From NCBI GenBank assembly GCA_951406725.2, contig OX597819.1, positions 12,958,001 to 13,022,000 on the forward strand: a stretch of DNA of 64,000 bases, given 5' to 3'. The position numbers and the translations under genes are program-made. Shown piece after piece: positions 1-64,000 of the stretch. The notes under the pieces are model-generated. The model ran no database searches and was not told where the DNA came from. It was given only the letters and a program-made list of their open reading frames with translations. Position 1 is the first letter of the stretch. Each line of letters begins with the position of its first letter. The DNA comes from Octopus vulgaris (lineage: Eukaryota).

Positions 1-169
1 ATGCCCATTGCCACAATAATTCTGCATTTTTACAGTTACAATTTCTCCATGACAGTAGATAAATTTTTTTCCACAACGTATTTGTAGTGGATTCAATCCT
101 CGATTGCCAAATTTCACATAACACTTCAACAGTGCTTTTCTCACAGTAAAACAATAGTTTTTCTGTGAA

Positions 170-325
170 CTACAACCTCTCACACCAACCTCCAAAAACC
201 TCTCTCAGCAACCTCCAACAACCCCTCTAGAAAACTTCTAATGACCTCTCTAACCAACCTCCAACAATCTTTTTTACCAACCTCCAAAAAACTCCCTCAC
301 CAACCTCCAACAATCTCTCCCTCCT
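170..325. repeat. Degenerate ~21-bp C/A-rich minisatellite (ACCAACCTCCAACAATCTCTC-like)
   Basis: ccaacctccaa recurs at roughly 21-bp intervals. Confidence 0.7.
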
Positions 326-464
326 CCAGCTGACAGTTATTGTACTTTTTCATGATGGAAAATACACATTTTGTGGCAGTTATAATGAAATTGCTTTCTT
401 ATATCAGAGTAATAAGGCGCTTCAATAGAATATCTTTACCCCCAGGAATTACTGGGTACATCAG

Positions 465-708
465 CTACAGTTCTATATCTAAGAGATGAGGAATTAGGTA
501 CATTATTTATACTATTTACATTATTTATATTTGACGGATATTTCTCCTCATCTTGTTTGTTGTTAACACAATGTTTCGGCTGATATACCCTCCACCCTTG
601 GGTGTCTTGGGGAAATTTTGAACCTGGGTTCTCATTCGTAAGGTATTTTTTGATGTTGTTGTTATTATTATTATTATTATTATTATTAAGGTCACTGCCT
701 CGAATTGC
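465..708 (-). mobile_element. Truncated copy of the tRNA-headed, hammerhead-tailed SINE-like family seen at 10039-10536
   Basis: Shares gacggatatt..cctcatcttg..gttaacacaa..ggctgatataccctcc..gtgtcttggggaaattt..ggtcactgcc with 10050-10200. The CTGATGA core is deleted in this copy. Confidence 0.8.
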
Positions 709-875
709 ACATATCGTCAGCCACTAAGGGACATGCTCAACTGGTTAAAGTCAAACAACTGACAAGCAAATCTGTGGTATTGAGCAGAATATTTGCTGTA
801 GCCCATCTTTTATACCAAGACAAAACAATGTACATGATGACACTTCCAATCAGTTAAGATCAAAAGCCATGACAG
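706..875 (-). mobile_element. Fragment of interspersed repeat family E (longer copy at 22650-23190)
   Basis: gcacatatcgtcagccactaagggacatgctcaactgg... is near-identical to 23010-23175. Confidence 0.8.
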
Positions 876-939
876 TCTCTATTATCATCATCATCATCAT
901 CATCATCAATTTGCTAGTGCATGCTAATTTAGTTGGCAG

Positions 940-1290
940 GTATTTTATCCTGAGGTGTGGTAATGAGTCTCCTCAAATCACAAGAATCTTTCTAAGGATT
1001 CTTGCATAATATAGAATGGTACATTCTTGCAGGTCATCAATATACACCTCAGTTCCAATCTCTTTCAGTCTCTTAGGCAGCATTTCGAGTGTTGTGCCAA
1101 GTGCGCCAATTACCACAAGAATAATTGGTGTCTTGGTCTTCCACAGTCTCCACAGTTCTCTTATTAGGCCCTGATATTTCTCAGTTTTTCCAATTTCTTT
1201 GCTATTGACTCTGCTACCACAGGGAATTGTAAAATCTATGAACTCACACTGTTTGCTTATTTTGTCCCCTATAATCATATCTGGTCATCA
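940..1290 (-). mobile_element. Dong/R4-clade non-LTR retrotransposon 3' remnant (RLE endonuclease C-terminus)
   Basis: ORF 973..1278 has IDFTIP..EKYQGL..ELWRLWK..VVIGALG..ARILRKIL. Sits among TAA/CAT microsatellites. Confidence 0.85.
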
Positions 1291-1342
1291 TCATCCTCAT
1301 CATCATCATCATCTTCTTCTTCTTCTTTTTCTTCTTCTCCTC

Positions 1343-1426
<84 letters not shown>

Positions 1427-1639
1427 GATCCATGCAGGAAGTGCAAACAATTGTTTTGACTTGTACGTCACACATATTGAGATTCAATATCAGAACAATG
1501 ACCACCCATATATTTTAATTTTTTATGTTTATTTTAATAGCCTATCAATGTATACAAGTGAGTTTCTTTGCCCTAGGCATTGAGAAGACACTTGGTAAGA
1601 AATGGAAACAAAATTGAAAGAAGTAAAACTAATAATGAT

Positions 1640-2220
1640 ACCTACAAGGTTTTAGAGCATTGAATGCCGGACATAATAACCTTTATGAGGGACAAAAAAG
1701 AGTGCCTAATAATTGACGTGGCAGTACCAGGAGATCAACATATCTTACTTTTCTTTTATCTTTTATCTTTTACTTGTTTCAGTCATTTGACTGCGGCCAT
1801 GCTGGAGCACCGCCTTTAGTCGAGCAAATCGACCCCAGGACTTATTCTTTGTAAGCCCAGTACTTATTCTATCGATCTCTTTTTGCCGAACCGCTAAGTG
1901 AAAGAAAGAGAAAAGGTTGATAAATATGGAGACCTGAGAATTGAGATCGCTAAGATGTGGCAGCTACGAGAGTCGAACATAAAGGTTGTCATTGGAACAT
2001 TGGGTTCAATACTAGCTGATCTGAAAAAACATCTGAAAACTTTCGAAATGCCCCACAATCTAAATATATTGCAAAAGTTGGCATTATTTGGAACTGCACA
2101 CATATTGCGTAAAGTACTGTCTGTTTGAGGTCCTTGTTGTGACTTGACAAACAGTACAAACCCCTGGTAAACACAATATCTTCAATCAACAACCTCACGA
2201 TATTGTATGCTGTGTGATTT
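1640..2220 (+). mobile_element. Dong/R4-clade RLE remnant interrupted by a SINE-A fragment
   Basis: PDIIT..CLIIDVAVPGDQ near 1665-1740 continues as KEREKVDKYGDLRIEIAKMW..VIGTLG..FGTAHILRKVLSV (1898-2128), then a TAA tail. Confidence 0.85.
1750..1899 (-). mobile_element. SINE-A, 3' half
   Basis: ttttacttgtttcagtcatttgactgcggccatgctggagcacc... is the reverse complement of the SINE-A tail. Confidence 0.9.
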
Positions 2221-2267
2221 CTATAATAATAATGATGATGATAATAATAACAATAATAATAATAATA

Positions 2268-2500
2268 ATTGCAAGAAGTGCAAAAGATTGTCTTAACTGG
2301 TACATCACACGTATTGAGAAGAGCATTGTCGATGTGAGAACTATTACTACCCATGTATCTTGATTTAACTTTAAAAAAAAAAAAATGAACTAATGAGTTT
2401 AGTTTAATGGCCTACCAATGTATACTATGAGTTTCTTTGCCCTAGGAGTCGGGAAGACACTCGGCAAGAAATGGAAGCAAATTTGAAAGAAGAAGAAAAA
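2268..2500 (+). mobile_element. Dong/R4 extreme 3' end and UTR (related UTR piece at ~1540-1630)
   Basis: LQEVQKIVLTGTSHVLRRALSM* followed by gagtttctttgccctagg..gaagacact..aagaaatgga, flanked by TAA arrays. Confidence 0.75.
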
Positions 2501-2537
2501 AAAGATAATAATAATAATAATAATAATTATAATAATA

Positions 2538-2575
<38 letters not shown>

Positions 2576-2969
2576 CATTATTATTATTATTATTATTTTG
2601 ATTAGATTAATTTTGGGATGTTACTTACACATATATTTATTCATTCCAGAGAAGATTTGATTATCAAGAGTTGTTTCTCAATCTATTTTCAAAACTAAAC
2701 TAACATATTTGATGGCATAAAACATGCATGAGTGTATTAGATGCATTCCAATTTCAAAAGTGCACATCCAAGAACAAAAAGGGTTTTACGGGAATCTCAA
2801 CTTGGCATATAGGACCTGGCATGATTTTCGAGACATTTTTTGTAAAGAGTGTGTCATATATACCACTGGAAATCTTCATCTCAACAAATGTGTCAAGATA
2901 TCTTATGATTTAATTTCACAATGTGGAGGGAAATACTTCAACTGTTTATCACATAACATTTGAAGATTA

Positions 2970-3297
2970 CTCCTACCCTTTTCTTTATACCCCTGTCCCT
3001 TACGTTAGACCCCCTACCCCTTTCTTTAAATCCCTACCCTTTCTTCAGACTCCTATGCCTTTCTTTAAATCTCCACCCTTTTCTTCAGACCCCGTACCCC
3101 TTACTTTAAACCCCCCACCCCTCTCTCTAAACCCCTACCCCTTTCTTCACACCCCTACCCCTTACTTTAAACCCCTGCCCCTTACTTCAAACCCCTATCC
3201 CTTTCTTTAGACCCCTACCCATTTCTTCAGACCCCTACCCATTTCTTCAGATCCCTACCCATTTCTTCAGATCTCTACCCCTTCTTTAGACCCCTTT
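2970..3297. repeat. ~20-bp minisatellite (ACCCCTACCCCTTTCTTCAG-like), about 15 units
   Basis: Direct tandem repetition. Confidence 0.9.
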
Positions 3298-3609
3298 ACA
3301 CCTGACAGATTCAACTAAAGTAATCAGCTTTATTTATTATCGTCTCCTTTTGTGGGTTATTTATCATCTTGCGTGAGATAGAGTTGAGAGGAATTTGGGT
3401 TATGTAGCTAACAATATTTTGGTAATATGTAGGTGGGTGACCCTGATATAACATTTGAGAGGAAAAACCACAAAATATGACCTTAAATCTTTTCAATGCA
3501 TCCACTTGTCACACTTCCCTAAATTCCAAATATCAAATATGGTGAATGAATGTTATTTCTAGATATCATAAACTACTTTAAAGCGTTTTTTTTTTTTTTT
3601 GTCACATAC

Positions 3610-3850
3610 ATGGGTTAGCTGTTAGAGTGTTGTACTCTCAATCATAATATTGTAGTTTCAATTCCTGAGCCAGGCAGTGCATCATGTTCTTGAACAAACC
3701 ACTTAATTTTTGTTACTCCTGTTCTCTCAGCTATAAATAAGTCCCAGCAATAACTGGAAAGTTAACCCTGCTCCAGACTGTCATCTCATTTTTAGGGGTG
3801 GGGTTCATAATCTCAGTCACTTAATCACCATGGAAACCTGGTTACTCTAG
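3610..3850 (+). mobile_element. Degenerate tRNA-headed SINE (family F, cf. 51176-51515)
   Basis: gttagagtgttgtactctcaatc..tttcaattcc..gttcttgaacaaaccactt resembles the 51176 copy. Confidence 0.5.
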
Positions 3851-3950
3851 CCTTAAAAGTCCTTATTTTGGAAATTATGATAAATCTTTCAGAAAGTCAG
3901 GAATTGCTGAAAAAAAAAGCATATTTATCCTTTTCTATTCACTTGCAATA

Positions 3951-4345
3951 CTCTCTTACTCTTTTACTTGTTTCAGTCATTTGACTGCGGCCAGGCTGGA
4001 GCACCACCTTTAATCGAGCAACTCGACCCTGGGACTTATTCTTTTGTAAGCCCAGTACTTATTCTATCGGTCTCTTTTGCCGAACCGCTAAGTAACGGGG
4101 ACATAAACACACCAGCATCGGTTGTCAAGCAATGCTAGAGGGACAAACACACACACGCATATATATATATACATACATATATACAACGGGCTTCTTTCAG
4201 TTTCCGTCTACCAAATCCACTCACAAGGCTTTGGTCAGCCCGAGGCTATAGTAGAAGACACTTACCCAAGGTGCCACGCAGTGGGACTGAACCCGGAACC
4301 ATGTGATTGGTAAACAAGCTACTTACCACACAGCCACTCCTGCGC
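3951..4345 (-). mobile_element. SINE-A, full length
   Basis: Family consensus: tRNA-like head GGCGCAGGAGTGGCTGTGTGG (A box)..GGTTCAGTCCC (B box), internal (TA/TG)n, tail GACTGAAACAAGT(AAAAGAGT)n. gcaata on both flanks. Confidence 0.92.
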
Positions 4346-4536
4346 AATAATAAACATTTTAGTTTTTTTTAAAAACTATAATATCAAATGCAAATGTGTG
4401 TGAAATATCAATGAACGATGATAGATGGGAAATGCAAAGCAAAAAACCATTTTCAAAACAGTCAATATTTTTGTAGTTCAAAAATTGCGATTTATGACAT
4501 AAAATGTCCTTTAGAATTAATAATGACGAACTTTAA

Positions 4537-5121
4537 CCCCTTACCCGGCAGAAACGAATATATGCGTTTTGACCGAAATCGTTTTTTTCTATCTCTGGCG
4601 AGTTAACTCGTCAAAAGATAGACTCGCCAAAATCGACAGCAAACGAGTTCCTTTGTCTATTATAAACTCTTTTTTGACATATACGAGTATATTCGCTCAC
4701 TTTATATATCTCTGGTAGTGACGATTTCTGCCACCTTTCGCTTGAGTAAGGCATTGAAGACCGAGTATGATTTAGTCACCTGGAGACAGTCGAAGGGTTG
4801 GAAGGCACATTTTATGAATAGAAGTACTCACTTTGTTTTTACGTTGTTTTTTTATACCTTTATATTATAACTCCACCATGTCGATAACCAAATAAAATAA
4901 CATGATTTTTTGTAAAAGTAATATGATTTATGAAAAAAACGGGTTAACCTCGTTTCTGCCCAAAGCGGTAATTTAAAATCAATATTATTGAATTAAAATT
5001 CATAATAAATAAGGTTTGAAATATACCTCAAAATCACCATTCAAAACATAGTAAAATAAAACAATTAAAAAATATGTCTGAAAAAATACATTTATTTTCA
5101 AAATAATTGTTGGGTAAGGGG
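4537..5121. mobile_element. piggyBac-type non-autonomous element (MITE)
   Basis: Ends TTAA|CCCCTTACCC ... GGGTAAGGGG|TTAA; 20-bp flanking duplication (see findings). Confidence 0.85.
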
Positions 5122-5289
5122 TTAATAATGACGAACTTTAACTACTAAATATTGTTAAACACACCTCTACAAATGTGATGTCCATAAGTAATTCAATTTA
5201 GATACAAGGAACAACCAGCAGTGAGACTATCTTTAGCAGATCCCCAAATGGGGCCCATGGCAGGCAATGGGTTAAAGATACAGTGGCCA

Positions 5290-5680
5290 ATGCTGATGAT
5301 GTAAAAAGCACCTTTGCAGCGTTGGGCCTCACAGAAGCAAAGTGGCCGATGTCGGTGGCACACGAACAGCTCCTTTCAAGTGTTGGGCTTCATGGAGGTA
5401 ATGACGAATGACCGAGACCTTGACATTATGTTGTGCTTGAGAAGAAGACCCATCAAGCCAAGTAAAATCACAGTCACGGCAGATACCAGTGTCACACAAA
5501 TGGCACCCATGCCGGTGGCACGTAAAAATACCCATTACGCTTTCGGAGTGGTTGGCGTTATGAAGGGCATCCAGCTGTAGAAACCATGCTAAAACCATGG
5601 TGCAGCCTTCCAGCGTGCCAGCCCCGGTCAAGCCGTCCAACTCATACCAACATGGAGAATGGATGTTAAATGATGATGAC
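5290..5680 (+). mobile_element. RTE LINE 3' UTR fragment (family B)
   Basis: gccggtggcacgtaaaaa subunits, ggagtggttggcgtta..gggcatccagctgtagaaac, (GAT)n tail. The same UTR is attached to an RTE ORF at 51950-52860. Confidence 0.85.
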
Positions 5681-5690
5681 ACTTGTAAAC

Positions 5691-6078
5691 GTGTGGTAAG
5701 TAGCTTGTTTACCAACCACATGGTTCCGGGTTCAGTCCCATTGCATGGCACGTTGGGCAAGTGTCTTCTACTATAGCCTCGGGCCGACCAAAGCCTTGTG
5801 AGTGGATTTGGTAGACGGAAACTGAAAGAAGCCCATCGTATATATGTATATATATGCGTGTGTGTGTTTGTGTGTCTGTGTTTGTCCCCCTAGCATTGCT
5901 TGACAACCGATACTGGTGTGTTTATGTCCCCGTTACTTAGCGGTTCGGCAAAAGAGTCCGATAGAGTAAGTACTGGGCTTACAAAAGAATAAGTCCCGGG
6001 GTCGAGTTGCTCGATTAAAGGTGGTGCTCCAGCATGGCCGCAGTCAAATGACTGAAACAAGTAAAAGAGTAAAGAGAG
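5691..6078 (+). mobile_element. SINE-A
   Basis: Matches family consensus, slightly 5' clipped. Confidence 0.92.
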
Positions 6079-6226
6079 TATATCAATGCTGGTTAATAAA
6101 ATATCCAGAAACTTAAATCTTACGGAACCATTTTCTACACATGCACCTTTCCTAACTTGTAAAAAACTCAAGAAGAATATATGATGAACCACAATACTAA
6201 AAACTGGTTTGCATTATACTAAACAT

Positions 6227-6625
6227 AGGTGCAGGAGTGGCTGTGTGGTAAGTAGCTTGCTTACCAACCACATGGTTCCGGGTTCAGTCCCACTGCGTGG
6301 CATCTTGGGCAAGTGTCTTCTGCTATAGCCCCGGGCCGACCAATGCCTTGTGAGTGGATTTGGTAGACGGAAACTGAAAGAAGCCTGTCGTATATATGTA
6401 TATATATATATGTATGTGTGTTTGTTTGTGTGTGTGTGTGTCCCTAGCATTGCTTGACAATGCTGGTGTGTTTACGTCCCCGTCACTTAGCGGTTCGGCA
6501 ATTGAGACCGATAGAATAAGTACTGGGCTTACAAAGAATAAGTCCCGGGGTCGATTTGCTCGACTAAAGGCGGTGCTCCAGCATGGCCGCAGTCAAATGA
6601 CTGAAACAAGTAAAAAAAAAAAAAA
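6227..6625 (+). mobile_element. SINE-A
   Basis: Full head and tail. Confidence 0.92.
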
Positions 6626-6916
6626 TTGTATATCTAGAGGCTAATGTTTTCTCTGAAGGTAAAAATGAGTAACTCAGATCTCTGATAAAGAACTAAAAAC
6701 ATTGAAACAAGCCTGAATGACCTGTTTTTCTAACCACAGAGAAAAAAAACCTTGTGATGGAACCATCTTCTTTTCACAGCAAGAAACACATCTTTTCATC
6801 CAAGATGAAGACCATCATCCGATGTGGCAGACTTGACAATTGCTTAAGATTCCTCACAGCATGAAACCAATGGTAGCCGTGTTAACCCACAAATAAAATA
6901 TATTTACATACACATG

Positions 6917-6957
<41 letters not shown>

Positions 6958-7358
6958 TGCACACATATTTATATATGCTCACCACCTTCTGCTGTTTTGC
7001 CACCCCCACTTCACTATGTTGTACCTCTCTACTTTCCAATTTATTCCTTAATCTGTTACTTTAACTCTATTTCTTTCTGAAATTGTACAAGGAATGTCTC
7101 TAACTGTCTTCCTCTCCAAATTTTTTATCATATTGCTCTTCATGTTTGCTTATCTCTTTCCCAACTAAATCACTCCTTCAGCTCCGGTTTTAGCCCAAAT
7201 TATTTTCAGATAAAGGGCCAAAACAGTGAAACATTATATTCCACAATCTTCAGGGCAAATTTTTTTTTTTTTTTTAACTTGCTGAGCCTTTATTGACTGA
7301 TTTCTTTGATGCAAGCCGTGAGTGGTGTTCTCATATTCTCAATTTTACCCCCCCTCCC

Positions 7359-7400
<42 letters not shown>

Positions 7401-7403
<3 letters not shown>

Positions 7404-7605
7404 GACAAATACATAACAAAAACACCAGGACTTACAAACACATATAACATACAGAAAATTGCACTACTAGGCACTGCACACATCCTACGCAGAACACTTT
7501 CCATACAATAACCATCAGAGCATCACAATAAATCACAGCACATACCTAAGGCACACAGAGCTGCGCTTGGTAATGAAGTGAAAGCACGTTATAAAAATAA
7601 GACTA

Positions 7606-7610
<5 letters not shown>
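7401..7610 (+). mobile_element. Dong/R4 3' end in a (TAA)n array
   Basis: DKYITKTPG..IQKIALLGTAHILRRTLSIQ* with TAA repeats on both sides. Confidence 0.85.
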
Positions 7611-7655
<45 letters not shown>

Positions 7656-7734
7656 TAATGATAATAATAATAATAATAATCTGTTTCCAAGCTGGCAGGG
7701 ATTGGATAGTTTGAAGAGATCCAACAAGCTAGAG

Positions 7735-8615
7735 CAGGGGGGGTCACCAAACTTTTTTTCATGGCAGGCCAAATAACTGAGAGAATGGTGAGCAAGGGGC
7801 CACAGAACCATTTTGCTCAATTCTATACAATAGTGAATACACAAAAAATAAAGACAACCAACATATTTATTAACTCAAAAGTTATCAAAGAAGGCAACGT
7901 TAGCAATAAGATAGTTATAGCACACCCAGCACGCACATATCCGAATCTCACAAACTAAACAGTAAAATTGGTGTCTAGCTTTTAAGATATTAATATTTGC
8001 TTTGGAATTGCTGCATTCAACAAAGAGAATTGCTTTCAAATGTCCATCAATCAATCTTTTTCGATGTGCTGACTTTACATACTTCATCATCATCATCATC
8101 ATCATCGTTTAACGTCCGTTCTCCATGCTGGCATGGGTTGGACGGTTCGACCGGGGATCTGGGAAGCCAGAAGGCTGCACCAGGCTCCAGTCTTATCTGG
8201 CAGTGTTTCTACAGCTGGATGCCCTTCCTAACGCCAACCACTCTGTGAGTGTAGTGGGTGCTTTTTACATGCCACCTGCACAGGTGCCAGACGAGGCTGA
8301 CAACGACCACGGTCGGATTGGTGCTTTTTACGTGCCACCGGCACGGAAGCCAGTCGAGGCGGCACTGGCATCAGCCACGATTCGGATAGTGCTTTTACGT
8401 ACCACCAGTCCAGGGGTCCTGGCATCTGCCGGGTGCCAGTCATTTTTAATAATGTTTGCTCACAGACATAAGTTGTTCCAAATACTGATGCCACACCAGA
8501 CGCAAATGAATTCTCATTGCAGGTACTTACACAAATGGTACAGTATGGCAGCGGGCTAGATGAATTGACCTTGCGGGCCGGATTCGGTCTGTAGGCCATA
8601 GTTTGGTGAGCCCTG
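7735..8615. mobile_element. hAT-type non-autonomous element with a nested RTE 3' UTR
   Basis: TIR CAGGGG..GTCACCAAACT / AGTTTGGTGAGCCCTG; 8-bp TSD AGCTAGAG at 7727-7734 and 8616-8623. Confidence 0.85.
8083..8445 (-). mobile_element. RTE 3' UTR fragment (family B)
   Basis: (CAT)n-cgtttaacgtccg..ccatgctggcatgggttggacgg consensus. Confidence 0.88.
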
Positions 8616-9408
8616 AGCTAGAGGAATGTGCCAAGCTCTAATGTCCGCTTTGGCATGGTTTTTACAGCCAGATGTCTATCCTAATGCCAACCATTTTACA
8701 GCTCTAGCTCAAGTGAGGATACCAAATAACTTACAAGACAATACCCCTTAACTGAATGGAGGCGGTGGGGCAGTATAGGGGGGAGGTGGCTTTGTGCCAG
8801 TTGATGAGAGGCTAAAGTATGATAGACAGACTGAAATAGGTGTCTTGCTGTAGAGGAAACACATGGTTGCCCCAGCTAGAAAGGGATAAAAAAAATAGTG
8901 CTGATCTATTAGGGCAAACCCTCAAGGTACAAGAAGATGAATATAAGAAAGAATAGGGTCAGAGGATTGGAAAGAAAGGAGAAAGACAGATGGTTTGAGA
9001 CGGAGACAGAGGGGAATGCAGTAAATGGGGAACAATAATTAAATATTATATTATTCATATAATATCTCTTAATTAATATACTATGAATAATATTTTGTTT
9101 TTGGATTTGGTTTGCAAGATTCTTTATATGAGTTTGTGTGTTGAAGCATATTTTGTTGTGTCTGGGGAGAGTCATTTTCTTTTTGTACCTTATAATGTAA
9201 CACACTCATCGGTGAGTGTGTTACATTAATTAATTAAGAGATATTTTAATGAAGTGGTTCATATTTTCTTGTTGAATTCTGGAAGTTTTATAAAGAGTCC
9301 ATAGTTGATTATTTTTTGTACTTTAAGCAAAGGTCATTGTTAAAATTTTTGTTAGCTCACAACTGCATGCGTGAGTGTGTGTTGCTGTGACTAAGTGTGA
9401 GAGAGAGG

Positions 9409-9444
<36 letters not shown>

Positions 9445-9487
9445 TGGGGGAGAGAGAAAGCAAGAGTGAGATAAAGAGAGAGAGATA

Positions 9488-9526
<39 letters not shown>

Positions 9527-10038
9527 GGGGAAGAGGGAGCGGTGTGTGCATGCGTGTGTGTTTGTGTGTAAATGTTGAATGTCTGGCTGCAATCATATCG
9601 ATGGGTGTTTCTTTATTTTTTAGCAGGTAAAAAAGAAAATCTGATAAGAATTGTATAAAAGTTAATAGAGCTATTATTTAGAGGAGACAGGCATCAAGCC
9701 TTCATTACAATTGTGGCTAAAATCCTTTCACTTACATGTGAAATGATCCCTTTTAAATTACCTACCTTCCTACCATCCCCCGCACCCCATCATCACTACA
9801 ATCCTTAAAGTATAGAGAAGTCATCATGCTGGGGGTATATCTGGAAATCAGAGACTAATATGCTATTCCTGGCATCACCACTCGTTACAATAGGTATCAC
9901 TGGTGTAATATTTCAAAGCAGACAGACTTTGGCTACTTCAGCCTATTGTTCATGGTCTGAGCTTTCATGCCTGTTCACTGGGTTACGGAACAGCAAACAG
10001 CAACGTTCATTGTTAAAGCTGAAACAGCAGTCAAATCT

Positions 10039-10152
10039 ACATTGTTTACATTTGACGGATATTTGTCCTCATCTTGGTTGTTGTTAACACAACATTTTGG
10101 CTGATATACTCTCCAGCCTTCATCAGGTGTCTTGGGGAAATTTCAAACCTGA

Positions 10153-10192
<40 letters not shown>

Positions 10193-10536
10193 TCACTGCC
10201 TGGAATCAAACTCAGAATTTTGGGGTTAGTAGCCCGCACTCTTAACCACTACACCATATGCCCGTGAGCGAAGTGGTTAAGAGAGCGAGCGACTAACTTC
10301 CAGATTCTGAGTTCGATTCCAGGCAGTGACCTGAATAATAATAATAATGATAATAATAACAACAACAACATCGAAAAATACCTTAGGAATGAGAACCCAG
10401 GTTCGAAATTTCCCCAAGACACCTGATGAAGGCTGGAGGGTATATCAGCTGAAACGTTGTGTTAACAACAAACAAGATGAAGACAAATATCTGTCAAATG
10501 TAAAGAATGTAGATGATTCCTCATTTCTTAAATATA
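10039..10536. mobile_element. Head-to-head inverted dimer of a tRNA-headed SINE-like element with a hammerhead-bearing tail
   Basis: Minus copy ~10039-10264 and plus copy ~10270-10536. A box TGGTGTAGTGG, B box GAGTTCGATTCC. 17-bp direct repeat AAACAGCAGTCAAATCT at 10022-10038 and 10537-10553. Confidence 0.8.
10418..10463 (+). ncRNA. Minimal type-I hammerhead ribozyme motif
   Basis: GACAC-CTGATGA-aGGCTG..CAGCT-GAAA-CG-TT-GTGTT: stems I and II pair, stem III is the palindrome AACGTT. Confidence 0.65.
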
Positions 10537-10583
10537 AAACAGCAGTCAAATCTCCCTCAAATCAAACAAGAAGGTCACAATCA

Positions 10584-10925
10584 CTAGTGTAGCTAGTGGG
10601 TGGCGGCAGCAGGGGCATTCCACCCTGGGCGACACTTTTAAAGGGGCGGCACTTTCCATTTTGTTGTAGGCTATAAGCCAGAATAAGTTATATTGGAATA
10701 ATATGGCATGCGATAATTTCCGATTTTATAAAAAGAAACTACTGAAAATGCAGGACTTTTGGGTCTGCTGTAGGCAATATGTGTTTTTGGTGGGGTCCAG
10801 GGGTGGCAAATGGAAGGGCCATCCTGGCAACACATACTCTAGCTACAATAGTGGTCACAAAGGATATTACAGGTTGCAACAGAAGACCATCCCATAAGTT
10901 CTTCTGCTGCATCCTGCCACTAGTG
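10584..10925. mobile_element. Unclassified interspersed repeat (second fragment at ~62790-62905)
   Basis: ggggca.tccaccctggg..ttttgggtctgctgtaggcaatatg..ggaagggc is shared between the two loci. Confidence 0.6.
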
Positions 10926-10960
10926 AAGTTAGGCAGATGGCAACAGTGTCTTCATGTAGC

Positions 10961-11160
10961 TCAGTGGTTCTCAAACCCCTTTTTTACCTATAGATCCCTT
11001 TGATCTCTACTTTACTCCAATAGACCCCTTATAGCCATTTCATGTTTAAAAAAATCTTAATATATTTTTATAATTAAATATTCTGTGTGTTTACTGATGA
11101 AACTTTTATCAAGAATGGTGAAGAGAAGGCTTTTTTTTTTCTGTGCTGCACCCTATAAAG
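10961..11160. mobile_element. Probable hAT-type MITE fragment
   Basis: Starts CAGTGGTTCTCAA, a typical hAT terminus. The other end was not identified. Confidence 0.4.
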
Positions 11161-11346
11161 TCCTAGATATCCCTAAAGAAATGGTTTGGTTACAGGTGGA
11201 ATACTTTCCTTGCTGGTTAGTCTGGGGCAGGAAGAGCTGTGCCCGTGGGTTTTGTAGCTGTCCCCTTTCTGTGACTGAGAATATTAATGTTGTTAATATT
11301 CATTCTTAAATACTTGCAGGAAAAACATGAGCAGGAAGGGAACTCC

Positions 11347-11379
<33 letters not shown>

Positions 11380-11668
11380 GAGAGAGAGAGACAGAGCGAG
11401 TGTGAAAGAGAGAGAGAGAGAAAATAGGCAGAGACAGAGAGGGTGTGACACAGGGAAACAGAATATACAGCAATAAAGACAGACAGTGAAAGAGAGAGGG
11501 GGAGAGGGAGAGGGAGGGCGAGCGAGAGAGAGGGAGGGTCTGCTATGTTTGTTAAAGGTATGAGCTGGCTGTAGGGCACATTGTTTGAGGGTGATGGCTG
11601 TTATATTGTCAAGACTGGTGGCCTTGTATGGGTTTTAAGTGATTGGAGGGCCTTTGACATTTAGCCAT

Positions 11669-12066
11669 GTGGTGGTTGTGGTGGCGGTTGTTGTGGTAGT
11701 TGTTGTGGTGGTGGTGATTGTAGTGGTGGTTGTGGTAGAGGTTGTGGAGGTGGCTGTGGAGGTTGTGGTTGTGATTGTGATTGTAGTGGTGGTTGTGGTG
11801 GTAGTGGTAGTTGTAGAGGTGGTTGTGGTGATGGTTGTGGGAGTGGTTGTGGTGGTGGCTGTGGAGGTTGTGGTTGTAGTGGTGTGATAGTGGTAGTTGT
11901 AGTGGTGGTTGTGGTGATGGTTGTGGCTGTGGAGGTTGTGGTTGTAGTGGTGGTGGTAGTGGTGGTTGTGGTGGTGGTTGTGGCTGTGGAGGTTGTGGGA
12001 GTGGTTGTAGTGGTAGTTGTGGCAGTTGTGGCAGTGGTGGTGGTGGTGATGGTGAGGATGGTGGAG
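11669..12066. repeat. Degenerate (GTG/GTT/GTA)n trinucleotide array
   Basis: Direct inspection. Confidence 0.95.
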
Positions 12067-12707
12067 TGAGAAGGAATAGTTGGGTATCGGAGTGAGGGTG
12101 GGGTGGGGTGTCTATTTACCTAACGTATTGCAAGTGTGGAATGACAGGCAAAAGCAGGCAACAAAAAGCTGAGGAAGCTGTTTTCTCTCTTTTTCTCTCC
12201 ACCGCCAACGCTGCTGCTTCCTAGAAACGACATCAGGGCTAAGGAATGGAAGAGGGGGGGGGGGCAGCAATCACCCTTCATTCTAGTCTGGTTTCATCAA
12301 CATTGATTCAGGGTTAAATACCAAACAGAGACCCCGTTTCCTGTCACAGCAACCATCTTGTTCACTCACTCACTGATCGAATAGTAAACATGGGGGACAA
12401 ATGTTTTTATCGAATGTCCTCAAATTCTTTACCTTTCCTTCTATTTGTTATTCTTTCTCATTTTTTTTTCTATGATTATGAGAAATCTGAAGATCTCTCT
12501 CTCTCTCTCTCTCTCTCTTTGTTTTTCCAACTCCCCCCCACTCCCTATTTCCTCATTCCCCACCTCCCTCTCTCTGCTCTTGCATTTCTCTAACCAATAA
12601 TACTCTCATCTTTACCTCCACCCTCACTCACTCTCTCTATGTATGTATGTATGTATGTATGTATGTATGTATGTATGTGTGTATGTATGCATGTATGTAT
12701 GTATGTA

Positions 12708-12760
<53 letters not shown>

Positions 12761-12761
12761 A

Positions 12762-13168
12762 TACTCTTTTACTTGTTTCAGTCATTTGACTGTGGCCATG
12801 CTGGAGCACCGCCTTTAATCGAGCAACTCAACCCCAGGACTTATTCTTTTGTAAGCCCAGTACTTATTCTATCGGTCTCTTTTGCCGAACCGCTAAGTGA
12901 CGGGGACACAAACACACCAGCATCGGTTGTCAAGCGATGTTGGGGGGACAAACACAGACACAAACATACACACACACGCGCTCACACACACACACATATA
13001 CACGACAGGCTACTTTTCAGTTTCCGTCAACCAAATCCACTCACAAGGCTTTGGTCGGCCCGAGGCTATAGTAGAAGACACTTACCCAAGGTGCCACGCA
13101 GTGGGACTGAACCCGGAACCATGTGATTGGTAAACAAGCTACTTACCACACAGCCACTCCTGTGCCTA
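12762..13168 (-). mobile_element. SINE-A (followed by a 3' half copy at 13180-13365)
   Basis: Matches consensus; preceded by (TATG)n(TG)n. Confidence 0.92.
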
Positions 13169-13391
13169 TATGTATATATTCTTTTACTTGTTTCAGTCAT
13201 TTGACTGCGGTCATGCTGGAGCACCACCTTTAGTCGAACAAATCAACCCCAGAACTTATTCTCTGTAAGCCTAGTACTTATTCTGTTTGTCTCATTTGCT
13301 GAACTGCTAAGTTACGGAGACGTAAACACACAACATCGGTTGTCAAGCAATGGTGGAGGAACAAATACATACATATGTACATATACGTGTG

Positions 13392-13428
<37 letters not shown>

Positions 13429-13451
13429 ATAGAATATAGAGAAATATGGAT

Positions 13452-13479
<28 letters not shown>

Positions 13480-13493
<14 letters not shown>

Positions 13494-14196
13494 AAATGAA
13501 GAAAATGCTGACAAATAATTGAAGTAATTTAAGTAATTTAATTAGGTGAAAGTTCTTTTTACCGGTTGCGCATTTGTTATGCTTATCAAAATATAAAAGA
13601 GAGATTAGAGTCTGTCTCTTATATGTGAAAAAAGAGGCTCCAGAGTTGTTTGGGATTTGCTTGGTTTCGCACCTAAAATTTTGATTGGTCATTATGAAGG
13701 GGTCACGTGAATGTTTGAATGGAAGTTGGTGTTGGGGTAAGAAAAAAGGCTCCAGAGAAGTTAAAATTTGGCTAGTGTCATCCACATGACGTCTACTGAC
13801 CAGCCTGAACAATAAGAATTTTCAACAACACTATTTTCGAAAATTCTAAACATTCATGTGACCTCTTTATTATGACCAATAAGAAATTTTAGGCGGGACA
13901 CTAGCCAAATTTTAACTTCTCTGGAGCCTTTTTTCTTACCCCAACACCAACTTCCATTCAAACATTCACGTGACCCCTTCATAATGACCAATCAAAATTT
14001 TAGGTGCGAAACCAAGCAAATCCCAAACAACTCTGGAGCCTCTTTTTTCACATATAAGAGACAGACTCTAATCTCTCTTTTATATTTTGATAAGCATAAC
14101 AAATGCGCAACCGGTAAAAAGAACTTTCACCTAATTAAATTACTTAAATTACTTCAATTATTTGTCAGCATTTTCTTCATTTCCTTTTTTATATAT
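13480..14196. repeat. Long inverted repeat: 300-bp arms (13480-13779 / 13897-14196), 117-bp spacer, between (TA)n tracts
   Basis: Arms are reverse complements; the ORF track gives the same peptide on both strands (13426..13812 minus, 13984..14295 plus). Confidence 0.95.
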
Positions 14197-14225
14197 CACC
14201 ACTCGTGTTCGACATCTCCTTTTTT

Positions 14226-14271
<46 letters not shown>

Positions 14272-14292
14272 CACTTTTTAATTCAAAACAAA

Positions 14293-14380
14293 TAGACTGC
14301 ATCCCATTTTACAGCTGTTTCTGCTTCCAATGTAATATAACATTGGAAGCAGAAACAGCTGTTAGATGAGATGCAGTCTA
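14293..14380. repeat. Fold-back palindrome, 41-bp arms, each with a hammerhead 3' half (GAAACAGCTGT)
   Basis: tagactgcatc..acagctgtttctgcttccaatgt-aatata-acattggaagcagaaacagctgt..gatgcagtcta. Confidence 0.9.
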
Positions 14381-14812
14381 AAAGTAATAATCGATGTAAG
14401 TCAATTGTTGTTGATCAATATTTCTCCATTTTCTGTTTACTTTAAATTTGACTCCTGATAAACTCATGTTTATCTTTGTCATTACTTGTAACCTATGAGC
14501 ATAATATGCTTGCACATGTATGTCCAGGGTTAACATAGGTAATTATACTGGTAATATAATGGATACTTTTATCCCTTAGACGGTTATTCCAACCTCTAAC
14601 TCTACTAACCTTTATATATATATATATATATATATATAAGTACAAAGTGAGATAGGGGTTATGAGTGTAACCCACTATGGGATATCAGTTATCCAATATA
14701 CTGCCAGTGAAGTACCCAAAAGGCTAATACATAAATGCTTACAATTGCAATGCAATTACTTCATTTATTGTATTATATGGGCGAAGGTAAAAAGTTTTAC
14801 CTCAAATTCATA

Positions 14813-14921
14813 ATACAAAATAAGAAAATGGAGGAATAGATTCCTTTCAATCATCAACTTACAGATAATATTATCTGTAAGTTGATGATTGAAAGGAATC
14901 TATTCCTCCATTTTCTTACTT

Positions 14922-14926
<5 letters not shown>
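14813..14926. repeat. 114-bp spacerless palindrome (one mismatch) abutting (TA)n
   Basis: Centre GATAAT|ATTATC at 14869/14870. Confidence 0.95.
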
Positions 14927-14961
<35 letters not shown>

Positions 14962-15181
14962 GAAAAAACCACCTTTTATCAATTCAAAATGAACAATTAA
15001 ATTACACCATCTAGAAAATTACATATATTAGAAATATTAAAATTAAAATAACAATACAATATATCAGTGATTAAGTAAATTGCAACAAAAATAATAAAAA
15101 CATATATAATTGGTAGAATAACAACACATGTTCGTGGCTATATAAATCCTGGAAGTTTGGATTTATATTCCCTCAAATAAT

Positions 15182-15220
<39 letters not shown>

Positions 15221-15223
<3 letters not shown>

Positions 15224-15383
15224 GATGGGCTTCTTTCAGTTTCTGTCTACGAAATCCACTCACAAGGCTTTGGTTGGTCTGTGGCTATAAAAGACACTTG
15301 CCCAATGTGCCACGCAGTGGGACTGAACCCAAAACTATGTGGTTGGTGAGCAAGCTTCTTACCACACAGCCATACATGCACCT
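15221..15383 (-). mobile_element. SINE-A, 5' half
   Basis: Matches consensus. Confidence 0.85.
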
Positions 15384-15405
15384 ATATACATACATACCAA
15401 TACAT

Positions 15406-15462
<57 letters not shown>

Positions 15463-15479
15463 TATAAAAATTATATATA

Positions 15480-15830
15480 AAAAGGGACAAGAACGTGAAA
15501 TACACGAAGAGACGACACAAAAAAAACGGACGGGTCATTCGAAGCCTTTAATCTTCAGTCAGGAACCGGATCATCATAGCAAATTTCGGCTGATTAATTC
15601 TGATATTGCTCGGAAATGGCTAGCCCCAATGAAAAACTAAGCTGCGAGCATTAGATTTCTTGGAAAAAGGATCGAATGTAAACAAAACAAGGACAGAATA
15701 ACGGACGATGCCACACGAATATAAATACAAAAAACAAAAATAAAATTAAAAACAAGAATGGTAATAACAGGACAACAGCAGGTGTCTTATGACTTTAGAC
15801 AAATTTAACTTATCTAGCAGGTGTGTTTTG
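15480..15830 (-). mobile_element. (TA)n-adjacent non-coding repeat, family G (homologous to 39530-39855 plus and ~30000-30260 minus)
   Basis: Shared blocks ttccaagaaatctaatgctc, ttttc.ttggggct.gcca and ctgaaga..gaatga.ccgtcc. Confidence 0.65.
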
Positions 15831-15959
15831 AAAAAATGCCTTTTCAGCGGATGAAGACAATGTTGAACCGGCAGTGGTCACCAGCGGAATGGCTAGTTGA
15901 TCAGCAGGTCACGTGAGAGTAGAGAGAGAGAGAAATCACAATATTGACCAGGTCATCAG

Positions 15960-16255
15960 ATTCTGTCATACACTGCTGGTCACAATGTACTTCCAATTCC
16001 GTCTTGATTGTGCCATTCTTTTCCATCTTGACCCAAATTGCTTGACCAAATCATCTTCCTGTCATTGTGAAGGAATTCCAAATGGCCTTTTCCAGTCTCT
16101 TAGATATTGTTCAGCAACTGCCTGGTTCCATCTGTTGTCTGTGGCCCTTGCAGCATGTCCAGCCAAGTGGAACTTGTGTTTTTGAGTACTTAGTGGTCAC
16201 TTCACTCATTCCGCTCCATTCTTGGATTATCTCAATTTCAAATGTGCTCCTTTAG
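15960..16255 (-). mobile_element. RTE LINE C-terminal remnant
   Basis: Minus strand reads KFHLAGHAARATDNRW..KRPFG..DDLVKQFG..WKRMAQSR. Confidence 0.7.
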
Positions 16256-16464
16256 TGATAGATCTCATTTGTCTTTTCCTTGTTTCAGTCATTAGACTGT
16301 GGCCATGCTACCATAATAAGTACACAGTGTACTGAATGTGAGGGAATGCAACTTTTGAAGCCAACCCCTTAATAACAGATTATGGTAGTTTTGACTTTAA
16401 GAGTCCCTAATAGCATGAGGTATTTACTTGAAGTAATGCCCTTAATATAAATAAATAAACCAAA

Positions 16465-16926
16465 TTCGATGACTGGCACCTGTGCCAGTGGAGTGCTAAC
16501 AGCTCCTTCTGAGCGGGATCAGTGCCAGAGCAGCTGTCTGGCTTCTGTGCCGGTGGCATGTAAAAAGCACCATTTGAGCATGATCGTTATCTGCGTCACC
16601 TTACTGACACTTGTGCTAGTGGCACGTGAACAAAACATTCGAGTGAGGTCGTTGACAGTGCCACTGTACAGACTCCTGTGCAGGTGGCATGTAAAAAACC
16701 ACCATTTGAGTGAGGCCATTGCCAGTACCGCCTCACTGGCCCTCGTGCCAGTGGCATGTAAAAGCACCCACTACACTCTCGGAGTGGTTGGCGTTAGGGA
16801 GGGCCTCAAGCTGTAGAAACTCTGCCTGATTAGATTGGAGCCTGGTGCAGCCAACTGGTTTGCCATTCCTCAGTCAAATCGTCCAACCCATGCTAGCATG
16901 GAAAGCAGACACTAAATGATGATGAT
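16465..16926 (+). mobile_element. RTE 3' UTR fragment (family B); opposing fragment at 16970-17130 (minus)
   Basis: Tandem gtgccggtggcatgtaaaaagcacc subunits and (GAT)n tail. Confidence 0.85.
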
Positions 16927-16939
16927 ATATATGTGTGTG

Positions 16940-16970
<31 letters not shown>

Positions 16971-17320
16971 CATCATCATCATCGTTTTAACATCTATTTT
17001 CCGTGCTAGCATGGGTTGCACGGTTCAACCGGGGACTGGGAAACCAGGAGGCTGCACCAGGCTCCAGTCTGATCTGGCAGTGTTTCTACAGCTGGATGCC
17101 CTTCCTAATGCCAACCACTCCGTGAGTGTCCAACTGATAGTTTCATGCTTTTATGATACTTGAACAAGCATATTTATAAAATATGGCATGTATCTTAAAG
17201 CAATCTTTCAGGCTCTGTTTATGTGTTACATATAATTTTTAAAAACAAAAATGCCGGACAGTAAGAAAACAAGAAAAAATATGGAAAAAATATGAAGAAG
17301 GTTGGTGCAAAAAATATATA

Positions 17321-17476
17321 TACGACGGGCTTCTTTCAGTTTCCATCTACCAAATCCACTCACAAGGCTTTGGTTGGTCCAAGGCTTCAGTAGAAGACAC
17401 TTGCCCAAGGTGCCATGCAGTGGGACTGAACCTGGAACCATGTGGTTGGGAAGGATGCTTCTTACCACACAGCCAT
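17321..17476 (-). mobile_element. SINE-A, 5' half
   Basis: Matches consensus. Confidence 0.85.
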
Positions 17477-18691
17477 ATTATTACCAATTTCTTCTTCTTC
17501 TCTTTCGTTCTTTCATTCTTCTTTACAATTCTGCTTCTGTCTTTCTTTTTCTCTTTCTCTTCCAACTCCCCCCCCACTCTCTCTCTTTTCTTACCATCTC
17601 CTCAAACCTCACCCTAAATACTTCTTTCAACACACAAACACATTCAGTAACACTCTCTCTCTCGGACCCCATTCTCCCTCTTCCCTCTCTCTCTCTCTCT
17701 CTCCCTTCCTTCCTCTTTCAAACCTCTCTGTCCCTTTCATTCTACTTTACCTCACATTCAACCTTCTTCCTATCTATCTTAATCCTTATCTATCAAACTT
17801 CTACCTTTCTCCCCCCCCCCTGCTACCTTCCATTTTTGTGTGTGTGTGTGTGTATCCATCTGATTTAATCTTCTCCCTATCTCTCCCCTAATCTAACTTT
17901 CAATCAATTAATCCATAACTTCACACACACACACACACAAACATTCCCTTTCCTTCTCTGCCTGTCTCTCTCCATCCCCCCCACACACACTCTCACCCTC
18001 TCTATCTCTGTCGCTTTCTGCTTCTATTTCACAATTCTCTCTCTTATTCATATACCCCGCCCCCAACAACATTCTCCCCATCCCCTCCCCTCTCTCTCTT
18101 TCTATCTCCCTCTCTTACCACTACTCTTACCTCACCTCCATTCAATGCACCTCTCACAAACCTATCTCTTTTAGACATCTTAACTATCTTAGAATCTGTG
18201 GAGCCACAAGAAAACACTCCTGTTATTATTAAACAGTGTGCTCCTTATAGAGAGGCATTGGCAGCTATAGAGGGTGAAGGGAGGAGGGAGAGAGATTAGC
18301 CCAACCACCCAGATCTCCTGTTGGACAATCGACATGCAAGAAATAGCAGCCAAATCTCACCCATATCACATCATAGCCATCTTAGAAGACAATACTTAGA
18401 ATAATGTGGTCCTGAGTCCTCTGTACAGAAGAAAGGTGGGTTGGTCATGATTGGAATGCTTTCGATCATAGATTGGATTAGACTGAGTAGAGTTGGGGGC
18501 TAAACAACAACTGAATTTATTACAAGCTTTTGTACCTGTTGGTGTGTTTCTGTGTTCACTGTGTATGTAATATATAGATGTGTATACATACAGTGAGCTG
18601 ATGAGATGATTATGATGGTTATCATGATGAGGAAGAGGATTGTGATGCTGTATGTATGCATATGTGGGTTTATGCATGTGTGTAAAATATA

Positions 18692-19625
18692 CAGGGTGCG
18701 ATGGGTAAATTGTCACCCTCTCAAAGACACCTACCCAAAGTACCACACAGTGGGTCTGAACCCGAAACCATGTAGCTATGAAGCAAGCTCCCTAACCACA
18801 CAGCCATGCCCGCGCCTACATCATTTTATATTTTTAAATTCATGCATGTGCATTATTTGTTTCTTGATTTTGTCAACTATTCAGTATAGTAGGGTCAGTT
18901 GGGCACTGTCTGTGAGGAAAAAAACAGCACCATGATGCAATTTACTCTGCCAGAAATTTGGAAATGACATGCTGTACTGCTTGGCATTTGCGCCAGAAGC
19001 TCCAATATGAACAGATGGTGAACACACACAACAACTGTTGGCTGGCCGTGTCCCCAAAACATGTACCAAGAGTGATAAAAATCAAACATCCAGTGAGCAT
19101 CATGGTGTTTGGAGTAATCACTAGTGATGGTGACGTTATGCCTCGATTCATTTTCCCACATGGCCTCAGACTCAACATGGAGGTCTACATCAAGTGCCTG
19201 GAGAAGATAGTGCTATCCTGGGTCAAGAAGGTAGCTGCTAGAAGACCCTATGTCTGGCAACAGGACTCTGCACCATGCCACACAAGCAGGAGAACCCAGT
19301 CATGGCCCTTAGACAATATCTGTGACCACATCACTCCTAAAATCTGGCCATCTAAACTCCCCAGACTGCAGCCCCCTTGATTATTATGTGTGGAGCGCAG
19401 TTGAGTGAGAGACCAACAAAACTCCTTGTAACACCAAAGATGAAGTGAAAGCAAGGATTATAGCAGCTTAAACATTCACCAACTTAAATAAGGAGACCAT
19501 CCAGAAGAGTTGCAGGAGATTCCGAAGTCATCTGGAAGCTGTGGTTGAAGCCAATGGCGATTTTATTGAATAAATTTACTCCTTAGTATTTCAAGATATT
19601 TTTATGTAATTCTGGTAAATTACAT
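18692..19625 (+). mobile_element. Tc1/mariner-superfamily (DD37D/maT-like) transposon remnant
   Basis: TA|CAGGGTG terminus at 18692. ORF 18958..19380 has KHPVSIMVFGVITSDG..YVWQQDSAPCH..WP, frameshifting to SPDC.PLDYYVW. Confidence 0.8.
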
Positions 19626-19932
19626 ACATCCATGAGACCCAGTGTGTTTGCTCTCTGAGTGCGGCATTTGTTGGGCTGCAGCCAGAAGCATTACTCTGCC
19701 TGCTGGTCAGATTTGCAATCTGGATTACATGGAGATGATTGCTGGATGTGGTCAGCATATGTGATGGCTGTGGCGAACTCATTGGTCAGAACCCAGCATG
19801 GCTGCAGCCTTCGGGCTAAAACATTTTTAAGGATTTAAGGATTTATATCTGTTAAAATGAGATGTCAGTGTTATTTTCATTTTTGCATAATTTAGACGAC
19901 AGTTTATTAAGCGCAACCTGTATATGTATATT

Positions 19933-20017
<85 letters not shown>

Positions 20018-20042
20018 ATGTATATGTGTGTGTGTGTATGTA

Positions 20043-20203
20043 CACACTACACTTTCAGAGTGGTTGGCGTTAGGAAGGGTGTTCAGCTGTAGAAACATTG
20101 CCAGATCAGATTGGAGCCTGGTGCAGCCACTGGCTTGCAAGTCCCCAGTCAAACCCATGCCAGCATGGAAAGCAGACATTAAACAATGATGATGATGATG
20201 ATG
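20043..20203 (+). mobile_element. RTE 3' UTR fragment (family B)
   Basis: Consensus with (GAT)n tail. Confidence 0.85.
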
Positions 20204-20615
20204 AAGTTACTTCTGTTACTGTTGTTGGTGGTGATCAGTGGTGATGGGAGTGGTATTGGTAGTGCTGGAGGTGGGGTTGGTGTTGGTAGTGTTTAATTGG
20301 CAAGTTGATTAAACCTGTGATTACAAGCAGTCCTCCTTGACTATTCCATCTTTCAGGGGTGGGGTGAGGGCTATCAAGAACTAAATTATACAGCATGTCT
20401 AACCTTTTTTAATATGGTTGGGTGTGATCTAAGGGAGATATGGCTACTATTTCTAGTTGGATGATTCATCACACACAGGTTTCCCTCATTGGCTTGTTAG
20501 TAACAGGGATGGTACCCTGTTGTAAAACAGTAGCCGTGGTATTTAGGTGTCTGTGTTTACATACATATATACATGCACATATAAATACATTTATGTTCAT
20601 ATATATGTGTGTATG

Positions 20616-20682
<67 letters not shown>

Positions 20683-20787
20683 GAGTACAGAAATTCGGGG
20701 TGAGTACTTGATAATTATAAGCACCTGTGTATACCGTTTGGTGGTGGAGTAAATTGATCAAAATAAAAACATGATGCCAAGGATTCA

Positions 20788-20865
20788 GCGGTACATATGT
20801 TTCGGGCCTTTATTAGACAGATTTATAACAATGCATAATGTATGTCTGTGGCCTTCTTCAGCCGC
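20788..20865 (-). ncRNA. Minimal type-I hammerhead motif (mirror of 20888-20965)
   Basis: Exact reverse complement of the plus-strand motif. Confidence 0.7.
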
Positions 20866-20887
20866 GTCCTTGTGGAAGTTGTTGTGC

Positions 20888-20965
20888 GCGGCTGAAGAAG
20901 GCCACAGACATACATTATGCATTGTTATAAATCTGTCTAATAAAGGCCCGAAACATATGTACCGC
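20888..20965 (+). ncRNA. Minimal type-I hammerhead ribozyme motif
   Basis: GCGG-CTGAAGA-aGGCC...GGCCc-GAAA-C-ATAT-G-TA-CCGC; predicted GUA cleavage after 20961. Confidence 0.7.
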
Positions 20966-21036
20966 TGAATCCTTGGCATCATGTTTTTATTTTGATCAAT
21001 TATATATATATATATATATATATGTATACAAACATT

Positions 21037-21424
21037 CTTTTATTTTTTTTACTTGTTTCAGTCATTTGACTGCGGCCATGCTGGAGCATCGCCTTTAGTT
21101 GAACAAATCAACCCCAGGACGTATTCTTTGTATTCTATCGGACTCTTTTTATTGAAATGCTAAGTTACAGGGATGTAAACACACCAACACTGGCTGTCAA
21201 GCGATGGTGGGGGGACAAACACAGACACACAGACATATATTTACAATGAGCTACTTTCAGTTTCTGTCTACCATGTCCACTCACAAAGCTTTGGTCGGCC
21301 CAAGGCTATAGTAGAAAACTCTGGCACAAGGTGCCACACAGTGGGACTGAACCTGGAACTATATATACATACACACACATGAGTGTATGTATCTATGTAT
21401 GTATATTTTATATATATGTGTGTG

Positions 21425-21473
<49 letters not shown>

Positions 21474-22123
21474 GTGCAGGGGTGACTGTGTGGTAAGTAG
21501 CTTGCTTACCAACCACATGGTTGTGGGTTCACTCTCACTGTGTGGCACCTTTGGTAAGTGTCTTCTGCTATAGCCTTGGGCCAACCAAAGCCTTGTGAGT
21601 GGATTTGGTAGATGGAAACTGAAAGAAGCTTGTTATATATATATATATATATATGTTTGTGTGTGTGTTTGTTCTCTCATTGTTGCTTGACAACTAATGT
21701 TGGTGTGTTTACATTCCCATAAATTAGCAGTTTAGCAAATTAGCAAAAGAGAATGATAGAACAATTACTAGGCTTACAAAGAATAAGTCCTGGGGTCGAT
21801 TTGTTTGACTAAAGGCGGTGCTCCAGCATGGCCGCAGTCAAATGACTGAAACAAATAAAAGAATAAATATACATATATACACACTCACACAAAAACCTCT
21901 TAGTTCTTTGCTGTTGTCTCCTCAGCTTACTAGCCCTGGTTACACACACACACACATATATATACAACAAGCTTCTTTCAGTTTCCGTCTACCAAATCCA
22001 CTCACAAGGCTTTGGTTGGCCTTATGCTATAGTAGAAGACACTTGCCCAAAGTGCTATACAGTGGGACTGAACCCGAAACCATGTGGTTGGTAAGCAAGC
22101 TACTTACCACACAGCCACTTCTG
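21037..22123. mobile_element. Three SINE-A copies: 21037-21358 minus, 21474-21865 plus, 21963-22123 minus
   Basis: Matches consensus, more diverged. Confidence 0.85.
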
Positions 22124-22317
22124 TTCATTTCTCTCTCTTTTTCTGTCTTATTCTGTGTACTGTGCATGTATTTCTAGCTTTCATTGCTCTCTTACTTTAC
22201 TTGACTTGTATCTCTCCTTTCTGTTCCCTCTTTTAACCTTTTCTAATGAATTGCTATGCACCTGAGCCCTGTATATAATCAACTTACTTAATAAGGTAGC
22301 AAGTGGGCTTAATTGTC

Positions 22318-22640
22318 AGCCTGCAGGACAAAATGCTAATTGGTAGTTCTTCCAGCTTTATATTCAGAGTTCGAATTCTGTCAAAGTTGACTTAGCCTTT
22401 CATCCAATTGAGGTTGATAAAATAAATACCAGTTGAATATTGGCACCAAATTAATCAACTAACCCTCACTTCACTTGCTAAAATTACTAGTCCTCTGCCT
22501 AAATTTCAAACTTCTTCTTATTATTTGCCTTTTATGCTTTTGGGGTCGATAAATTAAGTACCAGTGAAACACTGGGGTTGATGTAATCAACTACTTCCCT
22601 TCCCCAAAATTCCAGGTCTTGTGCCTTTAGTAGAAAGGAT
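22318..22640 (+). mobile_element. Degenerate SINE family C fragments (another at 23215-23385)
   Basis: gttgacttagcctttcatcc..ggtcgataaattaagtaccag core. Confidence 0.75.
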
Positions 22641-22649
22641 TATTATTAT

Positions 22650-23190
22650 TGAGTGAGAGAGCAATGCATACAGTCAAAGTGACACTGGGGTAAAATATAC
22701 GAAGCCCAGTATACCCATCATGACTACCCGTCTGATAAGGGTACACTAGGCACATGCATCACAATCATGTGTGCGCGACATGGTGATCTCATATCAAGAT
22801 AAACAGCACATGACCTTGCAGGTGGGGCCCAGTTAGAATTTTCTTCAGGTCGAGTAACCCATCCCACTCGAAAGGCCCCTGAATAAGGGTTGTTTAAGGA
22901 TGTTGAACGAAACACCCATGTTTCCAGAGGTGAATTATTCAAACCCCAAAGAACCCCTCTCAACACCCGGCTATGATACTCCCCTACTACTTCTGCTTGT
23001 GATCAGAGATGCACATATTGTCAGCCACTAAAGGACATGCTCAACTGGTTAAGGTCAAACAACTGACAAGCAAATCTGTGATATTGAGCAGAATATTTGC
23101 TGTAGCCCATCTTTTATACCAAGACAAAGCAATATACATGATAACACTTCCAGTCAGTTAAGATCAGAAGCCATGAGAGCCACTGCCTGA
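22650..23190 (-). mobile_element. Interspersed repeat family E, probable retroelement end with (AAT)n tail
   Basis: Second copy at 706-875; flanked by (ATT)n. Confidence 0.65.
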
Positions 23191-24349
23191 TTATTATTGT
23201 TGTTGTTGTATTTCACACGTTGCTACGTTCTGAATTTAAATTCCACCAAGGTCGACTTTGCCTGTAACCCTTTCTGGGTCAATAAATTAAGTACCATTGA
23301 AATACTGGGGGAAGTGGGGGGTCCGATGTAATCGACATCCCCTCCCCCAAAATGGCTGCCCTTGTGGCAAAATTTGAAACCCTTATTATTATTATCATTA
23401 TTATTATTATTATTATTACTATTTAAAATGGTGGGTAAGATTTGAGAGAGATTTGACTGTTATTTCTAGGAGGATGAAGCACTCTTATTTGCTTGTTTCA
23501 TCTGACATTTTATTATAACAAAGATATATTCATTACAAAACTACACCCACCTCACTCCCCCACGAAACTTGTTTCCTCAGAATGTTCATTTCTTAACAAA
23601 GTTTTTGTTTGTTTCATGAAATGAAAGGAAGTGATGTCATAGCTCCTCATACCTCCTCATTTACAGACCATTCATACACAGATTCATCTATCCTGCACCC
23701 ACCCCCCCACCACAAACCATGTCTTAATATACTATCTTCATGAAGAGAACACCATTAATTACTGGGGGTGGCGTGGCAGTAACCTCGTTAAGAGAGAAGT
23801 AACTGGCCTATTTCATACACTTTTACTTGTATCAGTCATTGGACTATGGTCATGCTGGAGCATTCTTGTCAACAACCCTGCATTATGCTTACAGCCCAAA
23901 CTCCTTTAAATTGTCAAATTCTGCTCAGTCAAGTGTAAATAGATATCAGCTCTGAGGGTAGGCAGCAGGAGCAATATATAATTGATAGATGTTTTGTTAT
24001 ACCAAGGGACAAAGTTGGAATCTTATGTTGCATCACTTGTAAGGTGTCTCATGAGCGCTCTAGTAAACATGGGATCCTGTATGATCTATTGCATGGTTGG
24101 GTCATCAGTGACTAAACCAGCACCTCTACTAGTCTTGCCTGGTGAGGTTGGGCAGGGGGGGCGGATTTGCAAAATATCCCCAGCAGGACTAAAAATAGGA
24201 CCTGCCAAAAGGACAGATGAACCCAGTGTAGGTTCAGGACTATTTAGCAATAGCATGGGCACTCAGAAATTCCGGGTCAGTGTCTGGCATGCTGAAAGAC
24301 CACTGGGAGTGAGGCACTCCTTAGCTTTTAGTAAAGCATGTCTCTAGAA

Positions 24350-24567
24350 CAGGGATGGGCAACTTTTCATCAACTGGGGGCCACATCATACCATTTCCAA
24401 GTGGAAGAGGGCCGCATGATAAAGCACATATGCATAAAATATTACTGGCCCACTTTACACTGAATTTTTTGCAGTCCTTCATTTTGTTTTAGTATGAAAG
24501 TTTATTTGTCTTAGTATGAAATTAGTACCCTAGAAACTCATCAAGGGCCATAGGTTGCCCATGCATA
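24350..24567. mobile_element. hAT-type MITE
   Basis: TIR CAGGGATGGGCAAC / GTTGCCCATGCATA; 8-bp TSD CTCTAGAA at 24342-24349 and 24568-24575. Confidence 0.8.
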
Positions 24568-25469
24568 CTCTAGAACTTGCTTTAAATCAAGGCTATTTAT
24601 GTTCTGATAATGAGTGGTCACTTGGTCAGTAGATCTTCTTAAGTGGTCAACAATCAATGGCAAGATGAGCTGCTATGGATCACACTATTCTGAATATACA
24701 CATGTGTATACATGTGAGTGGGGACCATGTGGGAACTCGTATTCCCACTAAAACTCTAAACATGAACTCTACACCTCAACAGTGAATGGCGACTACAGCT
24801 AAGACATCCATGCGATCCAGTGTGTTTGCTCTCTGAGTGCGGCATTTGTTGGGCTGCAGCCAGAAGCATTACTCTGCCTGCTGGTCAGATTTGCAATCTG
24901 GATTACAGCCTTGACTGGAGATGACTGCTGGATGTGGTCAGCATATGTGATGGCTGTGGCAAACTCATTGGTCAGAACCATTTCACATCTCCCCCTTCCT
25001 TCCCAAGTGAATGCCACCAATAATGTTATGATGATGTCGGGGTGTGCATAAGTGTGTAGAATAGTATTACCGAAATAAATATTTGGATATGGTTATCTAG
25101 AATAACCTTTTGCGTACTTCACCAAACATAGGTACAGTAATAAACTAATACAATAATCTAATATGAATGATCAACGCTGTCAGCTGTCCACTGTCAACTG
25201 CCGATAATTCTTTATTTCATTGAAATATGTCAGTCCACTTTTAGTCACGTGAGGGTGGTCAGGATCCTTCTACAAAAACGTTTGAATTTTATAAGGAGTA
25301 GGTTAACTTTCTTGAGAGACACTAAATGAAGAGTAAATTTCTTATAATGATGATGATAATAATAATAATAATAATAACAATATTATAATGGCGGTGCCCC
25401 AGCATGGCCACAGCTCGTGAGCTGAAACTAGATAGAATAAATAAAAAAAAAATAATAATAATAATAATA

Positions 25470-25955
25470 ATAATAGAGAACCTTGCACAAAAAGAATACA
25501 AGTGCCGCCAAGATAAAGTGTGTGTATCTTCATTGGCTCTTATGCTGTAAATACCAATATGAAGTAACAGAGAACTGGTATGAGCATGTACCAAGTAAAG
25601 TTATGCTGGAGGATGGAAAAGTAATGATACTCTGGGACTATGGTTTTTCAGACGGATCGTGTGATCGAACACTGTCGGCTGAATATTGTCATATTGAATA
25701 AGAGAGACAAATACTGTCAGATCATTGATGTAGCCATACCAAATGACATGAATGTTGTGAGTAAAGAGGTTGAAAAAATCACCAAGGGATCCAAATTGAA
25801 AGTGCAAATGGCAAGACTGTATGGAATGCGAGAAGGTAATGTAAAAGTGATACCAGTGGTGATCTGGGCTTTGGGCTCAATCCCATTGAAACTTCAAGAC
25901 TTCTTAAGGCAACTGGAAATCCCATGCAAGATTGATATCTTGCAAAAAGCAACCT
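25470..25955 (+). mobile_element. Dong/R4 RLE domain remnant (frameshifted)
   Basis: LAQKEYK..YLHWLLC..WYEHVP..ILWD / QTDRVIEH..IIDVAIP..IPVVIWALG; follows (TAA)n. Confidence 0.85.
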
Positions 25956-26150
25956 TAGGAAGGAAGGAGGGAGGGAGGGAGGAAGGGAGGAAGCAAAGAA
26001 GGAAGGAAGGAAGGAAGGAAGGAAGGAAGGAGGGAAGGAGGGAAGGAAGGAAGGAAGGAAGGAGGGAAGGAAAGAAGGAGGGAAGGAGGGAAGGAAGGCA
26101 GAATGGATGGATTGATGATGATGATGATGACAATGACGATGACGATGATG
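25956..26150. repeat. (GGAA/GGGA)n then (GAT)n microsatellite
   Basis: Direct inspection. Confidence 0.95.
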
Positions 26151-26800
26151 AAATTATTGTGTATAGTGCTCAGGTGCACTACAACTCATCAATTTGAGGG
26201 CACCACTCATGTGTATCTTCTTTGGTGTGCTCAGTGTGGCAGTAAATCAAACTGAAACAGTAATAATTCTCTATGATATTGGGTGGTGCCTAGAACCAAG
26301 AACCATTTCAGATTAAGAAAACAAAACTAAAATAAAAAACAAAAAAAATCATAGCAACAAGCATATATGAAGAACACAAGAGTGCTATTTTGAATGCAAT
26401 TCAGAGAAATGGTAAAAGAGTTCTGTGTCACCCATTGATTAATCTAAGAGTTATTTTTGGATGAAGAGGAAGATGACAATGAATTATTATGATGAATTCT
26501 TGGAGGGAGACCACAGAAGCATCAGTAATTAAATATAAGGAAATGAGTGGTGGTGGTCACACATGGATGGGTTCTTAGAATATTGGCCTACAAACTAAAC
26601 AGGCAACTAAATGATGTGGTTCTAGATTCCCAGGTGATTAAAAGGTGAGATGATCATGGTGGAATGCAGGAAATAATAACTAAATTCCTTTTAAATTACA
26701 CTCTATCACCTCTACACAGGACATACTAAATGATGTGGTTCTAGATTCCCAGGTGATTAAAAGGTGAGATGATCATGGTTAGAATGTCTTTTATTGCATA

Positions 26801-27063
26801 CTAGCAGTATCGCCCGGCGTTGCTCAGGTTTGTAAGCATTTTTAGAGATGTAAAGTATAATAGCCATCTCAATATGGCTAACCACAAAGGGGGGTTACTG
26901 TAGCTTTTTACATTCTGAGATTTAATAATAAATTTTTAGAGAGTTACTTCCCTTATATATGCCAAAAATGCATTAAAAATGGGAAAAATTGATGGTAATT
27001 TTTTTTTTAAATCGTAGACTCATTGTAGACGTGCGCACACAACCTTACTTTTATATATGAAGA
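26801..27063 (-). mobile_element. Non-autonomous Helitron
   Basis: Minus strand starts A|TC and ends with hairpin CCTGAGC-AAC-GCCGGG, then CTAG|T. Confidence 0.8.
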
Positions 27064-27583
27064 TTTTCATTTTGTTTGTGATATTACAAACTCACTGCAA
27101 GAGGACTATTGTATTGAGACCTATGCATAAATTTGAACCCTAACTCACAGAATTTCCCAGTCTAGAGCCATGAACAAATGTACCTCCATAAAAAGAAAAA
27201 GTACTCAATCCTCTGTGAATATAACTCAACCACTCAACACTGGCTGGCTCATAGCTGAAGAGATAGATTACATAGGAAGTATGCTTGTTTTCCTACCAAA
27301 AAGTTTGGCTGAAGATTCTAAAAGATGGCTTACAGCTATAAAAGTGGGAAAATTCACCCTCAGGTCAGAGTGCCACTAATCATCTGAGGGAATCTGTTAC
27401 TCATCTCAGTGAGTTGGTCTCTCTCCTTCTTTTTACTCTCCTTATGTAATATGCTTATGATGTGGTTGACAAAAGCACTAACCTCAACTTGTACAGTTGA
27501 GTATTAAAAACATGCATTAATTAAGAGTAGAGATTTAAACTGTTTGCATTATTTGCATAATATTATTCAGAAAGTTATATACG

Positions 27584-27754
27584 TGTGCAGGAGTGGCTGT
27601 ATGGTAAGTAGCTTGCTTACCAACCACATGGTTCAGGGTTCAGTCCCACTGTGTGGCACCTTGGGCAAGTGTCTTCTACTATAGCCTCGGGCTAATCAAA
27701 GCCTTGTGGGTGGATTTGGTAGATGGAAACTGAACGAAGCTCGTTGTATCTATG

Positions 27755-27787
<33 letters not shown>

Positions 27788-27985
27788 TTGTGTCTGTGTT
27801 TGTCCCCACCAACATCGCTTGACAACCGATGCTGGTGTGCTTGCGTCCCTATAACTTAGCGATTTGGCAAAAGAGACTGATAGAATAAGTACTAGGCTTA
27901 CAAAGAATAAGTCCTGGGGTCGATTTGCTCGACTAAAGGTGGTGCTCAGCATGATCGCAGTCAAATGACTGAAACAAGTAAAAGA
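27584..27985 (+). mobile_element. SINE-A
   Basis: Matches consensus. Confidence 0.9.
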
Positions 27986-28276
27986 GAGAGAGAGTACAGA
28001 ATATTCCCTAATCGTTATGTTTACTGAACATAAATCCATTAATCTAATGGATGTAGATTTGGAAATGTAATGATGCTAGTTAATAAAATATTTGAATGTT
28101 CAATTAAAGTCTAACATGACCAGTGTCTACACATGCAACCTACCTCACATTATGAACAATCAGTGAGGACCATACGACTAACTACCACCATACTAAAAGG
28201 GTAAACCTTCTTTTATAAGTCTATTCTTGTAGTATATTCGTTATATCTGGTTATGATTTGGTTCAAATTTAATAAT

Positions 28277-28662
28277 GGATGGAAGCACTCCGTCGGTTAC
28301 GACGACGAGGGTTCCGGTTGATCCGAATCAACAGAACAGCCTGCTCATGAAATTAACGTGTAAGTGGCTGAGCACTCCACAGACACGTGTACCCTTAACG
28401 TAGTTCTCGGGAATATTCAGCGTGACACAGAGAGTGACAAGGCCGGCCCTTTGAAATACAGGTACAACAGAAACAGGAAGTAAGAGTGAGAGAAAGTTGT
28501 GGTGAAAGATACACCAGGGATCACCACCATCCCCTGCAGGAGCCTCGTGGAGCTTTTAGGTGTTTTCGCTCAATAAACACTCACAACACCCGGTCTGGGA
28601 ATCGAAACCGCGATCCTATGACCGCGAGTCCACTGCCCTAACCACTGGGCCATTTCACCTCC
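28277..28662 (-). mobile_element. tRNA-derived SINE family D (long tail)
   Basis: Reverse complement of 57529-57913; TSD AAATTTAATAAT at 28265-28276 and 28663-28674. Confidence 0.92.
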
Positions 28663-29222
28663 AAATTTAATAATACACAATCAGAAAAGCAAAGATTAAA
28701 TCAAGTTGAATTAATATTATGTCTGTTTAATAATGTAAAGACTACCTCTACAAGATAGTTTGTCTCACAGACAAGACAACAGATGTCTGGTCCAGGCTTG
28801 TTTCTAATTTCTCCCCCAAATTGATGTCTATAAAATCTAATACAATATTATTAACATTAAAATCTTATCAGTTCATTCATAATTGCAGCAGAAATGTTTT
28901 CTAAGAAATCATTATAAGACATAGAATGGAATCTTCTTCTTCTTCACTCCTTTTTCTTCATAACATTTTGGATAGAAGGTTTGGTTATAAGGACAGTTGC
29001 AGGTCTAATTATTCTTAAAGCTAAGAATAAACTGGGAATCATTTGTTATGAAGCTTTTTCTGAAACTTGTGGTCCCAAGTTCAGTCCTATTGCAAAGCAC
29101 CATGGGCAAGTTCTTTCCACTATAGGCCCTGGCCAACAAAAGCCTTGTGAGCAGATGTAGTAGATGGCAACAGACACACAACTTCACTTTTATATATAAA
29201 GATATATATATATATGTATATA

Positions 29223-29856
29223 TGTGGTCTGATCAATAAGTATCTGGACTGTTGCTATAGTAACAAAGCTAAACCATGCAGAGTGAAGCCACTTGGCACA
29301 GATTGACTTTGAACTCTGCTGTGCATGTGCACTAAGTTTTAATGCTCTAGTTCACTTCTGCTGTTTACAGCAGTACCTGGAAGGAAGGTGTGTAGCGAGT
29401 GATTGTTGCATTAACCATCACAGATAAAGTTGAGCAGAGAATCTGCATGAAATCTTGCCAAAAGTTTGACGATACCTGCTCAGAGGCCTATGAAAGGTTT
29501 TCAAAAAACTTTCATCCTGCTTGACACAATCAAGGAGATCTTGTGCAACTGAAACATGAGTGTCCTTTTGGTCAGCTGAAAGCAGTTTTAGCACAAAATT
29601 AGCAGGCACACATCTCATACCCAAATCTTCAGTTATGATGGACTGAACTGAACTGTAACTAATCTGCACATCCTCTAATTCACAGATGGTGATTTGACAA
29701 TTTCCCCTCACAGCTGCATGCACATCTGCGATGTTTTTCTCAGTTCTGCTGGTTTCAGCAGAGGTCAAGGTCAATCTGTACCAAACAGCTTTACTTTGCA
29801 TGCTTTAGTGTTGTTACTAATGGCAACAGTCCGGATACTTTTAATATCATCTATGG
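29223..29856. mobile_element. Non-autonomous mariner with internally inverted transposase remnants
   Basis: Imperfect ~60-bp TIRs. Plus strand DKVEQRICMK..DTCSEAY; minus strand TSRTEKNI..ITEDLGMR..FVLKLLSADQK. Confidence 0.8.
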
Positions 29857-30264
29857 TAAATATTTTTAAATGATGATATTAACAGTAGTAACAGAGGCAG
29901 TTGAACAGGTCAAATAACATAAAATAGCGATAAAATTTAAAGTTAGCACGAGGCACAAGGATGAGGAAACAGCATTGTCCTGTTTAGAAATAGGAGCTAA
30001 ATCCCTAATATACAACTGCCAGAAAGCACCAAATAACAGACGGTAAGGAATATATATATATATACAAATATAAAAATGGAACAAAAACGCAATAGAGGGC
30101 ATTAACGCAATAGAGGGCATTAAAACATTCAGACAGATAGACGACACAAAGGCGGACAAGAGAAACAACAATTAGAAGGACAGACAAAAAAGGAAAGGTC
30201 ATTCTTGGCTATCTTTCATCAGTCAAGTGCCAGAAGTCACGACCATTTCAGACAGTTACATATA

Positions 30265-30895
30265 TCAGGTCATCCCATAAGTTCTGTCCAATTTTACCTT
30301 TTTAAAAATTGAATGAAATTTAATAGTATTTTAGAATGTCTAATGGAATTAAAAATTATTTTTATGCATTTGTGTACATTTAAACTAATTAAATATTATT
30401 TTACAGAATAATAGAATTATAATTTCTTTGATTAAAACCCTTTCTAACATGGAAGTATCCAACGAGCATTTGAGGCACATAATGCTTTATGAGTACAATC
30501 AAAAAGGAGTGATGTTTCATCAGGACAATGTGCAGCCCCACACTGCAAAGATCACATCACAGAAGATCGAAGAGCTTGGTTTGAAAAAAATTCCTCATCC
30601 ACCTTATTCTCCCGAACTTGCTCCTTCAAACTACCATTTGTTTCGTAGTTTACAGAATCATTTGGGGGACATAACTTTCACAAGCCAGGAGGAGGTCAAA
30701 ACTGACATTTCAGAGTTCTTCGCTTTGAAACCAAAAGAGTTTTACATTGATGGAATTAAAAAGCTTGTAAATAGATGGAAGGAAGTCATAGATAATCAGG
30801 GAAAGTACATTGATGATTAAATTTCAATTAAATATAACATCTGATCACTTGTTTTATTCATTCAAAATTCGGACAGAACTTATGGGATGACCTGA
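30265..30895 (+). mobile_element. Internally deleted mariner (D,D34D type) element
   Basis: TA|TCAGGTCATCCCATAAGTTCTGTCC..GGACAGAACTTATGGGATGACCTGA|TA. ORF 30428..30820 fuses HLRHIMLYEY to FHQDN..HPPYSPELAPSNYHLF..RWKEVIDNQGKYIDD. Confidence 0.95.
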
Positions 30896-31221
30896 TATAT
30901 ATATATATATATATAATAGGAAGCTTTACGAAAATAAACAAAAGACGAAGGCAGGTGGAGTACAAACAAACAATTGTATTAGTATGGCGCTCAGGAATAG
31001 AAATACAGAGGAAAAAGGGCAACACCTATAACCTTGTTTTGCAGAGTCTTTGGGAAGAAGGAATAAAGTTTATATTCAGCTCAAAGATCTTCCTAGAAAT
31101 GTTTGCAACAAAATGGACTTAATATACCCAAGAATAAAACGGTGGGATGGAACTGGACAATAGGTTTTCGTTAGTCAGCCAGGAATTGGTTCAGACCAAT
31201 ATATATATATATATATATCTA

Positions 31222-31442
31222 TGAGGGGTTGTTGAAAAGTTCCTGGCTTAAACGTGTTGTGAAAGACCTGGTTGGTGGCCCAGCCTTTTGGATTCTTTTT
31301 ACAAGGCTTAGAAAAACTGTAGGACTGCTATAATAAGTGTGTGAATCTGAGAGGGGAATATGTTCAATAAAATCATAATTAAATGATCCTCTTGTATTTT
31401 TTTTTTTTTACCTGAAGCCAGGAACTTTTCAGTAACACCTAG
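31222..31442. mobile_element. mariner-type MITE
   Basis: TIR gaggggttgttgaaaagttcctggctt / aagccaggaacttttcagtaacacct with TA flanks. Confidence 0.8.
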
Positions 31443-31534
31443 TATATGTGTGTGTGCGTGTGTGTGTTAAATAAAATGACACAACAAAGCCAAGGCTGTG
31501 TGGAATTTTCAGGACATTTATAATGAGAAAGTTA

Positions 31535-31582
31535 GTCTTACAGCCGTTTCTGGGACATTAGGAATATCTCTTCATCAGAGAC
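31535..31582 (-). ncRNA. Minimal type-I hammerhead motif
   Basis: GTCT-CTGATGA-aGAGATAT-tccta-ATGTCCCa-GAAA-C-GGCT-G-TA-AGAC. Confidence 0.6.
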
Positions 31583-31718
31583 AATATGAGAGAGTTAAAT
31601 AGAGGGAAATAGTAGTGTTCAATATGAGGAGTTATTTTGGAAAAGGAGGCAAATATGGAGTATATATAACTCCTCATATTGAACTCTAATATTTCCCCCT
31701 ATTTAACCATCTCTCATC

Positions 31719-31766
31719 GTCTCTGATGAAGGGATATCCCTAATATCTCAGAAACAGATGTAAGAC
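31719..31766 (+). ncRNA. Minimal type-I hammerhead motif
   Basis: GTCT-CTGATGA-aGGGATAT-cccta-ATATCTCa-GAAA-C-AGAT-G-TA-AGAC. Confidence 0.68.
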
Positions 31767-32143
31767 TAATTTTCTCTTTATAAATGTCCTGAAAACTCCT
31801 CACAGCCTTGGTTTTGTTGTCTCATCTTATTTAACATATACATGCTCAAACAAGACCCGCATTAGACTCCTCATTCATATCATCATTGAACCGAGAGTCT
31901 AACTACGGTCCTTCCATAGCACTTACATAGCCCTACCTGCCACCTTGGGTCTTCTGGATACCAATACCTCTCATATATATGAAGGGGTGATGAAAGCCAG
32001 GAACTTTTCAGCATATACCCCCTTGTGTATATGTCAGTTGTAGGGTGAAATTTGAATTTCTAACCAAAAAATATTAGACTTTTAGTCTAGGTACTTCGTT
32101 AATGATGATCAAAGATAACGATAAATAAATAAAATAACATAAA

Positions 32144-32309
32144 AGGCGCAGGAGTGGCTGTGTGGTAAGTAGCTTGCTAACCAACTACATGGTTCTGGGT
32201 TCAGTCCCACTGCATGGCATCTTGGGCAAGTGTCTTCTGCTATAGCCTCGGGCCGACCAATGCCTTGTGAGTGGATTTGGTAGACGGAAACTGAAAGAAG
32301 CCTGTTGTA

Positions 32310-32350
<41 letters not shown>

Positions 32351-32725
32351 CTGTGTTTGTTCCCCTAGCATTGCTTGACAACCGATGCTGGTGTGTTTAC
32401 GTCCCCGTCATTTAGCGGTTCGGCAAATGACACCGATAGAATAGACCAATGCCTTGTGAGTGGATTTGGTAGACGGAAACTGAAAGAAGCCTGTTGTATA
32501 CATGTATATATATATGTGTGTCTGTGTTTGTCCCCCTAGCATTGCTTGACAACCAATGCTGGTGTGTTTACGTCCCTGTAACTTAGCGGTTCAGCAAATG
32601 ACACCGATAGAATAAGTACTGGGCTTACAAAGAATAAGTCCCGGGGGTCGATTTGCTCGATTGAAAAGGTGGTGCTCCAGCATGGCCGCAGTCAAATGAC
32701 TGAAACAAGTAAAAGAGTAAAAGAG
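32144..32725 (+). mobile_element. SINE-A with an internal tandem duplication of ~170-190 bp
   Basis: Segment gaccaatgccttgtgag..gatagaata is present twice (from ~32256 and ~32444). Confidence 0.92.
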
Positions 32726-33647
32726 CAAAAATGGTTCAGGTAAAAATATAAAAAATAAGACAAAAAGACAAGTTTAATAATAATTTAGAGGAAATAACTT
32801 CAAAGTAGGAGGAAGTTGTTTGTAAACAGATTTTTATGGAATGAACGATTACTTGTTCTGTAAGAAACTAACAGCCTAACTCCAGCTCTTTTCATGGCTA
32901 ATTCTGTAACTAATACCAGATTATTTCCTGAAAGACAGCCGCTATTTCTAAACAAACAACACGTTTGTTGGTTCGTTTGTTTGTGTTTTTATTGGAAAAA
33001 GTAGCAATATTCCCAGATATTCTTTAGTTTGATGTAATTAAACGCTGCGCTGACGAAGGACCTCCAAAATGTTTGTAATTTTATACAATACTCAAATATC
33101 GATTGTCAAAAACAACACAGGTCGAAATATTTGTTACACAGAACTTTATATTTTTATATATTTAAAAAGTTTTTTTTTTTTGTTTTTTTGGGGGGTTTTT
33201 TGTTATGATTTAGTGTTGGAAGGAAAGGGACCATGACTTTGCAAGGGTCTCTGAACTATGCAAGGATCAAAATAATTTTAGTAAGAGTTTAAGAGATAGA
33301 AATAGCTTCAGTTTTAGTAAATATTATCAAAAATACCTGTCAGATCGATTTTTCTTTTTTGTTTTTAAACTTAATTTTTTAGTTTTTGTTCTTTTCTTCC
33401 TGTTTACATGCATTTTCCTACGTTAACATGAATGATACAAACACTCACACATACATACATACATTCATATATACACAAACACACATGCATACATATATAC
33501 ATACACAGACATACATGCATACTCATACTTATACACCCCCTCCACACATACACATACATGCATGCATACATACATACGAACATGTGTGTACGAGTATATT
33601 GTTGATACAAATACATACTCTCTTGATTCTGGTTTTCAACAGTAGGG

Positions 33648-33845
33648 CATGATGATGATGATGGTAGTGGTGATGATGATGATGGTGATGATGATAGTGG
33701 TGGTGATAATGGTGGTGGTAATGATGATGATGGTGGTGGTGATGATGATGATGATGACGATGATGATAGTGGTAATGATGATGGTGGTGATGATGATAGT
33801 GGTGATGATGGTGGTGGTGATGGTGGAGATGATGATGATGATGAC
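33648..33845. repeat. (GAT/GGT)n trinucleotide array
   Basis: Direct inspection. Confidence 0.95.
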
Positions 33846-33868
33846 AATGCAAGTAATATTCCTTATGG

Positions 33869-34631
33869 CATCATCATCATCATTGTTCGACTGTGGTCGA
33901 GACAAGGGAATTTACTATGTTACGCCAGACTTCATGGTCCATCATAGCATTACGGAGGTCTTGTTGCTGGATGCCTGTATCCCTGGAGATTACATCAGGG
34001 TAGGAGAATGTGCGCCCTCTGGTATCGCGAGTAGATGGCTTCCAGAGGAGAAGAGTAGAAATCACCTCGTTTTCAGCTCTGCAACAATGTCCAGCAAACT
34101 GGACTCTTCTACCATTCACTAGAGATGATATGGGTGGTAGTTTCCCATATATTTGTGCTTTGGTTGGATGACACTTCCATGAGAGATTTTGAGCTCTCAT
34201 AAGGAGGCGAGAGTAAGTTCCATCCAACCGCCTCTCAAGCTTCTTTGATAACGTCCAGGTTTCTGAGCCATATAGTAGAATTGGTTCGACTGTGACTTTG
34301 AAGATTTTAAGTTTGAAATCTCTACTTAGATTTGATGACCAGATCTTATGCATATCTTTACAGGCTGACCAGTCCATACCCTTTCTAGTTAGAAAATCTT
34401 TTTCAGATGATGATATGTATGACCCAAGATATTTGTAATCAGAAACCATATTTAAGGGCGTATTGTTGAGATTATGGATGATGAAATCACTGTTGGACAA
34501 GCACTTGTTTACATATTCAGTCTTGGACTCATTGAGGTAAAGACCTACACAATTTGAGGCTTGTTCAAGAGATTGTAAAAGAGACTGGGCATTGGAGAGA
34601 GAATCACTGATAAAAGCGACGTCGTCAGCGA
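33869..34631 (-). mobile_element. 5'-truncated RTE-clade LINE (RT C-terminal part)
   Basis: ADDVAFI..GLYLNESKTEY..YKYLGSYI..ILLYGSETWTL..FAGHCCR..; open frame of about 250 codons; (TGA)n tail. Confidence 0.92.
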
Positions 34632-34947
34632 TGTTGATGGCTTAACCAGAGGAAAAAGGGCAACACCTATAACCTTGTTTTGCAGAGTCTTTGGGAGGAA
34701 GGAATAAAGTTTATATTTAGCCCAAAGATCTTCCTAGAAATGTTTGCAACAAAATGGACTTAATATACCCAAGAATAAAACGGTGGGATGGAACTGGACA
34801 ATAGGTTTTTGTTAGTCAGCCAGGAATTGGTTCTGACCATTGAAAGAGCATCTACATAGTTTCTCTCATTCCAGTCTCACTCACATGGCTATTGCCAGAA
34901 GATATAAACAGCTGTCATAGATAATATAAACATTTAAATACAAATAT

Positions 34948-35258
34948 GTGGAGGCGCAATGGCTCAGTGGTTAGGGCAGCGGACTCGCGGTCGTAGGATC
35001 GTGGTTTCAATTCCCAGACCGGGTGTTGTGAGTGTTTATTGAGCGAAAACACCTAAAGCTCCACGAATCTCCAGCAGGTGGGGGTGGCGACCCCTGCTCT
35101 ACTCTTTCGCCACAACTTTCTCTGACTCTTTCCTCTGTTGGCCTGCTCGCTTAGCCTGCAGGGTGGCGTCATTTGAAGGCTAAAACAATGTGAAGCGCAT
35201 TGTGGCCAGCGATGTGTAGCAACATCTGATAGCCTGGTCGGTCACGGTGATCACGGTG
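34948..35258 (+). mobile_element. tRNA-derived SINE, family D head with an alternative 3' tail
   Basis: Head as in 57529; TSD AAATACAAATAT at 34936-34947 and 35259-35270. Confidence 0.92.
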
Positions 35259-35589
35259 AAATACAAATATAAATATATAATAATAAATACATAAATATAA
35301 ATAGCTTAATCTATGCAGTTCATCACAAGAGGAAGTAGGAACTTGTCTCATCCTCATTGACTCCTCTTCATTTCTGAGTATTTCCTTCTTCATTTGTATT
35401 TCCTGATTTATGCTGGTGCCTGTGATGGCTGGCAAGGCTGATTTTTTGCATGGAACAATTGTCCACAGAAGTCATATCTGATGGTCGGTGAAGGCCTTGG
35501 GTAAAGTTGGTAGGTCTTTCATCATAGATGTTTATCTTTATTTTTTTTTTAATGATATTCTTTAAACTGTTCTCTGCTGATCTTGATAA

Positions 35590-35950
35590 TATCATGCTAT
35601 GTTGCTTTTGGAAAACTTTCAGCATGTCTTTGGAATCAAGAACCTGAAACTACAAACCAAACTCATGGTGTATCAAGCCATGGTTGTTTGTACGTCACCC
35701 TACTTTGTGTGAATGGTATGTCTGGAAACAGGAGTTATTCCTTCAACAAAAACTGCCGCCAGTTACAAACATCAAATGGAACGACCATGTTAGCAAACTT
35801 CTGCTCCTTCAACAGGCCAAAACCAACAGCAATGATGCCATCATCATCACCAAACATTGTCTCAGATGGGTCGGCCATGTCCACTGAGCACTGGATCAAC
35901 CATTAAGCAAAGTAAATATGTGCTTAGGGCATCAAGAGAAGTGGAGCACC
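35590..35950 (+). mobile_element. Highly degenerate RTE remnant
   Basis: AFGKLSACLW and LRWVGHV motifs in different frames. Confidence 0.55.
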
Positions 35951-36178
35951 ACAGAAATGGTAAATGGTTTATGGTGCAAAAAAAAAAAAAATCACTTCAA
36001 ATTTGTTCAAAGAATAGTCAAAGTGGTTTATATGATCAGAAATAAATTTTGAAGTATTCATGGTTTCATAATGAAGATCTGATCGAAGAGTTTGCAATTA
36101 AAATAGTAAGACGAAACTTTTCAAATATAAATAAAGTGGAAGGATACAAAAATAGACATTATTTTCCATTTTACTGTT

Positions 36179-36575
36179 ACTCTTTACTCTTTTACTTGTT
36201 TCAGTCATTTTGACTGCGGCCATGCTGGAGCACCGCCTTTAATCGAGGAACTCGACCCCGGGACTTATTCTTTGTAAGCCCAGTACTTATTCTATCGGTC
36301 TCTTTTTGCCGAACCGCTAAGTAACGGGGACATAAACACACCAGCATCAGTTGTCAAGCAATGCTAAGGGACAAACACACACACGCATATATATATATAT
36401 ATACATATATAAGACAGGCTTCTTTCAGTTTCCGTCTACCAAATCCACTCACAAGGCTTTGGTCGGCCCGAGGCTATAGTAGAAGACACTTGCCCAAGGT
36501 GCCACGCAGTGGGACTGAACCCGGAACCATGTGGTTGATAGACAAGCTACTTACCACACAGCCACTCCTGCGCCT
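36179..36575 (-). mobile_element. SINE-A
   Basis: Matches consensus; ctgtta on both flanks. Confidence 0.92.
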
Positions 36576-36871
36576 GTTAGTGTTGTTTTATATTGAAAAA
36601 TATAAATTTATTTCATATTATTGTTTATATTTTGAATTACATTTATGTGGGAAGGAGGCACTAAAATCTTTCAAGTGCTTAGAGCTTCTGAGGGTCTTAA
36701 TCTGGCCGAAGGTCCAACCATACAGATAGCACCTGACTGCTACATCAAATTCTTTACAGTGAACTCAGCCCTGACAAGGGATCACATGACCGCTCCATGC
36801 AATGCTACAGAAACCAACTGAAATACAGAAACCTCATAAAAATGATCAACAGCTTGATAAAAATGATCAAT

Positions 36872-37037
36872 AGGCGCAGGAGTGGCTGTGTGGTAAGTAG
36901 CTTGTTTACCATCCACATGGTTCCGGGTTCAGTCCCACTGCGTGGCACCTTGGGCAAGTGTCTTCTACTATAGCCCCGGGCCGACCAAAGCCTTGTGAAT
37001 GGATTTGGTAGACGGAAACTGAAAGAAGCCCATCGTA

Positions 37038-37107
<70 letters not shown>

Positions 37108-37323
37108 TATGTGTGTTTGTGTGTCTGTGTTTGTCCCCCTAGCATTGCTTGACAACCAATGCTGGTGTGTTTATGTCCCCGTTACTTAGCGGTTCGGCAA
37201 AAGAGTCCGATAGAGTAAGTACTGGACTTACAAAAGAATAAGTCCCGGGGTCAAGTTGCTCGATTAAAGGCGGTGCTCCAGCATGGCTGCAGTCAAATGA
37301 CTGAAACAAGTAAAAGAGTAAAG
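36872..37323 (+). mobile_element. SINE-A
   Basis: Matches consensus, long internal (TA)n. Confidence 0.92.
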
Positions 37324-37332
37324 TTTGTTATA

Positions 37333-37769
37333 TTTTTATTCTTTTATTTGTTTCAGTCATGTGACTGCAGCCATGCTGGAGCACCGCCTTTAGTCAAACA
37401 AATTGACCCCAGGACTTATTCTTTGTAAGCCTAGTACTTTTGCCAGAACACTAAGTTACGGGGACATTAGCACACCAACATAGGTTGTCAAGTGATGGTG
37501 GGGGGGAAAACGCAGACACACAAATACATATTGTACAGCTTGTTGTTTATACACCTTTCTTCACCTTTTGTTTTTCTGTAAATTTCAACTATACATATAT
37601 ATATATGACAGGCTTCTTTCAGTTTCCATCTACCAAATCCACTCAGAAGGCTTTGGTTGGCCTGAAACTATAATAGAAGACACTTGTCCAAGGTGTCATT
37701 CAGTGGGACTGAACCCAGAACCTTGTGGTTGATAAACAAGCTACTTACCACACAGCCACTCCTGCACCT
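37333..37769 (-). mobile_element. SINE-A (older, interrupted)
   Basis: Matches consensus with an internal insert. Confidence 0.85.
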
Positions 37770-37794
37770 GTCTTTTTTTTTATTTAAATCATAC

Positions 37795-38215
37795 AGGCGC
37801 AGGAGTGGCTGTGTGGTAAGTAGCTTGCTAACCAACCACATGGTTCCGGGTTCAGTCCACTGCGTGGCATCTTGGGCAAGTGCCTTCTGCTATAGCCCCG
37901 GGCCGACCAATGCCTTGTGAGTGGATTTGGTAGACGGAAACTGAAAGAAGCCTGTCGTATATATGTATATATATATATAAGTGTGTGTGTATATGTTTGT
38001 GTGTCTGTGTTTGTCCCCCTAGCATTGCTTGACAACCGATGCCGGTGTGTTTACGTCCCCGTCACTTAGCGGTTCGGCAAAAGAGACCGATAGAATAAGT
38101 ACTGGGCTTACAAAGAATAAGTCCCGGGGTCGATTTGCTCGACTAAAGGCGGTGCTCCAGCATGGCCGCAGTCAAATGACTGAAACAAGTAAAAGAGTAA
38201 AAGAGTAAAGAGTAA
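37795..38215 (+). mobile_element. SINE-A
   Basis: Matches consensus. Confidence 0.92.
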
Positions 38216-38466
38216 GGAATCATCTCTCTGAAGACTTAGGTAGCCATTGTGTCAACAGCAATGTCAAATATGTCCTGTCTTAATTAGATGTAATGGAAAA
38301 GATGGTGATGATGATAAAATGAAGTGAAAATATTTCTGAATGGTTTATACAAATATTGGTAAAACAGGAAATTGATGTCTGTTAAAAGTGTAAGGAAGAT
38401 CGGCATCAGCGAATGTTTAATTGAATTGAGAGTGGGAAAATAATCGCTTGTATTCAAGATTGCCCA

Positions 38467-38515
<49 letters not shown>

Positions 38516-38563
38516 TATATACATATATATACATATATATATACATATATATATACATCATAT

Positions 38564-38611
<48 letters not shown>

Positions 38612-38643
38612 TTTATTTTAAGCAGCAGAAAAATCAACAAAAT

Positions 38644-38681
38644 CTGTTACTCTGAGTTTCTCGTTGCCGTTCATCAGACAG
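38644..38681 (-). ncRNA. Compact type-I hammerhead motif
   Basis: CTGT-CTGATGA-aCG-GCAA-CGa-GAAA-CTC-A-GAG-TA-ACAG, about 35 bp from a (TA)n tract. Confidence 0.7.
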
Positions 38682-39135
38682 TTTTTGCTAGAATGGAACA
38701 TATATATTAATTCAATCTATACTCTTACAAACGCTACACCTTTAAAAAGAAATGGACTTGTTTGATTGGCCCTTTAGAAAAAACGGTCAATCTTCGAGCG
38801 ATAAACAAAAAGGTCAAAAATATATGTATATATATATAAAAACTTATAAAAATTATAAAATCCGAGGAAAATACCGAGGAAAAACCTGTTGCCGTTAATG
38901 AAGACAGTACAAATTAATGCATAAAAATTAAACCTGTTATAAATACTGCAATACATATTTATATTAAAATATATATATAAATATAAGAGGAAATTTTACC
39001 ACTATGTGGAAACCCTTATGCTAGAATAAGATCCGCTATGATCTTAACCACTAAGAATTGTTCTCTAGAAAATTTAGCAAACACCAGAAACGTAAGCGAG
39101 CAAGACAAATGAAAAGTAACAAAAATATAGATTAA

Positions 39136-39210
39136 TCATAAACACATGTTTCACCATCAACAAATTACGTAATTTTACTTACATAATTTATCTGTAGATC
39201 TTCAGTATGA
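39136..39210 (-). ncRNA. Type-I hammerhead motif with long stem II
   Basis: TCATA-CTGAAGA-..ATAAATTATGTAA-gtaaaa-TTACGTAATTTGT..-GAAA-C-ATGT-G-TT-TATGA. Confidence 0.6.
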
Positions 39211-39484
39211 TCATTTATACAAATATAATTTGCAGAACTACATGCCAGACATCAACATGAGGTCGAAAATGCATGCAGTTCTACCTATTACAGTTGTGGT
39301 TATTTTTCAAAAGTCTTACCACCAAGCATTTCACCCAGCATGCTAACATTTCTGCCAGCTCGCATGTATTCAGGAATACATGCACTGCATACACACAAAT
39401 GCTGGTCTATCTACCTGTCTAGCTATCCATCTGTCTGTTCGTCTCTCTATATCTGTTTCTTCTATATCTTACCTATATCATCAT

Positions 39485-39528
<44 letters not shown>

Positions 39529-39529
39529 T

Positions 39530-39855
39530 CCCTGTGCCGGTGAAATCTTGTATCCCTGCTGTAAGGCTTTATTTCCACACACGCCAGCTTAATTTAATTC
39601 ATCCTTAATCGAAACACACCTGTTGTTATGTCCTGTTATTTGTATTTGTGTAACATTCTCCGTTTTTTTCCGTCCTTGTTTTCGTATACATTCGCTGCTT
39701 TCTTCCAAGAAATCTAATGCTCTTACCTTAGTTTTTCCTTGGGGCTGGCCAGATTGCAGCAATCTCAAGTATAACCAGCTGAAATTGCAAAGATAATCTG
39801 GAACTCGACTGAAGAAAGAAAACTCCGAATGAACCGTCCTTGTTTTCTTTGTATG
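39530..39855 (+). mobile_element. (TA)n-adjacent repeat family G
   Basis: Homologous to the reverse complement of 15480-15830. Confidence 0.65.
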
Positions 39856-40532
39856 CATGTGATTCTTATGACTCAAACACATGCATGTATACAGACAGTC
39901 TTACACACACACACACACACACTCAGGCATGTACATATACACAAACATACTATGCATTGTGCTACAAGTATAGACATATAAACATATGTACAGATGTATT
40001 CACATATATACTGTCATGCATACAATTAATATACACTCACCATACACAATCACTCATATACACATACACACATGAACATATAGATATACACGCACAAGTA
40101 GACACACACACAGATATATAAATGCACACACATAAACACACACTCAAATATAGCTAAGCACACATACATATACAGATGTACACACAGACACACACACATA
40201 TAGGTTCATACACAAATAGACACACATACACACATGTGCCAAGATTTACATAATAATCATAGATAACAGATCAACATTACACACCCTGTTGTGATGTGTC
40301 TAACAAATATTCATACCGAATGTTTTGTATATACACCCATGTTTATATACAAGACGTGTTTATCGATTAAATCTTCTGGTTAAGTGAAATTATTTCTCAG
40401 GAAACTACAAATACATGGACAAATAATTTACAATAATCTACTCCCCACCTCCACCTCCACTTCCACTTCCTGGTCCTACTGGGGTTAATATAACCTTGCA
40501 GTGACTGGAAATATATATATGATACATACAAA

Positions 40533-40706
40533 TAGGCGCAGGAGTGGCTGTGTGGTAAGTAGCTTGTTTACCAACCACATGGTTCCGGGTTCAGTCCCAC
40601 TGCGTGGCACCTTGGGCAAGTGTCTTCTACTATAGCCTCGGGCCGACCAAAGCCTTTGTGAGTGGATTTGATAGACGGAAACTGAAAGAAGCCCGTCGTA
40701 TATATG

Positions 40707-40748
<42 letters not shown>

Positions 40749-40967
40749 TGTGTGTGCTTGTATGTCTGTGTTTGTCCCCCTAGCATTGCTTGACAACCGA
40801 TGCTGGTGTGTTTATGTCCCCGTTACTTTGCGGTTCTGCAAAAGAGACCGATAGAATAAGTACTGGGCTTACAAAAGAATAAGTCCTGGGGTCGAGTTGC
40901 TCGACTAAAGGCGGTGCTCCAGCATGGCCGCAGTCAAATGACTGAAACAAGTAAAAGAGTAAAAGAG
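40533..40967 (+). mobile_element. SINE-A
   Basis: Matches consensus. Confidence 0.92.
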
Positions 40968-41170
40968 AATTCAATTAGAGGTTAAAATACCTGCATTGAA
41001 GGTTAGTAATATCCAATGAATCACTGATTCATTGCCTAGTATTTTTTGTGAGTAATAATATTGATAATAGGTCTTGATATAAATCTTGGTTTATAAATAT
41101 TCAAAAGAAAATTTAGAAAATGGAGATATAGCATTAATATAATTTATTATCTGCAAAAATCCAACATATT

Positions 41171-41251
41171 CTCTTACAGCTGTTTCAGTTTAGCCTAAAG
41201 ATTAAATTACAATAATTAAATCATTTTATTAGGCCAGATCTCATCAGAGGG
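41171..41251 (-). ncRNA. Degenerate type-I hammerhead motif
   Basis: CCCT-CTGATGA-..TGGCCTAA..TTAGGCTA..-GAAA-C-AGCT-G-TA-AGAG; one stem I mismatch. Confidence 0.55.
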
Positions 41252-41656
41252 GTAGAAAAGATATACTGTTAGGTTATGAGGTATTGTGTTTTCAGATCAT
41301 CTCAGCAGACTGAATATCATTTTGTTGCTAGTGTTGGTATAAACCTGGGCCAGTGGGTCATAGGTTATTTTAGTGGGTAATGTATAATGTGAATATAATC
41401 AGGGTACTAATTGGTAAATAAATAAATAAAGGTTAGATAGTGAGTTATGGTAAATAATAGTATCATATGAATGACAGAATAAATAAATAAATACTTTTGT
41501 AAATTTGTTTATAAAATTGAAGGAAATTAATGTGAAAAAATGGATACAACATATATTAGCCCTGGTCAAAAAAACAGTCGTCTTTTCATGACCTCGTGTG
41601 TACCGTTGGCGATTTTTTCCTCTGTCTTCCCTTCTCAGGATCTTTCCTTCTCCTAT

Positions 41657-41691
41657 GTTTCCGACGAAGAGCTCCGCTCGAAACGTTAAAC
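41657..41691 (+). ncRNA. Variant minimal hammerhead motif (CCGACGA core)
   Basis: GTTT-CCGACGA-aGAGC-tcc-GCTC-GAAA-CG-TT-AAAC. Confidence 0.5.
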
Positions 41692-41758
41692 CCTCCTTCT
41701 TCCCTTCTTTCCAATAATACTATATTTGTTCCAAGTCCAAGTCCAAGTCCAAGTCCAA

Positions 41759-42165
41759 GGAGTGGCTGTGTGGTAAGTAGCTTGCTAACCAACCACATGG
41801 TTCCGGGTTCAGTCCCACAGCATGGCACCTTGGGCAAGTGTCTTCTGCTATAGCCTTGGGCCGACCAAAGCCTTGTGAGTGGATTTGGTAGACGGAAACT
41901 GAAAAGAAGCCCGTCATATATATGTATATATATATATATATGTGTGTTTGTGTGTCTGTGTTTGTCCCCCTAGCATTGCTTGACAACCGATGCTGGTGTG
42001 TTTATGTCCCCGTTACTTAGCAGTTCGGCAAAAAGAGCCCAATAGAATAAGTACTGGGCTTACAAAATAAGTCCCGGGGTCGAGTTGCTCGATTAAAGGC
42101 GGTGCTCCAGCATGGCCGCAGTCAAATGACTGAAACAAGTAAAAGAGTAAAAAGAGTAAAAGAGT
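41759..42165 (+). mobile_element. SINE-A (5' clipped, preceded by a CCAAGT run)
   Basis: Matches consensus. Confidence 0.9.
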
Positions 42166-42391
42166 ATAATATATATCATCATCATCCATGATTTCAAATC
42201 TGTGTTTTGTCCCCGTTAGTGGGGGGTGGATTAGTCACAATTTATGTTCCTAACATTAGCTGAATGATAACTAAGTTATTTTACTAAATTCTTTGTTATA
42301 TTTAAAATTAATTGAAAGAAACACAGAGCATTTCAACAGGAATATGGTTAAAGAAAAGGGTTAAAACATATAACAGAGAAACAATTCTTAA

Positions 42392-42610
42392 CCCTTTCGA
42401 TACCAACCCGACTGAAAATGGCTCTATCTCTGAGTACGAATGTCTTGTTTCCATAAGTTTTGAATTAAAATCTTCCACCAAAAACCTTAGTCACAATTTA
42501 TGCTCCTACCACCGGCTGAATGATAACTAAATTATTTTACTAAATTCTTTGTTATATTTAAAATTAATTGAAAGAAACACAGAGAATCTCAAAATACAGT
42601 AATGAAATGG
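42392..42610. mobile_element. TTAA-flanked piggyBac-type MITE (partial second copy at 42230-42360)
   Basis: TTAA|CCCTTTCG..TGAAATGG|TTAA; the internal segment is repeated upstream, ending GAAAAGGG|TTAA. Confidence 0.75.
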
Positions 42611-42952
42611 TTAAATGTCTGCTTTTTTGTTTCATGTGATTTTGTTTTTCCTCTCTCATTTTCGTGTGCTGAAACCAAATATTTCACGGTCCAGTTGCCA
42701 TATTTAGAAAATACAAATTTCTTAAGTATTTTCTTGCTCATCCTTTTAAGGTTGAAAAAGAGTGAGCTGTAATTTGCTGTATCAAGGCTTCTGGAAAGGG
42801 CACCAGCTCTTGGTGTTCAGAGAGATCTCGGACTGTGGGGTTCCTCAGTTATCCCTAGAAGTCATCCTGATTCAGGAGGGCTACATCTCTATCATCCCCC
42901 ACCTCATCTTTTCTTTTCAACCTTTGTATGCTCCATATATTTTCCTTCCTTA

Positions 42953-43358
42953 TACTCTTTTACTCTTTTACTTGTTTCAGTCATTTGACTGCGGCCATGC
43001 TGGAGCACCGCCTTTAATCGAGCAACTCAACCCCGGGACTTATTCTTTTGTAAGCCCAGTACTTATTCTATCGGTCTCTTTTTGCCGAACCGCTAAGTAA
43101 CGGGAACATAAACACACCAGCATCAGTTGTCAAGCAATGCTAGGGGGACAAACACAGAAGCACAACCACACACACGCATATATATACATATATACGACGG
43201 GCTTCTTTTAGTTTCCATCTACCAAATCCACTTACAAGGCTTTGGTCGGCCCGAGGCTATAATAGAAGACACTTGCCCAAGGTGCCACGCAGTGGGACTG
43301 AACCCAGAACCATGTGGTTGGTAAACAAGCTACTTACCACACAGCCACTCCTGTGCCT
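42953..43358 (-). mobile_element. SINE-A
   Basis: Matches consensus. Confidence 0.92.
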
Positions 43359-43559
43359 ATATACTGTGTATATTTACTTCATTTTCTTTTTTGTTGTTCA
43401 TTTAATTATTTTATCATTTCATTATATGTAAACCCTCATACTTTGCGTCTATCTTAGTATTTATTGTCCCCCACTCATCATTTGCTTGGTGGCAAATAAA
43501 TGAAATCACCATCATCATTATTATTATTATTGGATACCTGTACAAATTGTAGTTGGATA

Positions 43560-43815
43560 CCTGTGCTGGTGGCATGTAAAAAGCACCATCCGAATGTAGC
43601 CGTTGCCAGCTTCCCCTGCATCTGTGCCAGTGGCACATAAGAAAGCACCCACTACACTCATGGAGTGGTGGGCATTAGGAAGAGCATCCTGCCGTAGAAA
43701 CACTGCCAGGTCAGACTGGAGCCTGGTGCAGCCTCCTGGCTTCCCAGACCCAGTCGAACCGTCCAACCCATGCTAGCATGGAAAACGGATGTTAAACGAT
43801 GATGATGATGATGAT
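43560..43815 (+). mobile_element. RTE 3' UTR fragment (family B)
   Basis: Consensus with (GAT)n tail. Confidence 0.88.
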
Positions 43816-44775
43816 TATTATTATTATAAAACAAACACATAGGTGTTCTTATTAAAAAAATCCCTCTAGTCTTTCTACCCCAAAAGCTAACTATCCTTCA
43901 TACAGTATAAGCTTTTGTTCTTTTGTACTATATAGTCTGAGAAAACATAGACTAAATTTTGGCTGCTATATTTAGGTTCCAGTCATCTGCATTTAGACTG
44001 GTTCCATATATTCTGGGTTATATATAGTTGGTACATAATCCACTTGTTTGCATATGAAGAATTTATCATCTTAACTGAGATTCTGTGAAACAGTTAAACA
44101 CATTACATCATCTCTGTTATCTTGAAAAAAAAAGTTGAAGATTCTTTCCAAAGTCTTTCAATACAGATTTGCCACAAAAAGGCCTTTTTTTCCTCTTCTT
44201 CTAGTTAATATTAATGGTTGAAACTTATATTTTTTTAGATTTATGAATTATTTCTCTTATCCTAAATATAAACATGAGTTTGTTTTAGCCATTTATTTTG
44301 TTAGAAAGAATTACTAACAAGTGTCTATTAATACGAGATAAAATAAAACCAAGCAAAGTTTCTCCTGAAATATTTGTACCCCATCTGTGAAATATTAGGT
44401 ATTTGGGGTGGAGGTAGCAAAGGGGTATGAAGTTCCATTTCTTCACAACATTGCTTTCTTTGAAAGAAAAAGAAAAAAAGAAAGAAGTTTTTTCCATTTA
44501 CAGAGAATTTATAATTTTTTTTTTTCCTCTTTTTCTTTCGTTGCAAACAAATAACACGTCTCGTTGCAGTCAATATTGTATTGCAATCTCGTTAGTTACG
44601 TGTTATGTTACAGGTCTGTTAAGAAAAACATATTTCAAATTTAATGTTACTAACTAACGCAGAGACAAACTGAAATGTTACACTGATAATATCTCTTCAT
44701 TAAGCAACAACACTCTTGGAATAGAAAACAAGGAAGGCCTTCAGATCTCTCTCCCTCTCTCTCTCTCACTCAGGA

Positions 44776-44802
44776 TGTATATATATGTGTGTATGTATAT
44801 AA

Positions 44803-44852
<50 letters not shown>

Positions 44853-44901
44853 AGATATCTATATCTATATATGTATGTATAGATATCTATATCTATTTAT
44901 C

Positions 44902-44947
<46 letters not shown>

Positions 44948-45025
44948 AACATATATACACATATACATATATATGTGTATATATATACATACATACATAT
45001 ATCTACCTACCTATCTATCTATCTA

Positions 45026-45063
<38 letters not shown>

Positions 45064-45106
45064 GATGCATATACACACACATATATACATGTATATACAT
45101 ATATAA

Positions 45107-45158
<52 letters not shown>

Positions 45159-45169
45159 ATATACATGAA

Positions 45170-45219
<50 letters not shown>

Positions 45220-45229
45220 CATATACATG

Positions 45230-45279
<50 letters not shown>

Positions 45280-45287
45280 CATATACA

Positions 45288-45339
<52 letters not shown>

Positions 45340-45498
45340 AATATATATATATACATGAATATATATATATACATATACATAAATATATATATATACATGA
45401 ATATATATATATACATATACATGAATATATATATATATATATATACACATGAATATATATACATAAATATATATATATATATATACACACACATACAT
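44776..45498. repeat. Long compound (TA)n array with higher-order unit (..catacatatacatgaa(TA)n..)
   Basis: Direct inspection. Confidence 0.95.
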
Positions 45499-45884
45499 CT
45501 ATATTAATTACTTCATTCCAGAAATTCTAATTCTAGCTGAAGACTCCCAGAACTTGAATTATTTGCTATTAGTTCTAAGTACAAGTAAAGGTTAACTAAA
45601 TTCTTATTTCTTATTTAAAAACTATATCATCATCAACATCATCTCCAATAATAAAGCCTTGTTTGAAAATTAAGGGAACAATTTCCTCAGGTGAATGAAT
45701 ACGTTTACAGTTTCAATAGTTCCAATGTAAATTAGAGGGAAAGAGTTTAGATAAACTTCAACCATTTATTTATATCTAATTATCATTGATGATGATGATG
45801 ATGATGATGTACATCTTGAATTGAACTGAAGTGTAAACAAACACTGTTGACACCACCACCACCACCACCACCACCACCACCACC

Positions 45885-45933
<49 letters not shown>

Positions 45934-46356
45934 TTATTAATTCTTATTCATTTTGGTCCAAGGCCAATAATAATAATAATAATAATATAATAATAATAAT
46001 GGTGGTGGTGGTGATTTCTGCTTGAAAAATGTGTCATAAGAGAATTCTAGAGGGCCAGAGCCTTGGGAAAGGCAGAAGGATTGGGTGTAGTGATTAGTGC
46101 AAGGACAGGGGTGAGGCCATAAAATATGATTTATGCCAAAGTAATACAGTAAAATACCTTGTAACAACCACCATATGCCACTGGTATCTGGCCCATCATT
46201 TTCTGAACATAGGAATACTGCACTTAAAGAAGTCAAAACTCACAGATATATACTGCTTTTACTACCTTTAATAACATCACTATCTGTTGGTATCTATCTA
46301 TCCATATATCTATCTATATATCTATCTACCTACCTACCTACCTACCTACCTACCTA

Positions 46357-46545
46357 ACGGAAGGTTTACGAAAAGAAACAAAAGACGAAGGCAGGTGGAG
46401 TACAAACAGATAATGTATTAGTATGGCGCTCAGGAATAGAAATAAAACAAGTCTTTTATGTTTCGAGCCTATGCTCTTTGACAGAAAGATACACAGAAAA
46501 GAAACAAGGAGAGAAAAAAATTGCGTGTAGGGGCTAATGATCCAA
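46357..46545 (-). mobile_element. Short repeat family H with decayed hammerhead at 46452-46489 (truncated copy 30919-31005, relative at 41590-41730)
   Basis: Shares tttacgaaaa.aaacaaaagacgaaggcaggtggagtacaaac..tggcgctcaggaatagaaata with 30919. Minus strand TCTTT-CTGTCAA-aGAGC-atag-GCTC-GAAA-CA-TA-AAAGA. Confidence 0.7.
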
Positions 46546-46719
46546 CTCTATTTATCTATATGCATATACATAAATGTACATCTACTGTAGTCTCATCCAA
46601 GATGAAAATGAATACCAATGTCCCATGTAGCAGGCATGATATTTGCTGAGAATTCTCAGCATAAAACCAGTGGTAGCCTTGTTAACCCACAAATGGAGTA
46701 TGTGTATGTACATCAACAT

Positions 46720-47077
46720 CAACATTGAAATAAAAATCAAATGGAAATTGTAGTTGCGATACATGTGCCGGTGGCATGTAAAAAGCACCATCCAAACATG
46801 GCTGATGCCAGCGCCGCCTTGACTGGCTTCCGTGCCAGTGGCACATAAAAAGCACCAACCAATCGTGGCCATTGCCAGCTTCCTCTGGCCCCTGTGCTGG
46901 TGGCATGTAAAAAGCACCCACTACACTCATGGAGTGGTTGGCATTAGGAAGGGCATCCTGCTGTAGAAACACTGCCCGATCAGACTGGAGCCTGGTGCAG
47001 CCTCCAGGCTTCCCAGACCCGGTGAGAACCGTCCAACCCATGCTAGCATGGAAAACGGACATTAAATGATGATGATG
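46720..47077 (+). mobile_element. RTE 3' UTR fragment (family B)
   Basis: Consensus with (GAT)n tail. Confidence 0.88.
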
Positions 47078-47094
47078 TATTGTGTGTGTGTGTG

Positions 47095-47425
47095 TGTGTG
47101 GTAAGTAGCTTGCTTTCGGGTTCAGTCCCACTGCATGGCACCTTGGGCAGGTGTCTTCAACTATAGCCTTGGGCCGACCAAAGCCTTGTGAGTGGATTTG
47201 GTAGATGAAAACTGAGAGAAGCCCATTGTATATATATACGTCAGTGTTTGTCCCCCTCCCTCCCGCAACATTGCTTGACAACCGATGCTGGTGTGTTTAC
47301 CTCTTCGTAACTTAGCAGTTCAGCAAACGAGACCGATAGAATAAGTACTAGGCTTACAAAGAATAAGTTCTGGGGGGTCGATCTGCTTGACTAAAGTTAA
47401 ATGACAGAAACTAGTAAAAGAATGA
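47095..47425 (+). mobile_element. SINE-A (degenerate)
   Basis: Matches consensus with deletions. Confidence 0.85.
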
Positions 47426-48261
47426 GTACAGGTAAACATAAATTATGCTGCAAACAGCATAATTTACATGTACAGATGTTAAAATAATTATTTGTATGAA
47501 CGTCGTTTCATATGTTGCCTACACAATCATCAGTGGACAAACAGAACTCTTATAACGATATATCTAATTTATAACAACACAGTGTTATGTGTTTTGGGTA
47601 AAAGAAACCAAGTACAAGAGAATAAGCTGAACAGCCCCAAATATGTGTAATATATATACATGCTTGTAACATCTCTTAGAAAATAAATATTTATGGCTTG
47701 ACATAATAAAGTACCAAAGTTTAAGAAAGGCTAAGCGGTGGGTGAAACCTTAACACATACATATATACTTCTTTATCTGGCTGATAAATTAATGTTAATG
47801 TCCTGATAGGGATCTACACCTTGAGAGAGTAAAATGTGTGTGTGTGGGGGGGGTATGTATATTTAACAAATTATGGTTAGACCTAACTAGCTCTCAGACT
47901 ATTTCCCACCCCCTCCCCAATATCTCTGATATCCATCTATCATTTTATCTGTCTACCTACCTAACTACATAAATATTTCTCCCCACCCCCCGCCAATGAT
48001 TGTGTGTGTGTGTGTGTGTGTGTATTTGTGTAAGTATGTGTGTGTGTATATATACATGTATTTATATATATATATATGTATATATATATATACACAGTAG
48101 TAGTAGTAGGTGTAGTAGTAGCAGTAGTAGTATTGTAATGACTGTCACAATTAATTGGATTAAAAGTCGGTCAGAAACTAATAATAACAACAAGAACAAC
48201 AACAACAACAACAACAATAATAATAAATAATATAATAAAAAAAAATAATAATATAATAAAA

Positions 48262-48292
<31 letters not shown>

Positions 48293-48295
48293 GTG

Positions 48296-48355
<60 letters not shown>

Positions 48356-48358
48356 GTG

Positions 48359-48408
<50 letters not shown>

Positions 48409-48508
48409 TAATAATAATAGTGATGATAATAATAATAATAATAATGATAATAATAATAATAATAATAAATAATAATAATAATAATAAATAATAATAATAA
48501 TAATAGTG

Positions 48509-48540
<32 letters not shown>

Positions 48541-48542
48541 CA

Positions 48543-49290
48543 TTGACCATGTGGTCCATTGACCATGTGGTCTCCAAGTGCAGTCTTCTAGCGCCTACAG
48601 AGTATCTCAACAGGCACGATAGAGCTGCACAATATATTCACTGGGTAATCTGTAAAAACCTGGATTTGCCCCATGAAAAAAACTGGTGGGAACACAAACC
48701 ACCCCCAGTGCTTGAAAATGACCACATCTCACTCCTCTGGAACTTCACCATTCAAACTGACAGGAAGATAGATGCAAATAGGCCAGACATCATATTGAAA
48801 AACTTCAAACAAAGAACATGCCTCCTCATTGATATGACTGTCCCAATCGATATAAACGTATCTGTCAAGACCTACCAAAAACTGAGCAAATATAAAGATC
48901 TTGAAATAGAAATCAGCAAAATGTGGAAGCTGAAGACTAAAACAATACCTGTTGTCATAGGTGCCCTGGGAATGATAGCAAAAGGGGCTGATAGCTACCT
49001 AACTCAGATACCAGGAAACCCAAAAATGGCAGAAGTTCAAAAGATAGTGCTCATGGGAACTGCTCATATCCTACGCAAAATACTCTCTATGTAATCTCAA
49101 GGTTTAAAAAAACATAATTTTCGGTTTAAAAAAAAAAAAAAAAAAAAAAAAACTTTTTTTTTTTTAGACATTCATTAGTACAACATCCCCACCCCCCAAA
49201 TATATGGCACACTAGGCATAACAACAACATGAACTTCCAACCCTGTTGTCTCTTGAGGTCTCTGGGTGAGACTTGGAGCCAACTTGTACA
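48543..49290 (+). mobile_element. 5'-truncated Dong/R4-clade retrotransposon: intact RLE domain plus 3' UTR, in a (TAA)n array
   Basis: ORF 48543..49094 has HVVSKC..YLNRHD..RPDII..LIDMTVP..KLSKYKDL..IPVVIGALG..GTAHILRK. TAA arrays at 48180-48540 and 49290-49503. Confidence 0.95.
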
Positions 49291-49297
49291 AATAATA

Positions 49298-49342
<45 letters not shown>

Positions 49343-49398
49343 TAATAATAATAGTGATGATAATAATAATAATAATGATAATAATAATAATAATAATA

Positions 49399-49485
<87 letters not shown>

Positions 49486-49712
49486 TAATAATAAATAATA
49501 ATAAACAACCTAACAGTTGTTCTCTGTCATCCAGGGAAAAGTCATAAAAAGACAACAAAATCTGGAATGCCGGAAAGATCAAAGAGAGACGGTTCCGGTC
49601 TGGTTGGCAATTAAGAAATGTTTAATTTATTTCATTGTTCTGCCGTTGACCAGGAAAGCAATTCAAGAACAATTAGCCCAGAAACAAAGATTCAAGCTAT
49701 ATATATATATGT

Positions 49713-49780
<68 letters not shown>

Positions 49781-49781
<1 letters not shown>

Positions 49782-50078
49782 CTCTTTTACTTGTTTCAGT
49801 CATTTGACTGCGGCCATGCTGGAGCACCGCCTTTAGTCGAGCAACTCGACCCCGGGACTTATTCTTTTTTTGTAAGCCCAGTACTTACTCTATCGGTCTC
49901 TTTTTGCCGAACCGCTAAGTGACGGGGACGTAAATACACCAGCATCGGTTGTCAAGCAATGCTAGGGGAACAAACACAGACACACAAACAAACACACATA
50001 CATATATATATATACATATATATGACAGGCTTCTTTCAGTTTCCGTCTACCAAATCCACTCACAAGGCTTTGGTCGGC
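49781..50078 (-). mobile_element. SINE-A, 5' truncated
   Basis: Matches consensus. Confidence 0.9.
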
Positions 50079-50117
50079 ATTTAATAAAATATTTCTGATG
50101 ACATTTAATAAAATATA

Positions 50118-50595
50118 TATTTCTTTATTGCCCACAGGGGGCTAAACATAGAGGGGACAAACAAAGACAGACAAAGGGATTAAGTTGATTACATCAACTC
50201 CAGTGTGTAACTGGTACTTATTTAATTGATACCTGAAAGGATGAAAGGGAAAGTTGACCTCGGTGGAATTTGAACTCAGAACGTAACGGCAGATGAAATA
50301 CCTATTTCTATTTCTTTATTACCCACAAGGGGCTAAACATAGAGGGGACAAACAAGGACAGACATAGGTATTAAGTCGATTACATTGACCCCAGTGCGTA
50401 ACTGGTACTTAATTTATAGACCCCGAAAGGACGAACAGCAAAGTCGACCTCAGCGGAATTTGAACTCAGAACGTAACGGCAGACGAAATTCGGCGACACA
50501 TTTCGCCCGGCGTGCTAACGATTCTGCCAGCTCGCTGATGAAATACCGCTAAGCATTTTACCTGGCCTGCTAATGTGTCTACCAGTTCACCACCC
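50118..50595 (-). mobile_element. SINE family C, tandem/dimeric copy
   Basis: Two units containing aaaggatgaaagg.aaagtcgacctc.gcggaatttgaactcag. The core resembles the Meta/Sauria-type SINE central domain (from memory). Confidence 0.8.
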
Positions 50596-50604
50596 AAAGC
50601 ACTT

Positions 50605-50810
50605 GTGTTGGTGCCATATAATACGTACTGGTACTGGTGCTATGTAAAAAGCATCCACTACACTCTGTAAAGTGGCTGGCATTAGGAAAGGCATCCAGCC
50701 ATAGAAATCAGGCCAAAGCAGGCAATTGGAGCCTGGTGCAGCTCTCCGGCCTTGCCAGCTCCTGTCAAACTGTGCAACTCATGCCAGCATGGAAAATAGA
50801 CATTAAATGT
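50605..50810 (+). mobile_element. RTE 3' UTR fragment (family B-like)
   Basis: Degenerate consensus. Confidence 0.75.
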
Positions 50811-51175
50811 TGCTTTTATACACACACACACACACACATCAGTGTATCTACATGCAAACATTGATGGAAGGAAGTCTTAATTAAATGTCTGGCATGTTAT
50901 CCTGCATAAAACCTGAAAAGATGTGATGGATAGGTTTCTTTGGGCTAATAATTTAGCCCAGTTTTGCCCAACCTCCTGGCCCTTCAGGTGCTGTTAGGCC
51001 TCTGATATAAATATTCAGATCTGGTCTCTAGTCTGGAATTGGTATCTTGAGATACTGCCCATTCTAACAGCATCTCATGAGCCATGGTTTATTGTCCTCT
51101 TCCTTTCTCCCTAACTGGCATCTGAGACCCTGTCCTTCCCCCACTGACAAAGGGAAAAACAATGACTTATTCAAG

Positions 51176-51515
51176 TGAAGGTGCATAGCTCAGTGGTTAG
51201 AGAGTTGGTTCTCAATCAGAGGTAGTGAGTTCAATTCGCAGACCAGGCTGTGTGTTGTGTCCTTGAGCAAGACACTTTATTTAACATTGCTCCAGTCCAC
51301 TTGGCTGTAGAAATGAGTTGTGACATCACTGATGCCAAGCTGTGTCAGCCTTTAGCTTTCCTTTGGGTAACATCGGTGGCATGGAGTGGAGAAGCTGATA
51401 TGCATGTGTGATTACTGCTCTTACATAACCAACCTTGCCCAGACTTGTGTATCAAAGGGAAACTTTCTAGGTGCAATCCCATGGTCATTCATGACCGAAG
51501 GAGGTCTTTACCCTT
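51176..51515 (+). mobile_element. tRNA-derived SINE family F
   Basis: A box TAGCTCAGTGG, B box GAGTTCAATTC, central gtgtccttgagcaagacactt; ttcaag on both flanks. Confidence 0.75.
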
Positions 51516-51734
51516 TGTTCAAGATACACTATGAGAATTTGAAAGGGGCAATGACGTCCTTTGTTACTTAGTGACTTATAAAACCATGCTTTCAAATATT
51601 GGTACAGGGCCAGCAGCTTTTGAGGGGAGGGGGAATTTGATTACATCGACTCCAGTACTTGATTGGTACTTATTTTATTAACCCCAAAAGGATGAACGGC
51701 AAAGTCTATCTTGGTGGAATTTAATAATAATGAG

Positions 51735-51950
51735 TTTATTCTATGGACAGTGAAAACGAGATAGAGTGAGGAAAATGTGGAGCGGACAGATGGAGGAGGA
51801 GATTGGGAGGGTTGGGTTGAGGAGGGAGGACGCCCAAACCCAGGCAAGATGGTGAGATGGTGTGAGGGTAGTTGCTATGGCATTGAGGGAGATCCGACCA
51901 TCCCCGTTAACGGGGACAAAACCCGGATTCAAAATGATGGATGATGATGA
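51735..51950 (+). mobile_element. RTE extreme C-terminus remnant
   Basis: RKMW..EEEIGRVGLRREDAQ..RW pattern followed by (GAT)n. Confidence 0.55.
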
Positions 51951-52860
51951 TCATCATCATCATTTAGCATCCGCTTTCCATGCTAGCATGGGTTGGATGG
52001 TTCAACTGGGGTCTGGGAAGCCAGAAGGCTGCACCAGGCCCAGTCTGATCTAGCAATGTTTCTACGGCTGGATGACCTTCCTAACGCCAACCACTCCGTG
52101 AGTGTAGTGGGTGCTTTTTACGTGCCAGATGAGGCTGGCAAACGGCCACGATCGGATGGTGCTTTTTACGTGCCACCGGCACGGGGGCCAGGCAAGGTTG
52201 GCAACGGCCATGATCAGATGGTGCTTTTTACGTGCCACCGGCACGGAGGCCTGTTGGGGGCGGCGCTGGCAACGGCCACGTTCGGATGGTTCTCTTACGT
52301 GCCCCCGGCACTGGTATCACAGCTACAATTTCCATTGATGTTGATCGATTTTGATTTTAATTTTGATTCTGATTCTCACTTGCCTCAACAGGTCTCCGCA
52401 TGTAGAGTTTTGTGTCCCAAGAAGGAAAGGTATGCATAAGTGGACTGGCTACATCCCAGGTAGAGTCCACAGGTTATGGTCTCACTTGTCCTGCCGGGTC
52501 TTCTAACGCACAGCATACTTCCATAGGTCTCGGTCCCTAGTCATTTCCTCGGTGAGACCTAAAGTTCGAAGGTCGTGCTTCACCACCTCGTCCCAGATTT
52601 TCCTGGGTCTACCTCTTCCACAGGTTCCCTCAACTGCTAGGGTGTGGCACTTTTTCACACAGCTATCCTCATCCATTCTTGCCACATGACCATACCAACA
52701 CAAACGTCTCTCTTGCACACCACAACTGATGCTTCTTAGGTCCAACTTTTCTCTCAAGGTACTTACAATCTGTCGAGTATGAACACTGACATTACACATC
52801 CATCGGAGCATATTGGCTTCATTTCTTGCGAGCTTACGCATATCCTCAGCAGTCACGGCC
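51950..52860 (-). mobile_element. 5'-truncated RTE LINE: ORF C-terminus plus family B 3' UTR
   Basis: ORF 52503..52904 has MLRWMCNV..RRLCWYGHVARM..GRGRPRKIWDEVVKHDL, contiguous with the family B UTR and (GAT)n tail. Confidence 0.92.
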
Positions 52861-53409
52861 CATATATATATATAATGATATATATATATAATTATCATCA
52901 TCATCGTTTACACTTATATCATATCATTCAATGGTTGAATTATACTCAATATATAGTAGTATATCAGTGCTGCTCTTAGGAAACACACAGGATCTTTTAA
53001 CCCATATTTCTGTATGCTTTTCTCCTCCTGGAAACCATGGAACCATCTTACCAAACAGAGGCAATTAAAACCACCCAATAATTATTAAGCTCTAATACCT
53101 ACTGAACATTTAATTTTTTGTCAATCTGACTTCATTAAGTCCACTTTGATGAGCTGTTGTGACACATTTCTAGTCAAGAAGCCCTGTTAGTCTTTAGCAT
53201 ACTGACGTGGGGAAAGCTCATTCTTAAGCAGGTAATGAAGTGATGTGACAATCTCTATGTTTCTCATATAAGACATCTGCATCCTAAGTTTGTTTATGCA
53301 TGCAATTTTGGCTTCCTTTGAAACTGGATGGGACTGACCAATTCTTTTGTTTTCATTATTGTTGACGGCTTATTTCTCTTTTACAAAATTGAATATAATA
53401 ATAATAATA

Positions 53410-53785
53410 ATAATAATGAAATTATTGTATACAGTGCTCAGGTGCACCACAACTTGTCAAAAGTGCATATAAAGAATATGCAGTAATGTACAAATGTCTG
53501 GGAAGTGAACAATGTATGAGTCAGATACATGCTTGCGTGTGTATGGGGGGGTAGAAAATCAGGTGTAGTGTTGGCGAATCTCAGGAAGCATGGAAGTTTT
53601 GAAGGATGCAGTGCTCCGACAACTAACAACTGATGCTGGCAGTTTATTCCATGCTTCAGCAACTCTTAGCCTGAAAAAATGTTTCCGAAAGTCATGGGAG
53701 CTGTGCTGTTTTCTGACTTTGTAAACATGTCCACGGGTGTTTGACAGGTGGAGTTTGAAAAGGTGCTCAGATTTATTGTTTTGTA
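53410..53785 (-). mobile_element. CR1-clade LINE 3' end
   Basis: NTRGHVYKV..RKHFF.LRVAEAWNKLPASVV; (ATT)n tail; a tail fragment also lies at ~26147-26190. Confidence 0.85.
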
Positions 53786-55378
53786 AGCAGGAAATAACTA
53801 AAAAAAAAAAAAAAACGAAAATAATAACACCACTAAAAACAATAGCTCTGGACGGATTAGAATATAAAATGTATGTTTGATAAGTTGAAAACAGTGAGAG
53901 CACGAAGTGCAACAAGGAAACTGCCATCTGTAAGTTTGTGGCATTCTGGGTTTTTTAAAAATAATATTATATATAATTAATTAACAATCCTTTAATGTAA
54001 GAGAATCATTCTTCAAAGACATACATGCATGAAGAAATATATTAAATACAGGGGTGTTTTTAAATAATTAAGCTGAGTGCCCCAAGAAGGCTGTTTGGTG
54101 TCAATATGTCCTCCAATTAGGGGACAACGAACCAATAAAGGAGTTTTTACATGGTCGCTCGACCTACTAGAAACAACAGCAAAATGTTACTCAAACCAAG
54201 CCGTAGAGGTCTTTAAAAAGTATTAACTGGATACTTTTTCTTCGAAACTGAGCTTTAAGCAAAAAGTTAAAAAGTAAGTCTTGACTGGAGTACTTTTGGT
54301 CATACCTCTGCTAAGGACTGACCTGGGGCCAAGCAACAGCTCAAAACATACAAGTTAAAGAGGTAATGAATTAATGGGCACGTACGTGAATTTCACAGCT
54401 TCTAATGGACTAGGAAAGTCTTTTGATAAACATTCATATATCACAAATATACGAGCGGTTCTTTTCTGTATTCATTTGAAAAGGTAATTGAGAGAAAGAG
54501 ATAGAGGTAGATCTCTCTCTCTCTCTTTAAGAGATAGATGGAAACGGCAAGAGAGAGGTAGGGAGAGATGGATAGATAAAGAGGTGGGGATGCCATTTAT
54601 GTGGGAAGTCCTTTTACGGTACACAAAAGAAAGGTTAATGGATTCGTTGTTAAGGAACATTATGAAAAACACGAGGAGGTCCCCGTTAGAACGAAGAAAA
54701 ATAATTTACTCTTTTTTTTGTTTTCTTTCTCTTCGTTGTTTTGATAGAGTTCAAGAATTTTATTTGTTCTCTACTTTTAACCTCATTTCAATTTGACCTC
54801 GAGACGAAAAGAACATAGACATCCCTGACTCAAGTCACTTAATGGGTCACTGCCAGTTCTCCGTCTCTGTCTCTGTGCGTATATACACACACACACACAT
54901 ACACGTGTAAACTTTTACTTAACCTTACATTCACGGCATATCAACGTGTTGCACTCATTTCTATGGGTTTTGTTTCCAGACTTGAAACACTTCATACCAG
55001 TAAAGCCGCTGTATTTAATAAACAGTCTTTATCTTTGTTTTGTCTTCGTCTTTCATGGCTTTTATGAGACACTTTACAATACAAACAATTATATCTAAGA
55101 GCATTTATATCTCAATAATACCTGTTCGTGTTGCAGGTATTGCCAGAGATTGTCGCACAATGTTACAGTTATGTGTGTGGTGTTGTTTGACTTGTCTGTG
55201 ACTTTAGTTTTTAAGTAAGCAAATTGGTTTCAGTACATTTCATGTGTAGAAAGCTTGAAAAAAGCAAACGGTAAAAGGGGTGGTGGCGATGGTGGTGGAA
55301 TAGGTTTCTAAATGACCAATCATTTTCTCTTTTCTCGTTCATTCATTCTCTCTTTGAACACACACACACACACTTGTA

Positions 55379-55860
55379 ACTCTTTACTCTTTTACTCTTT
55401 TACTTGTTTCAGTCATTTGACTGCGGCCATGCTGGAGCACCGCCTTTAGTCGAGCAAATCGACCCCGGGACTTATTCTTTGTAAGCCCAGTACTTATTCT
55501 ATCGGTCTCTTTTGCCGAACCGCTAGGTAATGGGGACGTAAACACACCAGCATTGGTTGTCAAGCAATGCTAGGGGGACAAACACAGGCACACACATACA
55601 TATATATACACATATATACGACAGGCTTCTTTCAAACACAGACACACAAACACAGACACACAAACATATATACACACACTTACATATACATATATACGAC
55701 AGGCTTCTTTCAGTTTCCGTCTACCAAATCCACTCACAAGGCATTGGTCGGCCCGGGGCTATAGCAGAAGACACTTGCCCAAGATGCCACGCAGTGGGAC
55801 TGAACCCGGAACCATGAGGTTGGTTAGCAAGCTACTTACCACACAGCCACTCCTGCGCCT
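55379..55860 (-). mobile_element. SINE-A with a small internal duplication
   Basis: Matches consensus; acgacaggcttctttca occurs twice. Confidence 0.92.
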
Positions 55861-55912
55861 ATCATTATATTTAATATTTATAGTTCTAAATTTTGTGCAC
55901 ATCAATGTTGTC

Positions 55913-56562
55913 GTTAGCACACCGGGCGAAAGGCTTAGCGGTATTTCGTCTGCCGTTACGTTCTGAGTTCAAATTCCGCCGAGGTCGATTTTGCCTTTCA
56001 TCCTTTCGGGGTCCTTAAAATAAGTACCAATTGAACACTGAGGTCGATGTAATCGATTTGGCCCCTCCCCGGAACTTGCTGGCATTGTGCCAGAATTTGA
56101 AAGGAAGATAAAGACTCTTCTGTATTCTTGAATTTAAATATTTTCTACTCTAGGCACAAGGCCCGAATTTTTTTGAGGGAGGCAGGGGCCAGTCGATTAG
56201 ATCGACAACTGATACTTAATTTATCGACCCCAAAAGGATGAAAGGCAAAGTCGACCTCGGCGGAATTTGAACTCAGGACGTAAAGAGAGACGAAATACCT
56301 ATTTGAATTCAGAACGTAGCGGCAGACGAAATACCTGTTTTTTTACTACCCACGAGGGGCTAAATACAGAGGGGACAAACAAGGACAGACAAACGGATTA
56401 AGTCAATTACATCGACCCCAGTACGTAACTGGTACTTAATTTATTGACTCCGAAAGGATGAAAGGCAAAGTCGACCTCAGCGCAATTTGAACTCAGGATG
56501 TAAAGACAGACGAAATACCGCTAAGCATTTCGCCAGCTAACGTTTCTGCCAGCTCGCTGCCT
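55913..56562. mobile_element. SINE family C copies, tail-to-tail (55913-56105 plus; dimer 56140-56562 minus)
   Basis: ttagcggtatttcgtctgccgttacgttctgagttcaaattccgccgaggtcg..gcctttcatcctttcggggtc and its reverse complements. Confidence 0.85.
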
Positions 56563-56825
56563 TCATCATCATCATCATCATCATTTAGCGTCCGCTTTCC
56601 ATGCTAGCATGGGTTGGACGTTTCAACTGGGGTCTGTGAAGCCAGAAGGCTGCATCAGGCCTAGTCTGATCTGGCAGTGTTTCTACGGCTGGATGCCCTT
56701 CCTAACGCCAACCACTCCGTGAGTGTAGTGGGTACTTTTTACGTGCCACCCGCACAGGTGCCAGACGGAGCTGGCAAACGGCCACGGACGGATGGTGCTT
56801 TTTACGTGCCACTGGCACGGGGGCC
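56563..56825 (-). mobile_element. RTE 3' UTR fragment (family B); others at 57050-57255 and 58049-58220
   Basis: Consensus. Confidence 0.85.
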
Positions 56826-57528
56826 ATCCACAGGAATTGTTGTGATTGTTCTTTGCTGTTATTTGGTACCTTATATTCCTGGATTTCATTTCTCCAGTTC
56901 CATTGGAGGCACTTATCTAAATAATTTAACATGAAACAAAGGAAATAAGTTTGGTTTTTCTTTGTAGACCACACACACACACACACAGCTACAATTCTCA
57001 CTTATTTGGTAAGTATACTTGTGAATTAGTAATGAATAGAGGCTATCATCATAATCACTCATCATTTAACTTCTGTTTTCCATGCTATCATGTGTTGGAT
57101 GGTTTGACCAATGCAGGCAAGCTGCACCACGATATAGTCTGACTCGGCTTGGTTTCTATGGCTGGATGCCCTTTCTAATGCTGACCACATTACAGTGTGT
57201 GCTGGGTGCTTTTAATGTGGTACTGGCATGAGTGGTTTTTACATGGCACCAGCACACGACTCTTGCGGGTCAATCTTCTTCACCAGAGGGAGTGGTCTTA
57301 ACACTTCTGCTGTGGCAGATAAGTCTTCTTGATGAAAAGCAAACTGGAGCCATTGCAAAAAGTGGTTTCCCCATGTGTGTGTTGGGGGGGGGGGGGAGTT
57401 AATTCGTGTCCATTGGAGACAGAGTTGGTGTCAAATAAGGGCAGTCACTGTGGTGGATACAATTGTGTGGACATTTTCTTAGCTTCGTTGCTTGATGCAT
57501 CCAGCATTGCATGCAATACAAGTAGATA

Positions 57529-57913
57529 GTGGAGGCGCAATGGCCCAGTGGTTAGGGCAGCGGACTCGCGGTCATAGGATTGCAGTTTCGATTCCCAGAC
57601 CGGGTGTTGTGAGTGTTTATTGAGCGAAAACACCTAAAGCTCCAAGAGGCTCCGGCAGGGGATGGTGGTGATCCCTGCTGTACTCTTTCACCACAACTTT
57701 CTCTCACTCTTACTTCCTGTTTCTGTTGTACCTGTATTTCAAAGGGCCGGCCTTGTCACTCTCTGTGTCACGCTGAATATCCCCGAGAACTACGTTAAGG
57801 GTACACGTGTCTGTGGAGTGCTCAGCCACTTACACGTTAATTTCACGAGCAGGCTGTTCCGTTGATTCGGATCAACCGGAACCCTCATTGTCATAACCGA
57901 CGGAGTGCTTCCA
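57529..57913 (+). mobile_element. tRNA-derived SINE family D (long tail)
   Basis: Head GGAGGCGCAATGGCCCAGTGGTTAGGGCAGCGGACTCGCGG..GTTTCGATTCCC; TSD ACAAGTAGATA at 57518-57528 and 57914-57924. Confidence 0.93.
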
Positions 57914-58890
57914 ACAAGTAGATACCACAAAACCATCAATTCAACCCCACATGAGTTTCAGTCCATAGCATTTAATCTAAGGGTGAATATAACACAATGA
58001 ATGAATGTTCTGTCGCTGACGATGACCAAGTATCTCACATGGGAGAAGATCATCATCGTTTAACGTCTGCTTTCCATGCTGGCATGGGTTGGACGATTTG
58101 ACTGAGGACTGGCAAACCAGATGGTTGCACCAGGCTCCAATCTTGATCTGGCAGAGTTTCTACAGCTAGATGCCCTTCCTAAATGCCAATCACTCCGAGA
58201 GTGTAGTGGGTGCTTTTACTATGGTAAATCAATCAGGCAGATGTGTTCTCAGAAGGTTCTGCTACAGGTTGGGCACTTGTGGTCTGCTGGGACTGAAGAC
58301 ACCTTTTGTTGGCTTCTGGACTTGCACAATCCATGTTTTCTTAGTGCCCCTGCAATCCTGTTTGGTTTGTAGGAGGAGACACAACTACACATGTGACAGG
58401 TGATGAAATTTGGAAACTTGTTGCAGATGATGTCTACAGCTTGTTGTTTTTTCACACGTGACTGTAATACTAGAGAACACAGCTGGTTCAAGGAGTTGCA
58501 TTCAGCCGTATAACAAATAAACTCAACAACAGCTTCTTCTTTAGAATATATCATAAAGATCAAGTTTTATAGATACCCTGCTAAATCCAGGTATCAATAC
58601 AGAATATCACAGGAAATTTAAGAACACATCAAGTAAATTCCCTTTCAAGGGGTAGCTTTGTATTTGTTTAAACAATCTATTTGCTGGTAGTATGAATTAC
58701 TTCTTTATTTAATCTTTTGTTCAGTTTGACCTTATTATTGAAGGCATTAGGTGGTAAGGTATGATTTGAGGAAGATTTGCCTGCTGTTTCTTGTATGTCA
58801 AATGACCATGCAGAAGCTCCCTTGTTTATGTTAGGGTTTGTTTTTGATTAATTAAAAGTTATTTAATTTATATTCATTTATTTTCATCAT

Positions 58891-59625
58891 AGGCACAGGA
58901 GTGGCTGTGTGGTAAGTAGCTTGCTTACCAACCACATGGTTCCGGGTTCAGTCCCACTGAGTGGCATCTTGGGCAAGTGTCTTCTGTTATAGCCTCGGGC
59001 CAACCAATACCTTGTGAGTGGATTTGGTAGACAGAAACTGAAAGAAGCCTGTCATATATATGTATATATATATATATGTATGTTTGTGTGTCTGTGTTTG
59101 TCCCCCCAACATCACTTGACAACCGATGCTGGTGTGTTTATGTCCCTGTCACTTAGCGGTTCGGCAAAAGAGACCGATAGAATAAGTACTGGGCTTACAA
59201 AGAATAAGTCCCAGGGTCGATTTGCTTGACTAAAGGCGGTGCTCCAGCATGACCACAGTCAAATGACTGAAACAAGTAAAAGAGTAAAGAGTATAGGCAT
59301 AGGAGTGGCTGTGTGGTAAGTAGCTTGCTTACGAACCACATGGTTCCAGGTTCAATCCCACTGCATGGCACCTTAGGCAAGTGTCTTCTACTATAGCCTT
59401 GGGCCAACCAAAGCCTTGTGAGTAGATTTGGTAGACATATATATATGCTTGACAACCGATGCTGATGTGTTTACATCCCCGTAACTTAGCAGTTCGGCAA
59501 AAGAAACCGATAGAATAAGTACTAGGCTTACAAAGAATAAGTCCTGGGGGTCGATTTGCTCGACTAAAGGTGGTGCTCCAGCATGGCTGCAGTCAAGTAA
59601 CTGAAACAAGTAAACGAGTAAAAGA
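58891..59625 (+). mobile_element. Two tandem SINE-A copies (58891-59292, 59295-59625)
   Basis: Matches consensus. Confidence 0.9.
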
Positions 59626-60169
59626 TATTTGCATTATTCAAAATGTTAAAATTTATGCTTCAGTGTTGAAAAAAAAATAAACATTAAACATCTTTAGTGC
59701 TTTGGAAGAAACAGTTTTTGTTTAACCCCAGCTCAGCGTTATTGAGTAGACTTTCTAATCAAAGGGCAACATTATATCAAATATGTGCTTTATTTCTATT
59801 AAGATGGTAGGGTATGATTGCTGCTATTCTTAGTAGGTTGAGAAAGTATGTAGAAGTCCTTATTGATTCACCTGATGAACTAATCTAGAGAAAGCCTCTG
59901 AAATGAAACTATAATCATTTTAGTTTAACAATATGGCTGATGGAAATATCCCAGACAAGCAGTCTGTGTACTAAGTATCAATAAAGTAGGATCTAATGTA
60001 TGCAATATGGTGAGATAGAAAGCTTTGATTGAGATTGCCCATGTAGATAAAAACTTTCTTTGAGAGTGTTTAAAATCTGAAAACAAGTAAGGGGGATAAC
60101 TCCAGCAAGATCAATCAATTGAATTATAGTTTATTTCAACAGATTGGAATGAGCCGTTCCGAACTAAAT

Positions 60170-60975
60170 ACTATCAATGAGATCTAGCGTGTTGCATCGC
60201 AGATTGGTATGAAAGTCAATGCCTCGAAGACCAAAATCCTCACAGCCAGCTTCGCCCCACCAGACAAAACACCCATTGTCCTCAATGGTGATATTCTTGA
60301 AGAGGTTGAGAGTTTCAAATACCTTGGCGCCATCATTACAGCCACAGGTCAAGGTGAGGCTGACATTAAAACATGAATCGACCTCGCTTGCCAAGCCTTC
60401 AACCAACTCAATGCATGACTCTGGTCAAGATCTGAGATCCGATGTACCACTAAAGTACGGATCTACCAAGCACTAGTGTGAACGATTCTCCTTTATGGCA
60501 GTGAGTCATGGCCAATGAGGGTGGAAGATATTAAGCGACTAAAATCCTTCGATCATCTCTATCTACACCGCATCCTTCGTGTCCGATGGCATAACTTTGT
60601 CTCCAACAATTCAGTGCGACACCAGTGCAAAATTACCTCCCTCCGACAACTCATCCTAACAAGACGTCTGCGTTGGCTGGGTCATGCCCTTCATCGTCAA
60701 CCAGGAAAATTCATCTACGAAGCAATTGCCCCAGCTCCCCTTCAGGGTTAGCGAAAGCGATTTGGTGGACAACGAAAAACCTGGCTGATGACAGTCAAGG
60801 CTGATCTGGAACCCCCATGTCTACGGCGTTCGCTGCTGAAATAGGGAGTGGTTGGAGATCACGTGGTGGTTAGCCTCAAATCGCAAGGCCTGGTCGGCAT
60901 TTGTGAGAGATGCAGCATTGAGGATGAATGAAGCCAGTTCAACCCACCCTGGGTGAATACTGCTCAAGGCAAGGC
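60170..60975 (+). mobile_element. 5'-truncated RTE-clade LINE remnant with in-frame stops
   Basis: GMKVNASKTKIL..EEVESFKYLG..ILLYGSESWPMR..RRLRWLGHAL..GGQRKTW; (CAAGG)n tail. Confidence 0.9.
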
Positions 60976-61767
60976 AAATACTGCATTCATATATTAGTGT
61001 TCTCTTTGCATATGTGTTACCTTGCAAGAAAAGTATTTGGATAGAAAGTTAGAAGAGCTTTTGTACAAATGTCCATTCTATCTTTGAAAAAAACACAATA
61101 AGCAAATATAGTTCACTTGTGTTAGAAGGAAAAGAAAGCCAAAAAAAAAAAAAGAACAACAAAACAAAACACAAAGAAACGAACCAAAAGCTCTGCAAAT
61201 GTCATAATAAAACTGGAAAAATCATTTTGTCATTTGTTATAAAACTTAACTTCACAATCTTAAGCAGATCTGTAAGACACATTAGATACAGTGGATTTAT
61301 TTCAAGTGCAATCCAAAGCCTTGACAGGTTTTGAATTGCACTTGTTATATGTAAGATGAGAAACTATCTTTCATATTATACAGACATATTCATACAATAG
61401 ACATTTTGAAAAATAAAAAAGCTGATGATTCATTTTGTTGCTATTTAGAATTTCTGGCTGTTTGTCATTGTTTCAGGAAACAAAGGACTGCATTTTTTTG
61501 TCTTCTCAATGATCACGTATAACCAAGAAGCATTGCAGTGTATCATCTGTTTTTTTTTTTTGGGGGGGGGGGTCCTACTCTATATATTGCACACTTTTTA
61601 TATTGCTGTTGACAGCTGTAGTAGACAGTTATCACCAGTCAGCAACATAAACACAAGTGCTTTTTTATGCATCACAAACCCATATGAGAGAGAGGTCCTC
61701 TCATGGTAAATAATGCAGTATTCTGTGTTCTAACACAACATTCACTGTTTGTGGGATATAAATATTA

Positions 61768-63447
61768 TCATCATCATCATCGTTTAGCATTCGTTGTCCA
61801 TGCTGCAAGGCTGCACCAAACTCCAGTCTGATTTGGCATGGTTTTATGACTGAATGCCCTTATTAACACCAACCACTCTAAGAGTACAATGGGTGCTTTT
61901 ACGTGCCACTGGCATGGCATTTGTGTGACACTGGTATCTGCCAAGACTGTGATTTTACTTGGCTTGATGGGTCTTCTTCTCAAGCACAACATAATACCAA
62001 AAGTCTTGGTCATGGCCTCTGTGAGGCCCAACACTCGAAAGGAGCTTTTTATGTGCCACCGGCATCAACCACTTTGCCTTCATGAGGCCCCACACTTGAC
62101 AGTGCTTTTTATGTGCCACCAGCACAGGTGTCAGTTATGTGACACCAGCATCAGTCATGCCTACAGTTTCACTTGGCTTGATGTGCCTTCTCAAGCATTG
62201 CATATCATCAAAGGTCTCAGTCACCAGTCATTGCCTCTGTGAGGCCCAAAGTTTGAAGATCATGCTTCACCACCTCATCCCATGTCTTCCTGGCTCCACT
62301 CTACCACATGTTCCCTCCACAGTTAGTGATCGGCACTCCTTTGTACAGCCGTCCTCATCCATATGCATCCCATGATCATACCAGTGCAGTCGTCTCTCTT
62401 GCACACCACATATGATGCCTCTTATACCCAACCTTTCTCTCAAGATGCTTACACTCTGTCGAACATGCACACTGACATTGCATATCCAGCGAAGCATACT
62501 GGCTTCATTTATCTCAAACTTTTGCAAGTCCTCTGTAGTCAAAGCCCATGTTTCGCTGCAGTGTAACATAGCTGTTCACACAGAGGCATCATAGAATCTA
62601 CCTTTCAATCTGAGTGAGAGGCCCTTTGTTGCCAGCACAGAGCTCTCTGAACTTTACCTAGCTAGCGTAATCTTATTCTCACAGCTATGCTTTTGGAGCA
62701 TCCACCTCCACTACTGACTTTGTCATCTAGTTAAAAGAAGCTATCAACTACCTCTAACTTACCTCTATTTTCTGTAGATTTTTGGTGTTTCCTGGGGGAG
62801 GCACTAGGGGCAGTCCACCCTGGGTGGCATTTTTGGGTCTGCTGTAGGCAATATGCATTTTTTGTTGGATCTGGGGGTAGCAGACGGAAGGGCTACTCCA
62901 GGTGACACACACAAAAGCTGTTTTCCTTGTTAACCTTCCTTTGATATTACTGCACCTCTTATGTGTCCATAGCTTACACTGGGTACAACTTATGGAATTT
63001 TTACTTACACCTTTTCTACAGATTGAGCAGGTCCATCAACCTGAAGAAATTTGTGATTTGTCTGCCTTCCTACTTACTAAGATTTTGGTTTTTGCTAGGT
63101 TTTTGCTAAGGCCCTTCAATTCTAGACCTTGCTTCCAAACCTGAAACTTCTTCTCTAGTTCCAGTAGTGATTTAGCTATAAGACCAATGTCATCAGCATA
63201 GAGGAGCTCCCAAAGGCAGCCTGTCTTAAATTTCTCTGTTATTGCCTAGAGGACTATGATGAAAAGGAGGCTTAGGACCAATCCTTGGTGAACCCCTACT
63301 TGTACCTTGAAATCTTCACTGTACTGATTGCCAATACTCATCTTACTCATCTATCCCTAGTTTCCGCATTGACCACCAGATGAGGGATCAGGGGACCCTG
63401 TCAAAGGCTTTCTCCAAGTCAACAAAAGCCAAGTACAGAGATTTATG
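61768..63447 (-). mobile_element. Degenerate RTE LINE with RT motifs, PHD-like insert, C-terminus and family B UTR
   Basis: Minus strand: LYLAFVDLEKAFDRVP (~63390-63437), GVHQG, ELLYADDIGL (~63190), LEVVDSF, SETWAL..RRLHWYDH. Confidence 0.9.
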
Positions 63448-63635
63448 ATTAGTGGTTCTCAGCTTGGGTCCACATGACCCTTCAAGGTCCATATCAAATT
63501 TTGTTGGAGCCTGGTCCAGCTCTCTGGCTTACCAATTCCAGTCAAACCATCCAACACATGCCAGCATGGCAAACAGATGCTAAATGATGATGATGATGAG
63601 GAGGAGGAAGAAATTGCATTTACTTCTACAATATA

Positions 63636-63803
63636 GGTGCAGGAGTGTCTGTGTGGTAAGTAGCTTGCTTACCAACCACATGGTTCCAGGTTCAGTCCCA
63701 TTGCTTACCACCTTTGATAAATGTCTTCTACTATAATAGCCTTGGGCCAACCAAAGCCTTGTGAGTAGATTTGGTAGATGGAAAGTGAAAGGAGCCTGCT
63801 GTG
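63636..63803 (+). mobile_element. SINE-A, 5' half
   Basis: Matches consensus. Confidence 0.85.
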
Positions 63804-63809
63804 TATATA

Positions 63810-64000
63810 TCATCATCATCGTTTAACGTCCGTTTTCCATGCTAGTATGGGTTGGACGGTTTGACCAGGGTCTGGGAAGCCAGGAGGCTACACCAGGCTC
63901 CAGTCTGATCTGGCAGTGTTTCTACAGCTGGATGCCCTTGATAACGCCAACCACTCCATGAGTGTAGTGGGTGCTTTTTTACGTGCCACCGGCACAGGAA
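63810..64000 (-). mobile_element. RTE 3' UTR fragment (family B), runs off the window
   Basis: Consensus. Confidence 0.88.

What the first reader, a model, noticed from the sequence alone, without database searches (positions are those of the whole stretch)
20680..21001. 250-bp palindrome placing a well-formed hammerhead on each strand, inside (TA)n
Seen: 115-bp mirror arms whose inner ends lie at the start of stem I (GCGG/CCGC), core CTGAAGA..GAAAC-ATAT-GTA, a 20-nt spacer, a ~70-bp unique tail on one side and TA tracts on both sides. It has no coding capacity. Known: PLE-associated minimal hammerheads with palindromic stem III cleave as dimers, and PLE insertions often carry an inverted partial terminal repeat. 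Inference: a young minimal ribozyme-bearing mobile unit. A read-through transcript would pair each ribozyme with its own antisense, a possible conformational off switch.
Basis: partly seen in the sequence, partly recalled or inferred. Interest (0 to 1): 0.75.

Follow-up and report, generated by a model that had tools for sequence, protein, structure and literature searches.

The report
Head-to-head stub of Penelope-like retrotransposon
This mirror-image stretch is two cut-short, head-to-head copies of the end of a young, abundant jumping gene, each carrying a predicted self-cutting RNA; such insertions are a known kind, but their ends follow a strict one-long, one-short rule that likely records how the element is copied into DNA.

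Summary
The palindrome and both hammerhead motifs are real, but this is not a mobile unit of its own. It is the 3' end of a young, high-copy Penelope-like element (PLE; units of 4.4-4.8 kb, 836-aa RT-endonuclease ORF with Hydra-clade motifs), inserted in (TA)n as two 5'-truncated copies head to head. The centre junction occurs once in the genome, and the 'unique tail' is family sequence. Inverted copies, a one-sided tail and hammerheads on opposite strands are all in print. The ribozyme is not minimal (51-nt helix II insert), covaries across 14 related families and is predicted to need a dimer. What adds value: 47 of 47 head-to-head loci of this family, and 16 of 16 in two related families, carry exactly one tail; the two arms of a locus share private alleles; one locus has non-overlapping arms. 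This favours priming from both nicked target strands at two start sites on one RNA over the published self-priming idea. The scan noted the same end rule earlier on other DNA of this genome (e1-8669363). The antisense 'off switch' is physically plausible but has no support as a function. Cleavage and read support for this junction are untested.

The parts
20620..20679 (.). (TA)n target tract, left side
   Evidence: sequence; nearly all family 3' ends examined abut (TA)n or a related simple repeat
20680..20751 (-). PLE 'tail' (long end): family sequence that in full copies lies between the 5' pLTR and the ORF start; this copy lacks 9 nt of it
   Evidence: (L073, L074, L075, L080 run on from the tail into the ORF)
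20752..20866 (-). tail-bearing arm: 5'-truncated family 3' end, starting 5 nt upstream of the hammerhead core
20788..20865 (-). type I hammerhead motif, mirror copy; predicted cut between 20792 and 20791
   Evidence: mirror of 20888-20965
20866..20867 (.). head-to-head junction, 1-nt overlap (G20866), unique in the genome
20867..21001 (+). tail-less arm (short end): 5'-truncated family 3' end, starting 26 nt upstream of the core; 20867-20886 is the 'spacer'
20888..20965 (+). type I hammerhead motif with extended helix II (20899-20949), A.C at the base of helix II, self-complementary helix III 20953-20960, predicted cut after 20961
20939..20944 (+). AATAAA in a bulge of helix II, 17 nt before the predicted cut; possible poly(A) signal, unproven
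21002..21023 (.). (TA)n target tract, right side
   Evidence: sequence

Best explanation
The locus is a single insertion of a young Penelope-like retrotransposon into a (TA)n tract, made of two 5'-truncated copies of the element's hammerhead-bearing end joined head to head, and it was likely made when the element's enzyme nicked both strands of the TA tract and primed two cDNAs on one RNA. Shown: family identity, autonomous parents, two fixed 3' ends about 70-85 nt apart, one of each per locus, shared alleles between arms, unique junction. Inferred (about 60%): one cDNA starts at the distal site (giving the tail), the other at the proximal site; both run toward the RNA 5' end, stop early and are joined with 0-6 nt of overlap or a few filler bases. 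The hammerhead belongs to the parent's pLTR and is predicted to cut only as a dimer or with protein help; in this copy it is probably inert, since any read-through RNA makes the antisense arm first and folds as a 115-bp duplex.
For: 122-nt arm: 922 first-look candidates, all 42 listed matches 100% identical. 13 of 14 long-ORF loci carry the segment 1.6-2.0 kb downstream of the ORF; L074 and L080 have direct pLTRs, L071/L076/L079/L082/L083 inverted 5' copies. ORF model (pLDDT 85.8) hits TERT first (E 6e-9) and has the Hydra motifs. One tail per head-to-head locus: 28 of 28 incl. the window, 19 of 19 in a second set, 11 of 11 and 5 of 5 in two related families. Arm divergence within vs between loci 0.6% vs 1.5% (27 loci) and 0.4% vs 1.9% (19 loci), 0 of 5000 permutations each; alleles seen only in the two arms of one locus in L001, L005, L008, L076, L079, L082, L083. 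L028 arms do not overlap (reference 592-628 vs 319-548); either arm can reach further 5' (7 tail, 16 non-tail, 6 equal of 29). PAc protein cuts and extends both strands and starts RT at two internal sites that bound the tail (PMC11167929). Dimer cofold gives an 8-bp intermolecular helix III at -38.2 kcal/mol.
Against: No read or contig shown bridging this junction (list was cut). Pfam and PDB sequence searches find no RT or GIY-YIG domain in the ORF; the endonuclease call rests on motifs and on Atlas clusters where PF01541 is on 26-50% of members. Two loci (L002, L034) differ between arms at a polymorphic site. L090 in a related family has two short ends, though its identical flanks suggest a later duplication. 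In L076 the tail-less end lies inside the ribozyme. Shared alleles could also come from gene conversion or from two RNAs of one source locus. Monomer fold not better than shuffles. Tail is 70-85 nt, not the 30-40 bp in print.
Confidence: 0.85

Rival explanations
1. Same PLE identity, but the inversion arises by self-priming (fold-back) of one nascent strand, with the tail trimmed from one end by the endonuclease during resolution, as proposed in print.
For: Arms share alleles; several junctions sit in short imperfect palindromes (L024, L136, L145; L196 and L220 in other families); proposed in PMC3846280 and, for the tail, PMC8557442.
Against: L028 arms share no sequence, and L131 and L171 overlap by only 30-40 nt with hundreds of nt unique to the other arm; no fixed polarity for which arm is longer; the window junction has only 1 nt of overlap.
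Confidence: 0.3
2. The 322-bp palindrome is a small non-autonomous mobile unit (retrozyme- or MITE-like) whose hairpin is a built-in ribozyme switch.
For: Perfect arms, TA flanks, very stable hairpin.
Against: Junction 23-mer occurs once in the genome; 18 other compact loci all have different junctions and lengths, 265-834 bp; no tandem array; autonomous parents carry the same end.
Confidence: 0.03
3. Fold-back artefact of sequencing or assembly.
For: Arms are 100% identical; no bridging contig shown.
Against: Flanks differ on the two sides; both ends fall on the family's two biological ends; 46 other loci show the same asymmetric rule, many with arm mismatches; contigs from three public runs show other inversion-type joints of this family at depth 12-34 (table 5).
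Confidence: 0.04

Closest known systems
Hydra-clade Penelope-like elements (Craig et al. 2021, PMC8557442; passages, section 11, supplement look-ups and part 2 of 59 seen)
   Same: C-terminal endonuclease, RW, DKT, CxCX5C linker, CxxC and CxH around conserved E and N, no CCHH, (TA)n target, type I hammerhead with a mismatch often facing at the base of helix II; Penelope-13_HM has an inverted 5' copy with a hammerhead listed on each strand.
   Different: Unit 4.4-4.8 kb against 'generally <3 kb'; RWA instead of RWK; helix II insert of 51 nt against short loops (3-10 nt) in the published Hydra table; tail 70-85 nt. Not one of the listed families: two peptide and two DNA motifs specific to it are absent from Hydra entries of the supplement, and Hydra-1_Obim has a different protein and ribozyme.
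Inverted pLTR structures of EN+ PLEs (Arkhipova et al. 2013, PMC3846280, passages; Schostak et al. 2008, PMC2377424, passages)
   Same: Head-to-head inverted copies, tail on one of the inverted pLTRs, palindromes and microhomology at junctions.
   Different: In print the tail is 'optional' or 'often at only one end'; here it is on exactly one arm in 47 of 47 loci. In print the explanation is self-priming.
PLE hammerheads (Cervera and de la Pena 2014, PMC4209133; parts 1-2 of 4 read)
   Same: Type I, short helix I, palindromic helix III, dimer model; dual motifs 100-700 bp apart on opposite strands are reported.
   Different: Not the minimal form; A.C instead of the conserved G10.1-C11.1; long bulged helix II.
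Poseidon PAc biochemistry (Frangieh et al. 2024, PMC11167929; parts 1-2 of 4 and a term search)
   Same: Two internal RT start sites bounding the tail, AT-rich target, both strands cut and extended, predicted dimer, protein-assisted hammerhead not needed for insertion.
   Different: Other clade; the main text does not link these results to inverted insertions.
L1 twin priming (recalled, no call)
   Same: Two primers from the two nicked strands, inversion joined by microhomology.
   Different: In L1 the two parts do not overlap and one starts at the poly(A) end; here both start at fixed internal sites and usually overlap, giving a palindrome.
Metazoan non-LTR retrozymes (PMC7229834, passages; bioRxiv 10.64898/2026.07.22.740005, part 1 of 5)
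   Same: Type I hammerhead in a small non-coding repeat, PLE-related.
   Different: Retrozymes are direct tandem repeats of 150-450 bp; this is an inverted pair of truncated ends of a coding element.

Membership tests
EN+ Penelope-like element | single ORF with telomerase-related RT | tested here: met
   836-aa ORF in parents, YRDD 357, model hits TERT first; Pfam and PDB sequence searches blank
EN+ Penelope-like element | C-terminal GIY-YIG endonuclease | tested here: met
   Y717, Y730, G732, R740, E799, N814 conserved in 99-100% of 114 aligned proteins; PF01541 on part of the members of similar Atlas clusters; no direct Pfam hit
EN+ Penelope-like element | pLTRs, direct or inverted, with hammerhead and optional tail | tested here: met
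   direct in L074, L080; inverted in L071, L076, L079, L082, L083
Hydra clade | RWK and DKT motifs | tested here: met
   R39 W40 (100%), third residue A in this family; D126 K127 T128
Hydra clade | CxCX5C linker; CxxC and CxH around conserved E and N; no CCHH | tested here: met
   C696, C698, C704; C793, C796; C823, H825; no conserved cysteine between Y717 and Y730
Hydra clade | (TA)n insertion preference | tested here: met
Hydra clade | tendency to be short (<3 kb; the paper says 'generally', I do not treat it as defining) | tested here: not met
   pLTR-to-pLTR 4.4 kb (L074) and 4.8 kb (L080); a related family here is 2.9 kb (L105)
Hydra clade | placement in an RT tree with reference Hydra sequences | not tested
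   reference sequences were seen only as cut text in the supplement; membership rests on motifs
Type I hammerhead ribozyme | core CUGANGA, GAAA, UH and three helices | tested here: met
   14 family motifs, 95% of cells paired, 11 of 13 pairs change on both sides, slid controls 31-47% (motifs were picked by a descriptor that requires pairing)
Type I hammerhead ribozyme | G10.1-C11.1 closing pair (common, not universal) | tested here: not met
   A.C here; G-C, G.U, A-U, U.U in relatives; U.U and U.C in published Hydra motifs
Type I hammerhead ribozyme | self-cleavage | not testable with these tools
   needs in vitro transcription
Minimal PLE hammerhead (min-HHR) | no helix III/loop 3, compact helix II | tested here: not met
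   8-nt palindromic helix III and 51-nt helix II insert
Non-LTR retrozyme | direct tandem non-coding repeats of 150-450 bp | tested here: not met
MITE / fold-back DNA element | many copies of the same terminal-inverted-repeat unit | tested here: not met
   junction unique, lengths and junctions differ, ends asymmetric

The most novel reading that the evidence does not exclude
Head-to-head PLE insertions are twin-primed: one RT-endonuclease dimer nicks both strands of the self-symmetric (TA)n target and starts one cDNA at each of the two internal start sites on a single RNA. That would explain inverted pLTRs, the one-sided tail and the shared alleles in one step, and would replace the self-priming model. 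The same elements carry an undescribed long-helix-II hammerhead, in 9 of 14 families with AATAAA/ATTAAA 17-27 nt before the cut, possibly overlaying ribozyme and poly(A) site.
Probability: 0.55. Interest if true: 0.55.

Novelty: new member of a known kind. Interest (0 to 1): 0.33.

Why it matters
The locus itself is ordinary retrotransposon debris. Its family is useful: how PLEs make inverted structures is named as an open question in PMC8557442, and here a young family with open ORFs, two sharp 3' ends and an exceptionless one-tail rule gives a direct prediction for the in vitro system of PMC11167929. The long-helix-II hammerhead is missed by Rfam, so such ribozymes are probably undercounted.

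Tried and rejected
Neptune clade: my first reading, dropped when the motifs matched Hydra. miRNA precursor: only sub-threshold Rfam hits. Pfam/PDB sequence searches of the ORF: blank. Tandem copies 8.15 kb apart on C1: a host segmental repeat, not the element. Expression: no RNA holder listed; no evidence either way. Read support: contigs of four public runs cover both arms and the tail, but no listed piece bridges this junction and the list was cut; inconclusive. Empty-site polymorphism: not tested. Promoter idea: 25 of 71 short arms (of 118 measured; arms of one locus are not independent) start 125-150 nt upstream of the core, with the mode on the A of TCATT and GGACG 27 nt later, like the Penelope Inr/DPE (consensus spacing recalled); not reproduced in a second family and in a third the cluster (5 of 17) sits on a short palindrome, so it stays a lead. 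Poly(A) signal: present in 9 of 14 families, absent in 5, paired in some folds; lead only. My linker regex was wrong (1 of 114) and is disregarded; the first tail regex missed 2 of 19 tails, the second agreed with the BLAST ends. Whether the locus lies in a host transcript was not determined.

Full report
Observation. The window holds a perfect 115-nt inverted repeat, 20752-20866 and 20887-21001, 20 nt apart, with (TA)n on both sides and 72 extra nt on the left. Each arm reads as a type I hammerhead: stem I 20888-91/20962-65, CUGAAGA, 51 nt of helix II, GAAA, a self-complementary 8-nt helix III, predicted cut after 20961. The monomer folds no better than shuffles (z 0.69) and Rfam has no hammerhead match at E<=1, only sub-threshold miRNA-type hits.

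It is a high-copy family end. The 122-nt + arm gave 922 first-look candidates in the own genome; 40 were scored and all 42 listed matches are 100% identical. Two subfamily variants gave 1096 and 1100 candidates. These are not copy numbers. In the 30 loci fetched first, the same sequence continues upstream through the 'spacer' and, in many, downstream through the 'tail', so neither is unique. The exact 23-nt centre junction occurs once in 2.8 Gb.

The parent. Walking upstream led to an ORF on the ribozyme strand (L038) and to many near-identical long ORFs. Of 14 long-ORF loci fetched, 13 carry the ribozyme segment downstream of the ORF; L074 and L080 have direct pLTRs 4.4 and 4.8 kb apart, five have inverted 5' copies. 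In L073, L074, L075 and L080 the tail runs on into the ORF start. Pfam and PDB sequence searches were blank, but 1377 homologues exist, with named ones from molluscs and a bryozoan; a model from 114 aligned sequences (query plus 113 of the 120 listed; pLDDT 85.8) hits TERT first. Conserved residues match the Hydra-clade description of Craig et al. 2021 (section 11): RW, DKT, CxCX5C, CxxC and CxH around E799 and N814, no CCHH, (TA)n target. The family is not among those in their supplement and is longer than their typical <3 kb. The host is probably an octopod (inferred from Argonauta homologues and from recall of its repeats).

The architecture is known. Craig et al. describe an inverted 5'-truncated copy next to the insertion and a 30-40-bp tail often at one end only; their Penelope-13_HM has a hammerhead listed on each strand. 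Cervera and de la Pena report dual hammerheads 100-700 bp apart on opposite strands and the dimer model. Arkhipova et al. 2013 describe head-to-head palindromes with the tail on one inverted pLTR and propose self-priming. The window has a second, older example at 31449-31852.

The ribozyme. Related families in the genome all have 43-69 nt between the core halves, against short loops in the published Hydra table. On 14 of 16 representatives (L097 and L035 left out for length), 95% of cells pair, 11 of 13 pairs change on both sides, and slid controls fall to 31-47%; the motifs were picked by a descriptor that requires pairing, so this is partly by construction. The A.C at the base of helix II is shared by the family and matches G-C, G.U, A-U or U.U in relatives and U.U or U.C in print, so it is not decay. 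Co-folding two copies gives the double hammerhead with an 8-bp intermolecular helix III (-38.2 kcal/mol). A read-through RNA on either strand folds as one hairpin (-223 and -218.5), with the antisense arm made first. That is an off state, but nothing suggests a switch: the junction is not conserved, and these arms begin 5 and 26 nt upstream of the core, the shortest and fifth shortest of 118 arms.

The end rule. Family copies end at two places, about 40 nt after the cut (short) and 70-85 nt further (long). Among 51 sequences of the first set, 28 including the window are head to head with both outer ends visible, and all 28 have one tail (L080 left out, one end cut off; L076's tail-less end lies inside the ribozyme). 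Among 60 loci fetched afterwards with other variants, 19 new head-to-head loci again all have one tail. If ends were independent at even odds, 47 of 47 has a chance near 1e-14 (arithmetic). Two related families gave 11 of 11 and 5 of 5 (tallied by eye; pairs at L188 and L222 left out because an end was not reached). In ORF-centred loci of relatives 8 of 9 followed the rule; L090 has two short ends with identical flanks, likely a later duplication (these overlap in part). Arms of a locus differ by 0.6% against 1.5% between loci (27 loci) and 0.4% against 1.9% (19 loci), and seven loci carry alleles seen only in their own two arms, including arms 4-5 kb apart; L002 and L034 disagree at one polymorphic site.

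Mechanism. Shown here: two fixed ends, one of each, same source, junctions with 0-6 nt overlap (16 in one) or 2-11 filler nt. Shown in print for another PLE: the protein cuts and extends both strands, starts RT at two internal sites that bound the tail, is predicted to dimerise, and does not need ribozyme cleavage. Inferred: both nicked strands of the symmetric (TA)n prime on one RNA, one at each site, and the cDNAs are joined in the middle, as in L1 twin priming (recalled). Against pure fold-back: L028's arms share no sequence, L131 and L171 overlap by 30-40 nt, and either arm may reach further (7, 16, 6 equal of 29). For fold-back: several junctions lie in short palindromes. I put twin priming near 60% and self-priming near 30%. 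I did not find the twin-priming reading in print in searches or the term search 96; Arkhipova 2006 and other subscription papers are outside the library, and the bioRxiv preprint's supplement was not seen.

Artefact check. Flanks differ, ends fall on the family's two ends, and 46 other loci behave alike. Contigs from four public runs cover the whole element and three show other inversion-type joints, but no listed piece bridges this junction, so direct support is missing.

Verdict. A real but ordinary insertion product of a new Hydra-type PLE family: new member of a known kind, interest 0.33. The credit goes to the end rule and the long-helix ribozyme, both properties of the family and not of this locus.

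Noticed in passing
window 31449-31852: A second, older head-to-head pair: 187-nt arms, 86% complementary, 30 nt apart, with hammerhead cores on opposite strands at 31546-31578 (-) and 31723-31755 (+), short helix II.
   Followed up: partly
window 10423, 38656-38677, 39205, 47505-47533, 59872-59909: Further hammerhead-like core matches; 6 pattern matches in the window against 0.89 expected.
   Followed up: no
window 20939-20944 and L086, L089, L091, L092, L093, L096, L101, L110: AATAAA or ATTAAA inside helix II, 17-27 nt before the predicted cut, with a U/GU-rich tract downstream, in 9 of 14 family ribozymes; absent in 5.
   Followed up: partly
family loci, 125-150 nt upstream of the ribozyme core (e.g. 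L021, L142, L006, L047): Hot spot of 5' ends (25 of 71 short arms) on an initiator-like motif with a DPE-like motif downstream; could be a transcription start or a palindrome-favoured junction.
   Followed up: partly
L114-L119, L123 (727-aa ORF family), L111-L113: A very young related family with many identical-scoring copies in which my descriptor found no hammerhead on the ORF strand within the 8 kb fetched.
   Followed up: no
L035:5974-7331: A tandem repeat with its own long hammerhead lies right beside a head-to-head insertion of this family; possibly a retrozyme.
   Followed up: no
window 21044-21360, 21477-21863, 21944-22123: Short dispersed repeats with about 30 BLAST hits in the window, SINE-like by appearance.
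   Followed up: no
window 18916-19380, 29418-30820, 33880-34641, 48540-49094: Open frames that look like fragments of mariner-type transposases and non-LTR retroelement proteins (labels recalled, not tested).
   Followed up: no
parent ORF residues 490-544 and 638-691 (L075): Two low-confidence N/R/T-rich inserts make the protein about 130 aa longer than most homologues, recalling N-rich inserts in rotifer Penelope ORFs.
   Followed up: no
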